Shown here one piece after another: positions 1-64,000 of a stretch of 64,000 bases of DNA. Position 1 is the stretch's first letter, and every line of letters begins with the position of its first letter. The notes below the pieces were generated by a model that saw nothing but the letters and a program-made list of their open reading frames with translations, ran no database searches and was not told where the DNA came from. The position numbers were made by a program, and so were the translations under genes. This DNA comes from a virus, in IMG/VR virus record IMGVR_UViG_3300033545_000001, positions 1 to 64,000 of that record; one strand, 5' to 3'.

Positions 1-153
1 AAAAAGGCCTTGATGATAGACGGAGAATTAGTATGACGGATGTTGAATTGGAAATTGAAAGACTTGCAAAACTGGCTGACAGTGACACAGTTCAGGATAT
101 GGACTCTGATCCTGTAGAGCCGGACCTAGAAATCGGATGGATAGTGGAGGCTA

Positions 154-588
154 TTGATGGATCTAAGTAAGATTAGATACTTCTATCCTGTCCTCAATGA
201 AAAAGGCGAAATGGTAGCGCTGTGCACGACCAAGCCTGAGGCTGCGAAGATTGCTGGTCCTGACGATGAGATCGGAGTCGTCCCCATCGGGCTGCTCAAC
301 ACAAATCTCGGAGTGGCCAAGTACACGCCTCCTACTCCTGCTGTGACGACCTACGGGGAGTACGTAGGAGAGACCGACCTGAGGCCTCAGAAGGCCCGTA
401 CAAGGCCTAGCACAGCCGCTCAGGTAATCCAGCAAGGGTCACTGGCTGACAGGCTCGCAGCGGACGGCTATGACCCTCTGGATCTGGACAGTTCTGATGC
501 CGAGTTCGATGAATATTACGCTGGTCCTCCCAGCACGGCTTTTGCCAGCGGAGAATTCGATGTGCCTCCAGCATGGGGGAGCGTTTGA
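154..588 (+). CDS. hypothetical protein, acidic C-terminus
   Basis: 144-aa ORF preceded by a GGAGG RBS. Confidence 0.6.
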   Translation: MMDLSKIRYFYPVLNEKGEMVALCTTKPEAAKIAGPDDEIGVVPIGLLNTNLGVAKYTPPTPAVTTYGEYVGETDLRPQKARTRPSTAAQVIQQGSLADRLAADGYDPLDLDSSDAEFDEYYAGPPSTAFASGEFDVPPAWGSV

Positions 589-1265
589 ACAACCATGACT
601 ATGTAGAGAATTACTACATAAGAACTGGCATCTCCACTGTGATTGGATGTAGGCATTGTCCCTGGGCTTCGAGCGCAGATACGTCAGAGGTCCAGGGATG
701 GCCTTGGGTGCTATATCAATCAGCACAGGGTCATAAGGAATGTCTCAATAGCAATGATATAGGCTTGTTGGTAACTTATTGCAAATGTGAGGGCTACAGA
801 CAGGGACACTGGAATACATGTCAACAGGATTTGACTTTGCAGGTGTATGCATTATCTGCTGGGAAAACTACGAACTCAAAGAAACTCCGGACGGAATCGT
901 GTGGGATATTTGCTATAGATGTTGGGAGTTTGAAGAAGCCTGCAAGAACAAGCCCGGCTTTCTCGAAAATTACAGGACGTACGTCTCAGAGAAGGGTGGT
1001 AGCAAGTGAGCGAGATTCTAGAGGATAACATGGTGTATCCTGAAAATGGATTACCGTTTTGTAAGGACTGTGGTTAGTTATGGACGATTTCTGGCTGATT
1101 GATTTCACTATCATTCCTGTAGACAACTATCTAAGATCCCCAGGCTTGAAGTTCAAATGCGTGGCCTGTAAAGAAGGCTGGGAGTCCAAAGTGTACCGTG
1201 AAGGGGAGTGCCTTTACAGCGCTATACAGGAACTTTACAGAGATCATGGCATAAAGCATAAGTAA

Positions 1266-1293
1266 GGGCCAGAGGGAATATTCCCTCTGGCCC
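1266..1293. terminator. 28-bp perfect palindrome between convergent genes
   Basis: GGGCCAGAGGGAATATTCCCTCTGGCCC lies between the + ORF ending at 1265 and the - ORF ending at 1333. Confidence 0.6.
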
Positions 1294-1332
1294 GCTGTCA
1301 TACCAGATCAATGAATCTATGTTCTGTAGTGC

Positions 1333-1737
1333 TCATTGCGAGGATTTCACGCATTCCTTCCAGGCTCGTCCTTCGTCCTGCTTCCTCTGGACATTGAGTA
1401 GAAAGATGTCGCTAGCAGGATCACGTCTCTCAGGCGGCATGAAGAGGTACAGCAGCTCTGTTACCTCAGTACTCAGATTGAACTCTTTGATGTCCTCCAG
1501 GGTGACTCCCAGCCTGTGTAGAGCGTGTCCTACGATACAGCCAGCTGCGTAATTGCCGTCCTGGCCAATATCGAAGTAGGCACAGTGTAGTATTCTGGGA
1601 TTTCTGTCCTTGCTGGAAAGCTTATAGACGTGCTCGGGATAAGAATCAGCAACTTCTATGACCTTATCCGCCAGCTGCTGAGAGGTGAAATCAAATGTCA
1701 TATTCTCCATCTTCATCTCCTTCATACTCTGAATCAC
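1333..1737 (-). CDS. hypothetical protein, paralog family A (CxYFD..G..C[IL][VI]G.[AG]L..LG)
   Basis: Shares motifs with 6205-6576 and 6563-6958. Confidence 0.7.
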   Translation of the reverse strand: MIQSMKEMKMENMTFDFTSQQLADKVIEVADSYPEHVYKLSSKDRNPRILHCAYFDIGQDGNYAAGCIVGHALHRLGVTLEDIKEFNLSTEVTELLYLFMPPERRDPASDIFLLNVQRKQDEGRAWKECVKSSQ

Positions 1738-1961
1738 TGTCGTAATCTTCTGACGCTATACTCCAGATAACTTTGTCATCTCGCCAGTCTATTGGATTAT
1801 CCCAAGTAACTTGAAGGATGTCTCCGCAATGAACGAAATAGTCGTCCTTCTTAATGGCAGAGATTGCAGCTTCTACATAAGCTTGAAGATCTTCAGGATC
1901 TACTACTCCAAGGGCTATAAGGTTGTTGAGAATCTTAATCCTGAGAATTCTTTCGCCTTGA

Positions 1962-2276
1962 CTACTCATCATCTTCCTCTACTACATAAACTTCGACACG
2001 CTCATAGTCAGCGCCAGGATCCTCCTGATACCACCTTACGTCAGTCCTATCTCCGGCTGCTCTTGTTTTACGAGTATTCAGACGGAAATATCCTGGCTCA
2101 AAATACAGCTTCATGTACTCAAGGTCGGTAATCTGGCCGAAAGCCTGGTGGGCTGCCTTTGTCCAGGCAGGATAGCCATTGATGCCAGGCTCGCCAAGAG
2201 CTTTGATGACAGAGACATCCCGAACAGCAAAACTGCTCTTGGGAATTACCTTATCGCCTACTTTGAATTCTGCCAT
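1962..2276 (-). CDS. hypothetical protein with PGYF module
   Basis: ORF in a tightly overlapping minus-strand gene string. Confidence 0.6.
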   Translation of the reverse strand: MAEFKVGDKVIPKSSFAVRDVSVIKALGEPGINGYPAWTKAAHQAFGQITDLEYMKLYFEPGYFRLNTRKTRAAGDRTDVRWYQEDPGADYERVEVYVVEEDDE

Positions 2277-2504
2277 CAGGCACCTCTCAGATAACTACGA
2301 GCAATATCCACCATACGGTAGTGAGTTTCTTCTCCCAAATCAGACCAGCCTTCTTGCCATTCGGCTACTTCCTTCATGAACTCGCCAAGCAGAACAGCTG
2401 AAGTCACCTTAGCTTGCCTGCCGTCCTCAATGATGGTCAGGGCTGCTTCCATGAGGTCTTTCTCCTCTGAATCCCTCTTGGCTCTAAAAGCGCTTACGAT
2501 GTCT

Positions 2505-2876
2505 TCATGACTCATCAGTGTTCTCCTCTGGGAATAGTAGGCTTCGTCCATTCTCGGTAAGTCCGAACATCACTGCCTGCTCCAGAGTCTCAGCGTAGTA
2601 CCAGTCCACGTGTCCTAGGCAGTCGTAACCAGTCGAGTCACATGAGGCTGAGACCGTTGCGTAGCGGCCGTCTTTTAGGCGTAGGAGCGCGTGCACGTCC
2701 TCTTCGGCATAGCTACCCTTCCAAGCGCTGAAAGCCTCCAGAGAGGCCAAAGCAGACGGCTCTGGGGCCTCTTCCTCGCCACTGTTCCACCCCAATGCGC
2801 GGCCTCCACTGAGTAGATGGCCGTAGCGACTGATGAATCCCTCTAGATCCATATCTATATTAGTGTTTCCGTACAT
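2505..2876 (-). CDS. hypothetical phage protein
   Basis: ORF with an AGAGGGG RBS; LKDGRYATVSASCDSTGYDC motif. Confidence 0.65.
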   Translation of the reverse strand: MYGNTNIDMDLEGFISRYGHLLSGGRALGWNSGEEEAPEPSALASLEAFSAWKGSYAEEDVHALLRLKDGRYATVSASCDSTGYDCLGHVDWYYAETLEQAVMFGLTENGRSLLFPEENTDES

Positions 2877-2957
2877 GATTAACCCCTCTACTGAAATAAG
2901 AGCTGGAGGGAATTCCCTCCAGCTCTATACTAGCACGACCACGCTGTGTCTGCAACC

Positions 2958-3227
2958 CTAGCTATTCCATCCGTCTGACTGTGATGTGTAGGCCACAAGC
3001 ACTTTCTTTGCATTAGATCGCTCATTGTTACATCTTTTATGAGCAAGGCGGATATTCCATGACGCATGTGCTCCGCCTTGCGCTCGTTCTTTCACATGAT
3101 CTCTAGAAGCATTGGCCTCTGAAACATAGTTTCCACATAGCCAACATTTGTAACCATCCCTCTCCATCAGCTTTCTGATGGTTATGCCTGGCTTACCAGT
3201 TCGAGGCCTTCCTGTTCTTTTAGGCAA
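2958..3227 (-). CDS. HNH endonuclease
   Basis: RDGYKCWLC...RDHVKERAQGG...NIRLAHKRCN. Confidence 0.85.
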   Translation of the reverse strand: MPKRTGRPRTGKPGITIRKLMERDGYKCWLCGNYVSEANASRDHVKERAQGGAHASWNIRLAHKRCNNERSNAKKVLVAYTSQSDGWNS

Positions 3228-3231
3228 AGCA

Positions 3232-3693
3232 TCACCCGTAGAACGCAGTCAGGTACCATTGGGGACCTTGATCTGGAACTGGAATACCCATCTCGATAAG
3301 ATGATTGTTCAAGACATCTTCCCAGCCTTCATGAATAGGGTCCAGATAAGGTATAACTTTCATGCCAGTCCACTCTGTAAACATTCGAGAGCTGTCAATA
3401 CACAGGTAAGGAAGACCATAGTCATAGGAGCCTGCCAGTCCCCAGTAGATATCTCCCAAGGCCTTCTCTTCAGCATTGACTGCTGCAAAATAATCATCTA
3501 GCTCAGTGCGATGTTCAGCATACCAAGCATCTTGCAAAGGTCCATACTGTCTAGGGCAAGAACTCCAGTCAGGCCTTACTGCTCCTTTTGCCTGAGCACG
3601 CTCAGTGGCAATGCTGTGAATGTCTGGCGCATCGATTTCTCCTTCTCCGAAGTGATAGCCGAAGAAGATAATACCTTCAGGTGACATTCCCAT
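3232..3693 (-). CDS. hypothetical protein, tandem paralog of 3706-4203
   Basis: MG....IFFGY N-terminus and P.W.L.A.YG C-terminus shared with its neighbour. Confidence 0.7.
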   Translation of the reverse strand: MGMSPEGIIFFGYHFGEGEIDAPDIHSIATERAQAKGAVRPDWSSCPRQYGPLQDAWYAEHRTELDDYFAAVNAEEKALGDIYWGLAGSYDYGLPYLCIDSSRMFTEWTGMKVIPYLDPIHEGWEDVLNNHLIEMGIPVPDQGPQWYLTAFYG

Positions 3694-3705
3694 GATAAGC
3701 TCCTA

Positions 3706-4203
3706 TCAGCCGTAACTCGCGATTAGCCACCAACCAGGCTGGTTATGGCCTTCTGGAAGATCAATTCCTAGAGTAGTGAGATAGTCTTGAAGTTGACTAT
3801 CCCAATCGGGACTCTTTGTCAGACCATCAATAGCAGTAGGCTCTCCAGACCATCCGGTTGTCTCTGTCCCCTTGATTGAAGCGCAGTACACAGGCCAATC
3901 ATAGTGTCCATGAGTAGTGATTTCCACATTGCTGCGACGCTCGATCTCTCGAAGAGTATCATACCAAGCATCAAGCTCTCCGTCGTGCTCTGCTTGCCAA
4001 GCAGTACGAATAGGCTCGAATTCTTCATAAGACATTCCCTCGTTGTCAGGGTAATTATCCCAAGGATTGACATGGCCTTCTGCTATAGCTGTTCGCTCTG
4101 TTAGTACATCGATGTCAAGCATCTCTCCGTCTTCATCTTCCAGGCCGATATCATCGCCTAGCCAATAGCCGTAGAAAAGTGTTGCTGATGCGTAAATTCC
4201 CAT
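3706..4203 (-). CDS. hypothetical acidic protein, tandem paralog of 3232-3693
   Basis: MGIYASATLFYGY...PGWWLIASYG. Confidence 0.7.
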   Translation of the reverse strand: MGIYASATLFYGYWLGDDIGLEDEDGEMLDIDVLTERTAIAEGHVNPWDNYPDNEGMSYEEFEPIRTAWQAEHDGELDAWYDTLREIERRSNVEITTHGHYDWPVYCASIKGTETTGWSGEPTAIDGLTKSPDWDSQLQDYLTTLGIDLPEGHNQPGWWLIASYG

Positions 4204-4717
4204 TTTATCTCCTTAACAATGATCTAATGTAACATGGAGGAGAGCAACATCCACATTCAATGTAATGGCCATAGCTTCAGCCATTACATCTGCTTCTTTA
4301 TACTTCTTCTCGCTCCACAGTACTTCTTGAGTTCTATCATTCATAACGACGTATACTTTTGCCTGCTTGAAAGGTGTTACGATTTCTACTGATTTATATG
4401 CGGGATGATTTCGAAACTTTCTCAAATACTAATCCTCTCTATCTTTACGATGTGACCCATCAAGTGGTGAATATCATTTTTAGCACACATTCCACAACGA
4501 AATCCCCTGCGATAGGCTAGAGCTATCTTCGATTCTACCAGTTCCTTATGATAATTGCAATAAGGAGTGGGATTAGCCACATGAATAGGACAGGAACGTT
4601 CCCAGAAGATATTCCACACAGCTTCATTCGAGCAGTCGGAAAGATGACAGGAAGGCCTAGGCTCCAGAGGCAGTACCCATAGAAGTTCCAGTTCTTCCAA
4701 TATTATTTCAGCCACGC

Positions 4718-4996
4718 TCATTTCTTGCTCCTCTCTACTGGAGGTATCCAGTCTTCTGGCAAACTATCCGCTTTTTCAGAATTGCATTCCCGGCAGATCC
4801 ATTGAATATTGCTTAGGTCGTTTGAGCCGCCCCGAGACTTAGGTTGGATATGGTCCCTGGTCAGACGAATTTCTTTCAACCCACATGTAGGACAATTACC
4901 CAAATTACTACGGCGGGCAGCCCGATGCTTACGCATAGCTGCCCGTCGCCGCGCCCTCGTCTCTAGCCAGTCTCTTTCGACTGGAGAAAGTGCCAT
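4718..4996 (-). CDS. HNH endonuclease
   Basis: CPTC...DHIQPKSRGGSNDLSNIQWICRECN. Confidence 0.9.
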   Translation of the reverse strand: MALSPVERDWLETRARRRAAMRKHRAARRSNLGNCPTCGLKEIRLTRDHIQPKSRGGSNDLSNIQWICRECNSEKADSLPEDWIPPVERSKK

Positions 4997-5668
4997 ATCA
5001 TTAAACTACTTCCAACTCTAGCTCTTCCATGTTAAGGTCGAGTTCATTTTCAGAATACTCTGTATCATCCCAGTAGAGAGAATCTTCTGACTCTTCATCG
5101 AAGTCGAATTCATCAACTTCATTGACATGGGATTCCAAATACTGCCAACCATAAGGCACCATGTCCTTCAGCTGTGTCTTAGTGGGAATCCCTTTGAAGT
5201 AAGTTACTTCAAAGTCAGTCTCAAATTCATCAATGCCGTATCTGACTGATAAATCCCTGCGGAAAATAACTTCAGCACGGTGTGTGGCTTCATTGGGATT
5301 GCGAGTAAAGGTGGCCATCTAAGTCAAACTCCGCTCTTTGAGGTCTATTGTATCACGATTCGACGTAGGGCACAACCTGTACTCGCACTGACCCTTCTGG
5401 AGGAGTGATCCCTGAGTCGATTTCAGACTGAGTGTAGTAGGCCAGATCTGTAGCTGTGCCTCCGTCGTATCTGTCCACCGGAGTTTCAAGCTCTTCCTGA
5501 TCCATGTACCAGCCTGGAACGAACTTCTTCAGCTTGGGAGTGAGTATCACTGTGATATTATAGTCATCTGGAGGAAAAGCCTCTCCCAGATCATCCTCTT
5601 CTTCACGAATAACACTCATTCGGCCATAGCCTAAAGTAGCGCCCCATACGTTCTCGAAAACAATCTCG

Positions 5669-6007
5669 TCATCCATTGCTTATGTACCTTTCTATTGCTG
5701 TTGAAAGAAGACTGTCTACATGTGCTCTGGTAGTAGTCTTATAATCATTCCACTGGCCTACACCTGAATGATGCCCGATCTGATCAGTCAGTGCGTTACT
5801 CAATGCAAGAAGAGCTACTTCAGTATTCTGATACCATGTGTTGATATCCTTAGCGGCTGTATGAAGAGCTCCTACTAGACAACGGCCTTGTACTTTGTCC
5901 TCTGGGGAACTGTGCAGCTTGCCTTGAATCCAACCATCTCGATCAAGAACGACTTGAGTCTGTCTGAGAACATCTACCACGCCAAATCGATTAATCTTCC
6001 CACTCAT
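5669..6007 (-). CDS. DUF6197-like phage protein
   Basis: GWIQG...RCLVGAL...WND motif; paralog at 15373-15744. Confidence 0.55.
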   Translation of the reverse strand: MSGKINRFGVVDVLRQTQVVLDRDGWIQGKLHSSPEDKVQGRCLVGALHTAAKDINTWYQNTEVALLALSNALTDQIGHHSGVGQWNDYKTTTRAHVDSLLSTAIERYISNG

Positions 6008-6204
6008 TGTATTCCTTACCTGTAGCGTAGAAGTAAAGCTTTTTAAGCTCGTTGGCATGACTTTGATGATTGGTTAGATCACGTTCAGCGTTTTCGAATC
6101 TCTTACGCGCATCATTTAGATCTTCTTCAGCGTCGTATACTCGATAAATCTCTTCGTCAATATCTTTCTTCAGCTGGGCAACGTATTCCTCTTTGGCAGG
6201 ATAC

Positions 6205-6576
6205 TCAGCCATCACTCTCAGCCATTCGCTTGTCTGCCTTCTTCACAGCACCATCCCAAGTCTCGCCGCAATCCTGATAGGCCTGAACATTTCTCAGCCA
6301 GCAAGTCTCTGAAGCAGGAGTGCTATTCCAGTCATTTAACAGCTCAGCAATAGCCATGAAGTTCTCCGAATCACTCATATCTTCTAGAGTGATTCCCAAC
6401 TTGGCAAGTCCGTGACCGATCAAGCAGGAAGGATTGCCTTCTGCATCGAAGTAGACACAGGCCTTGTTGCCCGCGTTATCAATTACAGGCGTGTTGTAAA
6501 CAGTATCAGGATTCTCTTGAACGATAGCTCGAATCTCAGTTTCTAGTTCTAATGCAGTGACTTCAGTCTTCATCAT
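6205..6576 (-). CDS. hypothetical protein, paralog family A
   Basis: CVYFDAEGNPSCLIGHGLAKLG...QAYQD.G..W. Confidence 0.7.
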   Translation of the reverse strand: MMKTEVTALELETEIRAIVQENPDTVYNTPVIDNAGNKACVYFDAEGNPSCLIGHGLAKLGITLEDMSDSENFMAIAELLNDWNSTPASETCWLRNVQAYQDCGETWDGAVKKADKRMAESDG

Positions 6577-6958
6577 AGTCATCCTCCTCTTCCCGATTAT
6601 TCTCTGCTTCTTGATTGTCTGCTGCTCTGATAGCCTCTGACCACTTGAATCCAGTATCCTGGTAGTCTTGAGCATTCTCAAGCCACTCAGCCAGAGCGTC
6701 ATCAGCATCTACAATGATTCCTGCCTTGATAAGACCACCAATGCCGTCTGTATTATGCCCCTTCACGGACTCCATTGTCAAGCCCAGACGGGAAAGACCT
6801 TGGCCCACGAGGCAGGAAGGGCAGCCGTCCTCATCAAAGTAAACGCAGACTGGAACACCATCATCAATAAAAGCTTTCTTGTAGATCTTGTTAGGATTCT
6901 CATCTGCCACTTCCCTCATAGCTGCTTGCAACTCAGCTGCATCTACCCAATCATTCAT
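6563..6958 (-). CDS. hypothetical protein, paralog family A
   Basis: CVYFDEDGCPSCLVGQGLSRLG...QDYQD.G..W. Confidence 0.7.
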   Translation of the reverse strand: MNDWVDAAELQAAMREVADENPNKIYKKAFIDDGVPVCVYFDEDGCPSCLVGQGLSRLGLTMESVKGHNTDGIGGLIKAGIIVDADDALAEWLENAQDYQDTGFKWSEAIRAADNQEAENNREEEDDYDED

Positions 6959-7123
6959 TTGCCGCATTCCTCCAGGTGATAGTAGGCCCATAGCTTAACA
7001 TCATAGAGAGTGTAACCATGCTCTATAAGAGTATCTTCAAAGCAATGGTTACACTCCACATACATCCAATTATTATCCTGACGATAGCTGAAATCCTTCA
7101 ACCAGTCAGGTTCATCAAAGTCT

Positions 7124-7606
7124 TCACTCATCTGGGAAGATCACTGTGATTTCGTAGCCGGTACCATAGTATCCGTTGCCATCAGTGCCGTCAACCTGCA
7201 TCAGGTTGATCTCCTCAGCGCCAGCGTAAACAAAGATGCGGTAACTGACATACTCATCACTGTACTCGTCATAGCAGCTAGTCTCTGTGGCAAGGCGCAC
7301 ACTGGTGATAACATTATCCACTGTGGCAAGATGCTGTAGATCGTAGTTGCCGCTGTCGCAGCCTCCGCATCCCTCGTTGCCCTTGACGTACACCTGAGTG
7401 CCGTCATCAAGGATGATATACCCGTCCGACTCGGAACGCCAGTGGCCTACTGTCATGGGAATATGCATTCCTACCTTATTAGCCTCTACAACCTTACGAC
7501 CGACTAGCCAGCTGTAATCCTCAGCACTATCGCATTCTGTTAGAATCTCAGTCTTCATCCTGTCCTCCTCCTTCGTAGAGCATATCATGAAGCTCTGTCC
7601 AGTCAA
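7124..7606 (-). CDS. conserved-looking phage hypothetical protein
   Basis: NEGCGGCDSG and GNGYYGTG motifs; true start probably about 7558. Confidence 0.6.
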   Translation of the reverse strand: MTGQSFMICSTKEEDRMKTEILTECDSAEDYSWLVGRKVVEANKVGMHIPMTVGHWRSESDGYIILDDGTQVYVKGNEGCGGCDSGNYDLQHLATVDNVITSVRLATETSCYDEYSDEYVSYRIFVYAGAEEINLMQVDGTDGNGYYGTGYEITVIFPDE

Positions 7607-7891
7607 TGTCTTCAGTCAGAGCATCGAATACCTTGCCGATGAACTTGCTTTTGAAATAGACACTATCAGCTTCCGCGTAAAAAGCATCACGCAGATCTTC
7701 AATACGGCCGAACCTATCCTGAGACACTTCACAGCCACGCTTGTAATCCATGATTGGGAGATCCCAGAAAGCATGAATCTTGCTCAACATGTCAGAGTCA
7801 GTGATGATCAAATCGTAGAGGATCTGCGTGGGACTCACAGGGTAATCCATGGCTCTCCTTCTCGTTGTCGTCTAAGAAGACCATAGCATAC

Positions 7892-8293
7892 TTACAGAGC
7901 CGGGTCAACCTGCTCAGCATCAACCCCGGCAATAACCTGAGCGGCTCCAGAAGCCTTTCTAGCCTCTGCATAGGACTCTGCCCCACTGAGGGCTCCATAG
8001 TCCGTTGCAAGGTTGGCATAGAGGCTGTAGACCGTGTTCACGAGCAAGCCTATAGCTAGCCAGACGTGAGGAGCGAAGAAGAACAGGCTTAGCACTACAG
8101 GGAAATTGCAAAGCCAATAGACGCAGGCCCATTTGTGAATACTGGCCTGCGTCTGAGGGTTGGTCTCTAGGTCTTTGAAGAATATCTTTAACCATCCATG
8201 GCGAGAAATTCTAGGAGCTGTATTAGCACGATCTAGTCTTGAATTGAGCTTCTTAATTTCAGCAAGGAGATCGTGATGAACTTTTTCAGTCAT
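7892..8293 (-). CDS. membrane protein
   Basis: Two hydrophobic segments. Confidence 0.55.
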   Translation of the reverse strand: MTEKVHHDLLAEIKKLNSRLDRANTAPRISRHGWLKIFFKDLETNPQTQASIHKWACVYWLCNFPVVLSLFFFAPHVWLAIGLLVNTVYSLYANLATDYGALSGAESYAEARKASGAAQVIAGVDAEQVDPAL

Positions 8294-8520
8294 GATTGGT
8301 CCAAGTAGTAGACAAAGGGAAGCAATTGCTTCCCTGCTAAGGAAATCGTCTTACTTGGCTGCGGAGTTGAACTGTTCTACGCCATGCTTCTTTTCAAGCT
8401 CAATGAGGCCTATATCCCTCTTACGGCGCTTAAGGAACTTTTCAATCTCGTAACGTAGTTTTCCAATACCCGCACCAATCATCAAGCACAGGATAAGTCC
8501 GCCAATGAATACAGTTACTA

Positions 8521-8805
8521 TCATCCGATATCTCCTTCATCTTCTAAATCTTCAGCCCCTGAAGCTTCGTCAGACAGAGAGGGCTCTGGTATAATAAGTG
8601 GACGGTTATCTTCCACTGTGAAGAATCCTGCGCCTAGGAGGGAAGCCTGAAACCTGTTGGCATGATGACCGCAGAAATCTAGAATGTGACCTTTGCCATT
8701 CATGACACGGACTGCTCCCTGTCCAACACACCTATCGCATCGATCCGCCAATTTGAGCGGCTCAACATCCTTGATCAGTGCTTTCATCTCGCCTTCAGAT
8801 ACCAT
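8521..8805 (-). CDS. small Zn-finger protein of actinobacterial type
   Basis: DRCDRC...LDFCGHH. Confidence 0.6.
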   Translation of the reverse strand: MVSEGEMKALIKDVEPLKLADRCDRCVGQGAVRVMNGKGHILDFCGHHANRFQASLLGAGFFTVEDNRPLIIPEPSLSDEASGAEDLEDEGDIG

Positions 8806-9792
8806 GCTTACGCTCCTTTGATAGATCCTGCATCACTTGATCGAGTTCATGCCAGGCGTGCTCCAGCTCTATTCTGCGCTCAAGAGGACTGTCAGCACTC
8901 ATGGAATCCACAAGGTGAAGCTGCACAGAAAGCAGAGCGCGCTCCAGCTCAGACATGTTCATGAACTCGGTCATAAGATCCCAGGCTGAATCTGCTTTAT
9001 AAGTGCTGAGAATAGCTTTGGAGCGCTCAGGGGTTGTCATCGTTTACTCCTTTCTTCTTGCTATGGTCATATCTATTGTCTTCTTCATTCAATCTTGAGG
9101 CTATGTCTTGCATTACTTCTATATCTAGAGATTGATAGCGATCTCCGTAAAAGGATACTGCCCAATCACATTTGTAAAAATCATAGATTCCCCAGAGGTC
9201 TTCATATCCAGGGCCATCTAAAGGATATACTTCTTTGCCATCTGCATCAATACGCTTGCTCCTCCCCCGCGCCTGTAATCATAACGCTTCTTCGTGGCCT
9301 TGTAGGGTAAGAATATACGTCGTTCAGGTGTCTGACTCATCCCAGAACTCCTTCACAAGTTGTGCATAGTTCGGGTGATTCATGATGTTCTCCGGCTTGT
9401 ACTCTGGATAAGCCTCATAGAAGCAGTCATTGCACAGAGTTCCATCATCCTCAGGAATAGTACAGGGAAGCCAGAAGAAGGCTCGGTAGCACTTAATGCA
9501 CAACTTCCGGTCCATCACTCTCTCAGCCAATGTTGAACCCCTGTACCACTCCGTAGATCACTCGGGCACCGCAACCGCAGGTGTAGCCCACACGCTTCTT
9601 GGTGGCGCTCTCGCGCCAGTAGGTCTCGACCTCAGCCTCCAGCCCGCAACCGGGGCAGAAGGGAGCGTCAGACAGGACGTAGGTGTTGGAGTCCGGGACA
9701 GCGACCTTCATGTTAATCTCCTCGCTCTCGTTGGGCTGTTAACTACATTCAATCACAGTTCCCGGAACCTGTCAAGCACCCCCTGAAAACAG

Positions 9793-9819
9793 TAAAGCCC
9801 CCTGAGCGGGGGCTTTACC
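9793..9819. terminator. intrinsic terminator hairpin
   Basis: GTAAAGCCCCC-TGAGC-GGGGGCTTTAC. Confidence 0.6.
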
Positions 9820-10116
9820 TTGATCTTACTCTTAGCCGTTCTTGGCTTTGGAATCTTTTACCTTCGGCATGACCGTAGTCTCAGCGGTCGCGCCATCATA
9901 ACTCTGCCAGTCCTTAGCATCCCACTTAGGGGCCGCATGCGTCGGAGCATATCCGCTGTCGTCCTTGACGTCATTTCGCTTGCCTACGTGATTACCCATG
10001 TAATCCTCCAATTGCTAGAGTTTTGTCAATCAATTGATCTTCTGACATATCTGTCATTCTCACAGTCAAGAATAACCCAATTAACATAGTCGCCAAACTT
10101 CTTAACTACGTACCTC

Positions 10117-10338
10117 TCACCCATTATGGCCCTTTCCCAGCATCCATACTGTGAATTCTGAAATGTTGTCATCATGCAAGTAAGGGTCTAAATCTACATC
10201 TCCCCGAATTTGCGTAGCCAAGTCGGGATGCTGCTCGTCTAGCACTGATGCATAAAGCTTACCAAGAGGCCAATCAGGCATCAATACTTGCCTTCGTGCA
10301 ACCTCACTGAAATATTTCAGCAACTCAAGATTAGTCAT
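10117..10338 (-). CDS. hypothetical protein, paralog of 19946-20356
   Basis: W..G..YA..LD..HPDL...D.Y..DDNI..F..W. Confidence 0.6.
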   Translation of the reverse strand: MTNLELLKYFSEVARRQVLMPDWPLGKLYASVLDEQHPDLATQIRGDVDLDPYLHDDNISEFTVWMLGKGHNG

Positions 10339-10903
10339 TAAATGTCATCCTTAATCACCGTATTCTCCCAGGAATTCGTTAAGCGCATCTCTGAGTTCCT
10401 TTGCCTGAGCAACATTGAGATGCTGATCAAAGCTCTTGCAATGAACACTCTCTTCAATAAACAGCCACACACTTGGAATCACATTGGAAGATTCCTGGAT
10501 TCGAATATTGCCGCCATAGGAAGTAGGAATCTCCTTGTATATGGCAAATCCTCGCTCAGTAAAGTCTTTAGGCATTAAATATCATACATCCTTTCCTGAT
10601 AGCACTTGTAGCAAATGAACATATAGTGCGTCTCGTCATACAGATCCAGCATGTAAGGATCAATGACCCAATGAGCTTCCTTGTTCGGGCAGTGGGAACA
10701 GGTTCCCTGAGCGTCCATATCTTCAGGCACAGTTTCCTGATTGATCTCATCTTCAAGGGCTGCAATGATGCTGTCAAGACGATTCTCAGCCTCAACAGCT
10801 CCCAGGAAAGCCATATTCACATTCTGCTCTCCTAGGTAATCACAGACAGAGATGGTCTTGATACGCACAGTCTTGAGTGATGCTGCAAGGTCACGAATAT
10901 CCA

Positions 10904-11272
10904 TCAGTTGCCTCCCAAGAAGTTAAGCTTCGAGCGGACAATCTCATTGTTCTCCGTCATGTAACTGACCATACCACAACCTAGCCATGTCTCGCCATCC
11001 CACTCAAGCCAGATGGAATCCCCGTAGAAGTCCGTCCTACGCTTCAGGACGGGAGTGTAGCCAGTCATGGTGTAGTAGCCGTCCTCCAGCGCTGGGAGAG
11101 GCTCAGGCAGCCTCTGAGGCCTTGCAGTGACGGGAATCCACAGATCCCAGCCGTTAACCATGCGGGCAGTCAACATCTCACCACTGTTGCCCGCACGCAG
11201 ATCTTCAATAGTCTCCACCTCGAACGCGGGGATCAGGTACCTTGCCATGTGGATCTCCTTCCCTAGAAACAA
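10904..11272 (-). CDS. hypothetical protein with DGYY module
   Basis: LEDGYY..W..WDG..W; promoter immediately upstream; start probably 11248. Confidence 0.6.
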   Translation of the reverse strand: MFLGKEIHMARYLIPAFEVETIEDLRAGNSGEMLTARMVNGWDLWIPVTARPQRLPEPLPALEDGYYTMTGYTPVLKRRTDFYGDSIWLEWDGETWLGCGMVSYMTENNEIVRSKLNFLGGN

Positions 11273-11322
11273 ACCAGCTCCATGCCAGTTACCCTAGCAT
11301 GGAGCTGATTACTTGTCAACCT

Positions 11323-11685
11323 TCACACGTCGCTGAAATTCATGTCAAGCTTCTCGAAGCTGTACTTTTTGATCCACTCGATCTCATCGTCTAGGCTACA
11401 GTTAACCCACTTAGACAATGCAGTATCATAGCGCTGCCAGTCTTCATGGTCTGAGAGCCTACGCCATAGAGAACCTGTCTCACGACTAAGGTAGTATCCG
11501 CTGTCTGCCACTTCAGTAACCTTGGCATCCTTGGGGATTCGGAAAGGCCTTCGATCTCCAAGAACAGAAGTGTCGAAAGGAACTAGAATCATGCCGTCAC
11601 CAGTTCCATCATTGAACTTGTTGTTTTCCTCCCAGTCCGGATAGTAGTCGCCATCAACAGTGTATTCCACCTTATATTTAGACAA
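11323..11685 (-). CDS. hypothetical protein with SGYY module
   Basis: IPKDAKVTEVADSGYYLSRETG; paralog of 11678-12028. Confidence 0.65.
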   Translation of the reverse strand: MSKYKVEYTVDGDYYPDWEENNKFNDGTGDGMILVPFDTSVLGDRRPFRIPKDAKVTEVADSGYYLSRETGSLWRRLSDHEDWQRYDTALSKWVNCSLDDEIEWIKKYSFEKLDMNFSDV

Positions 11686-12028
11686 CTACATCAATCCTTC
11701 GAAGCATGTAGTCCTCTTCAGCCACATCCTCATCAGAAAGACTAGAACGCTCCCACCCTCTATAGGCATCACTCCAGTAAAGCCATTTACCATCGAGTCG
11801 CTGATACATGGTGCGACTGTCCTCGCAGACGAAGAAACCGTCACTTACAGGATTGGCAATCTGCGTGATCTCAGCATCCCCAGGAATGACAATGTTTGGC
11901 TTTCCGGGACCAGGATCGATACGATGGATATTCATTGAAGGGCCGCCATCATAAATGTTATCAAACCACTTGGAACCTTCAGGAACAGTGAGTTTGAAAT
12001 TTACATCATAGGTCTTATCACTCATCAA
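11678..12028 (-). CDS. hypothetical protein with DGFF module
   Basis: IPGDAEITQIANPVSDGFFV...WLYWS. Confidence 0.65.
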   Translation of the reverse strand: MMSDKTYDVNFKLTVPEGSKWFDNIYDGGPSMNIHRIDPGPGKPNIVIPGDAEITQIANPVSDGFFVCEDSRTMYQRLDGKWLYWSDAYRGWERSSLSDEDVAEEDYMLRRIDVVV

Positions 12029-12067
12029 TGATCTCCGTCCAAATGCTCTTCAACCTTTGGATCCTTC

Positions 12068-12538
12068 TCAGCCATTTCCCAGCCTCCCTATTCTTAGAAA
12101 GCAGTCCTTGCTAATTCCCTCGTCACCATCTTGGAGGAACTTCCAGTCTCCGTGGGGCACACTCCAATAGTACCATACGGCTCCGGTCCGTGTAAACACT
12201 TCCCCAGTGCGCTTGTTGAAGTAGTAACCGTCAGGCAGCTCGGGGGGCTTTGGAGGGTCAGGGATCTCCAACTTAACAACGTCGCTCTGCTTTGCTGAGA
12301 ATCTGGCAGCATCAAGCGAATGAATACGATCGTTGTACCATAGGTATCCTAGAGTGACTTCCCCGGAGTTCGTGCGAAAGTCCTGAACCTGGCAGACTGT
12401 GCCATAAAGCGTTCCTGTTGGTCCTCCAAGGTAGTCGCCGTAGTAGACAACCCAATCTCCTTCAGCGTAAGACATTACCACACATCCTCTTTCTTGTAGG
12501 TCTCGTAGTGTTTGTAACGGAGTGGCGCTATGGTCCAA
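12068..12538 (-). CDS. hypothetical protein with DGYY module
   Basis: LPDGYYFNKRTG...WYYWS; start probably 12475. Confidence 0.6.
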   Translation of the reverse strand: MDHSATPLQTLRDLQERGCVVMSYAEGDWVVYYGDYLGGPTGTLYGTVCQVQDFRTNSGEVTLGYLWYNDRIHSLDAARFSAKQSDVVKLEIPDPPKPPELPDGYYFNKRTGEVFTRTGAVWYYWSVPHGDWKFLQDGDEGISKDCFLRIGRLGNG

Positions 12539-14095
12539 TACTTGCCAGCCTTATAGGCTTCTTGTGCATCAATCCAGCAATCATCCCACTGGACTTCAGA
12601 GAAACCATACTCGTCATACTGACTCTCTGTCAAGCCCTTCTTGTAGCGGAGGCTCAAGGACTTTGTATAAACACCATTATCTAAAGCAACGTGCAGGTCA
12701 ACCCAACCGCCGTTGACCTGCACTTCACAGTTACTCATATTGAGTTAGTTCTCCGTGTAACGGTAGCGCCACTGAATCGGGTCCTTGAGCAGCGAAATAC
12801 CCTTGTCCGACACGACAGCCTCACCACGTCCCTGATCCCAGAGAGTCAGAACCGACTTTGCCAGGCTGACAGAGCATGTACGGTCGAGATCCTGTCGCAG
12901 AAGCACAGTCGCCTGACGGATATCCGTCGCAGGCTCCGTGATCTCCTCTACCCAAGTCTTGCCGTAGTCGTTCGAGCCCTCGATAGTGAAGAAACCCATT
13001 TTATTCTCCCGTCTCTGCGTTGGTCAGTGGTATTACCATACCATGCACATCAAGCTGAGTCAACTGGTCAGACCTTCTCAGACTCGTCCGACTCCTTACC
13101 GTAACGGACATCGTAGAACTTGTTCAGAAGGTTCTCCAGGGGAGCCACGAACGCCAGTGCAGTGACATCGGAAGTCAGACCGGCAATCACAGTATCCTCA
13201 ATGGCCACCTCAAGAGAGGCAATCGTCAGAGCGATCTCGTCCAGCGTCAGCGTAACAGGGTAGTCATTCTCGTTCTCAGTCATTGTATTGCCCCTTTTCT
13301 TGGTTGGTTAGCGTGACTTGATGATAGCAGACATCGGGGAGCCGTTCCACTGACGGCCGCGCTCCTCAGTCTTTGGGTCAGTGCTGAAGTAGTGCGTTTG
13401 GTAGCCTTCCTGAGCTACCAGGATACTCACCTTACCAGAAGGAGTCTCAAAGCGCCAGACCTCCTTAAGGGAATCGCCTTCATCGTGGCTTCCTGAGCGA
13501 GAGTAGCTGATCTCGCCTAGACTGTCCTTGGTTACCTCGTGGCTGAAGTTCATAGTTCCACCTTATCGCTGGTTCCGGCTGGTGTCAAGCGTCTTTACCA
13601 AGTTGTTACTCGCCGTAGTTCTCAGCCATGATTCCGAGGAACCGAAGCTGAATAACAATCGCGTGCAAGTCGAGAGGCTGGATAAGAATGGACTGAAGGA
13701 AGATCAGGAAGTTCATGAAATTCTCCTTATCACCAGAATTGATAGTTGCTAATGCCTGTAGTCTCGCACACAAACTTGTTGGCGTCAAGCTTAGCTTTGG
13801 CCAACGAGGTCGAAGTGTCCTTAATGTAGGAAACCTCATGCTTGAACCAGAATCTTCTAGTCTGATACAGAGTGACCTCCCACCAGTAGTAAGACCTGTA
13901 TCTATTAATGCCTAGGTTGCCCTTGATTATCCACTTGGGATTATAAGCCATAGTCAGTAGTACCTAATGAGACTGAGAAATACAATGAGAATGCACATGA
14001 AGATAATTCCTATATCGAATCCCTGAAGCATGGCGATATCCACCTGATGCTGAGTGTAAGTCTTAGGAACTGCGGTGGAAGCTGTGTATTCCATA

Positions 14096-14461
14096 TTACT
14101 CTCTCCAAACTGGAATAGATCCCTTGAGATTAGCCGCACATTGGTCACGGCTGAAGCTGTTCAGGTACAGGTCATCACGGACTTGATAGTGAGAGATCTT
14201 GAAGCCAGCAGTCTTCATCTGATCTTCGTAGCCCTTGAACCACTTACGCAGCTTCTTCAGGCTAGGACACCCGCACTTGTAATCTGCTGTCTCCACCCAT
14301 CGTAGCTCATGCTTGGCTACGATGTCAACATTCCAAGTGGGGCGACTTCGAGCGTGGTCGCTGTACATGTCCTTGAAGATTCGATCTTCGGGAGGGACGT
14401 TCCTACAGACTTCATAAGGTCCCTGGCCAGCGTCATTCTCATAACGCCAAAGATCTTTCAT
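14096..14461 (-). CDS. hypothetical protein, tandem paralog
   Basis: WRYE...GQGPY...GCPS...WF motif shared with 14439-14834. Confidence 0.7.
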   Translation of the reverse strand: MKDLWRYENDAGQGPYEVCRNVPPEDRIFKDMYSDHARSRPTWNVDIVAKHELRWVETADYKCGCPSLKKLRKWFKGYEDQMKTAGFKISHYQVRDDLYLNSFSRDQCAANLKGSIPVWRE

Positions 14462-14834
14462 GGATAACTCCTCTCACTGATCCTTTAAGGAAAGCAACCT
14501 GAGTTCTACTATACCCTACTTCCACCCGCTCATGGGGGATTCTGTAGGTAACGATTTGGAATCCCCCAGCGAGTAGGTCACGGTGAAAGCCATCGAACCA
14601 ATTCATCAGAAGCTCTCTAGAGGGGCAGCCAGCCACGTAATCGCTGTTGATGCACCAATGCAGTTCATCATTCTCCCACGAGGGGCGAGAACCGTCTCCA
14701 TGAGCCCCGGACATGGTAATACAGCCGTTCCAGTAGCGCCAAGAGGCATAGGGACCTTGACCCTCCGCATCTTCATAGCGCCATACCGTGACCCTCATTG
14801 GAAACCTCCTAACACTCAGGACTTTTAGGAACAA
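14439..14834 (-). CDS. hypothetical protein, tandem paralog
   Basis: WRYEDAEGQGPY...GCPSRELLMNWF. Confidence 0.7.
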   Translation of the reverse strand: MFLKVLSVRRFPMRVTVWRYEDAEGQGPYASWRYWNGCITMSGAHGDGSRPSWENDELHWCINSDYVAGCPSRELLMNWFDGFHRDLLAGGFQIVTYRIPHERVEVGYSRTQVAFLKGSVRGVIHERSLAL

Positions 14835-15069
14835 CAGCTATCGTGAAACCTTCGTCGTATCCGTCAATGAAGCTGTAGTATATCAGAGTGGAACCATCGC
14901 ACATCTTTTCTATAGATGTTTTATCTGGACCCTTTAATACTACAACAGCACCTTTTGCGGGATTGGTTGGCGGAACTGATGAGGCTGGAGCTGATGAAGA
15001 AGAACATCCCGCAAGACACATTGCGAATGTCACAGTTCCAACAATGGTAGCCTTGACACCAGTACGCAT
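14809..15069 (-). CDS. putative lipoprotein
   Basis: Signal peptide with a LAGC lipobox followed by a Ser-rich linker. Confidence 0.65.
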   Translation of the reverse strand: MRTGVKATIVGTVTFAMCLAGCSSSSAPASSVPPTNPAKGAVVVLKGPDKTSIEKMCDGSTLIYYSFIDGYDEGFTIAVVPKSPEC

Positions 15070-15372
15070 CAGATTTCCTTTACCTCTACCCTGCGGAAAT
15101 CCTTATAGAACTCTTCAGGGCTATCACCATTCGTGTACTCCTTGATGTCTTGAACACTCCAGTAATTGATTGAAGTATTGATATCTTCGAGAACGTCAAA
15201 GATACGCACATAGTGGCCAGGAACAGCAATTACTTTCTTCTTGAGCGTCACAATCAGCTCCCACTCATCGAGATCGAAGAATTCTGCGCCGTCACTGCCA
15301 ATACTGCCGACTCGAACAGCAGTCTCAATCCCTGACTTCAGAAGGTATTGGGGATTCTTAAACACTTTAACT

Positions 15373-15744
15373 TCAGGCATTCTTATTCTCCACTCTAATA
15401 GTCTTTTCGAATAGATCAATTACTTCGCTGACGAGAGATTCGTCACTGTAAACCCACAGCATAGCTCCTTCGTAATAGGCCGCCCGCCGATGGCTTTCCT
15501 TAAAATCAATGGGAATCTGTCTCTTCAGAGCATTGTCAGCGTTCTTATAATTGTCATAAGGCCAATTGTCAAATTCAGGATCACTATCCGATAGATGATT
15601 GTCATAGCCCATCGCAACACGCAGAGCGCCGTAGACGCATACGCAGCCGTTCTCATCCTCCAGCTGTCCGCGAGCCAGTCCACGCGTCTTAATGACAGTG
15701 AGAGCCTTCTCCAGCACGTCTACAGTTGAAACTTCATCAAACAT
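15373..15744 (-). CDS. DUF6197-like phage protein
   Basis: GLARG...CVCVYGALRVA. Confidence 0.55.
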   Translation of the reverse strand: MFDEVSTVDVLEKALTVIKTRGLARGQLEDENGCVCVYGALRVAMGYDNHLSDSDPEFDNWPYDNYKNADNALKRQIPIDFKESHRRAAYYEGAMLWVYSDESLVSEVIDLFEKTIRVENKNA

Positions 15745-16388
15745 CAGCAGCCTCCGTAGCATTCGGCAGTGGTCCAGTAAAGCCCTTCCAGTATCTCAAC
15801 AGCGGCCTGCTCTGTCAAGCCCAACTGAAGAAGCTTGTAGCCGACCGTTAGGTACTCGATTTCAGCACGGTACTTGTAAAAGCCCTCTTCTCCAGGTATT
15901 GATTTGATCAAAGCCTGGAACTTCTCGTCGTTCATATAAACCTCCGATGAATGAGACGAGGGAGCGTCATATGACGCTCCCTCTAAGATGTTAAGCCTCG
16001 ATAATGGACCTGAAGTTTTTAGGAGTCAGGTTTGGAAAGCCCTTCTCAAACTTCTCAAGAGTACTGCTGGCTATATCAGAGGACATTACATTCTTATCAC
16101 AGTCCCAGCTAGTGAACTCATAAAGAATGTAGTCCGTCCCATTGGCAGCTGTCACTCGTGCTCGGACAAGAGCACGTGAGTGGAGGCCACTGGTGTAATA
16201 CTCACCAGACTTAGGGTTGAAATAGGATTTTAGAGAGGTCTCAGGATACGTCTCACGACCGCCATCATCCCCTTCTAGCCAGTACTCAACATTCGGACCG
16301 TTGGTGTTGATACCCTTCACCACAAGAATATCACTGTCTGTGAAGTAAGAAGTCGTAACACGCTGATCAAGTTTAAACTTAGGAATCA

Positions 16389-16754
16389 TTAACCATTTCC
16401 AATCCAGAAAGTAGTAGAGCCGAGATTGATCTCAGTCCAATCATACTGCATATCTTCGGCAACACGCTGCCAATCCATGCAGTAGTAGGGGAAAGTGTTA
16501 GTGTCGATATCGAAAATCTCGGACACCTCATCTTCTGCGTACTGTTCGAAATAGGCGTCGTTCACTAGAGTAACGCCGTACTCCCAATCAGAGACGTAAG
16601 ACTCGGCCTCTTCGGCAAAAGCCTTGAGGTCAGCGAGTTCCTCATCCTCTAGACCAGTACGGCCCTCATCACCCAACTCCTCAAGCTCATCGATACGCTC
16701 AGTGATCTCAGTGCTGGAAATGGTGTCACGGTACTCGAAGTCATTCAGGGACAT
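16389..16754 (-). CDS. highly acidic protein, possible ArdA-like DNA mimic
   Basis: Very D/E-rich; YCMDWQRVAEDMQYDW resembles the ArdA C-terminal YIDW...ARD pattern. Confidence 0.4.
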   Translation of the reverse strand: MSLNDFEYRDTISSTEITERIDELEELGDEGRTGLEDEELADLKAFAEEAESYVSDWEYGVTLVNDAYFEQYAEDEVSEIFDIDTNTFPYYCMDWQRVAEDMQYDWTEINLGSTTFWIGNG

Positions 16755-16757
16755 ATG

Positions 16758-17168
16758 TCAGCCTCCAAAGTTGTAATTGATAACGGACTCCCAGTGCTCG
16801 GCAAGATACTGCCCGAGCTTGAAAACTTCCTCATCTGAAATACTGCCAGACATCACCGTATCGTACAAGAGGTGAAACTGGTAACTTGGGTCTAGGAGCG
16901 CTTGCGGCATCGTCCGGTACTCTAGCGCCAGACGTAGCATGCGAGGCTCTACAGCCCCCATCCCAGCCGCTTCTAGAGGGTACTCCAGGGACAGCCAGTC
17001 CGCAACTGCGTCAAAGAAATCGAGGAAGTTGAGGCTGTCGTCTGAATAGAGCATGTCATGCAGCATCGGGTGAAGTTCTCCGCCATCCATCATGTTTCCA
17101 ACCCTACCATTCACAGTCGTTGCTGTCAAATAGCCCTGCAAGGTACTCTGCGAACTTGAGAACTTCAT
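16758..17168 (-). CDS. hypothetical protein, paralog of 17104-17445
   Basis: A.DWL...Y...LY..V....[ST].[DE]EV.K...YLA shared; start probably about 17093. Confidence 0.55.
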   Translation of the reverse strand: MKFSSSQSTLQGYLTATTVNGRVGNMMDGGELHPMLHDMLYSDDSLNFLDFFDAVADWLSLEYPLEAAGMGAVEPRMLRLALEYRTMPQALLDPSYQFHLLYDTVMSGSISDEEVFKLGQYLAEHWESVINYNFGG

Positions 17169-17461
17169 CCTCAGTCAGGTTGCTTGCCCTCACATAATCG
17201 TACACGGCCAAGAGAGGGTACGCTTTGGGGTCTGGAGTACTTGCCAACTCTCTAGGGTATGAGAGTGAGGCTTTGATTCTGTGAGAGTCTCCAGTATAAG
17301 GTTTTGATGCTTCATAATAAAGCCAGTCGATAGCTGCATTATACCAATATTGCTCGAATCCTTCATACCACAGCTGTCCTGAGATCATCAGCCTCAGTCC
17401 TAGATGAACCTCTGTAATCTCCATGCCTCCATAGTAGCACGTCAAAGCCTTAGCGCAAGAC

Positions 17462-17490
17462 TTGACATCCTTGGAAAGGTGTGGTAGTCT
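17462..17490 (+). promoter_or_regulatory. sigma70/HrdB-type promoter, divergent from a minus-strand promoter
   Basis: TTGACA-N17-TAGTCT. Confidence 0.7.
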
Positions 17491-17532
17491 TATGTCATCG
17501 ATACTTGTGTCGATAGATATATTGTACTTCTC

Positions 17533-17626
17533 AGGCTGGACCCTGATACGCTTTCGTAGTGCTCTCTAAGCAAAACAAAGTAGAGCGGTCCAGACTACAG
17601 AAGCGCATCAGGGTTCAGTCTTTTTT
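17533..17626 (+). terminator. long hairpin with U-tract (terminator or attenuator)
   Basis: AGGCTGGACCCTGAT/ATCAGGGTTCAGTCT 15-bp stem with 2 G-U pairs, inner stems, then a T-run. Confidence 0.55.
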
Positions 17627-17674
17627 ATTGCCCTTTATAATTTAAAATAGCATGACGAGCTTTAACGTTCAGGA

Positions 17675-17840
17675 CGGCTTAGCCTGGTCTCAGCGAGACG
17701 AAAGAATGTGCTGGTATGGCCTCAGGGGGCGACCAGCCCCGGAAAACCTCGTAATCCAGCAGGAAATCCGGATGCGCATCCTACCTTCTCAGAGACTTGT
17801 CTCCGTGGGGGTAGGGGGCGCATTCCATTTCCTGACACCA
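17675..17840 (+). ncRNA. candidate novel structured RNA, copy A
   Basis: Conserved blocks and compensatory stems shared with 38999-39212 (minus). Confidence 0.6.
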
Positions 17841-18242
17841 GAGGGGAAAAGCGTTGTTAGTATTAAGGTTTAAGTATTAAGATCTAAGGAGAGGTATGCC
17901 CTGATGGGGTTGACCAGAGAGTTTATTACAGAGGTAACCGACTGTCCTGTGTGCGGTCAGCCTAAGGGTACCTCTTGCTCTGAGAAGGATGGGACGTTCA
18001 GGCAGAAGAACCATTTTGAGAGAATGCATAAAGCCCAAATGGAGAACCTGGATGTAGCTAATAGCTGGAAAACTGACTACATGCCTTCTTGGAAGGTTGT
18101 CAAAGAGCATAGTAGCTGTCCTGAGTGTGCCGCTGAGAAGGGGCAGCCCTGTATCGGTGTTGAAGGTATTCATAGAGCGCGTAGAGAAATGTTTTTAGTA
18201 CTCAAGACGATTAAACATATGGGTCAATGAAAGGAATTAGAT

Positions 18243-18530
18243 ATGGCCGGAACTAATTTTGTGGGCAATGTGACCATTGCAGCGGGGGCGACAGTCAATC
18301 TGTTCACAGCCGCAAACGGTGGGACAGCGGTACCGGGAGTGTTCTCATTTTCCGGCGTCAATAACGAGGGTGGTCTATATCAGGTCAACTCGGCTACTCC
18401 TAACACAGGTGATCCCTCATGGCCGCTGACTGATGTCGCTTCACTGAATACGGGAACGGCTCCATTCTATGTGGAGAACCAAACGTCCGCGTCCGTGACT
18501 TTCCTAGTCAGATTTGTGAGTAATGCATGA
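18243..18530 (+). CDS. hypothetical beta-rich protein
   Basis: ORF with an AAAGGA RBS. Confidence 0.6.
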   Translation: MAGTNFVGNVTIAAGATVNLFTAANGGTAVPGVFSFSGVNNEGGLYQVNSATPNTGDPSWPLTDVASLNTGTAPFYVENQTSASVTFLVRFVSNA

Positions 18531-18793
18531 GTTACAAGAAGTTTCATGACAGAGCCATAGAGCTTGTATACGCATACACTACAGCAGCCGGATTCGGCTC
18601 TGGTAAATTGGCTATAGAGGATGTAACCATTGTATGGTTTGCCAAAACATTGCAGAATTGGAAGGCTCTGGTAATAACCTACACTCCAGATAGCATGTAC
18701 TACGAAGTCACGTACAATGGAGACAGAGGCGAAACCTATATTGATGCGTACAAGAAATTCGACAATGTTTGTGTGCGGGATGATGAGAGATGA
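18527..18793 (+). CDS. DUF6275-like phage protein
   Basis: IVWFAKTLQNWKALV...YYEVTYNGDRGETYIDAYKKFDN. Confidence 0.75.
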   Translation: MSYKKFHDRAIELVYAYTTAAGFGSGKLAIEDVTIVWFAKTLQNWKALVITYTPDSMYYEVTYNGDRGETYIDAYKKFDNVCVRDDER

Positions 18794-19422
18794 TGTAAAT
18801 ATCCCCGGCACTTATGCGACACTGAGTTCCAATACATCAGGTCAGATAAGTGCCGGGGATTTACTATTCAGGGAGTATGGTTGGATGAGATCCAGAATTT
18901 TCAATCCACGCCTAGAACCGAGACACCTGGAAAAGCAGACGACTCCGAGTGGGAAGATCCTCATATGGGATAGTACTGTCGGAGAGTGGTTTAATTGGGA
19001 AAACAAGGGTACTGGGGATAGTGCGGAGTCTCTAGACTCCGAGTGTCCTATAGAGGGCAGTCTTACCCAACAGTAACTTAAGATCCATTCTAAGAAGATG
19101 ATCATATGACTCCGACAGCAGTAGCTGTTATAGTACTATGCGCAATTACCATGTATCTAGCTGCCACTGTTCAGCAGTATGTATTTGACCGCAGACGTGA
19201 TGCTAAAGACTTTCTTGAATTGACTAAAGCTCTTTCCGATTCGAAGGGCGTTATCGTGATGCCTTCCTCTTCTGAGGTTACCGATCTCACCAAAGCCATT
19301 CACGAGAGCTCAGAGAACGGTAAAGACCAAGCAGCCAAAAATGGTAAGCCTTAGAAAGCTCACAGAGCCAGCGTGACAGCCTTGCAGGAGAGTTATGGGC
19401 ACGAGTGGCTAGAAGCACGGCA

Positions 19423-19451
19423 AAAGCCCCACAGGGACTCTGTGGGGCTTT
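19423..19451. terminator. bidirectional terminator between convergent genes
   Basis: AAAGCCCCACAG-GGACT-CTGTGGGGCTTT. Confidence 0.7.
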
Positions 19452-19945
19452 CTTATGCCTGACTCTCAGTCTTCCTCAACTACGCGAATATTTTCAATCT
19501 CGTTGTTTCCGCCCCTGCTGATCAGATTCAGCTTGTCGGCAACATCCTCAATGGAGTTCCCTGTCACAGTAACAGTGTGAGGCTCTCCACGACTGTTCTT
19601 ACCGTGAACTCTGGTTACTTCAGCCTGGACCTGTACCTTTTCGTCTCTGTCTTTCTTACCCATTTTCCCACCACTTCCAACTGTCTGCGTCCCCATCCTT
19701 GGCGAATACTGAGGCATAGACACGACGTGCGTTAAGGGGTGCCTCATCGTTTAGATTGCGGATACGGCGCTCAGGAACGTTAGCGCCCTCCAGAGCCTCT
19801 AGAATGCGTCCTAAGGGCTCTCCATGAAAGGTCAACGCTCCCGCGACATGTGCTAGCAGGAGTTCCTTAAGATACCCCGCCTCATCTGCATCTAGATTCA
19901 GGCGGAATCCCGGCTTTACCGGCTGTACTCTCCAAGCTTCAGCCA

Positions 19946-20356
19946 TCAGTTCCCCTCACTTTCGAATTCCATATCGTAAAGTCTATCTGTCACATCGCAC
20001 GCCTTGAGGAAAGTTATGTCCCCAATGCTTTCTGCGCATCCCATAGCTCTTAGGATAGTGTCACGCTCAGCAATGGATAGCATGACTGGCTGACGTTCGG
20101 TCCAATTATCATAGAGCCATTCCACAAAGGCCGGAATGTTATCGTCCTGGTAGTAAGTGTCAAGCTTAGAGTGCTTGAGGACCGTCTTGGAAAGGTCCGG
20201 ACGGACACGATCAATAGCATTCGCGTATGTCTGACCGTTTCGCCAGCTGGGAAAAGCTGATTGAAGATTCCCGCAGTAGATCCAGAAATCGTCAATCTCC
20301 TTCACAGAGATACGCTCATTAGACAGGTATGTCTTCCTTACATCATCCCAGCTCAT
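19946..20356 (-). CDS. hypothetical protein, paralog of 10117-10338
   Basis: WRNGQTYANAIDRVRPDL...DTYYQDDNIPAFVEWL. Confidence 0.65.
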   Translation of the reverse strand: MSWDDVRKTYLSNERISVKEIDDFWIYCGNLQSAFPSWRNGQTYANAIDRVRPDLSKTVLKHSKLDTYYQDDNIPAFVEWLYDNWTERQPVMLSIAERDTILRAMGCAESIGDITFLKACDVTDRLYDMEFESEGN

Positions 20357-23174
20357 GATCAGTCCTCGTCCTCATCGTAATAACCGTAATCGTCGTACTG
20401 GTGATCGATGCAGTCGTTACGGCCATCCTCATAGCCAGCCGTCCAATAAGCCATCTCGGGATCAGAGAGGCCAGACGGACGTTGGGGAGTGTCATAGAGG
20501 CACTCAGGAGCGTAGGCCAGAGCGAAATTCGCGTGGTCATATCCAGCGTTCCAGCCCTTGTCTCCAAGGTCATCGAGGTAGTCACGAGTATTGTTTCCCT
20601 GCTGCGTCGTCATGTCTTTATCCTCTCACTTAGTACAGTGAATGTCAAGCGTAGATGCCGAGTCGCTTAGCGGATTCCAGGAAGGTTGCAAGTGTGAGTG
20701 ATCTTCATGATTCCCCTTCCGTCGTTCCTGCTGTGACTTCAGTCTCTCACGACAAAGGGCAGGGTGTCAACCACCCTGCCCAAGATCTTTTACTTGTGGC
20801 TCCACTTCGTGACGCTCTCTACTACTACAGGCACAGGATTCTTATCGTTCTCGCCTTGAACGTGGACGATGAACTCTCCTCCTGACGTCACGCGCTTCTC
20901 TTCTCCGTCAACCTTTACCCACTCGCCAGCATTGAACTTGTCATGAGAGCCCATTTGTATTACCTCTTTCACTGATAGTGTATTGGCTGTAATCCTAGCC
21001 ATTTATCCTTATGAGGACGACCTGTCTCCGACCATTCTGCAAATGCAATTCCTCCATCAGGCATAAGCAATTGCCCGTTGGTCCATGAGAACTGTAGATA
21101 GCCTGGAACTAGAGTCCATTTCTTGCCGCATTCATTGCACTCGATAATAGCGCCTAGCCTGTATTCAGGTTGCTTATGCCTATGATAAGGCAACTCGCAC
21201 TCATGAGTCTCAGCAGTCGGAGGGCCGTTAGGCCTAGGATCGGGATTACTTACTGTCTTTACTTTTGGTTCAGGCGTCTCAGTGGGGATTGTATCATTAA
21301 CAACTTTCTTTTTAAATAGTCCCATTCCTTTCCTTCTTACTGTGTCGGCATGGAGCAAGAGGCAGCGATAGCATTCACTACCTCATACCCTTCCGCCTGA
21401 GCTAGCTTACAAGCCTCTCGTTCGGCCGTCTCAGGCCTGAGAGAACGTATGGTGTACTTCTGTAGGCGGATCCATGGCCATGGCCACTTAGAGCGCGCTA
21501 CAGCGACCACAACAACCCAATCCAGTTCCACTACAGCACCAGCCCATCTAAGGCGTGTAGACAGGCCATAGGCACGTTCACGGTACCGCGAGAGCCCATG
21601 TCCAACCATGCTGAATGGCCGCTGCTGCTCATCTTCAATAGCCGAAACTCAGTATCAGGGGAAACCTTCCACCAGTCGGCATAGAATGAATAGAACTTCA
21701 CTCTCATTCGGCATTCCCTTCCAGGCTCTCAGCATAGCGTTTCTGAGCTATCTCATCGATAGCATCATACCATCCGGTGAGATAAGCATCCCAGTCAGCC
21801 AGAGAGTCAAACCAATGACTCTCACGCGGCTCAATGCTAATATCTCCGGAATAAGCAGCGCCGTAACCTTCCTGCTTACCCAGTTCGTAAGGAGTGTCCA
21901 TTAGTCCTCATCCTCTTCAACATTCTTAAGAGCGTGCATCACAACGCCATGATTAACAGCTACCATGGCATGTTCAAGAGAGGCACGCGGAATGACCATA
22001 ATGGTAGCCTTATCTCCTGCCTCTTCACACATTTCCGCTGCCAGCCTCTCAGCGTCGTTGTGATCCATCCAAGCAGGGGAGGGAGTGCCCTTGAAAACAA
22101 GGTAGCACTTTTCATCAGTCATAAGATCCTCAAATTTGAATGCCATTGTCATTCCCCTTTCTTTTGTGGAGCGGTATTCAGAGTTTCGAACTCTCATCCC
22201 AGTACTAGAATGCGTCCCAAGTGATTCACCAAGATGGTACTATCTTGGTTTAACCTTGACTGGAATACCGACTGGGTAGGCTCTCCCTAGTTTGCAGAAT
22301 CTGCCGTCCAGCTCAATGACTGGCATCACCCGAGGAGTATTATCTGATTCTTGGCCTTTACTGCATTTCTAACGGACTAGCTCAATGAATTCAGCGAAGT
22401 AGTATTCTACCTCTTGCAATCCCGCTGAATGCCCGTGTTCCCATGCCAGGTGAGACAGGAGTGAGTATTTCGGATGTTCCGGAGAGATATCATACTCCTC
22501 GCATAGATCAGACCAGAACAGTTGGAGCAAACGCCCTTCCTCAGCGTCATACTCCCGACGCATCTCTGTCGCACTCTCCATTCCCCTGCTAGGAAATGGC
22601 TTTGAATTCTTGTATTTCGAATAGTCCATTACGCCACCATTTCCATCAGCCAGTGTGCCACGGTCCGGAAGGAACGCGCGTCAATCGACCAGTCAGGCAC
22701 TCCGCTTTGCAAGTCGAGTCCGTCCCGAGAGCAACTCTCATAGCCCGTTCCGACCAGCGTAGAGACGTAGTATGACGCTCCGAAATATTGACCGTTGGGA
22801 GTAAAGTCAAAACGCCGGTCATAGAACTTGACGAGAGGCTTACCGTTGTCGGCATCATGCGTCAGCAGTGCGCGAAAGGAAACACCATTGACCGCAATGA
22901 AATCATAAATCTCATCCATTGTATTACCGTCCTTTTCTTTAGGCAATTGAACCGGGGAAGGTAATTCAGTTAGTCCTGATCGGCCCAAGCATCGAACACG
23001 AAACCCTCACTTTTGAGGCTGTCCGCAATCCTCTCTGCGAGTGTCTGAGTAGGAATGTCGCAGATGAACACATACGCTTCCCCTTCCGGCTGCTGCGGCT
23101 CTATGAGAAAGTAAACGGTCCACATAGTGTGTCCTCTCTACCTTTGAGAGCCTCTCTCAGGCTCTCAGAGCACG

Positions 23175-23215
23175 TGAGTGGAGGTATGACCCTCCTAGCC
23201 GCTCAACAGCTCTCA
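23175..23215. repeat. 41-bp dispersed repeat, copy 1 (copy 2 at 31065-31105)
   Basis: 36/41 identical; inner inverted repeat with compensatory changes. Confidence 0.85.
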
Positions 23216-23232
23216 CGCTCCCTCTGTGAGGG

Positions 23233-23640
23233 TTAGTCCCGGTTCATTACCAGCGCGTAGATTTCACGCTGCTCATCCTCGGTGAATCCGTACAGATGAG
23301 CCGTCTTCTCCGTGCGCTCTCCAGTATACACGTGGATATCCGTCTCCTCAATGTACCACACGTTGACACCATCCGTAGGCTCAGCGGACGTTTCCGATGC
23401 GTAGAAATTCTGTCCGTGGCCATTGAGCAACTGAGCAGCCGCATAAACGTCCGTGGCAGGGATCCACGTACCGTGCCACTCTTCCCCATCATCAAAGCCG
23501 GAGTCTTCCGACCAGTCCCCAAGATCTTCGAGATAGTCAGCCGTATCGAAGTCCTCGGAGTAGGAATCTTTCAGATTGGGCTCATCCTCATACCATTCCC
23601 AAGGGTCGAACTTGCTGATGTGAACGGTGATCATGCCCAT
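23233..23640 (-). CDS. acidic hypothetical protein
   Basis: AAAGGAG RBS; promoter at 23686-23714. Confidence 0.7.
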   Translation of the reverse strand: MGMITVHISKFDPWEWYEDEPNLKDSYSEDFDTADYLEDLGDWSEDSGFDDGEEWHGTWIPATDVYAAAQLLNGHGQNFYASETSAEPTDGVNVWYIEETDIHVYTGERTEKTAHLYGFTEDEQREIYALVMNRD

Positions 23641-23742
23641 GATTTGATCTCCTTTGTTTGGTCCGTCATCCCTTGCTATGTCTCTATCCTCTCAGTCAGC
23701 CGGACCCATGTCAAGCGGTCCGGCTGACCAGTTCCAAGATCT

Positions 23743-24132
23743 TTAATACCGGCTGACTTCCTTTACAGCAGCAGCCAACTCGTCAAGATCTTGATACTGA
23801 CGGATGTCATCCCACGCTTGCTCATGGTTCGAATCCCAGCAAAGCAACTCTACAGAGTCGTTGTCCGAGTAGCTACCATACCCGAACTGCCTCACAGACA
23901 GTGTATAGCCGTTGGGGAAGTCAAAGCACCAATAGCGCTCGCTTGAAGGGTTGCGGGGGATGTAGCGCACCCTGTAGGTAGGCATGCGGCCCGAGTAGAG
24001 CTCTGCCACGTCGCAGAATTCATGCCAGTCAGCAGCACACGTCACCAGCGGATACATGGGCATGCTGATCACTCCTCTCTGTACCCATTGTGGATAAAAC
24101 TCTGCTCCTATGTGAATGTGAGTCTGACTCAT
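23743..24132 (-). CDS. hypothetical protein (FPNGYTLSV family)
   Basis: Tandem paralog of 24135-24467. Confidence 0.7.
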   Translation of the reverse strand: MSQTHIHIGAEFYPQWVQRGVISMPMYPLVTCAADWHEFCDVAELYSGRMPTYRVRYIPRNPSSERYWCFDFPNGYTLSVRQFGYGSYSDNDSVELLCWDSNHEQAWDDIRQYQDLDELAAAVKEVSRY

Positions 24133-24134
24133 GA

Positions 24135-24467
24135 TCAGCTTTCCAGAGCGTGAGTGGTGGACGTTTCCAGGGATGACGGGAGAGACGATACCTCATCTAT
24201 CGCATCCATAATCTCACTGAAGCTCTGGTAAGCGCGGACGTCATCCCAGAGGTAATCACGTCCCTTACCCCATGCCCAGAGCTCTGCCGTGTCCTCAGTG
24301 GAGTATGCGCCCGAACCGGGACGACCCCAGAGAACAGACAGGGTGTAGCCGTTGGGGAAAGTCAGTTGCCAATTGTCCGCACCTAGCGGGTTTGTCTCGT
24401 GCTCCACAGTGAAGGGAGGCAGCGAACGGGAAGACAAGTCGAAAAGCTCAGGCAGGTTCTCAAACAT
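24135..24467 (-). CDS. hypothetical protein (FPNGYTLSV family)
   Basis: FPNGYTLSV...YS....ELW.W....WDD.R.YQ. Confidence 0.7.
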   Translation of the reverse strand: MFENLPELFDLSSRSLPPFTVEHETNPLGADNWQLTFPNGYTLSVLWGRPGSGAYSTEDTAELWAWGKGRDYLWDDVRAYQSFSEIMDAIDEVSSLPSSLETSTTHALES

Positions 24468-27400
24468 GATCCTTTATCCTCTCTGTACCCATTGTGGTGT
24501 TCTAGTTCTCTCGTTTCAAGTTGGCGATGTGCTCGTCTACAGCTCCATTGTGCAGCACCGTACCATCCGAGCACAAGTGGTACGGGTCAAAACATTTCTG
24601 ACACGCCCTCACATGGCTGTTGTACATGTCCTTACGGGTGATCCGAGGATAGTCCGTCATCGTGACTCACCTGCCTTTCCCAAACAGCCTTATGCTGGCC
24701 GTCCCACCATCCGTCTATGTACTGTTCCCACAGCTCTTCATTGTCGAAATCAGCTTGGGTTCGCTTCGTGAATCTTTCACCGGCTGCGAACGCGGTAAAG
24801 CTCTCACCAGCGCGGGCCTTCCACGCTGCATAACCCTCTGACTTGCCCATCTCATAAAGCTCAGGCAGGTTCACAGACATGATCCTTTATCCTCTCTATT
24901 TGGGGATTTCCCCATTGCACGGACAGTTATCCCACACCACGGGTCAACCACTCGTCAAGATCACGGTTATCCCACGCGTCGGGTACGGATCCACCACGGG
25001 TCAACCACTCGTCAAGATCTTCGAATGCCGAGATAGCATCGATGATCCATGCCGCGTACGACTCTGCATCGTTCTGGGCTTCCGCAGTAGCGATAGCCTT
25101 ACGGATAGCCTCTAGGGTGGCGTTAGGGTCCATTGGGTCATCCTTCCGGTAGTCTGTGCCAGGTAGGGCGGGAAAGGCTCTCAGAATCGCTCTGTGAGGC
25201 TCTGAGAGCCAATCTCGTTCGGCCTAGTGTTGCTACATCTTGGTACCGCAGTACAGACACACGGTGTCGCGTCCCTGCTTTACCGGCCGACATCCCAACG
25301 TCACACAGTCGGGCGTAGGCAGGCTGTTGAGCGTGTCATGATTCTGCTGAGAGAGTTGACCCTGAATGTGCTTGTCTCCTCTGTGCTTTCCCTTACCGAA
25401 CATTTCTGTTCCCCTTTCAATTAGACATCACTACGGAGCAGATTCTCAGGATCGGACTGCTTCCGGATCCCAATCTTCCGACTCATCCTCTGAATCGTCG
25501 TCCGAGTCCTCTTCTCCGTCACCCCACACGGCTTCAGCGATCGTGTCCCAGTCAACCGACCCCATGAGGTCAGTCAGAATGGACCACGCGAAATCATTGA
25601 CGCTGTTCTCGTCACACTCCATTTCGAACCACTCACACAAAGCCGTGCCAGCGTCCCACGTGCGCCCCGCCCGCATGTCGTCACGGATGATGTCCCGTGC
25701 ATTCTCGTAAAGCGCTTCGGTATTCTCGATCCAAAGGCTGATCTTGTCAGTGGCGCCATTCGACATGTTAGTTACCCTCCGTCACGGTGCCCAAGTCATT
25801 CGGGAAAACATTGTACACATAGCCGCCCTCCGTGATTTCACGCCTGATCAGGCTAGCCGCGCCATACACCTTGTCTGCGAGAGCCTGAGCAACTTTCAGG
25901 TGAGCGTCCCGTGCTCCGTGATCGTACGGCAGGGTCAGTTGCCTGCCATCATGACGCGCAGTGATCTTGCTGCCCTGAAAGTCGATGGGGCCGTAGTACC
26001 GGGTGCGAATCGTCTTGGCCATGATCTAGAAATCCCCTTCCGAGAAACCCTTGACACTGTACACGTCGTACGCGTCCCCACACCCGCCCAGTTCGGTCAC
26101 ATAGACTTCCCAAAAGCAGGTTTCCAGCTCTCCCGAGTCTACCTGACTCTCAAGCAACTCCGCAATCCAGTCGGCGACATTGACCGCGTAATCACGTCCA
26201 ATCGGGAACGATTCGTCAAGCGCGCCTAGGTAAACCACGTCCAAGGTATACGCGTTAACAGCGTCCGACTCAAGGTCGATACGGTCCAAGACGTTGCCCT
26301 CACGCGCCCGCATTTCCACATACGCCCGAGTCTCGTTACTGATCGTGCCGTACGGCATTTCGTGGTCTCCCTTGCTCTAGTGGTCCAACACAACCCAAGT
26401 TACTCCCTAGCCGTTAGGCTGTCAAGTGGGGTTTCCTGGGCTCTGCAAAGCCTCTAGCGCTCAGTACTCGATTTCCTCAGCGAACATCTCACGATAGCGA
26501 TCTAGCACTTTCAGAACGGCTGTCAGAGACTCGATATAGTCTGTGTACGTGCGCCACATGTCGCGCGGCCAATCATTCCCACGGATGCCGTCCGGCTGGT
26601 AAGCTCTGAGCGTCTCAACAGCATACGTGTCTTCCGGCTCAGTGGCGCACGTGCGGAACTCAGGCATCCACACGTCACAGTCAAAAGCTAGCACTTCGCA
26701 CAGAGCGAAACGCCACTCTTGGACACTGGCGAAATTGTCGTACTCGTCCCAGTTCAGCTTAATCTCATCCATGATATTTTTATACACGTCGCTCATGGTT
26801 ACAACTCCTCAGAAACTCACGGTGCGCCAACGGTTCATACGCTCACTCGGACGGTACATCAAAGGCTTGTGGTCCGTCTTCATTTCAACCGACTTGACAG
26901 CCTTGCCCGTACCGCGCGCTGCGCTCTTAGTGACCTTGACAGTGGTACGCACAGTGACTTTGACGCTCTTGCGCACAGTCTTCCGACCAATGCGGCGCGC
27001 GGTACGGAACATGATCTCTCCCTAGTGAGTGCCTTTGTCCTTACAACACCCATCCTAGCCGGTCACGGACACCTGTCAAGTATCCGTGACCAGACCGTTA
27101 TACTAGACGCTGGCCAGCGTGAGCGCATCACGGGTGAGGACCAGCCGACGCGCGGACCGGCCGTTGACCATCGTGCGGGAAGCGCCGTTGACCGTGATCA
27201 GCCCAGCCTTACGCAGAGCCTTGACCGTGGCGGACGTGATGCCCTTGACGCTGGTCGCTCCGCTGTTGAGCACGTAAACCCGCTCGCTGTTGATCATGTC
27301 GAGAGCCTTACGCTGCGTGTCACTAACACGGGAAGCCATGGTGTTAACTCCTTATGGGTTTGAGGTCACGTTGTGTGTCCTCTGAGTGCGTGATAAGACT

Positions 27401-28847
27401 TTGACATCTTATCACGCTGCCGCTTAGTCGGTAAGCGGCTCAACCGTCAGATCAAACACATTCGCGTAATTCGTATTACGGTAGGGAATCCCACTAGAGT
27501 CGCGCTCCACTAGCACTTTGGCACTCTTGCCCAATGACGGACCATTGAGTACTTCGATGAATGTAGCCGTGTCCCCACGAAAGTCCGTCACCGTGTCGCC
27601 GGTCAGAACGACCCTGCCATCCTTGTCAGTGACCAGGTAGACCATCAGCGCGCATCCGTGGCGTACTCGACAGGCTCAGCCGGAACGGTGACGCTCTCGC
27701 CAGTCCCAGCCGGGTACAGCTTAACGAGCTTGGCCATCTCACGCTCGCGCTTGCTGCTCTGCGGACGACGGACAGCACTCTTACGGTTGGTCATTTCAAA
27801 GCCTTTCGACGTAGTTACCCTGTCGCATGGAAGCTACAGGACAACCCGCACGACGTCAAGTAAAGCGGTCAATCGTGCGGGAAGTTCCGTATCCTCAGCA
27901 GTATTGAGCCGAGTAGTCGTCCGCGTCCACCATGCCCACTAGACCATAGCGCGTGGTCTGATAGTCCTCCTCGAAACCAGGATAGTCGTCATCCTGGTAT
28001 CCGTCATCATCGAACGTGTCTGAACCGTAGGGGTCGGTGCCCATGGCGTCGTAGTACATTTCCCACTCGCGCTCACGGTCCAGCTGATTCATCCGCAAAC
28101 AGCTTTCCGCCGCATCGCCCAGAGAGTAGACCACAACATCCATGGCCCAATCTCGGATGTACACACCTTCCACGGTATCACGGATTACAAACCCGATCAG
28201 CCATGGCCTGATCTGATAACGCCCCATTCCTCACCTTCCGTAGCAGTCGATGTACTCACTGTACTGCTCACTGTCGCGCCGGTCAAGCTCTGAGACAGAC
28301 AAACCTTCGTACTCTGCCTCATGCACTCTACAGAGCGATTCGTCCCAATCCTCGGCATCGGGGTCGGTACACCACGGGCACATGTTCACCTTTCCATCCC
28401 TTCCGTCGTCCTTCCCTGCTGAGAGCAATACTGGCACAGGGTCAAGGGGATGCGCAAGTCACGGTTAGGTAACGGCCCTAGACCTCCCCAAGGTGAGCGT
28501 ACGTGACGCGCGATTGTCCTCCGCATACTGACAGCTGTCAATACTTTGGACTGAGTTTCTTATTACCGTAGAGTAATAGCCTCTGACCTGCATGTTTCGT
28601 ATAGAGCAGGGGTGACCTGGGGTACCTGGGAAGGGGGTCATAGCCTCTATGGTGCCTCTCTGGCCTTTCTCAGGCTCACTACTCAGAGTGACTGATTCAA
28701 ACTGCTATACGGTATGGTGCATATTCATACAGCTAATTAACTATGCAGCTTGATGCATGATCATTCATAAGGTGCCACTTGTGATCTTGATGCCTTAGGG
28801 TGTAAGCTCACAAGGTAAGCGCAACTGTTACGGCAGAAAGGATTATC

Positions 28848-30083
28848 ATGGGAGAGCGAGAAAGGCCAGTGCGCAAGACTCCGCCACGCGCTGTGAGCGG
28901 ACAGTTTGAATCCACGGATGTCATTGACGCTGAGATCAATTCTGTGTCTGTAGAGCGTAAGCCGGAAGGGGAGAGGCTGTTAGATGAGACTCTAAGCGCT
29001 GTGCGTGACTATGTGGCTATCGGGGATGCGGAGTCGGTGGCTATGACGCTCTACGCTGCTGCTACGCATGCTGCTTCGTCGTTCCGTGCCTTTGGTCGAC
29101 TGTTGTTCAACGCTGAGACTCACGAGTGCGGAAAGACTGTAGCCATGATGACTACGGCTCACTTGTCTGCCAATCCTGAGGATTGCGATGGTACTAGCTA
29201 TGCAATTCAATCAATGTTGGCTGAATATGCAAATGCTCCTGAAAAGGGCCGTCCGACTCTCTACCTTGATGAAATCAATCAGGTATTTGGTAAGTCTGGC
29301 CTGAATGGCTCTAGCAATCCTGTCGCTAACATTCTGCGTAAAGGTTACAAGTCTGACGCTAGAGCCAAATGGTCTGTGAATCGCGTGTCTGAGGAGTACT
29401 CTACCTACACGCCTTTCATTGTTGCTGGCAATGGTAATTCTGTTCCGGTGGACATTCGTTCTCGCGCTATTGTTATTCAGTGCGTGCGTGGTATCCCACG
29501 GTTTGAATTGGAGGATTACGGCTCTGAGGATAGGCTTAAGCGTATTGGCAGGTCTCTTGGGCGGGAAGTGCCTAGGCATCGTGGCGCGTTAGAGGAATTC
29601 CGTGTTCCCCGCAACGAGATTCCTGGAATGAGTGCTCGTAAGGCTCAAATTTGGCATCCTTTGATGGCTGTCGCGTTGCACGTCGGTGGTGAGCGTTGGT
29701 TTGGTATGGCGGTTCAATCGTTCCGTGATCTCAATTCAACAGCGGATGCATCGGAAGTCCTTTCGGCCGATCAGCAGACTCTCAAGGAATTGTGCGATTT
29801 CATTGCTGAGTACGGCTATGAACGTAAGGATTTCATTCCTGGTCTTGAAATGGCTGACGAGTTGTGCCTGTTGAGCCGCTTTGAGGGGCGTACCGCTTTG
29901 AGTGTCACGCATGACATTGCTCGCGCAATGCCCGTTAAGGCTATCAAAAAGCGTCCCAACGGCAATGACGCTCCCGCATGGGGCTACTATGCCGCATGGG
30001 TTATGGATGCTTGGGAGGCTCAGCGGCCGGTCGCTACAGCTCTCAGCGTGAGCTTTGTAGAGCGTGGCGCATGGGGTGAGTAA
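28848..30083 (+). CDS. DUF3631-like P-loop ATPase (Rep/helicase-associated)
   Basis: LLDETL...YV...ATHA..F...RL....ECGKT (Walker A-like); LYLDEI (Walker B); IRSRAIVI arginine finger. Confidence 0.65.
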   Translation: MGERERPVRKTPPRAVSGQFESTDVIDAEINSVSVERKPEGERLLDETLSAVRDYVAIGDAESVAMTLYAAATHAASSFRAFGRLLFNAETHECGKTVAMMTTAHLSANPEDCDGTSYAIQSMLAEYANAPEKGRPTLYLDEINQVFGKSGLNGSSNPVANILRKGYKSDARAKWSVNRVSEEYSTYTPFIVAGNGNSVPVDIRSRAIVIQCVRGIPRFELEDYGSEDRLKRIGRSLGREVPRHRGALEEFRVPRNEIPGMSARKAQIWHPLMAVALHVGGERWFGMAVQSFRDLNSTADASEVLSADQQTLKELCDFIAEYGYERKDFIPGLEMADELCLLSRFEGRTALSVTHDIARAMPVKAIKKRPNGNDAPAWGYYAAWVMDAWEAQRPVATALSVSFVERGAWGE

Positions 30084-30178
30084 CCGGTACATCCGGTACA
30101 TCCGGAACATGCCAGGTCAGCGCATTGATCGTTATAAACATCCGGAACACCCTGGAGATTCTCCAGGGTGTTTTTATC

Positions 30179-30238
30179 ATGATGGATGATGATGCTGACC
30201 GGCTGAGACGTGCTGCTGACTACCTAGAGGCCCTGTGA
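30179..30238 (+). pseudogene. possible remnant of an endonuclease VII-type homing endonuclease C-terminus
   Basis: Encodes MMDDDADRLRRAADYLEAL*, matching the DD...L.RAA.YL tail of that family. Confidence 0.35.
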
Positions 30239-31064
30239 GCGATTCTGAGAGCCTTACAGCCTCATCCTGGCACTTGGGTAGGCTTACCTCATTGGATCTT
30301 GCTAGAACGGCTCTGAGAGGCTCTCAGAGCCAGTCGGCGCAGCAGACTGCCAGCGGGCATGCCAAAGAAGCTCTGGGGTAATCCCAGAGCTTCTAAGGGG
30401 TACTGCGGTCGGTTACGTTAGATTGTCGCAGCAGGGAAGGAACAGAGACGCGTAATCCGCATTGGCGTCGCACTCCTCATGCCATTCGGGAGTACCGGAC
30501 TCGTTGTTGTCGCTTGCCACGTCACCCCAGACAGCCATGTTCACGTCATGGCGGTTGTCAGCATCGATCATCCACGGGTCATCGTGGAAGCGCTTAGCCT
30601 CTCTAAGAGCCTCACAGTGCCTTTGCGGCATACCGTCAGGGTCACGGTCTGTGAGGCTGTTACACTAGCTTACTCGTAATGCGGAGTGTACTCCGGGTAA
30701 TCCGCTCCGGGCGCGTCATCGATGCACACGCTGTAGTCGCCACCCGAATAGATCACGGATGAGGACTTGCCCGTGTGCGGGTACTCGACTCGCAGCGCGT
30801 CACGCACAGACTCAGCGTCCGCAGTAGTCACCTGACGGCTCAGAACGAGTCTGCCACAGTCGTACCACCATCCGCCCTCTTCCGGACCGCCGTACGCACG
30901 GTCAACCTCATAGACGTTCACGAAAGTGAAGCCGGGCGCGTACTCAACCGTGGGACCGTCTTCGGTCGATTCGCTGTAGGAATCTTCGTAGTCAGCAATG
31001 TCGTCATACTCGCTCATGATGTTCCTTAGGGCCGTAGGACGCTCCTATAGCGCCCCGGAGTGTC

Positions 31065-31105
31065 TGAGTGAGGGTATGACCCCTCTAGCCGCTCAACGGC
31101 TCTCA
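31065..31105. repeat. 41-bp dispersed repeat, copy 2
   Basis: TGAGTGAGGGTATGACCCCTCTAGCCGCTCAACGGCTCTCA. Confidence 0.85.
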
Positions 31106-32730
31106 GACAGGCTCACAGAGCCTTAGACGTCGTATGCGCCCCACCGCGTCTCAACGGTGCCCAGGTAGTCACTCGGAGCGCTGTTGCGGCCCCAATGCAC
31201 TCCGCAGATGTCCTCATGCTGTCCGGTGTGCCCGTTGTCCAGAATGCACGCAGCGTCGTTGCCCAGGTAGGAATGCACCGAACGGCACCCGCTGTTGCGC
31301 GCATGGCGCGTCAGATTCCTGTCATACGCTGCCTTGACCTCTCCGCGCATGATCTTCCGGCCGTCACCGTGGTACGGAAGGATCATCATGCGGTCGCGCG
31401 AATCGCTATCCCATTCATTGATGTACGCACGCGCGTCACGTACAGTCAGGAATGAGGCACACGCGCCACCGGTCCAATCCTGCACTTCGAAGCGATAGCC
31501 GACCGGAAAAGCCAGCGTCAACGCGTGATCCATGATCTCAACGTCACCAGCCGGGGCGTTCACCTGGTCCCACGTGCCCAGAGCCTTACCGCAGTAAATG
31601 CACGCCTGAGAGCCGTCCGACGCTTCGAAATCCTCTACGCCTGTGGACGTGTCCAAGCATCCTCCGCAGTAGTACGACGCTTCAAAGCCGTTCCACTCAT
31701 TGCTGACGCGGTAGCCGAGTTCCATGATCTTGCCTTTCAGTCGGTCGGTGCTGGCAGTCCTGAATCTAGATGCTGCCCATAGGGAGGTCAAGCTGATTCA
31801 TGAAACGCGATAAGACTGTGACCAAACCGCAATCTTACATGCCAGCCAAGCTCGCAGAGCCACGCTGAAAACCTCACAGACCATCCCTAGCCCAGATATG
31901 CCAAGAGGCACCCTAGAGCGTCTAGGGTGCCTCTCAGAGCCGTACAGAGCCTACGCGAAGCTAACCCGCGCCGTGCGCTCCGGACCGAACACGTCCGTCA
32001 TGCGCTGCTCATGCTGAGCGTTCAACGCGGCTTCTACGTCATAGGCCGCTTGCTCGGGACTGTGATGCATGATCTGTCCGGCCGCATCCCTGACGTAGCC
32101 CCCTGACATCAAATCCCTTATCATCCACGTGCCATCCTCCGCAGCGTCCGCGCGGTAGCGAAACCAGACCAGTTCATCCATGATCGGTCCTTTCCGGTAG
32201 GGAGCCATGAGCGTCTCACAGACCCCGCCACAGACAAGGATGGTGTAGCCAACCGAAGCATCATCGTAATCAGATCGTTATGATCGTAAGGTTCTAGGGA
32301 GGTCAACGGCTCTTACTCATCTGGTGAGTAAGAGCGGCTAGATACAGTCATCAGAGATCTGATATCCCCATGAGCAGCGCTATTGCACTATCCATGTATA
32401 TCAATGAATGAGCACAGCTTGTATCAAGAAACGTACATAGTCCTAGGTATGAGCACAAGTCATAGTTCTGGTATGTTTTCAATACCATTGCATATACGAA
32501 TGTGATATCACATTAAGGTGTATTGAGCAGAGGTATTCAAACCACTACTAAAACAGAACCCTTATGAGCACAGCGCTATACATATAGACCTAGATATAGA
32601 CCTATCCATAGACATATACATGCCCAGTGAGCAGCCCTGACAGCCTGCCCTAGATATAGCCCACGCGCCTCGCGCGCCCATACAGAGAGCCCGTCAGCAC
32701 AGGCATACACACGCTAGGGCTACACCTAGC

Positions 32731-32783
32731 CCTACACCTATCCGCACCACCCCGCGCCTTACCTACACCTATCCGCACCACCC
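32731..32783. repeat. 22-bp direct repeat x2
   Basis: CCTACACCTATCCGCACCACCC at 32731 and 32762. Confidence 0.9.
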
Positions 32784-32955
32784 AATAGTAAGGCACATCA
32801 GCACACTGTCATAAGGCCATTGACCACTACATATAGATCCCCAGCACATACAAACCACTACATGTAGTCATTGACCAGCCACTGTGTACATTCACACCTA
32901 TATATACTCACTGCATACACACACTGAGACACCTATATACATCAGCCTACTTACA

Positions 32956-33059
32956 TACACTCCCGAACGGTCGTGAGGTACACACTCTCATGTCAGCCTG
33001 CTCATACTCTGCTCATCTCATCACCCTTACACTCCCGAACGGTCGTGAGGTACACACTC
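32956..33059. repeat. 32-bp direct repeat x2
   Basis: TACACTCCCGAACGGTCGTGAGGTACACACTC at 32956 and 33028. Confidence 0.9.
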
Positions 33060-33298
33060 CATACAGCGCTAGCGCTACATATTCTTATATCCACATCCAT
33101 ACATACACAGTGTGGCAGTACCATGGCAGGGCTAGGATGTCAGAGGGTTGACGTAGGAGGGGCTTATATCAGGGTCCTGAGCCCAGAGGGAGGGGCGGTT
33201 TTAGCCGCCGGAGTATTTTTAGGATCTTGCTTCGATTGATTTAGGTGTAATTGTGTATATTAGGAACTTGATAAAATGATTAAGATCAGAGCATGAGT

Positions 33299-33376
33299 GT
33301 TCTATTATCGAACAAAACCATTGAGAATTCGTCTTGTGCACTGTAAAGTATAGGCTAAACGTTCTATTATCGAACA
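33299..33376. repeat. 16-bp direct repeat x2 in an AT-rich tract
   Basis: GTTCTATTATCGAACA at 33299 and 33361 (GTTC-N7-GAAC dyad). Confidence 0.85.
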
Positions 33377-34409
33377 CCAGACTGCTATTTAGGCTTAAAT
33401 CCTGAAAATCTGCCCCTCTACTAGGTTGACAAATGACAAGCAGCTGTGGTAGTCTTGGAGCTTGGACAGCTGATAAGGAGGCACTGTGAGTGGTGTAGGC
33501 GAGAGCGACCTGCGAGAGGTTGAAGAGGCTGCTATGGCCGTTTTGGAGGTGGATGGCATATCTGTGGATTGGAATACTGGGCAGTTGCACAGGGCTGGCA
33601 TGTTCTCTGTCAAGGAGGATGTCTTGATGACTGGTGATGCCTATACCAGCGATGATTTAAGCATGGTTCAAGACATGGAATGGTTCTATGAGACTTCCCC
33701 GCTGGCATTCGGGGCTTTCGACTGCTATGAAGAGGCCAGATTTTGGAGCCATCCTTGAAAACCGTGCATCTTACTGTCCTGATCGATAGGGCTGGGGACC
33801 ACTACTACGATAGTCACTATTGTGACGGTTGTGTCCATAACTGTCCCCATGACGGCTGTGCTGCTATGAATTGAGTTGACATTATCCTCAAGGTGTGCTA
33901 TAGTGGTATCAAGAACCGGATGGGCCTGGGAAATAAGACAGTCCGAGGATACTCGTGGGTATTTCCATCACAGCCCTTTGGATAGGGGCTTCAGCAGTAA
34001 TTTATTGGCTGTGTGCTTCAACCGGATCCCCCCTACTGAGACTCTATGTCTGGCTATGGGTTAAATCTCACATGAGACTATGGAATGCCCAGTACAGGCA
34101 CAAGCTCGCTTATCAGGAGGAAGAGGATGAAAATGCCTGAGACTATTGACTATGTAGCGTTTCTCCGATTCGACCGAGATGCGTCAACTACCTCTGACGA
34201 ATTCATGGCCAAAATTATCGTGACAGCCAGTATAAACAAGGCTGCCTTAGGGGTTGGCCTTAAAAGCGGGATCGCTGAACTTGACTTCAGCATTGTTGAA
34301 GGCCAGGAATGGAACGAGATCAAGCGTATCGCTTTAGAGACTGGCGGAGTCGAAATCATAGGGATCTATCGTAAAGATGAGATCGATGAAGAAGAGATAG
34401 CAGTCTACA

Positions 34410-34649
34410 ATGGCTGATTCTACGAAGGCGTCTTGCGGCAGATGCAGTTCGAAATGGACTGGGATGGGACGTTGTCACTGTGGTGGCTGCCATCAGACAT
34501 TTGCGGGACTGAAAGCTTTCGATGCCCATCAGGTTGGAGGCAGTCCGTGTGTGGATCCAGCCCTGCGGGGTATGGTAGAAGTAAGCAAACCGTGGGGCAT
34601 TATGTGGAGCTTGGGTTCCAACCCTTATGAAAGACTCAATGAAGATTAA
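34410..34649 (+). CDS. phage FDXHR-type zinc-binding protein
   Basis: C..C...W...HC..CH.TF....AFDAH. Confidence 0.65.
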   Translation: MADSTKASCGRCSSKWTGMGRCHCGGCHQTFAGLKAFDAHQVGGSPCVDPALRGMVEVSKPWGIMWSLGSNPYERLNED

Positions 34650-34924
34650 TTGGAGATGAGAAGTGAAGAAGCTTGTCTACAGACTCATCTTCATGCTGGA
34701 TTACATCCCCCGCTATGGACGTACTTACACTATGCGGCCCGGGGATGAAGGAATAAGCTTCGGCAAGCCTGTTTGGAAATTCATGGGCACTGGCCTATGG
34801 GGATACAACATGCTTGACCATTTGAATCTTCTCGACGCGGCTTTAAAGCAATTATATGGCTCCGTTGATGAAATAGACGAGGGGAAGGCGCCTTCCCCCA
34901 TTCCTAAAAAGGAGAAATAAAACA

Positions 34925-35281
34925 ATGTTCAACACTAAAGCAATCAAGGCCGATCTGGAAGCCAAGCTGGCTCAGGTCAAGAAGGATGCAGAGAAGGCCG
35001 CTCAGACTCTGAGGGACCGTGTGGCGAACCTGGAGAAGACAGCTGAGGCTCTTGTCAAGGCCGATGCTCCAGTTGTGGCAGCCGATATTACCAAGATTGC
35101 AGCCGATCTGGCAGCCGTCGTTACCCGTGTAGAGGCTCTAGAGGCCACTGCCAAGGTTAAGGGCCTCCAGGAAGCTGCAACAGCCGCTGCGAACATCACT
35201 AAGGCAGCCAGCAAGGCTAAGGCAGCCAGCAAGGTTGAGGTAGCAGCACCAGCAGCAGAGGCTGTAACCGAGAAGGCCTGA
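34925..35281 (+). CDS. Ala/Lys-rich coiled-coil protein
   Basis: Strong RBS, biased codon use, hairpin downstream. Confidence 0.7.
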   Translation: MFNTKAIKADLEAKLAQVKKDAEKAAQTLRDRVANLEKTAEALVKADAPVVAADITKIAADLAAVVTRVEALEATAKVKGLQEAATAAANITKAASKAKAASKVEVAAPAAEAVTEKA

Positions 35282-36372
35282 TATTGACAACGGAGAAGGT
35301 CCCTGGTACCCTTGAGGTACTGGGGATTTTTCCTTTTAAGGAGCATGATGACTGACAAGAGAGCCCAGAGCAACAAGGTAAGAAGTCTTGAGAGCAGAGT
35401 GAAGACCCTGGAAAAAGGAATGCAGGCTCTAGCAGAGGCGTACTGGTCTCTCTATAGGGCCTACAACGCTAATATGCTGTATTTGGAGAAACATGGCATA
35501 TTGCCGCCATCCCCGCCTCCAGCTATTCACACTCCTGCCCATAATTAAGGAGAAGATATGTGCTTAGATGAAGAAGTTGTAATACTAGATATCCCAGAAG
35601 CAGAAATGCTGAAACGTTCAGACGATCCCTGGAAGGATGAGGAGAGATCGGACGGCAATTTCGGCCACTGTGGAGCCCACATCGTACACATCTACAAGAT
35701 TCCAAAAATGATCCCTATCGGGGAACCCGATAAGGTCAACGGTATTCTGTGGCAAATGTCCAAGGAGTCTGATACAGAGTTTGAGTATGAAGTAGATGTT
35801 CTCAAGCATCACTCTACTTGTGACGAGCTTCCGTACGACGTAGAATGCGCTTTAGATGCTCACCTGTGCCACGACGGTTGGCGTGAGCTGTTGGAGTCAA
35901 CCCAGTTCATGGAACCCTTCACAGAGACTCCTGAGGGCTTCTGGAAGGTATGGGTGTGCTGGGAGAAGTCTTGGGTGGACAACTGGAGTCACTGGGGATG
36001 GGACTATAGTGCGTACCTGGACTTCACCAGGATAGACGGCAAGGAATATGAAGCCTATGTATGAGGAAGTTACAGGAAGATCAGATGATAGAACTCCCAA
36101 TGAGCAGGACATGCTACGTTCTATCTATACTGAGAACCATCAGTATCAAGTGTGGGTGCACAGAGAGATGAAAGGCAACTTCTTACATGAAGAAGACGCT
36201 AAAAAGGCAGCAGCTCACATCTGGGAACACAAGGGTTACGATACAGTAAGATTCAGGTGGGAATCTCCTGTCTCTAATATACTATTACTGGAGATCCAAT
36301 CCCCTGCTGGGGACAGATGGATGACTTCAGATACTTTCATAGTACAGATAGACGTGAAAGTCTACAACTAGC

Positions 36373-36402
36373 AAAGGACCAGCTGATATCAGCTGGTCCT
36401 TT
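36373..36402. terminator. 30-bp perfect palindrome between convergent genes
   Basis: AAAGGACCAGCTGATATCAGCTGGTCCTTT. Confidence 0.65.
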
Positions 36403-36655
36403 TACATCTTCATGGGGTTCCATCGGGATTAGCCCAAGAGAGACTGCTCAAGACAGTTGATTTATAAGACACTATGGCCTTCTTCGTCATCATCTGCCCT
36501 GTCCATAAACGAGCAAGTTCCCTACCCAGGGCATTAATCTCTTCCTGGGTAGGGTCCTGCTCTGCAAAACTGTCCACTGAAAGCTGCATCACCATATAAA
36601 TGGAAGGCAGCTCTTTTGCTACATCTAACTCAGAAGTTTCCATATTCACTACTAA

Positions 36656-37576
36656 CTAAAAATTACCGTACCCGACTTGTAGAGTACGAATGTTCATTTC
36701 TCTCCACAGTCTTACAATCTGATCACGATCATCCAAAGCGAACAGTACATTGTACTTACCGCGAATATGCTCATTGAATAGATCGTACTTTATGTTGAAG
36801 TCTGGCCTTTCACCATCTTCGTCTGCCCTCATGAGCAAGGTGCTGTCCATCTCGTCCAAGAAGAAGGCTTTTGCGAGCCACTTCTCAGTCTTGGCCTTGA
36901 CAGAAGGAGTTCCTTTACGCCCTGACAGGAAGAACACCTTGATAGGCGCGCCTCCTGCATCACGATAGGCTAGATCCAAAGCCCAGACTATCGAAGATAC
37001 AGTGTTGTCTACAAGATCCGTGTCGCATTTTTCGGCATCATAGGGATCTCTGCCATTGTGAATAGCCAAAGTACCGTCCAGGTCCACAATAATGGCATCA
37101 GGAAGGCCTCTAATCTTGCTAACCTTCTCCACCTGAGGCCATACGTTCATGTAAGCCTCTGACAGCTTCCATTTACCTATACTCTTTGCCATACTCCTGA
37201 TGACAGTTTCCCCAACGGGATTGTCTCGGAGAGCGTCTTGCTCAATGCACTTCTCGACGTTAACGTCAAGCAGACTGATCACCTTGAAGGAAGCTCTGCC
37301 GCCAATTCTGCGCCTGAGCAGTCCAGGGATCTTAGCATGCAAGTGTGTATTGTCTACGACAACATCCTGACCCTCCTCTACCGCAGCTTCTACAGCAGAC
37401 AGCATCGCCTCGATAGCGACCTTCTCCTTCTGCTTCGACCAAGATGCTTGACTTGTCCAGCCCATCATCTTGCGAGTGTCGTCAAGATTCACTCGCAGTG
37501 CGTTAATCTTCTTAGCCACAGTACTCTTTCCAGACCCAGGCAAACCGCAAAGCATAGTGATTTCAGGCTTAGCCAT
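36656..37576 (-). CDS. pseT: polynucleotide 5'-kinase/3'-phosphatase (T4 PseT-like)
   Basis: GLPGSGKST P-loop, DNTH, HAD motif DLDGTLA, DDRDQ, LQV..GNF. Confidence 0.93.
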   Translation of the reverse strand: MAKPEITMLCGLPGSGKSTVAKKINALRVNLDDTRKMMGWTSQASWSKQKEKVAIEAMLSAVEAAVEEGQDVVVDNTHLHAKIPGLLRRRIGGRASFKVISLLDVNVEKCIEQDALRDNPVGETVIRSMAKSIGKWKLSEAYMNVWPQVEKVSKIRGLPDAIIVDLDGTLAIHNGRDPYDAEKCDTDLVDNTVSSIVWALDLAYRDAGGAPIKVFFLSGRKGTPSVKAKTEKWLAKAFFLDEMDSTLLMRADEDGERPDFNIKYDLFNEHIRGKYNVLFALDDRDQIVRLWREMNIRTLQVGYGNF

Positions 37577-37712
37577 TGTTTAAGTTCCTCTCTGCTACAG
37601 CTAGACACATATTTATAAAATCTATTAAAGAAGGCATAAAGAAAGGCCTGCCATCACTGTCACCACTGGTTTCTTGTTCATGGTTTCAGTATAGCAGGCC
37701 TTCTCTGATCGG

Positions 37713-38942
37713 TCAACTGTCAGCTGCGAATGGCTTGGTAGCTGCTGGCTTGAACAACTTCCAAGCCAGCTCTTCCAATTTCTTGTTATTCTGGTCTAGA
37801 AGGAAGAATAGTCCAGGCCTTACCAGGTTATATTTACTGGCTACTAGAAGAGCAAACTCCTTGCGATATTCCCCTGCCACAGGCAGATGGTCTCTATTGA
37901 AGTCAAGCTCTTTCAAAATATTGTCGAATGTTTCATTAACATGATCAATGTAGTCGTAAACATCTTTGATAAGACTGTTATTTACACTTATTACCCAGTC
38001 ACGAAATTCATCTGGGACATTCTCAAGGTATCCATAGAGGTCCAATCCTTGAGATACAACTTCCCAGATTGTTCGTTCTGTGCACCCTGTGAGTACTTTG
38101 TGCAACCGGAGGTAGTCCCCCAGCTTAATCTTACAGCGAGTACCGCTGCTGAAACGGATAACATAACCTTCTGCTTCAATACCAGAAGTGGTTTCGTCAT
38201 AATCTGATCCTTCACCAAATAAAATGTTTACATCGGCCATGGTTTGAAGATCGTCTAGACTAACACCTTGAGGCTCGAATTCAGGAACACTGCTGCCTAT
38301 AGGGTTCCAATCATTCTTGACGACTTGATTCAAGACCTCCTCCCCTGTAAGATTCCAGTAAGAAGTTATAAGAACCAAATCTTCACGGCTACCATAGTCT
38401 ACCACAATGCGATTGTCTGGATAGATTATCTCACATACATAAGTGTAGTCTACCAGCAAGGGATTGAACCAGCACCACACACAATCCGGGGCATTACCTT
38501 CCCCAGGATGTATGCAGCAGCCAGTAATTATTTTGTCCCTGAGGTATTTAGTAGCCCAAACAGCTTGATCGGAATGGAAAGAACCCTTAGTGGCGACATG
38601 CCACTCCCCAGCGTAGAAAAAGACAGTGGCCATAGAGCCGTCCATCTTAGAGAAGATCTGAAAATCTTCAGTCAGAGGAAGTCCTTGAGCGTAAGACTTG
38701 CCGTTAACATACTCTGAGTAGTTGAAGAACTTAGGCATACAGAACGCAACAATCTCTCCTGAGCTGTCAACCACAAGCCCCCTGCATTTACGAGTAGCAT
38801 CATTCCACACTGCGTCGAACTGAGCCAGCTCCGCATAAGTATACAAAGTCAAGGGCAGCTCACTATGCTTGACTACTCGAACCCAACCAGCTTCGATGGA
38901 AGCCTCAAGCTCTGCTACATCTAGGTACTCATCCAGCTGCAT
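37713..38942 (-). CDS. rnlA: RNA ligase (T4 Rnl1-like)
   Basis: CRGLV, PKFFN, KMDGS (motif I), EGYVI, KIK; adjacent to PNK. Confidence 0.9.
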   Translation of the reverse strand: MQLDEYLDVAELEASIEAGWVRVVKHSELPLTLYTYAELAQFDAVWNDATRKCRGLVVDSSGEIVAFCMPKFFNYSEYVNGKSYAQGLPLTEDFQIFSKMDGSMATVFFYAGEWHVATKGSFHSDQAVWATKYLRDKIITGCCIHPGEGNAPDCVWCWFNPLLVDYTYVCEIIYPDNRIVVDYGSREDLVLITSYWNLTGEEVLNQVVKNDWNPIGSSVPEFEPQGVSLDDLQTMADVNILFGEGSDYDETTSGIEAEGYVIRFSSGTRCKIKLGDYLRLHKVLTGCTERTIWEVVSQGLDLYGYLENVPDEFRDWVISVNNSLIKDVYDYIDHVNETFDNILKELDFNRDHLPVAGEYRKEFALLVASKYNLVRPGLFFLLDQNNKKLEELAWKLFKPAATKPFAADS

Positions 38943-38998
38943 GGTGACAGTCCTCTCACTTGATCTTAAGACTAACATCTGTTAGGGTTTTTCTTGTA

Positions 38999-39212
38999 TG
39001 GTACAGGAAATGAAATGCGCCCCCTACCCCCGCTACCCAGGTCAGGGGCATAACCCCTGCTGGACGATAGGTAGGAAGCCATTCGAAATTCCTTGTCCAC
39101 ATGGACTTCGAGGTGTTCCGACGATGCCCGCCCCCTGAGGCCATGACATCAATCTTTCGCTCTTATGGAGCCTGGCTATGCGGTCCAGATACAGAGTGCT
39201 CAGGTTAAGCCG
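38999..39212 (-). ncRNA. candidate novel structured RNA, copy B (leader of the RNA ligase-PNK operon)
   Basis: Homologous to 17675-17840; lies just downstream of a TTGACA-N17-TAGAGT promoter. Confidence 0.6.
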
Positions 39213-39230
39213 AGCAGACGTACGTGAGTA

Positions 39231-39259
39231 ACTCTACCGTACTTGGAGCTGATTGTCAA
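39231..39259 (-). promoter_or_regulatory. sigma70-type promoter
   Basis: TTGACA-atcagctccaagtacgg-TAGAGT on the minus strand. Confidence 0.7.
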
Positions 39260-39896
39260 GTAGGCTCTGAGAGCCATTTTAAGGACTTCGTGGCCACGCC
39301 TGGCTGTACCTGTCGGCTACCTTGCCAAAACGGCTGGAGAAGGCCTTCTGTGCCTCTTCTAGGCTCTTACAGGACCATAGCGTCCTGAGTCCTACGAAGG
39401 TCGATTCTAGGAAGGCATCCGCTATCATGAGTATCATAATCAGCACGACGAAGGTGATGACGAAGGCAGCAGCTCCAGCTACAATAGCTAGTGCGGAGGC
39501 TGCTACTGCTCCTAAAGATAAGTATTTTATAGTGCGAGATAGTAAATAGATCATAGTTCCTCCTTTCTATGACTCAAACCTACCACGAGAGTTGACAGAT
39601 GTCAAGCGACAACAAGAGCAATGAGCAGCTTTCTGAGCGTCCTACCTGTGCAGGGTGTTCACAGTCCATTTGGAGTGGCATGTATTATATAGTTACTGTG
39701 GGCTTCATTGATGATATTATCTCTGCTGATGAGGAAGAATTGGACCATTACCATCTTCATTGCTTGGATCCTTACATTGTCCTATTCGGCCAGCTGCCTG
39801 GGGAGACTATTGCCATTACTTTGCACGGGGATTGACATTTCTTTATTGAATATGGTATGATGTCTATACCAACCCTTCTAGGAAATAGGTATTAGG

Positions 39897-40454
39897 TTGA
39901 GCTTTACAGATTCTGAAATAGATGCTATACTGGCCCAATACGAGCCATGGGCACGTTGGAAGGCTAGGCAGTTTCCTAAGTTTCCCGCAGAAGACCTGGT
40001 TCAAGAAGCTCTTATAGCTATGTGGAAAGAGCTTAAGAAATATGATCCTGATAAGGGCATACCTGTGGATTACATCATGAAGAGAAGATGCTCTTGGCGA
40101 ATGATGGATATAGTAGCAGGCAAGCCTTGGACCTCTTCTGATCCTTACTACAGGCACACTGGACTGAAATTCACTGCTACTCCTATGGAAGAGATGTCTA
40201 GCCAGATTAGAGATCCTTCAGCAGAGCAGGCTTTTGATTCAGCAGAGTTTTCTGCACATGCTGGAGAAATAGCTGATGCTCTTAATGGACTGACATCTAG
40301 ACAGAGAGAATATGCCGTAGTAAGATTAATGTATGGATTTAAACAGTCAGAAATTATAGAACATTTTGGTTACGAGGCTCACGGTCTTCTGACAAAGAAG
40401 CATAAGGACCAACTTCGTGAGTCTTTATCTCATTTAGAGAGTTTGGTGAAGTAG
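39897..40454 (+). CDS. phage sigma-70-family (ECF-like) sigma factor
   Basis: Region 2 AEDLVQEALIAMWKELKKYDPDKG; region 4 LTSRQRE....GFKQSEI. Confidence 0.85.
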   Translation: MSFTDSEIDAILAQYEPWARWKARQFPKFPAEDLVQEALIAMWKELKKYDPDKGIPVDYIMKRRCSWRMMDIVAGKPWTSSDPYYRHTGLKFTATPMEEMSSQIRDPSAEQAFDSAEFSAHAGEIADALNGLTSRQREYAVVRLMYGFKQSEIIEHFGYEAHGLLTKKHKDQLRESLSHLESLVK

Positions 40455-40821
40455 ATGCCTCAAGGTGGTGGCAAGGTAAGGGTAAAGCCTCCTGCATTCA
40501 AGAGAGATTCCATTGATCTTGGACGTCATGGACGTACATGGCAGACTCTTGAAGCTTATGATTTAGAAGTGGGGGATATTATCCAAGGAAAAGGGCTTGT
40601 AGAGTCTATCGAGTCGTCCGATCTGGGGACCGCCATAGGTCTGGTGCATATCAAGCTCATTATGGGAGATGTGCTTCACTACAGCCCAGAGGACAAGGTA
40701 GAAGCCTTCTCTAAGAAGCAGATCTTGACAGACGACAGCAAGTAGTGTAGTATAGCCCCATGGTCACATTTAACGGATCGTCACTAAATTTTAATTAAAG
40801 GTTGAAAAGGAGGTAGCGTGT

Positions 40822-41811
40822 ATGTGGAGTCAGTTAACAGAAGCTGAGAAGTTGGATACTGCTAGAGAAGTTATCACAGCACTACGGGCAGCTGGCGAGA
40901 AGATCACTGGCCGAAATGTAGCAGAGCGTGTAGGGGCAGCTGAGAGAACAGGCCGTTCTTATCTCCAGAAGATTAAAGAGTGTTCAGGTGTTGAGGATTC
41001 TTTAGTTGGAACTCGCGATTTTCATAAACTTGAACATGTTAATTCAGAACCATCTGATCCTCAAGTTGCTTTTATTCTTCCTGACTGGCAAGTTGGCATG
41101 CATGATGCTGAGATCATTGAGAAGTCTTTGGCTCTTGCTGAGTATTTGCAGCCAGACAAGATTGTACATGTAGGCGATGAGAGTGATTGTACGGCTATCG
41201 GCCGTTGGGCTAAGGGCACCAAAGATGAGTGGGAGAGCAATCTGCAAGCTGAGATTGATACTACTCATGATTATTTAAGCCAGTTCCGTGATGTTTGTCC
41301 TCAGGCAACTTTCGATATCTGCTTCTCTAATCATATGCAGAGATTTGCAAATAGCATTGATACTCGTATTCCAGGCTTTAGAACATTAAGAGCCTTGACT
41401 ATTGAGTCTCTTTACGGCCTTCCTGAATTAGGGATCGAGATGCGCTACCAGCCGTTTGATCTTTTTCCTGATGTTATTGCAGCTCACGGGCATCAGTATG
41501 GCTTAACTTCTGCCGGACAGTATCAGAAGGGTTCTCAAGTTGTTAAGACTGCTGGCAAGAGCTTAATTGCTGGACATACTCACAGGCCAATTCTGGCTTC
41601 AGTAGCCCGAGGTTACAATGCTGACATGAGCACTGACTTTTACTTAAATGTAGGGTGCGCTATGGACTTTGACTCAGCAACATATATTTCCAGTCGACAG
41701 CCCGAGTGGGGCTTTGGCCTAGGCATTATTAGGCATGAGAATGGCATCAGTTATCCTGAGTTACTTATCGCTAGAGGAAGAAACTTTTATTACGACGGTC
41801 TTAAGTTCTAA
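40822..41811 (+). CDS. calcineurin-like metallophosphoesterase with N-terminal HTH
   Basis: PDWQ, GDESD, SNH, AHGH, GHTHR motifs; N-terminal GRNVAERVG....RSYL. Confidence 0.8.
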   Translation: MWSQLTEAEKLDTAREVITALRAAGEKITGRNVAERVGAAERTGRSYLQKIKECSGVEDSLVGTRDFHKLEHVNSEPSDPQVAFILPDWQVGMHDAEIIEKSLALAEYLQPDKIVHVGDESDCTAIGRWAKGTKDEWESNLQAEIDTTHDYLSQFRDVCPQATFDICFSNHMQRFANSIDTRIPGFRTLRALTIESLYGLPELGIEMRYQPFDLFPDVIAAHGHQYGLTSAGQYQKGSQVVKTAGKSLIAGHTHRPILASVARGYNADMSTDFYLNVGCAMDFDSATYISSRQPEWGFGLGIIRHENGISYPELLIARGRNFYYDGLKF

Positions 41812-41822
41812 GAGAGGTAACA

Positions 41823-43262
41823 GTGGCTTCTGCGGCCGAAAATGCTCGCACACTTTTTGCAGCTATCGTTCCCAATAGGCGAGATTTACTTGAAAAGGCT
41901 ATTGCTGATCTAAGTCCAGAGCATTTCCATGATGAGACATGGCGAAACATGTTCATTGTCTTTCAATGGTATTACCAAATTGCTGGGGATGTACTTACTA
42001 AGAAGGCTCTTTCTGATGCTCTTGCTAAACTTCCCAGTAGTGATACTGGGAAGGTTCGTACTTATGAGGCTATTTATGATGGGTTAGAAGCACAGAGTGC
42101 TTCTGAAGCTGACTTTAGATGGTCTCTTGAGCAGATTAAGGATAAGTACGCTCATAATGCTACCCGAGATGAAATTCTTGAAGCCATGCAGGTATTACAA
42201 CATGGTATTCAAGATTCCAAAGGTGCGGAAATTAAGGGCCATGCTGCTGCACGAGAACGTCTTATGGCCAAGTTCGGACAGATTGATCTTCGTCTTAATG
42301 TTCAAGAGGCTCCTGATGGAGATGCTAGGGATGAAGAAGATGACATTCTTAAAGATTATGCTGATAAGAAGGCAATTCATCTATCTGGAACCAGTCCAGG
42401 TATTCAAATTGGCGTTCCTGCGCTAGATAAATACGTTGGAGGATTTCAACCTGGAGAACTTGACTTCGTACTAGGATATTCCAGTTCTGGCAAGACGAGT
42501 ATGTGTGTTCAAATTGCATGGTGGGCCTCTATTATGCAGAATATGAACGTAGTTTACGTTACAACTGAAACTCTTAGGCCTCAAGTACGTAGAAAAGTAA
42601 TTTCTAGACATTCAAAACTGCCTAAATTCGATATTACTGACGGTTTGAACTCTATAGATCTTAAGAGAGGCACTCTTTCTTCCTTGGAAGAGGATAAACT
42701 AAAGTTAGTAGTTAATGATTTCGCCAATAATCCAGAATATGGCGGATTTAGAATCATGCAGGCTTCTGAAGGAATGTCTATATCCAGTCTTAAGGTTAGA
42801 TTGCAGGCATTGCAGACTATAAAGCCTATTAATCTTGTTATTGTTGACGCTCTGTACATTTTAAAGTCCAATGAGCGAAGGCCTAATTCTAGAGATGAGC
42901 TTAATGAGACTATTCAGTCAGCTAAGAATCTAGCAACAACGTTTAATAATGGTAATGGTGTACCTATCATAACTCCGTGGCAGACTAGTCGAGAGCATAA
43001 GGAGCGTGCTGACAGAGATAAGCGTTACTCCATGGCAGCCATGGCAGAAACTGCTTATGCAGAACGCTTTGCCGATGTGGTTATCAGCCTGCTGGAACCT
43101 TCTCAGACTTCTAGGCACACAACTTTGTCAGCAGCTGTCATTAAGAATAGAGATGGAGAGCAATCTCCTAACATAGATATTGATGTTGACTATGCCACCA
43201 GTCATTTTACAGATTCTGGAAGAGTTGCCAATATGAGTACATCCAATCTGTTAGGCTTCTAA
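41823..43262 (+). CDS. dnaB: DnaB-like replicative helicase
   Basis: GFQPGEL...GYSSSGKT, LVIVDAL, WQTSR, KNRDGE. Confidence 0.9.
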   Translation: MASAAENARTLFAAIVPNRRDLLEKAIADLSPEHFHDETWRNMFIVFQWYYQIAGDVLTKKALSDALAKLPSSDTGKVRTYEAIYDGLEAQSASEADFRWSLEQIKDKYAHNATRDEILEAMQVLQHGIQDSKGAEIKGHAAARERLMAKFGQIDLRLNVQEAPDGDARDEEDDILKDYADKKAIHLSGTSPGIQIGVPALDKYVGGFQPGELDFVLGYSSSGKTSMCVQIAWWASIMQNMNVVYVTTETLRPQVRRKVISRHSKLPKFDITDGLNSIDLKRGTLSSLEEDKLKLVVNDFANNPEYGGFRIMQASEGMSISSLKVRLQALQTIKPINLVIVDALYILKSNERRPNSRDELNETIQSAKNLATTFNNGNGVPIITPWQTSREHKERADRDKRYSMAAMAETAYAERFADVVISLLEPSQTSRHTTLSAAVIKNRDGEQSPNIDIDVDYATSHFTDSGRVANMSTSNLLGF

Positions 43263-43307
43263 GTCGATTGTCCCCTAAGAATCATTTATTTTCTTAGGGG
43301 ACTTTTT

Positions 43308-44396
43308 ATGTCTGAAAATACTAAGGCCGACCTTGAGGAAGTCCTAAGACTTGCCGCAGATGGGGCAGTAGCAGTTCAATCTTACCAGAAAACATCCACT
43401 TCTGGTAAATCTTTCCAAGTTAGTGCTGCCACGCGTGGTGCCCCTGGCCCAAAGAATGGTATTACCAATCCTGGTGGAGGCATTCGCTCTAGTCTGTCTA
43501 CTGGACGTTTGGCTAATGAGTCAGGCCATGAAGTAGGCGAAGCCATGGGGTCTCGTAATACTGTCACTGTTGGGTCTTCTGGCATTGGACGTTCTCCTTT
43601 GTCTCCATACGCTGCTGCTGGCGTTGCGACTCCTCCACATACTGCTGGAGCACTTGCAGCCGCCGCCAATGCTGCTACTGCTGGAGCGTCATTACAGGCT
43701 ACTGCTGTGGCCAATCAGGCAGCTTCTGCCGCTTCTGCCGCTTCTCGCGCAGCTACTGCAAGTTCAGCATCCAAGCCTTACAATTTTGTGAATTATCCCA
43801 GTACTGCAAAAACAGCTAAGACTCCGTACAATTTTACTACTTATCCTAAGTCTTCAAGTAGTGGAAGTTCCTCATCGTCATCTTCTGGAAGCTCTAAGTT
43901 AGCCAGCGCTTTGAGTATTGCTACTATAGGCATGAGAGCTGCTCGTCTCGGCCATTCAGGACTTGCTGGAGGGCATGGAGGTAACGGAGTGGGGAACGCT
44001 TTGAGCAGCATGGCTCAGAAGGCTCACGACACAGCGTCTAGAGATGCCAGTCAGACAGCCTCAGAGCATGCTAGCGAGACAGCATCACGCGATGCCCATG
44101 AAACAGCCTCTAGAGACGCTTCTAGGACCGCTTCAGAGCATGCCAGTGAGACGGCTGGGAGAGATGCTAGAAGGACTGCATCAGAACATGCCAGAGAAAC
44201 AGCTTCTAAGGATGCCAGAGAGACCGCTGAAAGAGATTCTCACAAAGCTGAAAGCGAAGTGACTAGTCTGACTATATCTCAGATTATTGACTTGCAGATT
44301 ATGCTAAGTCGTAAGGGATATCCTGTTAAAGTAGACGGCCGTCTTTCAAAAGAATTTATTGTTGTGGTGGATGCTTATCTGAAGGCAGCAAAATGA
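43308..44396 (+). CDS. low-complexity Ser/Ala/Gly protein with 8-aa repeats and a possible PG-binding tail
   Basis: TASRDA/TASEHA repeats; C-terminal LQIMLSRKGYPVKVDG. Confidence 0.6.
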   Translation: MSENTKADLEEVLRLAADGAVAVQSYQKTSTSGKSFQVSAATRGAPGPKNGITNPGGGIRSSLSTGRLANESGHEVGEAMGSRNTVTVGSSGIGRSPLSPYAAAGVATPPHTAGALAAAANAATAGASLQATAVANQAASAASAASRAATASSASKPYNFVNYPSTAKTAKTPYNFTTYPKSSSSGSSSSSSSGSSKLASALSIATIGMRAARLGHSGLAGGHGGNGVGNALSSMAQKAHDTASRDASQTASEHASETASRDAHETASRDASRTASEHASETAGRDARRTASEHARETASKDARETAERDSHKAESEVTSLTISQIIDLQIMLSRKGYPVKVDGRLSKEFIVVVDAYLKAAK

Positions 44397-44698
44397 GTAT
44401 ATACACAGGCATGACCATAGCAGTTACAGTGGGAGCCTTTGATCAGGTAACTAAATTTCCTGTGTCAACTCCTGCTTGTACAGTTAATTTTTATGCTCCT
44501 CCAAAGAACCCAAGGCTGAATCCTACAGATCGAGTAGCCGATTATACGACTACTGGCACTTTCGATCCCAATCAGAATGTGTATGTAGCTACTATAAACA
44601 CAACTGGTTGGGTTGGAGGCACCTGGTACTACCAAGGCTTGTTGGACGATGGCGTTAATCAATCTTGGGAATATGGAACTTTCAATCTAGTTTCTTAG
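44393..44698 (+). CDS. hypothetical beta-sandwich-like protein
   Basis: Start overlaps the upstream stop; GTWYY motif. Confidence 0.6.
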   Translation: MSIYTGMTIAVTVGAFDQVTKFPVSTPACTVNFYAPPKNPRLNPTDRVADYTTTGTFDPNQNVYVATINTTGWVGGTWYYQGLLDDGVNQSWEYGTFNLVS

Positions 44699-44921
44699 GA
44701 CGTGTCATGGGACAGCAAGTTAGTTACATTGCGTTAACAGTTAGGCCATACTTCGTGATCGAACTAGCCATAGTTGCGCTCACGTGAGAAGTCTGGTAGT
44801 ATAACCCCTACGTGTCCTACCCGCCAGTCAACAGGGACTGGCACGCTAATTGAGGAACAGCATCTCCAGTAGCACAACCACACTGTAGCGTATGTAGGCC
44901 CGCCGCTAAGGTAATCAACAT

Positions 44922-45512
44922 ATGTTGAAGTCCCGAGCTATCAAGCTAGTATCCGTCCCTCTCATTGCTGGCGCTGCTGTTCTAGTGTCAGGCGCTGCTG
45001 CTTTTGCAGATAGCGTAGTAGTACAACCGGGGGACACTATTTCAGGTATCGCAACTAAGGAAGGCATTTCCAACTGGGATCTCCTATACCAGGACAATCT
45101 TTCAGTTGTAGGTGCAAACCCTAACCTTATTTTCCCAGGTCAGGTTCTTCAAATTCCAGGGACTGGCGATACTTCAGCACCAGTAGCGTCAGTTGTAACA
45201 GTTCCACATGTTCATCACACTCAGCATACTAACAATTCAAGCAATACAAGTAATACTCCAGATCCAGTTTCTTCAATTAACTGGGATGCAGTGGCTCAGT
45301 GTGAATCGTCAGGGGATTGGTCAATTGACGATGGTAATGGTTTTTATGGCGGATTGCAATTCACAGAGTCCACTTGGCTCGCATATGGAGGCGGACAGTA
45401 TGCATCTTATGCTAATGAAGCTTCAAAGGCTGAGCAAGAGACTGTAGCGAATCGCGTTCTAGCAGGTCAGGGCATTGGCGCCTGGCCAGTATGTGGGCCA
45501 CGCGGGGAGTGA
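44922..45512 (+). CDS. rpf: secreted LysM + Rpf (resuscitation-promoting factor) transglycosylase
   Basis: Signal peptide; Lys[13 protein letters not shown]...[11 protein letters not shown]; Rpf [13 protein letters not shown]...GGLQF...W...GAWPVCG. Confidence 0.93.
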
Positions 45513-46021
45513 TCCCTGAAGGTTGACAAATGTAGCTGAGGGAGGTATACTGCTGGCATGGCACTTCCACCTTATAATCCGCTAGCAGGCACCTCCCTCA
45601 GTGACGTATGGTATCTTAAGCGCAAAGCCCCTGCTGGTCGAGTGGTACATCTTATCGATCCGATCGGGCTGGGACCTCTCTGTGATATCCCTTTGCGCAA
45701 TGACTGGATTTATATTCCAGAAGAAGATACTATGCGTACTTGTGCAAAATGTAGAGGTGTAGAGTCGCAACTGTCTCAAAGTCAGGAGATAGACAATGAA
45801 AGACTCAGATAATACAGATAATTCTCTTACTGTAGATACAGCTACCACGTCAGAAGTGGTATCTGCTCTTCAAGAAGAAGCTGATAAAACTCATGAGAGT
45901 TTTAAGCTGGCTCTTAACGATGATGATATAGATGCAACTGATGCAGCATACGTTACCTATCAGAATGTAGATAATAAGAGACTGCAATTCGATAGAGCTG
46001 TAGTAGCTGCGAAGGAAGTCC

Positions 46022-46618
46022 TTGATCCGTCCGAATGAGTCAATTATAGACATAGCAAATAAGATAGTCCCACTGCGAATTGTACTTGGCATGACTAATA
46101 TCTATGTCTCAGAATTCACTTATGGCAAGTCTATTAAAGCTCGATGTCCCTACGCTGATATCTACCATCTGACTGAAGATGCTGGGAAGAGCATGAGAGT
46201 GTATTCTGATACTAATACTGCCTTCTGCTATATGGGATGCGGCGTATTGAAGCCTGTGTCTGTATATGCTAAGCTTAATGGAGTCTCTTATAAAGACTCC
46301 GCGAAGTTTCTGCTGGAGAAGGTAGGACATAAGCTCAAAACCTTCGATGAGAAATGGGCAGATGCTGTAAGTGATACAGGTCCCCTTAAGTTGGAAGGTT
46401 ATAGAGAAGCATTAGACGAGATATGTCTCCAGCATTCTCAAGGCCAGTGGGGGCATCTCAAATATATGAGTTCTATATCGTCCTCTTTTTCTCAATTGTT
46501 GAGTATACTAGATAAAGCTCAATCTTACGATGATGCAGATAAGTGGCTGGACATAGCTAAGCAGCATATGTTGAAGCAGATAGACAGGGAGAAGCATCTT
46601 GAACTATCCGAAACTTAG
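46022..46618 (+). CDS. CHC2 zinc-finger primase N-terminal-like protein
   Basis: CPY..H.......SMRVY.....CYMGCG; no TOPRIM domain. Confidence 0.65.
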   Translation: MIRPNESIIDIANKIVPLRIVLGMTNIYVSEFTYGKSIKARCPYADIYHLTEDAGKSMRVYSDTNTAFCYMGCGVLKPVSVYAKLNGVSYKDSAKFLLEKVGHKLKTFDEKWADAVSDTGPLKLEGYREALDEICLQHSQGQWGHLKYMSSISSSFSQLLSILDKAQSYDDADKWLDIAKQHMLKQIDREKHLELSET

Positions 46619-46799
46619 AAGCTGGCTGACAGTTACTGAAGTAGCAGGAATACTTAATGTGTCACGTCAAGCAGTGCATAAAATGATTTCTGAAGGATCT
46701 TTCAGCACTGTACACTACTTAGGTGGCATTGAGAAGCCTATCTATGTAATTAGTGAGCTGGATAATCTTCTACAATCCAAGGAGGCCAAAAGAACTTGA
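46599..46799 (+). CDS. excisionase-like HTH DNA-binding protein
   Basis: LTVTEVAGILNVSRQAVHKMI. Confidence 0.75.
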   Translation: MNYPKLRSWLTVTEVAGILNVSRQAVHKMISEGSFSTVHYLGGIEKPIYVISELDNLLQSKEAKRT

Positions 46800-47013
46800 A
46801 GACCGTACTTAGTGTAGGGGATGTTCTTGATAAGTTAAGCGTGAAGGATACTGTGGTTACAGCTTCTCTTTTAGGCCTGGCCTACCATGCTTATATATGC
46901 CATAACACACTTAAATTTACAGCTCATCAGCATAAAAATGGGCACGCTACTGTGAGTCTCGGCCATACTCAGGCAGATATTCCTTTCGGGTTTAGTGCTG
47001 GGGAGGGCGATTA

Positions 47014-47712
47014 GTGAGAAGTAACTCAGATATAATTGATTTTCTATCTAAGCATCACCCATTCTCGTTGGTAAGCGGAGATATTGACAGTATTACAATA
47101 GATGATGTAGTAAGTAAGTGCAGTACTGTCCTTTTAATAGAGCCAGTTGACCTTCTCGTAGTAACTGAACTTAATCAAGCTGCTACAGAAGAAGTTTCTC
47201 AGTTTTGCTCTACTAAGCCGTTTGGCTCTATGAAGCTTGTGGTTATCAATCTTAATGATGCCACAGCAAAAGCACAGAGAGCTCTTCTTTCCATACTGGA
47301 AAGTGTTAATGGGTATTTAAAGATTGTATTGTTTAGCAATAACTCATCCATACCTGGTATAGAATCTCGTTGCCAGGTATATAGGTTAAATGATAGACAT
47401 TTACCATCAGAAGATTCAAAGACCAGAGTCTTGAAAGCCCTTGCCTCCACTTCTCTGGGGGAAAGGGCTATGTTAGAGGCTGTAGCTAAAGAGTGGACTA
47501 GTGAGGATACTCTAGTGCTAAAGGATTGGGCCTGCGAGCGTTTGTCTGGTAGGTATGTGGCATTTATGGAAGTTGAAGTAGAGAATATAGGACTGTCAAA
47601 GGATTTTGCACAGTCCCTGCTGGAGGCTTTAGCTGTATTAAAGGCAGTTGAGCCTAGAAAAGCAATAATGTCAGTAATGTTAGCCTACATAGTGGCGTCT
47701 AAAGGAATATAA
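47014..47712 (+). CDS. holB: clamp loader delta'-like subunit
   Basis: KLVVI...AQRALLSILE...PGIESRCQ (SRC motif); degenerate P-loop. Confidence 0.65.
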   Translation: MRSNSDIIDFLSKHHPFSLVSGDIDSITIDDVVSKCSTVLLIEPVDLLVVTELNQAATEEVSQFCSTKPFGSMKLVVINLNDATAKAQRALLSILESVNGYLKIVLFSNNSSIPGIESRCQVYRLNDRHLPSEDSKTRVLKALASTSLGERAMLEAVAKEWTSEDTLVLKDWACERLSGRYVAFMEVEVENIGLSKDFAQSLLEALAVLKAVEPRKAIMSVMLAYIVASKGI

Positions 47713-48089
47713 TGACTGATAGTGAAGTTCAAACAGCTGAAGAGCTGCCTGAAGGTACTCCAGAAGAGCTACAAACTCAATTAGAGACTCTTTTAAGTAA
47801 GAATACTGAGATTGAGCAGAGAATGGCAACTACTTTCGGTGCTGGAATGCAGCCTGCCGACAAAGTTAATATTCGTCTTAACTGTCTTATGAGTATGGTA
47901 CTTCCCCCAGAGTTGAGGGTGAAAGTTGAAATCATGACTCAGACAATGCTCTTTACAGTACTTGAAAATATGTACACTGAAGTAGAGAAGCAGTTTGAAG
48001 AGTTTAAGAAGCAACAAGCTCAGCAAGATCTACTTCGTGGAGTACGTGGGGTTGACCCCAGCGCTACAGGCAGTCCTCTAATTGGCTAA
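47712..48089 (+). CDS. hypothetical protein
   Basis: ORF coupled between the two clamp-loader-like genes. Confidence 0.6.
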   Translation: MTDSEVQTAEELPEGTPEELQTQLETLLSKNTEIEQRMATTFGAGMQPADKVNIRLNCLMSMVLPPELRVKVEIMTQTMLFTVLENMYTEVEKQFEEFKKQQAQQDLLRGVRGVDPSATGSPLIG

Positions 48090-49011
48090 CTATGTTCAGT
48101 GGAGCACCTCCAAGAAGCTGGCTAGGGCCATCTGGGTTTACGGTTCAGAGGAAGCGCTGAGGCTGGAGGTCTCTGAGTACGTCAGGGACTCTGTTAGAGC
48201 CTCAGACCTGGATAAATTATCGTTCGATGCTTCCTCTAGTAGTGAGCGTAGAATCTGGGAAGCTTTGTATGAGAAGTCCCTGTCAGATGATTCCTTAAGG
48301 CTTATTGAAGTATCCAATGCAGACAAGTTGTCAGATTTCTCTAAATTAACTGAATGGTTAGCCAATCATTCAAGGCATAGTACAGAAACTACTATTCTTT
48401 TTACTTCAGTTGAAGATCCTCCAGTAACATTTAAGCCTCCTAAGGCCATAGCAGTTAAATGTATTATGCCTAAGTCTGAAGATAGGCTACAGTGGGCTAT
48501 GGCAGTCGGAGGATTGTCAGAAACCTCTGCAAGGAGGTTGGTAGAGTATAAGAATGGCAATTTAGAGGGAATAAGAGATGTTTGCCTTAAGATTAAGAGG
48601 CTACTTCCAGATCTAGAAGGAATAGAAGTCACTACTGAGACTCTGGAGTCTTTAGACGAGCAAACTCCGGCAGGATTAGTAGAATCTATACTTGAGAAGA
48701 ACAAGGCAGAAGCATTTGCAGCAGTTGCCAAGGTTCCCACAGATGGCATAGGCAGAATTTTGTCATCTCTTGAATACAATATCAATCTTATAGATAAGCT
48801 TAAGCCTATTATAGCAGCACTGCCTAGAGGTTCTAAACTGGAACCTATTACAGGGTTTCCTATGTCAAGAGTCTCTGATATAGCTCCTCTGACTAGAATA
48901 TACGATCAAAGAGAGCTGCTCAGGAGCCGACAGTTAGTAGTACTTATGGAGTCATACAATAGACAAGGCATTACTGAGGGGATCTTGGAATCCTTGATCT
49001 CTTTATGGTAA
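48082..49011 (+). CDS. holA: clamp loader delta-like subunit
   Basis: IWVYGSEEAL N-terminus, V.NAD.L, size and gene context. Confidence 0.55.
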   Translation: MANYVQWSTSKKLARAIWVYGSEEALRLEVSEYVRDSVRASDLDKLSFDASSSSERRIWEALYEKSLSDDSLRLIEVSNADKLSDFSKLTEWLANHSRHSTETTILFTSVEDPPVTFKPPKAIAVKCIMPKSEDRLQWAMAVGGLSETSARRLVEYKNGNLEGIRDVCLKIKRLLPDLEGIEVTTETLESLDEQTPAGLVESILEKNKAEAFAAVAKVPTDGIGRILSSLEYNINLIDKLKPIIAALPRGSKLEPITGFPMSRVSDIAPLTRIYDQRELLRSRQLVVLMESYNRQGITEGILESLISLW

Positions 49012-49202
49012 AGTCGATGGTAAGTATGTAGCACCGTAGTACTAGACAAGTGGAGGCCAGTATGGTATTCTGTTCTAGTGGACTTACGTCCCCCATCCCG
49101 GAAACTGTGGGGAGGTTGGGCCGAATGGCGATTATGCGTAGCATGTATCCTTCGGCTTAAGGGGTGATCCGCATATCCGCTGCGGGCTACGCTCGCGGTC
49201 GG

Positions 49203-49274
49203 TCTTCAGTGGTGTAATTGGCAGCACGAATGACTCTGAATCATTTAGTGGAGGTTCGAATCCTCCCTGGAGAG
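49203..49274 (+). tRNA. tRNA-Gln (anticodon CTG)
   Basis: Acceptor TCTTCAG/CTGGAGA, D arm GTG/CAC, anticodon arm AATGA-CTCTGAA-TCATT, T arm GGAGG-TTCGAAT-CCTCC; CCA not encoded. Confidence 0.92.
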
Positions 49275-49297
49275 CAGTTAACCTTGTAGGGAATCTC

Positions 49298-49750
49298 ATG
49301 GCAGTGGACATCGTTACTCTGGCAGAAGCCTTGGGCAGTTCTGGCCTTTCTGTGCTTCTCTGGAATTTGTGGAACTCCAAGAGAATAGAAAAGTCGGCAC
49401 GCAAGGCTGAAGCACGCAATGATAAGCGTGAACCTCTTATTGAACAAAGCATTAACCTGGGCAACGTTGTCAAGGTTACTGAACTCATGCGTCAAGGAAT
49501 TCAAGAACTCGAAGATTCCAAGCATCGTCTGTCAGATGATATGAAAATTATGCAAGGTAAGTTTGAAGATCGCATCATAGATCTTACTAATGAGAATGCT
49601 CGCATAAGACGAGAGTTTTTGGAACAGCATACACTTGACAGAGATACTATCAAGGAACTTCTATCTCAGATTGACAAGCTTAAAGCATTAACAACAGTAA
49701 ACGCTGAAGCAATAGAATCAAATAAAACAAAATTAGAGCTTCTGTCCTAA
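49298..49750 (+). CDS. N-terminal membrane anchor plus coiled-coil protein
   Basis: Hydrophobic N-terminus, heptad-rich remainder. Confidence 0.6.
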   Translation: MAVDIVTLAEALGSSGLSVLLWNLWNSKRIEKSARKAEARNDKREPLIEQSINLGNVVKVTELMRQGIQELEDSKHRLSDDMKIMQGKFEDRIIDLTNENARIRREFLEQHTLDRDTIKELLSQIDKLKALTTVNAEAIESNKTKLELLS

Positions 49751-49780
49751 GGCAGACTCGAATAAAACTAAGGAACATCT

Positions 49781-51799
49781 GTGATTAAGGACTATGGATT
49801 AGTAGAATCTGTAGATGAGCTAAAGTTTTTGATGAGCAAGTTCCTTGAAGAAGGAACTCCTGTAGGCCTTGACATTGAAACAGGGTATGACGGACCAGAT
49901 AAGAAGAAGGCGTCTGTACATCCTGAAGAGGCTTACATTGTAGGAATTAGTTTCACTAATTCTCTAGATTGGGCACGATATGTGCCTCTTCGCCACGACT
50001 TTGAAGATAATTTTGATAATAAGGTCGTGGCTGAACTTATGTGGCCAGTTCTTAAGTCTGGCTTAACAGTAGCACATAACGCAAAGTTCGAGCTCAGCTT
50101 CTTAACGCCTTGGGTAATTGAATTCCTAGGTGAGGAAGTAGTTGGAGATGGCAGCTTTAAGGTTCTTTCAGATACTATGATTGAAGCTGCAATTACCTCT
50201 AACTACCGCAGCAATGGCCTGAAGGATCTTGTAGAGATTATCTTCGGTCATACCATGAAGCACTTCGTAGACCTTTTTGAAGGTGCTGGGGAGTCTCGTA
50301 ACCAGTATCTGCGTTTCAATGTGCTTCCTCTTACTCGCGTCAATGTAGATTATGCATGTGAAGACGCTCTATGGGCTTTGGCCCTTCATCAGCTGCACTA
50401 TCCAATGGTTAAAGACAGCTTTATTTACCAGCTTGAAATGGAAGTACTGTATGTTATTCTTGACATGCAGACTACTGGCGTGTGCTTTGACTGGGAGCTG
50501 ATGCGAAAGTACAGTGAGCAGTGTAAAAACTTCATGGATATTCAGTATGCTGCTATTCAAGATAAGTTCTCTGAAATGCTTGGCGAGAGAATTGAGATTA
50601 ATCTAGGATCTCCTAAGCAGGTGCAAGAACTGCTGTATGAAAAGTTGGGATTCTCTACTACTCGTTATACTAAGAGTACCAAAGATTCCGACAATCCTAA
50701 GATGTCTACTGACACTATTGCTCTTGAGGCTTTGGCTAATAAGCATCCTGTGGTTCGTATGCTTGTGGAATATAGAGAAGTTAAGAAATTGGTAGGCTCA
50801 TATCTTGACAAATATGAGCGTGACTATGGCTATGACCTTCTTCGTGAAGGTGTTGTACATCCAAGTTTGAATCAGGTTTTCGTAATCTCTGGACGATTCT
50901 CCGCAAAGGATCCTAACTATCAGCAACTTCCAGGCGGTAATAAGGAGTATCAAGCTCCCGATCCCCGTGCTGGAAAGAAGATGACACGTTATGAAGTTGC
51001 AGATGAATTTCTGGAGCTTTGTTTTCGAGACGTGGTAATTACTCCAGAAGGTTATTACGCTGTAGGCTTTGACTATGGTCAAGCTGAGCTTAGAGCCATT
51101 GCTGGAGAGGCTCAAGAGCCTTATCTTCTTGAAGCATTCGCTGATGGAGCAGATATTCACACGCGTGTTGCTTCTCTTATGTTTGGCGTACCTGAAGATC
51201 AAGTAGATTCTCCTATGCGTAAGAAGGGCAAGACTCTTAATTTCGCTTTGGCATTCCAGATGGCAGCAGATTCCCTAGCTGACAGGCTTGGTATTTCTGT
51301 GGAAGAGGCTGAAGAGCTGTACGCTAGATATTTCCAAGTACTTCCTAATGTTAAAAAGCTTATCCAAGACAAAATGGATCTTGGTCGAAAGAATGGTTAT
51401 TCTGTAACTAAGTTCGGCCGTAAGATGACCATTTGGGAGTACCAGGACAAGAGAAGGTTTATGCAGTCTAGGGCTGGACGTATGGCTTTCAATACTGTAA
51501 TTCAGGGGTCTGCTACTGGTGATGTGCCTAAAATTGCCATGGTCAGAGCTGTGAAGGCTTTGAAGAAGGCTGGCCTGTCAGATAAAGTTCATCTGGTAAT
51601 GAATATTCACGATGCTCTTGAGTTCTATGTCAGAGATGATGTGGATTATCAGACTGTTATTGATGTACTTGAGCCAGCAGTTATTTTCCCAGTGCCAGGA
51701 TGGCCTTCAATGGTAGCTGACTGGCATTATTGGAAGCGTTATGGATCATGTGTTGAGTTGAAGAAAAATGAAGATGGAAAGTGGGTAGAGAAGCACTAA
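49781..51799 (+). CDS. polA: DNA polymerase family A with 3'-5' exonuclease, no 5'-3' exonuclease
   Basis: DIETG, HNAKFE, YACED; SGRFS..PN.QQ, DYGQAELR, K..NF, IQGS, IHD. Confidence 0.93.
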   Translation: MIKDYGLVESVDELKFLMSKFLEEGTPVGLDIETGYDGPDKKKASVHPEEAYIVGISFTNSLDWARYVPLRHDFEDNFDNKVVAELMWPVLKSGLTVAHNAKFELSFLTPWVIEFLGEEVVGDGSFKVLSDTMIEAAITSNYRSNGLKDLVEIIFGHTMKHFVDLFEGAGESRNQYLRFNVLPLTRVNVDYACEDALWALALHQLHYPMVKDSFIYQLEMEVLYVILDMQTTGVCFDWELMRKYSEQCKNFMDIQYAAIQDKFSEMLGERIEINLGSPKQVQELLYEKLGFSTTRYTKSTKDSDNPKMSTDTIALEALANKHPVVRMLVEYREVKKLVGSYLDKYERDYGYDLLREGVVHPSLNQVFVISGRFSAKDPNYQQLPGGNKEYQAPDPRAGKKMTRYEVADEFLELCFRDVVITPEGYYAVGFDYGQAELRAIAGEAQEPYLLEAFADGADIHTRVASLMFGVPEDQVDSPMRKKGKTLNFALAFQMAADSLADRLGISVEEAEELYARYFQVLPNVKKLIQDKMDLGRKNGYSVTKFGRKMTIWEYQDKRRFMQSRAGRMAFNTVIQGSATGDVPKIAMVRAVKALKKAGLSDKVHLVMNIHDALEFYVRDDVDYQTVIDVLEPAVIFPVPGWPSMVADWHYWKRYGSCVELKKNEDGKWVEKH

Positions 51800-52105
51800 T
51801 GAGAATACGTACAGGATATTCAGAGGAATTACAGCATAATAGTTGGGCAAAAGGTGACATAGATCTAGATTCTAATGATTTGGAAGGTCTTGCTGTAGAG
51901 TTTGACTTCAACCTAGCAGACTTGACACATACTCTGAAGTATGATATTCTATACTCAGAAGCCGAGAGACTGTTAACGATTAAGTACATCAGGGATGTGC
52001 AGCTTAAATCTCCTGGATCTCGTGACATGGATATTTTGAAAAGAAGGCTTGGTACTGTAACGAATTTGCTAGATAAACACGTTCAACTAGCTAAGAGGTT
52101 GTCGC

Positions 52106-52594
52106 ATGGAGGAGATAGAGAAGAGGATAGCTGAGCTCCTAACAGAAGCTCTCAATCTACGCTCAGAATCGTCAATGCCTTATTCTGAAGCTTCTCCTCA
52201 AGTTGTTTTGAACTCTCTGCTGGACAACCGGCAGAGAGTTGATAGGCTTGAAGGAATTTATCTTCAAGTGATTCAGATTAGAGCACGTTTATCCAGAAAG
52301 ACTTCAGCTGTAAAGGCTGAAGCAGAAGATTCTTGGGCAGAAGCACTCGCTTCAATGAAATCCCAAGGATCTAGAAACAGAGATCAGTATGAAGGCCCTC
52401 GCGAAAGATATGCAGAGGCTGATCTCGCTACGTTGGAATTGAAACGTAAAGCCAGAAAAGCTGAAGAGCTTCTAGGCGTTGCAGTTGAAGCTGACGATGT
52501 TATAAAAACGGCCCTTAGAGGTCTAAATGAAGTAATTCAAGATCACCGTATATGGTTAAGATCACTACAGTTTCAAACATACTTAGAGAAATAG
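52106..52594 (+). CDS. coiled-coil protein, possibly a UvsY-like mediator
   Basis: All-helical; lies upstream of SSB and RecA. Confidence 0.4.
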   Translation: MEEIEKRIAELLTEALNLRSESSMPYSEASPQVVLNSLLDNRQRVDRLEGIYLQVIQIRARLSRKTSAVKAEAEDSWAEALASMKSQGSRNRDQYEGPRERYAEADLATLELKRKARKAEELLGVAVEADDVIKTALRGLNEVIQDHRIWLRSLQFQTYLEK

Positions 52595-52603
52595 GATAAC
52601 TAC

Positions 52604-53485
52604 ATGTCTAGAATTTCATTCACAGATGAAGTACCAGCCTCACAGCGCGGTGGAGATGTTTTCCCCAAGCTCAAGCTGAAGATGGGCGAGAAGGCCCGTG
52701 TAGCCCTGTTAGAAGGTCCAGAGCGTGTCTACGTTCACCAGTTCTACGAGCCAGTTATTGTGGATGGCAAGGGCGTTGAAGTTGAGAAGGAACGTCGTGA
52801 CAACAGTAAGTACAAGAAATGGGACGAGAAGTTCCTGAAGATTTTCCAGTGCCTTGGAGATGAGGGTACTCTCAACGAGAGCGGCGCAGACACTAAGAAC
52901 TGTCCAGCTTGCAAGGCCTCAGCACAATTCGATTATTTCAAGGCTCCAGTTCCACGTTACGCTCTTAACGTGATCAAGTACACCCTGAAGCCAAACGGCG
53001 ATATTGCTTCTCCTTATGCTCCAAGTGTGCAGGCTTGGGTGTTCGGTCCTCAGAAGTTCGAAGAGATCCGTAACATTGCCAGGGAAGGGTTCGATCTAAG
53101 CAAGGTGGACCTGGTTCTAGGACCATGTCAGCATGAGGATTTCCAGAAGTACACAATGACTGTATCTAACAAGGCAGCATGGCTGGAAAGCAAGGAGACT
53201 GAGAAGATCACTAAGGAGGTCTTCACAGAGAATCGTATTGATCCTCTAGATAAGGTTGTAGCAGCTCAGCTGGACTCTGATATCATTCAGACCTATGTTG
53301 ACCGTATCAGCCATGCATGGGGGATTATTCACGGCACTGTGGTTAGTCCAACAGAGGCAGTTATCGCAGCTTCTGAGTTTGCAGCTAATTCAACTCCTTC
53401 AGTGGACTTTGGTTCTTCATTTAGCGTGTCAGATGAGGTCCCTGTTCCAGATTTCGGCTCTCTATTGGATGGTATTGAGATCTAA
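52604..53485 (+). CDS. phage single-stranded DNA-binding protein (gp32-like)
   Basis: H...C...CPAC Zn ligands, acidic/hydrophobic C-terminal tail, replication context. Confidence 0.65.
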   Translation: MSRISFTDEVPASQRGGDVFPKLKLKMGEKARVALLEGPERVYVHQFYEPVIVDGKGVEVEKERRDNSKYKKWDEKFLKIFQCLGDEGTLNESGADTKNCPACKASAQFDYFKAPVPRYALNVIKYTLKPNGDIASPYAPSVQAWVFGPQKFEEIRNIAREGFDLSKVDLVLGPCQHEDFQKYTMTVSNKAAWLESKETEKITKEVFTENRIDPLDKVVAAQLDSDIIQTYVDRISHAWGIIHGTVVSPTEAVIAASEFAANSTPSVDFGSSFSVSDEVPVPDFGSLLDGIEI

Positions 53486-54042
53486 TGATTCTCGCGGTTG
53501 ACTTGGCTAGCAAGTTTTCCGCAGCTTGTATGATGAATGCCCAAGGGAGTGTCACTGCTGAGTGGCACTCCTGGGGCAGTTCTGAGGCTTCTTGGGTAAA
53601 TTCTCTGGTCGTCCAATCCAAGTTTGCGGACATAGTTCTTATAGAGGATTTGCCCTTTAGCTTGCGCATTTCTAAGACAGTTCGTGACGTGTACCGGTTG
53701 CAAGGCAGAATTATAGAGCAGATGGAGCAGCATATGTTCCACACACGTAAGATAGTATTCATTCCGCCCAAGCTATGGCAGGATTACTTCAAACCAGATG
53801 GAATGAAATCTGGGGATAAGAAGGCTGCTAAGAAGATAGCTGAGGAAAAATATGGATATGTTGCTACAGAATTATTGCATAAGGAATTGCATGGAGTAGA
53901 TCGCATACACGCTAGAAAGAGTATGGAAGATCACATTGATGCGTTTCTTATAGCACAGTACATGTTAGAGCAGTCTAGAGAACATGGATCTATAGACCAA
54001 GCAGTAGACAGCATTCCAAGGTTGGAGCGTTTAAATGCCTAA
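53485..54042 (+). CDS. RuvC-like Holliday junction resolvase
   Basis: ILAVDLA, VLIED, PKLWQ, DHIDAFLIA. Confidence 0.75.
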   Translation: MILAVDLASKFSAACMMNAQGSVTAEWHSWGSSEASWVNSLVVQSKFADIVLIEDLPFSLRISKTVRDVYRLQGRIIEQMEQHMFHTRKIVFIPPKLWQDYFKPDGMKSGDKKAAKKIAEEKYGYVATELLHKELHGVDRIHARKSMEDHIDAFLIAQYMLEQSREHGSIDQAVDSIPRLERLNA

Positions 54043-55198
54043 GGCTGCACGTGATGAAGTATCAGAGATTATTAAGAAATTCTCCAAAGAGATAGATATC
54101 GGCAGTATTGAAGATGTGACAGATCACATAGAAGGCCTTCCCACAGGTAATTTGGGGATTGATTACATCGTGGGTGTTGGAGGTCTTCCTGTAGGTCGAG
54201 TAGTTGAGAGTTATGGAGCTCCTTCTTCAGGAAAGACAACTCTGGCTCTTCAGACAGCTGCTGAGCTACAGCAGAAGATTATTGCCAATGGTAGTGATGA
54301 TTTCATTCTGTACATTGACTTTGAGCATGCTTTAGATAAGAAGTATTGCAAGTCTCTAGGGTTAGATCTGACTCATCCCAGTATTAAGGTAACTCAGCCT
54401 GACAGTTTAGAGACTGGCGCATCAATTGCTCGTAAGCTACTAGACACAGGTAAGGTTAAGCTACTTATTTGGGATTCTGTAGCAGAGGCTCAAGTAGAAG
54501 CAGTGAAGAAGGCCGAGACAGGGGACTTTGTTCCGCCAGTTAAGGCTAAGATTATGAAGCAGTTTTTAGAGCAGATCAATGATGTGCTGTACAGGACCAA
54601 GTGTACAGCTATTTTCATCAATCATGTTCAGGAAAAGATCACTATGAGTGGTCCTGCCCGTGGCATTGTATCTCAGACCACACCTGGTGGAGACGCTCTC
54701 AAATTTTACAGCAGTGTGAGACTTAAATTTACTCAAGGTAAGAAGAATCGTGGTAAGAGGTTCAGTCCTCTTATTAATGATTATGAAGAGTATCCAATCT
54801 CTACAGAAGTCAAGGTTACTGTAGAGAAAAACAAAGTTGCCGATCCCCATAAGTCCTGCATAGTGCTAGTAAGGTATGGCAGAGGATTCGATAACTTCTG
54901 GCAGGCTGTTCAAGTGCTAGAAGCTCATAAGAAGATCACACATAATGGCTCCTGGTTCTATTTTGATAGGACTCCAAGTCTTCTTATGCCTGGTCTTCCA
55001 GAAGCAGCGGGAAGATCTGGAGCGTTTCAGGGGGAAGACAAGCTTCTGAAATATGGGGAAGCAAATCCCGAATGGAGAGCTCATATTATCAATGCTGCTA
55101 TGGAAACTGTTAATTCTGCGATGCCTGGAGAAATTGAAGACATTGAAGAAGATGAAAGTAATGATATCGATCTAGGCGCATTTGTGGAGTTTTCATGA
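54035..55198 (+). CDS. recA: RecA/UvsX recombinase
   Basis: GGLPVGRVVESYGAPSSGKTT, YIDFEHALD, WDSVA, TPGGDALKFYSSVR, KNKVA.P. Confidence 0.95.
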   Translation: MPKAARDEVSEIIKKFSKEIDIGSIEDVTDHIEGLPTGNLGIDYIVGVGGLPVGRVVESYGAPSSGKTTLALQTAAELQQKIIANGSDDFILYIDFEHALDKKYCKSLGLDLTHPSIKVTQPDSLETGASIARKLLDTGKVKLLIWDSVAEAQVEAVKKAETGDFVPPVKAKIMKQFLEQINDVLYRTKCTAIFINHVQEKITMSGPARGIVSQTTPGGDALKFYSSVRLKFTQGKKNRGKRFSPLINDYEEYPISTEVKVTVEKNKVADPHKSCIVLVRYGRGFDNFWQAVQVLEAHKKITHNGSWFYFDRTPSLLMPGLPEAAGRSGAFQGEDKLLKYGEANPEWRAHIINAAMETVNSAMPGEIEDIEEDESNDIDLGAFVEFS

Positions 55199-56283
55199 TT
55201 ACTGTAGATCAGATGAGATCTACGCTTATGACAGTAGATGAGGCTTACGAGACTTTATCTAAGTCAGAGCCTATAACTGAATATCCTTTGGAGACAGGAA
55301 ATTCTGTATTCTATCTTGATGATGCTTGGAATCATGGCCTAGATGCTAAGGATGGCAATGAGCAAGTAGGTGCTTCAGTGGTCATCGGGGGTCACGAGGT
55401 GCCCATGACGAAGGATGCGATACTTCAAGCAGCCTCTCTGTGCGGCCTCTCGGGGGCTTACGTGAAGAAGACGCCCTCCAAGCTCATTGAGCCCCACCTG
55501 AACTACTGGTACGGCTCTCAGGGGCTTGGTAATCGCCCTGCTAAGATTCTCGTGACCAATGAGGTAGCATCGGCTGTCACTCGTCAGAGTATTAATCCGT
55601 TCAGCAATATAAGACTGCTTGACAGCGTGCTGAATGGTATAAAAGATTCTTTTGGTGATGAAGAAGTATTAGTGGACTCTAAGTTCCATCATTCAGTCAC
55701 AGGAACCCACATGAGGCTGGTACTTCCACAGAGAAGTTTTATCATTAATGACAGCGGGGTGGATGATGACGAGTGGTGTATGGGACTAAGTTTCCATAAT
55801 TCGCTTGTAGGAAAGACTAAGACAAGTTTAGATGGTTATTTATTCCGTTGGTGGTGTTTGAATGGAGCTATCGATACTAAGGCTTCTTCAGGAACTTGGA
55901 CTAGGAGCATAGGACCTTCTGATGAGGATGGTATATACAGTTGGGCTAAAGAGATTGTAGGCAACATTATCAGCCCTCTTGATCAGTCAGCTCATCTCCT
56001 CCAAGAAATGACAAGTCAGTCTATTGAAGGAGATGTTAATCAAATTCTCAGTGATCTTTTTGAGGATTACAGGCTCCCTGCAAGAGACCGTAAGGCTATT
56101 ATTGCTAATATGGTAGAAGAAGATAGTCTTACTATGTATTCTCTTATGCAAGCAGTGACTGAGATAGCCAATGATATGAGTCTTAGTCCTTTAGAACAGG
56201 CAAAGCTTATGCATGTAGGAGGAGACTTAACACACTCTTCTGCACACCGATGCGAGTCTTGCCACAGGATAGAAAAGATGTAA
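55195..56283 (+). CDS. DUF932-like phage protein
   Basis: NS..G.......LFRWWCLNGAI motif. Confidence 0.55.
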   Translation: MITVDQMRSTLMTVDEAYETLSKSEPITEYPLETGNSVFYLDDAWNHGLDAKDGNEQVGASVVIGGHEVPMTKDAILQAASLCGLSGAYVKKTPSKLIEPHLNYWYGSQGLGNRPAKILVTNEVASAVTRQSINPFSNIRLLDSVLNGIKDSFGDEEVLVDSKFHHSVTGTHMRLVLPQRSFIINDSGVDDDEWCMGLSFHNSLVGKTKTSLDGYLFRWWCLNGAIDTKASSGTWTRSIGPSDEDGIYSWAKEIVGNIISPLDQSAHLLQEMTSQSIEGDVNQILSDLFEDYRLPARDRKAIIANMVEEDSLTMYSLMQAVTEIANDMSLSPLEQAKLMHVGGDLTHSSAHRCESCHRIEKM

Positions 56284-56284
56284 T

Positions 56285-56851
56285 ATGAGAAGATACCACA
56301 GGGCTGACTACTCTGGGCAAACATTCGGAGAACTTATGGCTCTTGAAAGAGATTCAGAAAATTCTAAGAAATGGATTTGCGAGTGCAGTTGTGGAAAAGT
56401 TACTTCTGTGTTTGGAGGTAATTTGACTACTGGTAGAACCAAGTCCTGTGGACATCTTCTTGATAGGTATAGAAACAGCTCTCCAGGATATATGGGCTAT
56501 AAAGACATCTCTGGCCGTAAATGGGCCTCCATAAAGGCAGGGGCTGATGCTAGAGGTATAGATTTCATGCTTGATATAGAAGATGCGTGGGATTTATTCA
56601 GGGATCAGGATAGAAAATGCGCCTTGTCAGGACAGCCTCTGAAGTTTGATGAGAAGTCCTACACCAGGGATGGAAATGCTTCTTTGGATAGAATAGACTC
56701 ATCTATGTCATACACTTTAGATAATGTTCAATGGGTAGATAAGGCTATCAATATTAGTAAGTGGGCAATGTCAGATGCTGAGTTCATAGATATGTGCTGC
56801 TTGATAGCCGACTACCAGAGGTCTTGCCACAGGTTGAGCACTGTGGTATAA
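56285..56851 (+). CDS. HNH-type homing endonuclease
   Basis: W.CECSCG, TKSCG, CALSG, SLDRIDSS..Y..DNVQWV. Confidence 0.8.
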   Translation: MRRYHRADYSGQTFGELMALERDSENSKKWICECSCGKVTSVFGGNLTTGRTKSCGHLLDRYRNSSPGYMGYKDISGRKWASIKAGADARGIDFMLDIEDAWDLFRDQDRKCALSGQPLKFDEKSYTRDGNASLDRIDSSMSYTLDNVQWVDKAINISKWAMSDAEFIDMCCLIADYQRSCHRLSTVV

Positions 56852-56877
56852 TGGATTCCTGACATAGACGGTTAACC

Positions 56878-56910
56878 AAAGATCCCACACTGTGTCAGTG
56901 TGGGATCTTT
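56878..56910 (+). terminator. intrinsic terminator
   Basis: AAAGATCCCACACTG-TGT-CAGTGTGGGATCTTT then more Ts. Confidence 0.65.
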
Positions 56911-56923
56911 TTATGGAGTTAAA

Positions 56924-57838
56924 GTGATTAATAGTCTAGACATAAATAACTTTCAATCTCTAAAGTCTGTTCACATAGAGTTAGGTCCCTTGACTGTTAT
57001 TGTGGGGGATTCTAACTGTGGCAAGTCTGCCCTGGTTAGATCTGTACAAGCTTTAGCTAGTAATGTAAGAGGTAACTCTATAGTAACCCATGGGTACAAG
57101 ATTGCTTCTGTGTCAGCTACTACAGATTCAGCTAAAGTCACTTTGGAGAAAGGTGAAGGTCATGGGTCCTACAGAGTAGTTCATGGTGACAGTGAGAAAG
57201 AGTTCACTAAATTAGCTGGAGAAGTTCCAGAAGATGTTTCCAGAGTCTTGGAATTAGATCCTGTTAAAGAGGGTTTATCTCTTAACTTTGCTCCTCAACA
57301 TGAGCCTCCATTTCTTTTGACTTCTTCAGGGTCAGTAGTGGCTAGAACTTTGGGGGATTTGACAAAGGTCAGCACAGTTCTAGAGGCTGTTCGGGAAGCT
57401 AATAGACGCAGAACTTCTACTACCAGTGATTTGAAGTTGCGTAGCAAGGATTTAGACAGTCTTAGCAATGCTCCAGAACTACTCAATAGTTTGAATATTC
57501 GTAAAGATGCTGTTCATGCAGTAGGTAAGCTTATTATTGATATAAAGTTTATAGAATCTGAAATTGCCAAATTGGAAATCATAGCAAATTCTTTAGGCAA
57601 GTTGGATATTGAAGTACCATGTATTTATGACATATCTGAATTGGTTAAAGCTTACGAAGATTTCAGTACTCTGTATAAAAGCTTAGAGAGACTACGTGAA
57701 CTGACTATAGAAGTCACAGCTTGCGAAAGATTTTACGACAGTTGGACAGAGAGATCAGAAGTATTGGATAGAGAATTTCACGAAGCGCTAGAAGAGATAG
57801 GGGAATGTCCAATATGCGGTCAGAAGATTTCGAAGTGA
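56924..57838 (+). CDS. SbcC/Rad50-like ATPase, N-terminal half
   Basis: NFQSL, Walker A GDSNCGKS, Q-loop, coiled coil ending at CPICG hook; no Walker B. Confidence 0.85.
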   Translation: MINSLDINNFQSLKSVHIELGPLTVIVGDSNCGKSALVRSVQALASNVRGNSIVTHGYKIASVSATTDSAKVTLEKGEGHGSYRVVHGDSEKEFTKLAGEVPEDVSRVLELDPVKEGLSLNFAPQHEPPFLLTSSGSVVARTLGDLTKVSTVLEAVREANRRRTSTTSDLKLRSKDLDSLSNAPELLNSLNIRKDAVHAVGKLIIDIKFIESEIAKLEIIANSLGKLDIEVPCIYDISELVKAYEDFSTLYKSLERLRELTIEVTACERFYDSWTERSEVLDREFHEALEEIGECPICGQKISK

Positions 57839-58188
57839 AAGATATTAGACCTAAAGGAATGTATGGAAGTGGTATGGTCCGAGAAGATGAAGGCGATAGA
57901 CCTAGATTCGATCTTCTCGTGATTGAAGATATGCCATATGAGCATCAACCTCTTACAAGATGGGCAGCTCTCCTAGCTAAGGGCGCTAAGAAGTACAGTG
58001 CTAGAAACTGGGAGAAGGCTAATAGTCCAGAGGAGTTGGAAAGATTCAAGTCTAGTGCTTTTAGACATTTCATGCAGTGGATGGCTGATGAAAAGGATGA
58101 AGATCATCTTACTATGGCATGGTTTAATATGATGGCTGCTGACTGCACGGAATGGAAGCTTAATGACAAACTACCTTCTGATAAGTGA
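57805..58188 (+). CDS. dATP/dGTP diphosphohydrolase-like (DUF5664) protein
   Basis: RPRFDL...GAKKYSARNWEK...SAFRH...EDHL. Confidence 0.7.
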   Translation: MSNMRSEDFEVKDIRPKGMYGSGMVREDEGDRPRFDLLVIEDMPYEHQPLTRWAALLAKGAKKYSARNWEKANSPEELERFKSSAFRHFMQWMADEKDEDHLTMAWFNMMAADCTEWKLNDKLPSDK

Positions 58189-59119
58189 TATTCATCTAGC
58201 AGATCATCCTCCAGCTTCCCGCAAAGAAGGCTACCTTGATGAGATTGTAAACTTGTTGTGGGACACAGTCAGGGTCGCTAAGCAGTATAACGCAGTGGCA
58301 GTATGGGCTGGGGACGTCTTTCATATCAAAACACCATCTCGTAATAGCCATGAGATGGTGGGATATGCGGTAGATATTGCTAAGTTGTATCCAAATGGTT
58401 TGTATATTGTACCAGGTAATCATGATCTAACTCACGATAGATTGGATTCCATATATTCTCAGCCTTTAGGTCAGTTATTTAAGCATGGTAGCATTACCAT
58501 GTTAACTGGCAAGCAGGCAATGGAAGATGGGTACAATATTTATGGCGTTCCATGGCTACAAAGATTTACAGATGAAGCAGTATACAAAGCTCTAGAGGGT
58601 TATAGAGACGAGCAGTGGGCCTTTGATGAGCATTCTTTGGTAGTTACACATGCTCCTATGTATCCTCCAGGCCGCGAGCTTAAATACGAATTTTATGATA
58701 CTCATAAATGGGCTTCTTGCATGGGTAACAGGGGCAGCGTATTCTATGGTCATGTGCACAATCCCCATGGAGTTTACGAGGTAGATGGCGTTAAATTCTG
58801 CAATAATGGAGCTCTCTCTAGGGGATCTTTGGATGAGAGTAATCTTACCCGAGAAGTTGTGGCTACTGTATGGTCTGATATCAATGGAGAGTTTTATAAA
58901 GTTCCTCTAAACTTCATTGATGCTAAAGATATATTCAGAATGGAAGTCAAGAGTACCCGAGAAGCTCAAGTCAAATTGGACGATTTCTTGGAATCTATTG
59001 GACAGACTTCTCTGGCAATTACTACTTCATCAGCAGTTATGGACCATATCAGATCACTAGGCTTGGGATCAGAAGTGGAAGTACTGATCCAGGAGCTTCT
59101 TGACAGCTGTGAAGTTTGA
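58163..59119 (+). CDS. SbcD/Mre11-like nuclease
   Basis: SDIH, AGDVF, PGNHD, THA, YGHVH, NGALSR. Confidence 0.88.
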   Translation: MTNYLLISDIHLADHPPASRKEGYLDEIVNLLWDTVRVAKQYNAVAVWAGDVFHIKTPSRNSHEMVGYAVDIAKLYPNGLYIVPGNHDLTHDRLDSIYSQPLGQLFKHGSITMLTGKQAMEDGYNIYGVPWLQRFTDEAVYKALEGYRDEQWAFDEHSLVVTHAPMYPPGRELKYEFYDTHKWASCMGNRGSVFYGHVHNPHGVYEVDGVKFCNNGALSRGSLDESNLTREVVATVWSDINGEFYKVPLNFIDAKDIFRMEVKSTREAQVKLDDFLESIGQTSLAITTSSAVMDHIRSLGLGSEVEVLIQELLDSCEV

Positions 59120-59152
59120 TGCTAGACTGGTCTCCTACCAAGGAGAGACAAC

Positions 59153-59653
59153 ATGCATCTGCCCCCAACGGGTAAGAAATTCAATGAGTTGATAGTTTGT
59201 GATTTAGATGGAACACTAGCAGATAACAGGCATAGGAAGCACTTAGTGCCAGAACAAGGAGAACTCAGAGATTGGACCCCCTACTCAAAGGCTTGTGTGG
59301 ATGACACTCCCATCAATGGAGTGATATCTTTGATTAACATGTTATGGAATCACTATGGCATATTTTTACTGAGTAATCGTGAATCATCTGCTATGGATGA
59401 GACCCGTTGGTGGCTGTCCAGGCATAAAGTTATGTATGATTTTATTCAGTTAAGAGAGCCTGGGGATGTTGAGGGCAGCTCTGAGTACAAAGTAAAGGCT
59501 ATTGACAGTCTTAGAGATGATGGATATACAGTTAATCTTCTCATAGACGACCTGCCTGCTACTTTTACTCAAGTAAGTGCTGCTGGGACGCCTGTAGTGT
59601 GTGTTAATCCTCTATATTCTGATATTAGTGTACCAGGAAAGATTCTCAAATGA
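59153..59653 (+). CDS. HAD-family phosphatase (PNK phosphatase-like)
   Basis: DLDGTLAD..HR, LS.R, IDD. Confidence 0.8.
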   Translation: MHLPPTGKKFNELIVCDLDGTLADNRHRKHLVPEQGELRDWTPYSKACVDDTPINGVISLINMLWNHYGIFLLSNRESSAMDETRWWLSRHKVMYDFIQLREPGDVEGSSEYKVKAIDSLRDDGYTVNLLIDDLPATFTQVSAAGTPVVCVNPLYSDISVPGKILK

Positions 59654-60477
59654 GTGAAGAGAAAATGCTTTCAGTGTCTTGGAGCAGACTGAAGACTTGG
59701 GAGCATTGCAAGCAGAAGGCGTGGCTTCAAAGCGGAGGATTCAAAAGTCCTACTGCCAATACCAGGGTATTTTTCAGGGGTACTGTAACTGACCGAATTC
59801 TTAGAACTTGGCTTCAGGATGAGAATAGGCAATCAGAGCAAATGCCCAGCATGGTTGAAGAGTACATAGAGCTCTGTGAGCAGGAGCACAAAGACCAAGG
59901 GACTGGTATTGTACGTTGGAAATCTCCAACAGACAAGCAGGAATCTGTAGAGTGGTGCAAAGATCTTCTTACTAATATAGAGCCAATTGTACAAGAGTTG
60001 GTAGTACCTTATCTGCCTGATGTGTATGCTGATAAGCATCTGAAAGCAAAGATTACTATTCCTGATCGTGAAGGTAATCCCAAGGAAATTCTCATGACAG
60101 GAATTCTTGACATTCTTATAGATTCTCCAGAATTCCTCGCAGTGTACGATTTGAAGGCTACAGCTGACGAATCATATTGGAAGAAGACTATCATGCAGTT
60201 GGTTTTCTATACTATTATGTTAGAAGCTTCTGGTTATAAGTCTCCTGACGCTACTGCCCTTATTCAGCCTATGTGCAAAGAGCAGATTAAGTATATTGAT
60301 ATTACTGATCAACACAGAATGGCTCTTATGCAGAAAATTGTTGCTTATGCACACAGTGTTTGGGCAGCTGATTTCTCCCCAAAAGAGAGTGACGCAGGCT
60401 GTTTGAACTGGTGCGAAATGGCTCATGCCTGTGTCAAATTTAAGAAGAATGAGAGCGGGCGACTGAATTGGGTATAG
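59650..60477 (+). CDS. PD-(D/E)XK Cas4/RecB-like exonuclease
   Basis: SWSRL..W..C, GILD.....YDLK, Q..FY, C..WC.....C. Confidence 0.8.
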   Translation: MSEEKMLSVSWSRLKTWEHCKQKAWLQSGGFKSPTANTRVFFRGTVTDRILRTWLQDENRQSEQMPSMVEEYIELCEQEHKDQGTGIVRWKSPTDKQESVEWCKDLLTNIEPIVQELVVPYLPDVYADKHLKAKITIPDREGNPKEILMTGILDILIDSPEFLAVYDLKATADESYWKKTIMQLVFYTIMLEASGYKSPDATALIQPMCKEQIKYIDITDQHRMALMQKIVAYAHSVWAADFSPKESDAGCLNWCEMAHACVKFKKNESGRLNWV

Positions 60478-60707
60478 AGTCCAGAGTTCAAAGTCTGAAG
60501 AATCAGCATGCTCAGGCACTTGATAAGAAGTACAAGGCGGAGGCTCACAAGGATGCTGCTGAGGCAGCTAAAAATGAGGCTCTGAGCCTGCTGAAGGAGA
60601 CTTGGGGCATTGATACCTTGGATGAGGCTAGAACTCTCATAAGGGAAAAGCATCGGGCTCTAGAGGCCCTTCTAGAGGAAGCGGAGGCGCAACTGAAGAA
60701 TGCCTGA
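60468..60707 (+). CDS. small coiled-coil protein
   Basis: All-helical 79 aa, translationally coupled on both sides. Confidence 0.6.
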   Translation: MGIESRVQSLKNQHAQALDKKYKAEAHKDAAEAAKNEALSLLKETWGIDTLDEARTLIREKHRALEALLEEAEAQLKNA

Positions 60708-61812
60708 AATTCATGTACCTAAGCAAGTGCTAAAGTCTATTGTAGAAAGAGTTTCTGGGGCAGTTGCTACTTCAGGTGGAAATGTGGCTCTTCAGTGTTT
60801 TCATTTCAATGTGACTCCCCAGGCTATTACTGTCACAGCGTCAGATCAATCTAATACTCTGATGGTGACAGAGCCTGGGGGGTTCGACTCCTCATTCGAA
60901 TTCATGGCTTTGGCATCTAAATTCAAGCCAATTGTCAGACAGGCAGCAGACGGGCTCATACAGCTTGGAGTGTCTAACAATACTTTGACAGTAGTAGCTG
61001 GAAATACAGCCTGGGATATTAGGATGCCCGCAGTTACATATCCTAAGATATCCAAGTCTTCTGAAGTAGGATGTGAAATTTCCGTACCAGTACTTCGTGA
61101 AGCTATAAAGGCTACACGCAAGTCTATAGCAGAAGATCCCCTAAGGCCATCATTAAGAATGCTGTCTATTAGAAAAGGTTATATGACAGCTTGTGACGGT
61201 TCTAGATTATCTCAGATATCTTTGGGAGAAGACTTTCCGAAGGATTTCACTACTTCAGTGCCGTTAAATTCTGTAGCTCTGTTGGCAGAGTTGGTTAAGG
61301 ATAATGAATTTGATGTTGTGAAGATGTCTACTATAGACAGTCACAACATATTTGAAGTTGGCAATATAAAGCTATTTGCAAAGAAGTTAACTAACGATTT
61401 CCCCAATGTAGAGCAGTTAATGCTTCGTCCAGCTCTTGAGAATAAGCAAGAGCTGCTAGTAGATAGATTAGAGCTTATCAAGGCTATTGACAGAGTTCGT
61501 ATCAATGCAGATATAGAGACTGACGCCATGGGACTTTCTCTATCTGCGAAGAGTATTGCTGTGGCTTCTAGAGATAAAGATGGAAACAGTAGCACTGAGA
61601 TTATTCCTTCTAGTTGGATGGGCAAGGATAGAGTTTTAGTAGTTAATCATAAGTATTTGACAGCTTTAGTACGAGGAATATCTTCAGACGAGTGTCACTT
61701 CATGCTGGGGGAAGATACTAAGTCTAGAAAATCAGTACTTCTACTTAAAGATGAAGAGAGAGGCTTCAATGGGGTCATTCCACAGTTCTCAGGAACTGTC
61801 AAGATATTTTGA
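60700..61812 (+). CDS. dnaN: DNA polymerase III beta sliding clamp
   Basis: 370 aa; TASD, RPSL, ACDGSRL, FPNV..L, N.KYL motifs of the three-domain beta clamp. Confidence 0.85.
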   Translation: MPEIHVPKQVLKSIVERVSGAVATSGGNVALQCFHFNVTPQAITVTASDQSNTLMVTEPGGFDSSFEFMALASKFKPIVRQAADGLIQLGVSNNTLTVVAGNTAWDIRMPAVTYPKISKSSEVGCEISVPVLREAIKATRKSIAEDPLRPSLRMLSIRKGYMTACDGSRLSQISLGEDFPKDFTTSVPLNSVALLAELVKDNEFDVVKMSTIDSHNIFEVGNIKLFAKKLTNDFPNVEQLMLRPALENKQELLVDRLELIKAIDRVRINADIETDAMGLSLSAKSIAVASRDKDGNSSTEIIPSSWMGKDRVLVVNHKYLTALVRGISSDECHFMLGEDTKSRKSVLLLKDEERGFNGVIPQFSGTVKIF

Positions 61813-62428
61813 TGATAAGAAGAATAAACTAGCTCAAGATATTGGAGCTGCTAAAGTAGTCATAGAACGCAAAGCTGAGTTGGATAAAGAAGTAGTTCAT
61901 CTCACTGAACTTGTTGCTATTTTAGAAAAAGCTGCTGGCGTTCTAGCTAAGATTGGCGAAGAACGCCAGCAGGAAGCTCAGAATCAGATAGAATCTTTAG
62001 TAACCCAAGGATTACAGAAGATATTCGGAGACCATTTAGCATTTAAAGTAGTTCAGTCAGTCAAAGGTAGGACTCCAGTAGTAGAGTTTGTTATTCAGAC
62101 AACTTTGACAGATGGTAAGATTCGTGAAACTGATATTCTCAGCGCCATGGGCGGAGGAGTGTCAGCTGTAACAGGATTCCTGCTTAGACTTGTAGTACTG
62201 CTTCTTGACAAATCTAGGAAAAGCTCTATACTGGTACTAGATGAGACCTTCGCACATGTGTCTGATGCTTACCTGCCAGCTCTGTCAGAGTTTCTTAGGG
62301 AAGTGGTAGACAAAGCGCAGGTCCAGATTATAATGGTAACTCATCAGCATATATTCTCAGAAGTTGCAGATAAGGCTTATAGGTTCTCTCTAGACTCTAA
62401 TGGCTTTACTGTAGCTAGACCTTTGTAG
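61751..62428 (+). CDS. SbcC/Rad50-like ATPase, C-terminal half
   Basis: Coiled coil, signature-like MGGG, Walker B LVLDETFAHV, H-loop VTH; start codon uncertain. Confidence 0.85.
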   Translation: MKREASMGSFHSSQELSRYFDDKKNKLAQDIGAAKVVIERKAELDKEVVHLTELVAILEKAAGVLAKIGEERQQEAQNQIESLVTQGLQKIFGDHLAFKVVQSVKGRTPVVEFVIQTTLTDGKIRETDILSAMGGGVSAVTGFLLRLVVLLLDKSRKSSILVLDETFAHVSDAYLPALSEFLREVVDKAQVQIIMVTHQHIFSEVADKAYRFSLDSNGFTVARPL

Positions 62429-62459
62429 GTCGATTGTTTTAGTCTAGGGAAGAGGTTAA

Positions 62460-64000
62460 ATGGACAGTTCGCTAGCATTGAAGTATCGTCCCAAGACATT
62501 TGATGGAGTTGTAGGGCAAAAGGCTGTATCTCAATTACTCAAACTCATGGTTAGCAAGGGAGCAGTTCCCCAAACCATTCTTTTGACAGGCCCAAAAGGA
62601 TCTGGTAAGACGAGTACTGCTAGAGTACTGGGAGCTGCTCTTAATTGCGATTTTGAAGATGATTCCCCGTGTGGGAAATGTCCTTCCTGTGAGGCCGTGT
62701 TCGATGGCTCGTCTCTTGACTACCGAGAGATAGACGCGTCCACTAACGGCCTTGTAGGGGACATTAGAAGGCTCCAGGAGGAGCTTCTGTACCAGACTCC
62801 AGGCAAGTGTCAGGTAGTCGTCCTGGACGAAGCTATGTCTCTGGATACTCCCTTACCTACTCCCTATGGTTGGACTTCCATGGGAGAAGTCCAAGAGGGG
62901 GATGAGGTACTAGGAGCAAATGGGCTTCCTGTTAAGGTTCTAAGAAAGACAGAAGTATTTTATGGTAAAGATTGCTACTTAGTGACACTTCAGGATGGCT
63001 CAAGTGTAACAGTTAGTGGTAATCATCTGTGGAAGGTACGGAGACAGTGGGGTGCTCCTGAAGTTAGAACTACGGAAGACTTAGCCAAGTACAAAACTCG
63101 GCTCCAGGTTCCAAGGGCACAGCCGTGGGTATTACCAGAGAAGCACTTAACAGTACCCCCATACTTGCTAGGGCTGTGGCTAGGAGATGGTGACTCAAAT
63201 GCCGCACACATTTCAGGTTTGTTGGAAGACGTACTATTTTACCAGACGGTATTAAATACTTTGGGTATTGAGACTAAGTTACTTAGGACACAGGAAGGGA
63301 AAGCTTCTAGACTAAGTTTTGCAGGCCCTAATGGAACGGGGCAAGTAAGGCGCCAAATAAGGACAGAGAAAGGGAAGCAAAGATACGGAAAGCCAATAGG
63401 CTACGCATATCCTCTGCGCGACAAGGCTGGCGATAGTCAGTCTGCTGCGCTGAGAAGCCTACCCTGCTATGGGAATAAGCACATACCTGAAGAGTATTTA
63501 CGAGGAAGTTACAGTCAGCGCGTAGAGCTACTCCAGGGGCTTATGGATTCCGATGGGTATGTAGGCAAAGACAGGCACTGCACTTATGTTGGTAATGATG
63601 ACCTTACCCTAGGCGTGATGGAACTGCTGGTGAGTCTAGGTCAGACGTGCACAAGGCGATGGGTTCAAGATGACAGGAGTCTACTAGGAGGCTACTTCAA
63701 GGTAGAGTTTTCTACAAGGAATGGTTTAGTTCCAGTAAAGCTTCCTAGAAAGGTAGTCAGGGTAGGGGACACTACAGATTGCTCAGAGTGGGTTAGCATA
63801 AAGTCCATAGAGCGCATAGAGTCTGTACCGGTGCAGTGCCTAGAGGTCGATAGCGAGGACCACCTTTTCCTGGCAGGATTATCAGGCACCGTAACACACA
63901 ACTGTCACGGCCTTAGCTCGGCTGCTGCCAATGCTCTTCTGAAGACACTGGAGGAAGCTCCTGAAGGAGTTGTTTTCGTTCTTGTGAGTACTGAGCCTGA
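62460..64000 (+). CDS. dnaX: clamp loader gamma/tau (DnaX) with intein, truncated by the window end
   Basis: LALKYRPKTF..VVGQ, GPKGSGKTSTAR, C...PCGKCPSC, EIDAS, VVLDE|intein|CHGLSSAAANALLKTLEE; absent from the ORF track because no stop codon falls in the window. Confidence 0.92.
   Translation, partial: MDSSLALKYRPKTFDGVVGQKAVSQLLKLMVSKGAVPQTILLTGPKGSGKTSTARVLGAALNCDFEDDSPCGKCPSCEAVFDGSSLDYREIDASTNGLVGDIRRLQEELLYQTPGKCQVVVLDEAMSLDTPLPTPYGWTSMGEVQEGDEVLGANGLPVKVLRKTEVFYGKDCYLVTLQDGSSVTVSGNHLWKVRRQWGAPEVRTTEDLAKYKTRLQVPRAQPWVLPEKHLTVPPYLLGLWLGDGDSNAAHISGLLEDVLFYQTVLNTLGIETKLLRTQEGKASRLSFAGPNGTGQVRRQIRTEKGKQRYGKPIGYAYPLRDKAGDSQSAALRSLPCYGNKHIPEEYLRGSYSQRVELLQGLMDSDGYVGKDRHCTYVGNDDLTLGVMELLVSLGQTCTRRWVQDDRSLLGGYFKVEFSTRNGLVPVKLPRKVVRVGDTTDCSEWVSIKSIERIESVPVQCLEVDSEDHLFLAGLSGTVTHNCHGLSSAAANALLKTLEEAPEGVVFVLVSTEP
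62832..63902 (+). mobile_element. class-3-type intein with LAGLIDADG homing endonuclease
   Basis: Starts AMSLDTPLPTPYGW; NHLW; LGLWLGDG and LQGLMDSDG; ends VQCLEV...THN/C; 357 codons in frame. Confidence 0.88.

Follow-up and report, generated by a model that had tools for sequence, protein, structure and literature searches.

An uncatalogued structured leader RNA in two diverged copies ahead of unrelated genes in a large phage

The window, which is the first 64 kb of a viral record of 119,392 bases, contains two copies of a structured element that share the same orientation and placement relative to the next gene. Copy B (39192–38996, minus strand) stands ahead of an Rnl1-type RNA ligase gene (37713–38942, minus strand, ATG at 38942; PF09511, 4.2e-17) and a polynucleotide kinase/phosphatase gene (36656–37576, minus strand; PF25109, 2.1e-39; AAA_33, 2.5e-13), domain matches that bear out the sequence-only reading of this copy as the leader of a ligase and kinase-phosphatase gene pair. 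The TTGACA-17-TAGAGT promoter that had been proposed upstream was recovered by a promoter scan on the minus strand (39259–39231, 10/12 matches); transcription is predicted to start near 39224, and the element begins about 32 nt later. At its other end, the ligase ATG follows the element by 53 nt, in line with the roughly 55 nt first given. Within the gap between the two genes (37577–37712, minus strand, 136 nt) lie a promoter-like TTGACC-17-TATACT and a GAAGGCCTGC...GCAGGCCTTC hairpin with a T-rich tail; a relative from sequencing run X4 is 102 nt shorter here (joint 37540/37643). In RNA run X9, whose contigs cannot show absence, transcript ends or level, two contigs were found, lying only inside the ligase and kinase genes.

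From 5′ to 3′ the element consists of P1 (4 pairs, 9-nt loop), P2 (4–5 pairs), the block GAAAGA, P3 (6 pairs closing an invariant 16-nt loop, ATGGCCTCAGGGGGCG), the block CGGAA.ACCTCG and a long hairpin, P5. On the minus strand, copy B is preceded by an extra 5′ hairpin of its own, TGCTC-GGCTTAACCT-GAGCA (39216–39197, from folding), the loop of which repeats the GGCTTA[A/G]CC block of P1 in copy A. Alignment and pair tests then place P1 (CTGG/CCAG, 39188–39172) and P2 (GCTC/GAGC, 39171–39159), followed by GAAAGA (39158–39153, invariant relative to copy A), P3 (GATGTC/GGCATC around the invariant loop, 39150–39123, from the pair test) and the aligned block CGGAACACCTCG (39120–39109). Next comes a small predicted hairpin, GTCC-ATGT-GGAC (39106–39095), which, of the two copies, only B has at this point. 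P5 itself (39094–39005) folds as a long interrupted hairpin with a variable tip and a duplex energy of −29.0 kcal/mol. An aligned, conserved pre-start block, GTTAGTCTTAAGATC (within 38940–38976), and the ribosome site GAGAGG (38957–38952) complete the leader.

Copy A (17666–17842, plus strand) has the same parts: P1 (CAGG/CCTG, 17670–17686) and P2 (GTCTC/GAGAC, 17687–17699), both from the pair test, GAAAGA (17700–17705, invariant relative to copy B), P3 (GCTGGT/ACCAGC with the invariant loop, 17710–17737, pair test), the aligned block CGGAAAACCTCG (17740–17751) and P5 (AGGAAAT...TCCTACCT...tip...GGGGGTAGGGGGCGCATTCCATTTCCT, 17761–17833; duplex −36.8 kcal/mol). The linker that follows (within 17834–17906, plus strand) contains GTTAGTATTAAG and then, by eye, a 14-nt near-repeat of it. 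A ribosome site, AAGGAGAGG (17886–17894), precedes a zinc-finger gene on the plus strand (ATG at 17904; PF24623, 2.5e-10). Copy A heads a plus-strand island of small genes (the PF24623 zinc finger, DUF6275 and others) amid minus-strand genes. The scan gave no sigma-70-like promoter for this copy; by eye, there is a weak TTCAGT-16-TATAAT upstream, with a perfect TATAAT (17636–17641) and a poor −35. Just upstream of copy A, in a divergent intergenic region, an imperfect hairpin of about 97 nt (17529–17625) is followed by a T-run.

The record is 89% complete by CheckV and has a G+C content of 46.2%. Many small genes, predominantly on the minus strand, fill the left 39.5 kb of the window; beyond about 39.6 kb come the replication and structural genes, which are on the plus strand. 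Among named phages, the best match of the DNA polymerase is Microbacterium phage Magritte (37.2%); the RNA ligase is 36.4% identical to that of Arthrobacter phage Seahorse, and blastn against named phages gave no match. Searches with the RNA ligase found four loci in viral contigs (26–36% identity) and none in genome contigs, and the DNA polymerase found none in viral contigs. Near-identical DNA occurs in sequencing runs labelled as root, soil, leaf-litter and water metagenomes, and the carrier is a large phage of soil or root. A tRNA-Gln(CTG) gene lies at 49203–49275 of the window, and a second tRNA-like gene (record 119210–119261; anticodon TTG by eye) is 87% identical to window positions 49210–49262. 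Perfect or near-perfect intergenic palindromes of 26–34 nt, which are probably two-way terminators, were seen at window positions 36373–36402, 1266–1293, 2899–2926, 15958–15983, 30146–30172 and 56878–56910 and further along the record at 68017–68044 and 77092–77125. The early region also carries short repeats that are 88–100% identical (24443–24484/24856–24897, 23175–23215/31065–31105 and 32956–32987/33028–33059); the first pair, read on the minus strand, resembles a common ribosome site and start of two paralogous small genes.

Copies A and B are the only ones in the whole record, as judged by both BLAST and R1, a covariance model made from the two copies, which scores them at 224.8 and 201.6 bits (the latter being copy A) and has no other match in the record at E ≤ 10. 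A local alignment (17668–17842, plus strand, against 38996–39192, minus strand) gives 80% column identity. Both copies were found where the sequence-only reading had put them, and the shared blocks that it listed are present in each: GAAAGA, the stem round the 16-nt loop, CGGAA.ACCTCG and the long 3′ hairpin with GGGGGTAGGGGGCGCATT.CATTTCCTG. Its CGGCTTA-type alignment of the 5′ block is defensible but ambiguous, as two segments of copy B resemble the first hairpin of copy A, one at 39216–39197 (CGGCTTAACCTG) and the other at 39188–39172, the CTGG/CCAG of which covaries with the CAGG/CCTG of copy A. The earlier alignment and that of MAFFT are both defensible at this end, and copy B may carry a partial duplication there.

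The 3′ boundary moves outward. The element had been taken to end at ACCA; beyond a linker between P5 and the pre-start block that varies between A and B, similarity resumes with GTTAGT.TTAAG...ATC.AG.GAGAGG up to the ribosome site. Because the similarity carries on into the next gene's ribosome site, the conserved unit is the whole 5′ leader. A comparison with the end of a tRNA also lapses, since ACCA is altered in relatives (among the differences listed).

The invariant loop and CGGAA.ACCTC are confined in the genome to copies A and B, and GGCTTA[AG]CC occurs three times. An octamer, AGGGGGCG, occurs four times in the genome, always within the element and twice per copy: one occurrence lies open in the loop of P3, and the other belongs to the 3′ strand of P5.

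All 14 pairs of P1–P3 are kept in both copies, seven of them through two-sided changes (8/8 pairs and four such changes in P1 and P2; 6/6 and three in P3). These include the two covarying stems named in the sequence-only reading, GCTGGT/ACCAGC against GATGTC/GGCATC and GTCTC/GAGAC against GCTC/GAGC. Over a 39-pair structure (alignment A3), 92.3% of 78 cells are paired and 7/39 pairs show two-sided changes; column shuffles reached the observed values for the whole structure in 3 of 500 trials, and sliding the partners by 1–3 columns left 0–2 compensatory pairs and 37–56% pairing. These statistics come from two full sequences and seven events, a limited sample with an unambiguous result. The 25 modelled pairs of P5 are 88% paired over A and B, its stem sequence is strongly conserved to the point of being nearly invariant, and its tip is free to vary. 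Outside the helices, the loop, GAAAGA and CGGAA.ACCTCG are invariant between A and B, the loop and CGGAA.ACCTCG being the most conserved single-stranded parts.

A coding origin was rejected. The copies differ by indels of 2, 5, 6 and 11 nt, and, on our own reading, the open reading frames that overlap A and B read the invariant loop in different frames, so there is no common frame. The helices contain G–U pairs, which become A–C mismatches on the opposite strand, and the fold is therefore strand-specific; the sense strand folds 16–21 kcal/mol better than the antisense strand (−99.2 against −83.6 and −113.6 against −92.7). The shuffles, the strand asymmetry and the indels together uphold the earlier proposal of a non-coding, strand-specific structured RNA with compensatory changes.

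Other proposed or predicted contacts fared less well. A pseudoknot between the 5′ CCTG and a CAGG loop had been suggested, and it is unsupported because in copy A the CCTG is already the 3′ strand of the P1 hairpin. A CAGGGGG–UUUCCUG helix and other conserved alternatives were dropped, being invariant and without informative variation. P5, at −29 to −37 kcal/mol, is far more stable than any competing duplex (−8 to −18 kcal/mol), so a simple two-state switch is not evident. RNAalifold pairs the ribosome site as CCUC–GAGG, and single-sequence folds use different partners in A and in B; masking of the ribosome site was dropped on account of this inconsistency.

The element had not been recognized as a known family in the sequence-only reading, and neither copy has a family-level match in Rfam 15 (4,227 models), the only match in a scan of the window being the tRNA at 49203–49274. 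Rfam gave no match at E ≤ 10 for 38800–39400; for 17500–18000 it gave ten, all to microRNA-precursor models and the best at 28.7 bits against a threshold of 69. The hairpin at 17529–17625 matches such models only, and these matches merely reflect hairpin shape. T-box leaders combine a stem I carrying a specifier loop with a T-box antiterminator that has a UGGN bulge, ahead of a terminator or ribosome-site helix. A T-box identity was rejected, as there is no Rfam match at E ≤ 10 (the T-box model being assumed to be included); moreover, UGGC and CAG both fall, by eye, inside one 16-nt loop, which could not span a tRNA, and so the T-box reading would fail. Full-text searches of the literature gave no description of the element. 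In a published catalogue of 10,006 candidate RNAs (PMC10690425), the descriptions searched place no candidate before an RNA ligase; one candidate, DNAVirus_8917, precedes HAD_PNKP-C genes. The same paper also refers to the T4 gene 32 operator.

Motif- and protein-seeded scans of viral, metagenome and genome contigs gave no full-length relative. In viral contigs, the invariant 16-mer was found at six loci, by eye none similar, and a 17-mer of the G-rich strand at eight, again none similar; six of these eight (L010, L011, L012, L014, L016 and L017) share a conserved block that starts with GGGGTAGGGGGCGCATTG directly after a TTGTGATATAAT-like promoter. Apart from the 17-mer, that block has no relation to the element described here. 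The loop combined with CGGAA.ACCTCG was found nowhere in viral contigs, GAAAGA with the loop at three loci, all by chance, and CGGAA.ACC...AAGTCCA...GGAC at four loci with no R1 match. Among 67 loci in metagenome contigs, R1 matched the motif itself only, save for L058 (19.7 bits, P3 only; upstream of a ClpC-type gene, as read from the ORF translation) and L029 (12.8 bits, E 0.074). The records of protein-level relatives contained no R1 match in 5/5 cases.

Contig alignment, which covered four of the sequencing runs, was more informative. One of them, X2, is near-identical to the window and so is not independent; X3 and X4 represent related phages. In X4, the body of the ligase (38139–38916) has 17 differences in 778, and the leader (38956–39237) is only about 80% alike, with 34 substitutions and 23 gap letters. 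This similarity ends at 39237, at the −10 hexamer, with a 297-nt skip. X3 and X4 both have a joint at 38916/38956, just before the ribosome site, where 247 other letters take the place of 39. They carry a diverged third version of the leader, flanked on either side by DNA other than that of the window, ahead of a near-identical ligase gene. At the loose end of X3, the differences listed alter ACCTCG and the small-hairpin loop and spare CGGAA and the small-hairpin stem.

These contexts bear on the link to RNA repair that the sequence-only reading had drawn from the ligase and kinase. Copy A leads an unrelated zinc-finger and DUF6275 cluster, and in the relatives 247 other letters part the leader from the ligase body; a specific tie to RNA repair is thus not supported, and the element belongs to a promoter–leader module. 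The relatives suggest a discrete module whose divergence or exchange outpaces that of the adjoining DNA and which can precede a different first gene.

The core of P5 led to a separate RNA family. A scan of viral contigs for TCCTACCT, 15–45 nt and GGGGGTAGGGG found 33 loci (L092–L124), 22 of them distinct, and 24/33 form one RNA family of three types on contigs of roughly 30–44 kb (for example, L093:531-655:+, L102:520-640:- and L094:585-700:-); Rfam gave no match for it. The family combines a GNRA hairpin, whose stem covaries, with GGGGC[AG]G[AG]AACTCCAT, inner hairpins and the core hairpin, after which comes a U-rich run. By eye, a promoter-like site often lies ahead of the RNA; in three contexts examined the RNA points away from a neighbouring exonuclease gene, and in one it adjoins a sigma-factor gene. 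The core TCCTACCT...GGGGGTAGGGG is common to this family and the element, though imposed by the search pattern. Flanking letters of type 3 equal those of copy B at 16/18 and 16/20 positions, with local scores of 26 against a shuffled mean of 14.7 (reached in 1/300 shuffles) and 18 against 11.9 (8/300), uncorrected over 26 comparisons. A profile of the family's 5′ part (nhmmer; 22 places in the genome at E ≤ 100) found nothing in A or B. A family model, R2, gives copy A 14.6 bits and copy B 14.2, the same as an unrelated window site (35260–35352, 14.2 bits). As a control, none of 29 chance bacterial and archaeal loci with the same core is family-like; the matched control loci score 6.9–16.8 bits with R2, three of them above copy A and eight equalling or exceeding copy B. 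Membership was rejected and the element is not filed under this family, because the 5′-part profile and the R2 control both speak against it; type 3 and copy B may still be related through a local module. Separately, an identical long perfect hairpin was seen at L137, L146, L155 and L160, on tiny contigs of Deinococcus, Chryseobacterium, Moraxellaceae and Psychrobacter MAGs with similar accession numbers, and it is probably a single phage or contaminant mis-binned four times.

The element is a real, uncatalogued structured leader RNA that forms a new family. Its fold is placed in cis, is strand-specific and is under selection. The reading that we favour, at a probability of about one half, is that of a cis-regulatory structured leader with a partner acting in trans. 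The element would head two transcription units, each with its own promoter, as their structured 5′ untranslated leader, and the copies would be two old paralogues retained by selection on the RNA fold. The sense strand folds into three short 5′ hairpins with invariant single-stranded blocks and then a very stable hairpin of about 30 pairs, and it continues without a terminator-like U-run into the pre-start block and the ribosome site. The 5′ domain may serve as a docking surface for a trans factor, be it a protein of phage or host or, with lower probability, a small ligand. Acting jointly with P5, this domain could set how much of the transcript is translated, stabilized or read through, and we infer that the element regulates its own transcript in this way. 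Were both leaders to act so, the two gene clusters would be switched together after infection. The double display of AGGGGGCG, in the P3 loop and again in P5, would fit a binder with two sites or mimicry of the hairpin strand by the loop. The stretch that begins at the −10 hexamer and stops shortly ahead of the ribosome site behaves as one unit, which recombination would place in front of different first genes. Copy A's lack of a promoter at the level of the scan counts against the leader reading, as do the inconsistent masking of the ribosome site, the lack of an evident two-state switch and the changed ACCUCG block at the loose end of the X3 relative.

Known leaders provide a partial parallel. 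Autogenous operators and riboswitch leaders likewise place a structured 5′ leader with conserved unpaired nucleotides near the ribosome site, and the covarying helices and invariant loops of P1–P3 are those expected of a riboswitch-type aptamer, although in two sequences only. The element differs from them in having no clear alternative fold and in its downstream genes; since the genes behind A and B are unrelated, autogenous control by one product is unlikely.

The compact fold and the invariant, exposed loops would also suit a stable small RNA released from the 5′ ends of the messages, where transcription would terminate or the RNA be cut at the long hairpin or beyond it, and serving elsewhere as a regulator, decoy or scaffold. 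The core and flanks of the copy B hairpin do resemble the 3′ hairpin of the apparently stand-alone units of the phages of about 40 kb. Those units have a U-rich run after the hairpin, which neither A nor B has, and here homology extends to the ribosome site. The link to the 40-kb family failed its control, and the genome offers no complementary target for the invariant loop, the other GGCCTCAGG matches being of the same sense and inside genes. We regard such a trans-acting RNA as unlikely. Nothing in the sequence favours a ribozyme, a substrate or a decoy role, as had been entertained at first.

P5 could instead be a constitutive processing or stability signal, an RNase III-type site or a 5′ stabilizer for which the rest is structural context, with no sensing involved. 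RNase III processing hairpins occur in the early leader of T7 (R0.3) and in that of lambda N, and RNase III sites need little sequence conservation. Like those, P5 is a long interrupted hairpin between promoter and first gene that is repeated in the genome; with about 25–30 pairs, small bulges and −29 to −37 kcal/mol, it has the 20 or so largely continuous pairs expected at the least of an RNase III site, and it combines a conserved stem with a variable tip in both copies. It differs from them in the strong conservation of its stem sequence and in its attachment to a 5′ domain that covaries and has invariant loops. A processing signal leaves the three covarying 5′ hairpins, the 16-nt invariant loop and CGGAA.ACCTCG unexplained; we regard this account, too, as unlikely.

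Two paralogous copies, one of them directly after a promoter, call to mind RNAs that modify the polymerase. The put RNA of HK022 consists of two stem-loops in about 70 nt directly downstream of an early promoter and lets the polymerase read through terminators; HK022 putL and putR and the lambda nut leaders are, like A and B, paralogous cis RNA elements that follow phage promoters and head separate units. Put-type antitermination or a leaky attenuator, in which P5 and its AUU.CAUUUCC tail terminate some transcripts, might further draw on the moderately U-rich tail after a G+C-rich stem and on the hairpin and promoter-like signals inside the ligase–kinase unit. The position after a promoter holds for copy B; for copy A the scan gives none. 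However, the element, at about 180–230 nt, is some three times the length of put RNAs, its three short hairpins and 30-pair hairpin are a different fold with no likeness in Rfam, and the scan found no terminator-like site at the hairpin or elsewhere in the region of either copy. We consider a role of this kind very improbable. That the element has no RNA function and is instead a promoter region that was duplicated, or a site that works as DNA (an inverted repeat bound by a protein, for instance), is scarcely credible. There are only two copies, and it is conceivable that the invariant blocks are bound as DNA, but P1–P3 contain seven compensatory pairs and no broken one, the G–U pairs would be A–C mismatches on the other strand, which folds 16–21 kcal/mol less well, and structure is retained despite divergence to about 80% identity.

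The leader reading also has a bolder form, to which we assign very little weight: a phage-specific sensor RNA of a new class, riboswitch-like or protein-gated, that switches on the repair pair and the second small-gene cluster together. If that were true, the trigger would be a host attack on phage translation, for example broken tRNA ends or a defence signal, and the twice-displayed AGGGGGCG word would be the switch.

The reach of the element seems narrow, one phage lineage among the data searched, which limits its general importance for now. The cis-regulatory leader proposed here is nevertheless cleanly defined, with two old paralogues, seven compensatory changes, clear invariant loops and module-like behaviour in relatives, and it fronts a counter-defence-type gene pair. 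It offers a tractable case of how large phages may co-ordinate separate gene cassettes at the RNA level.
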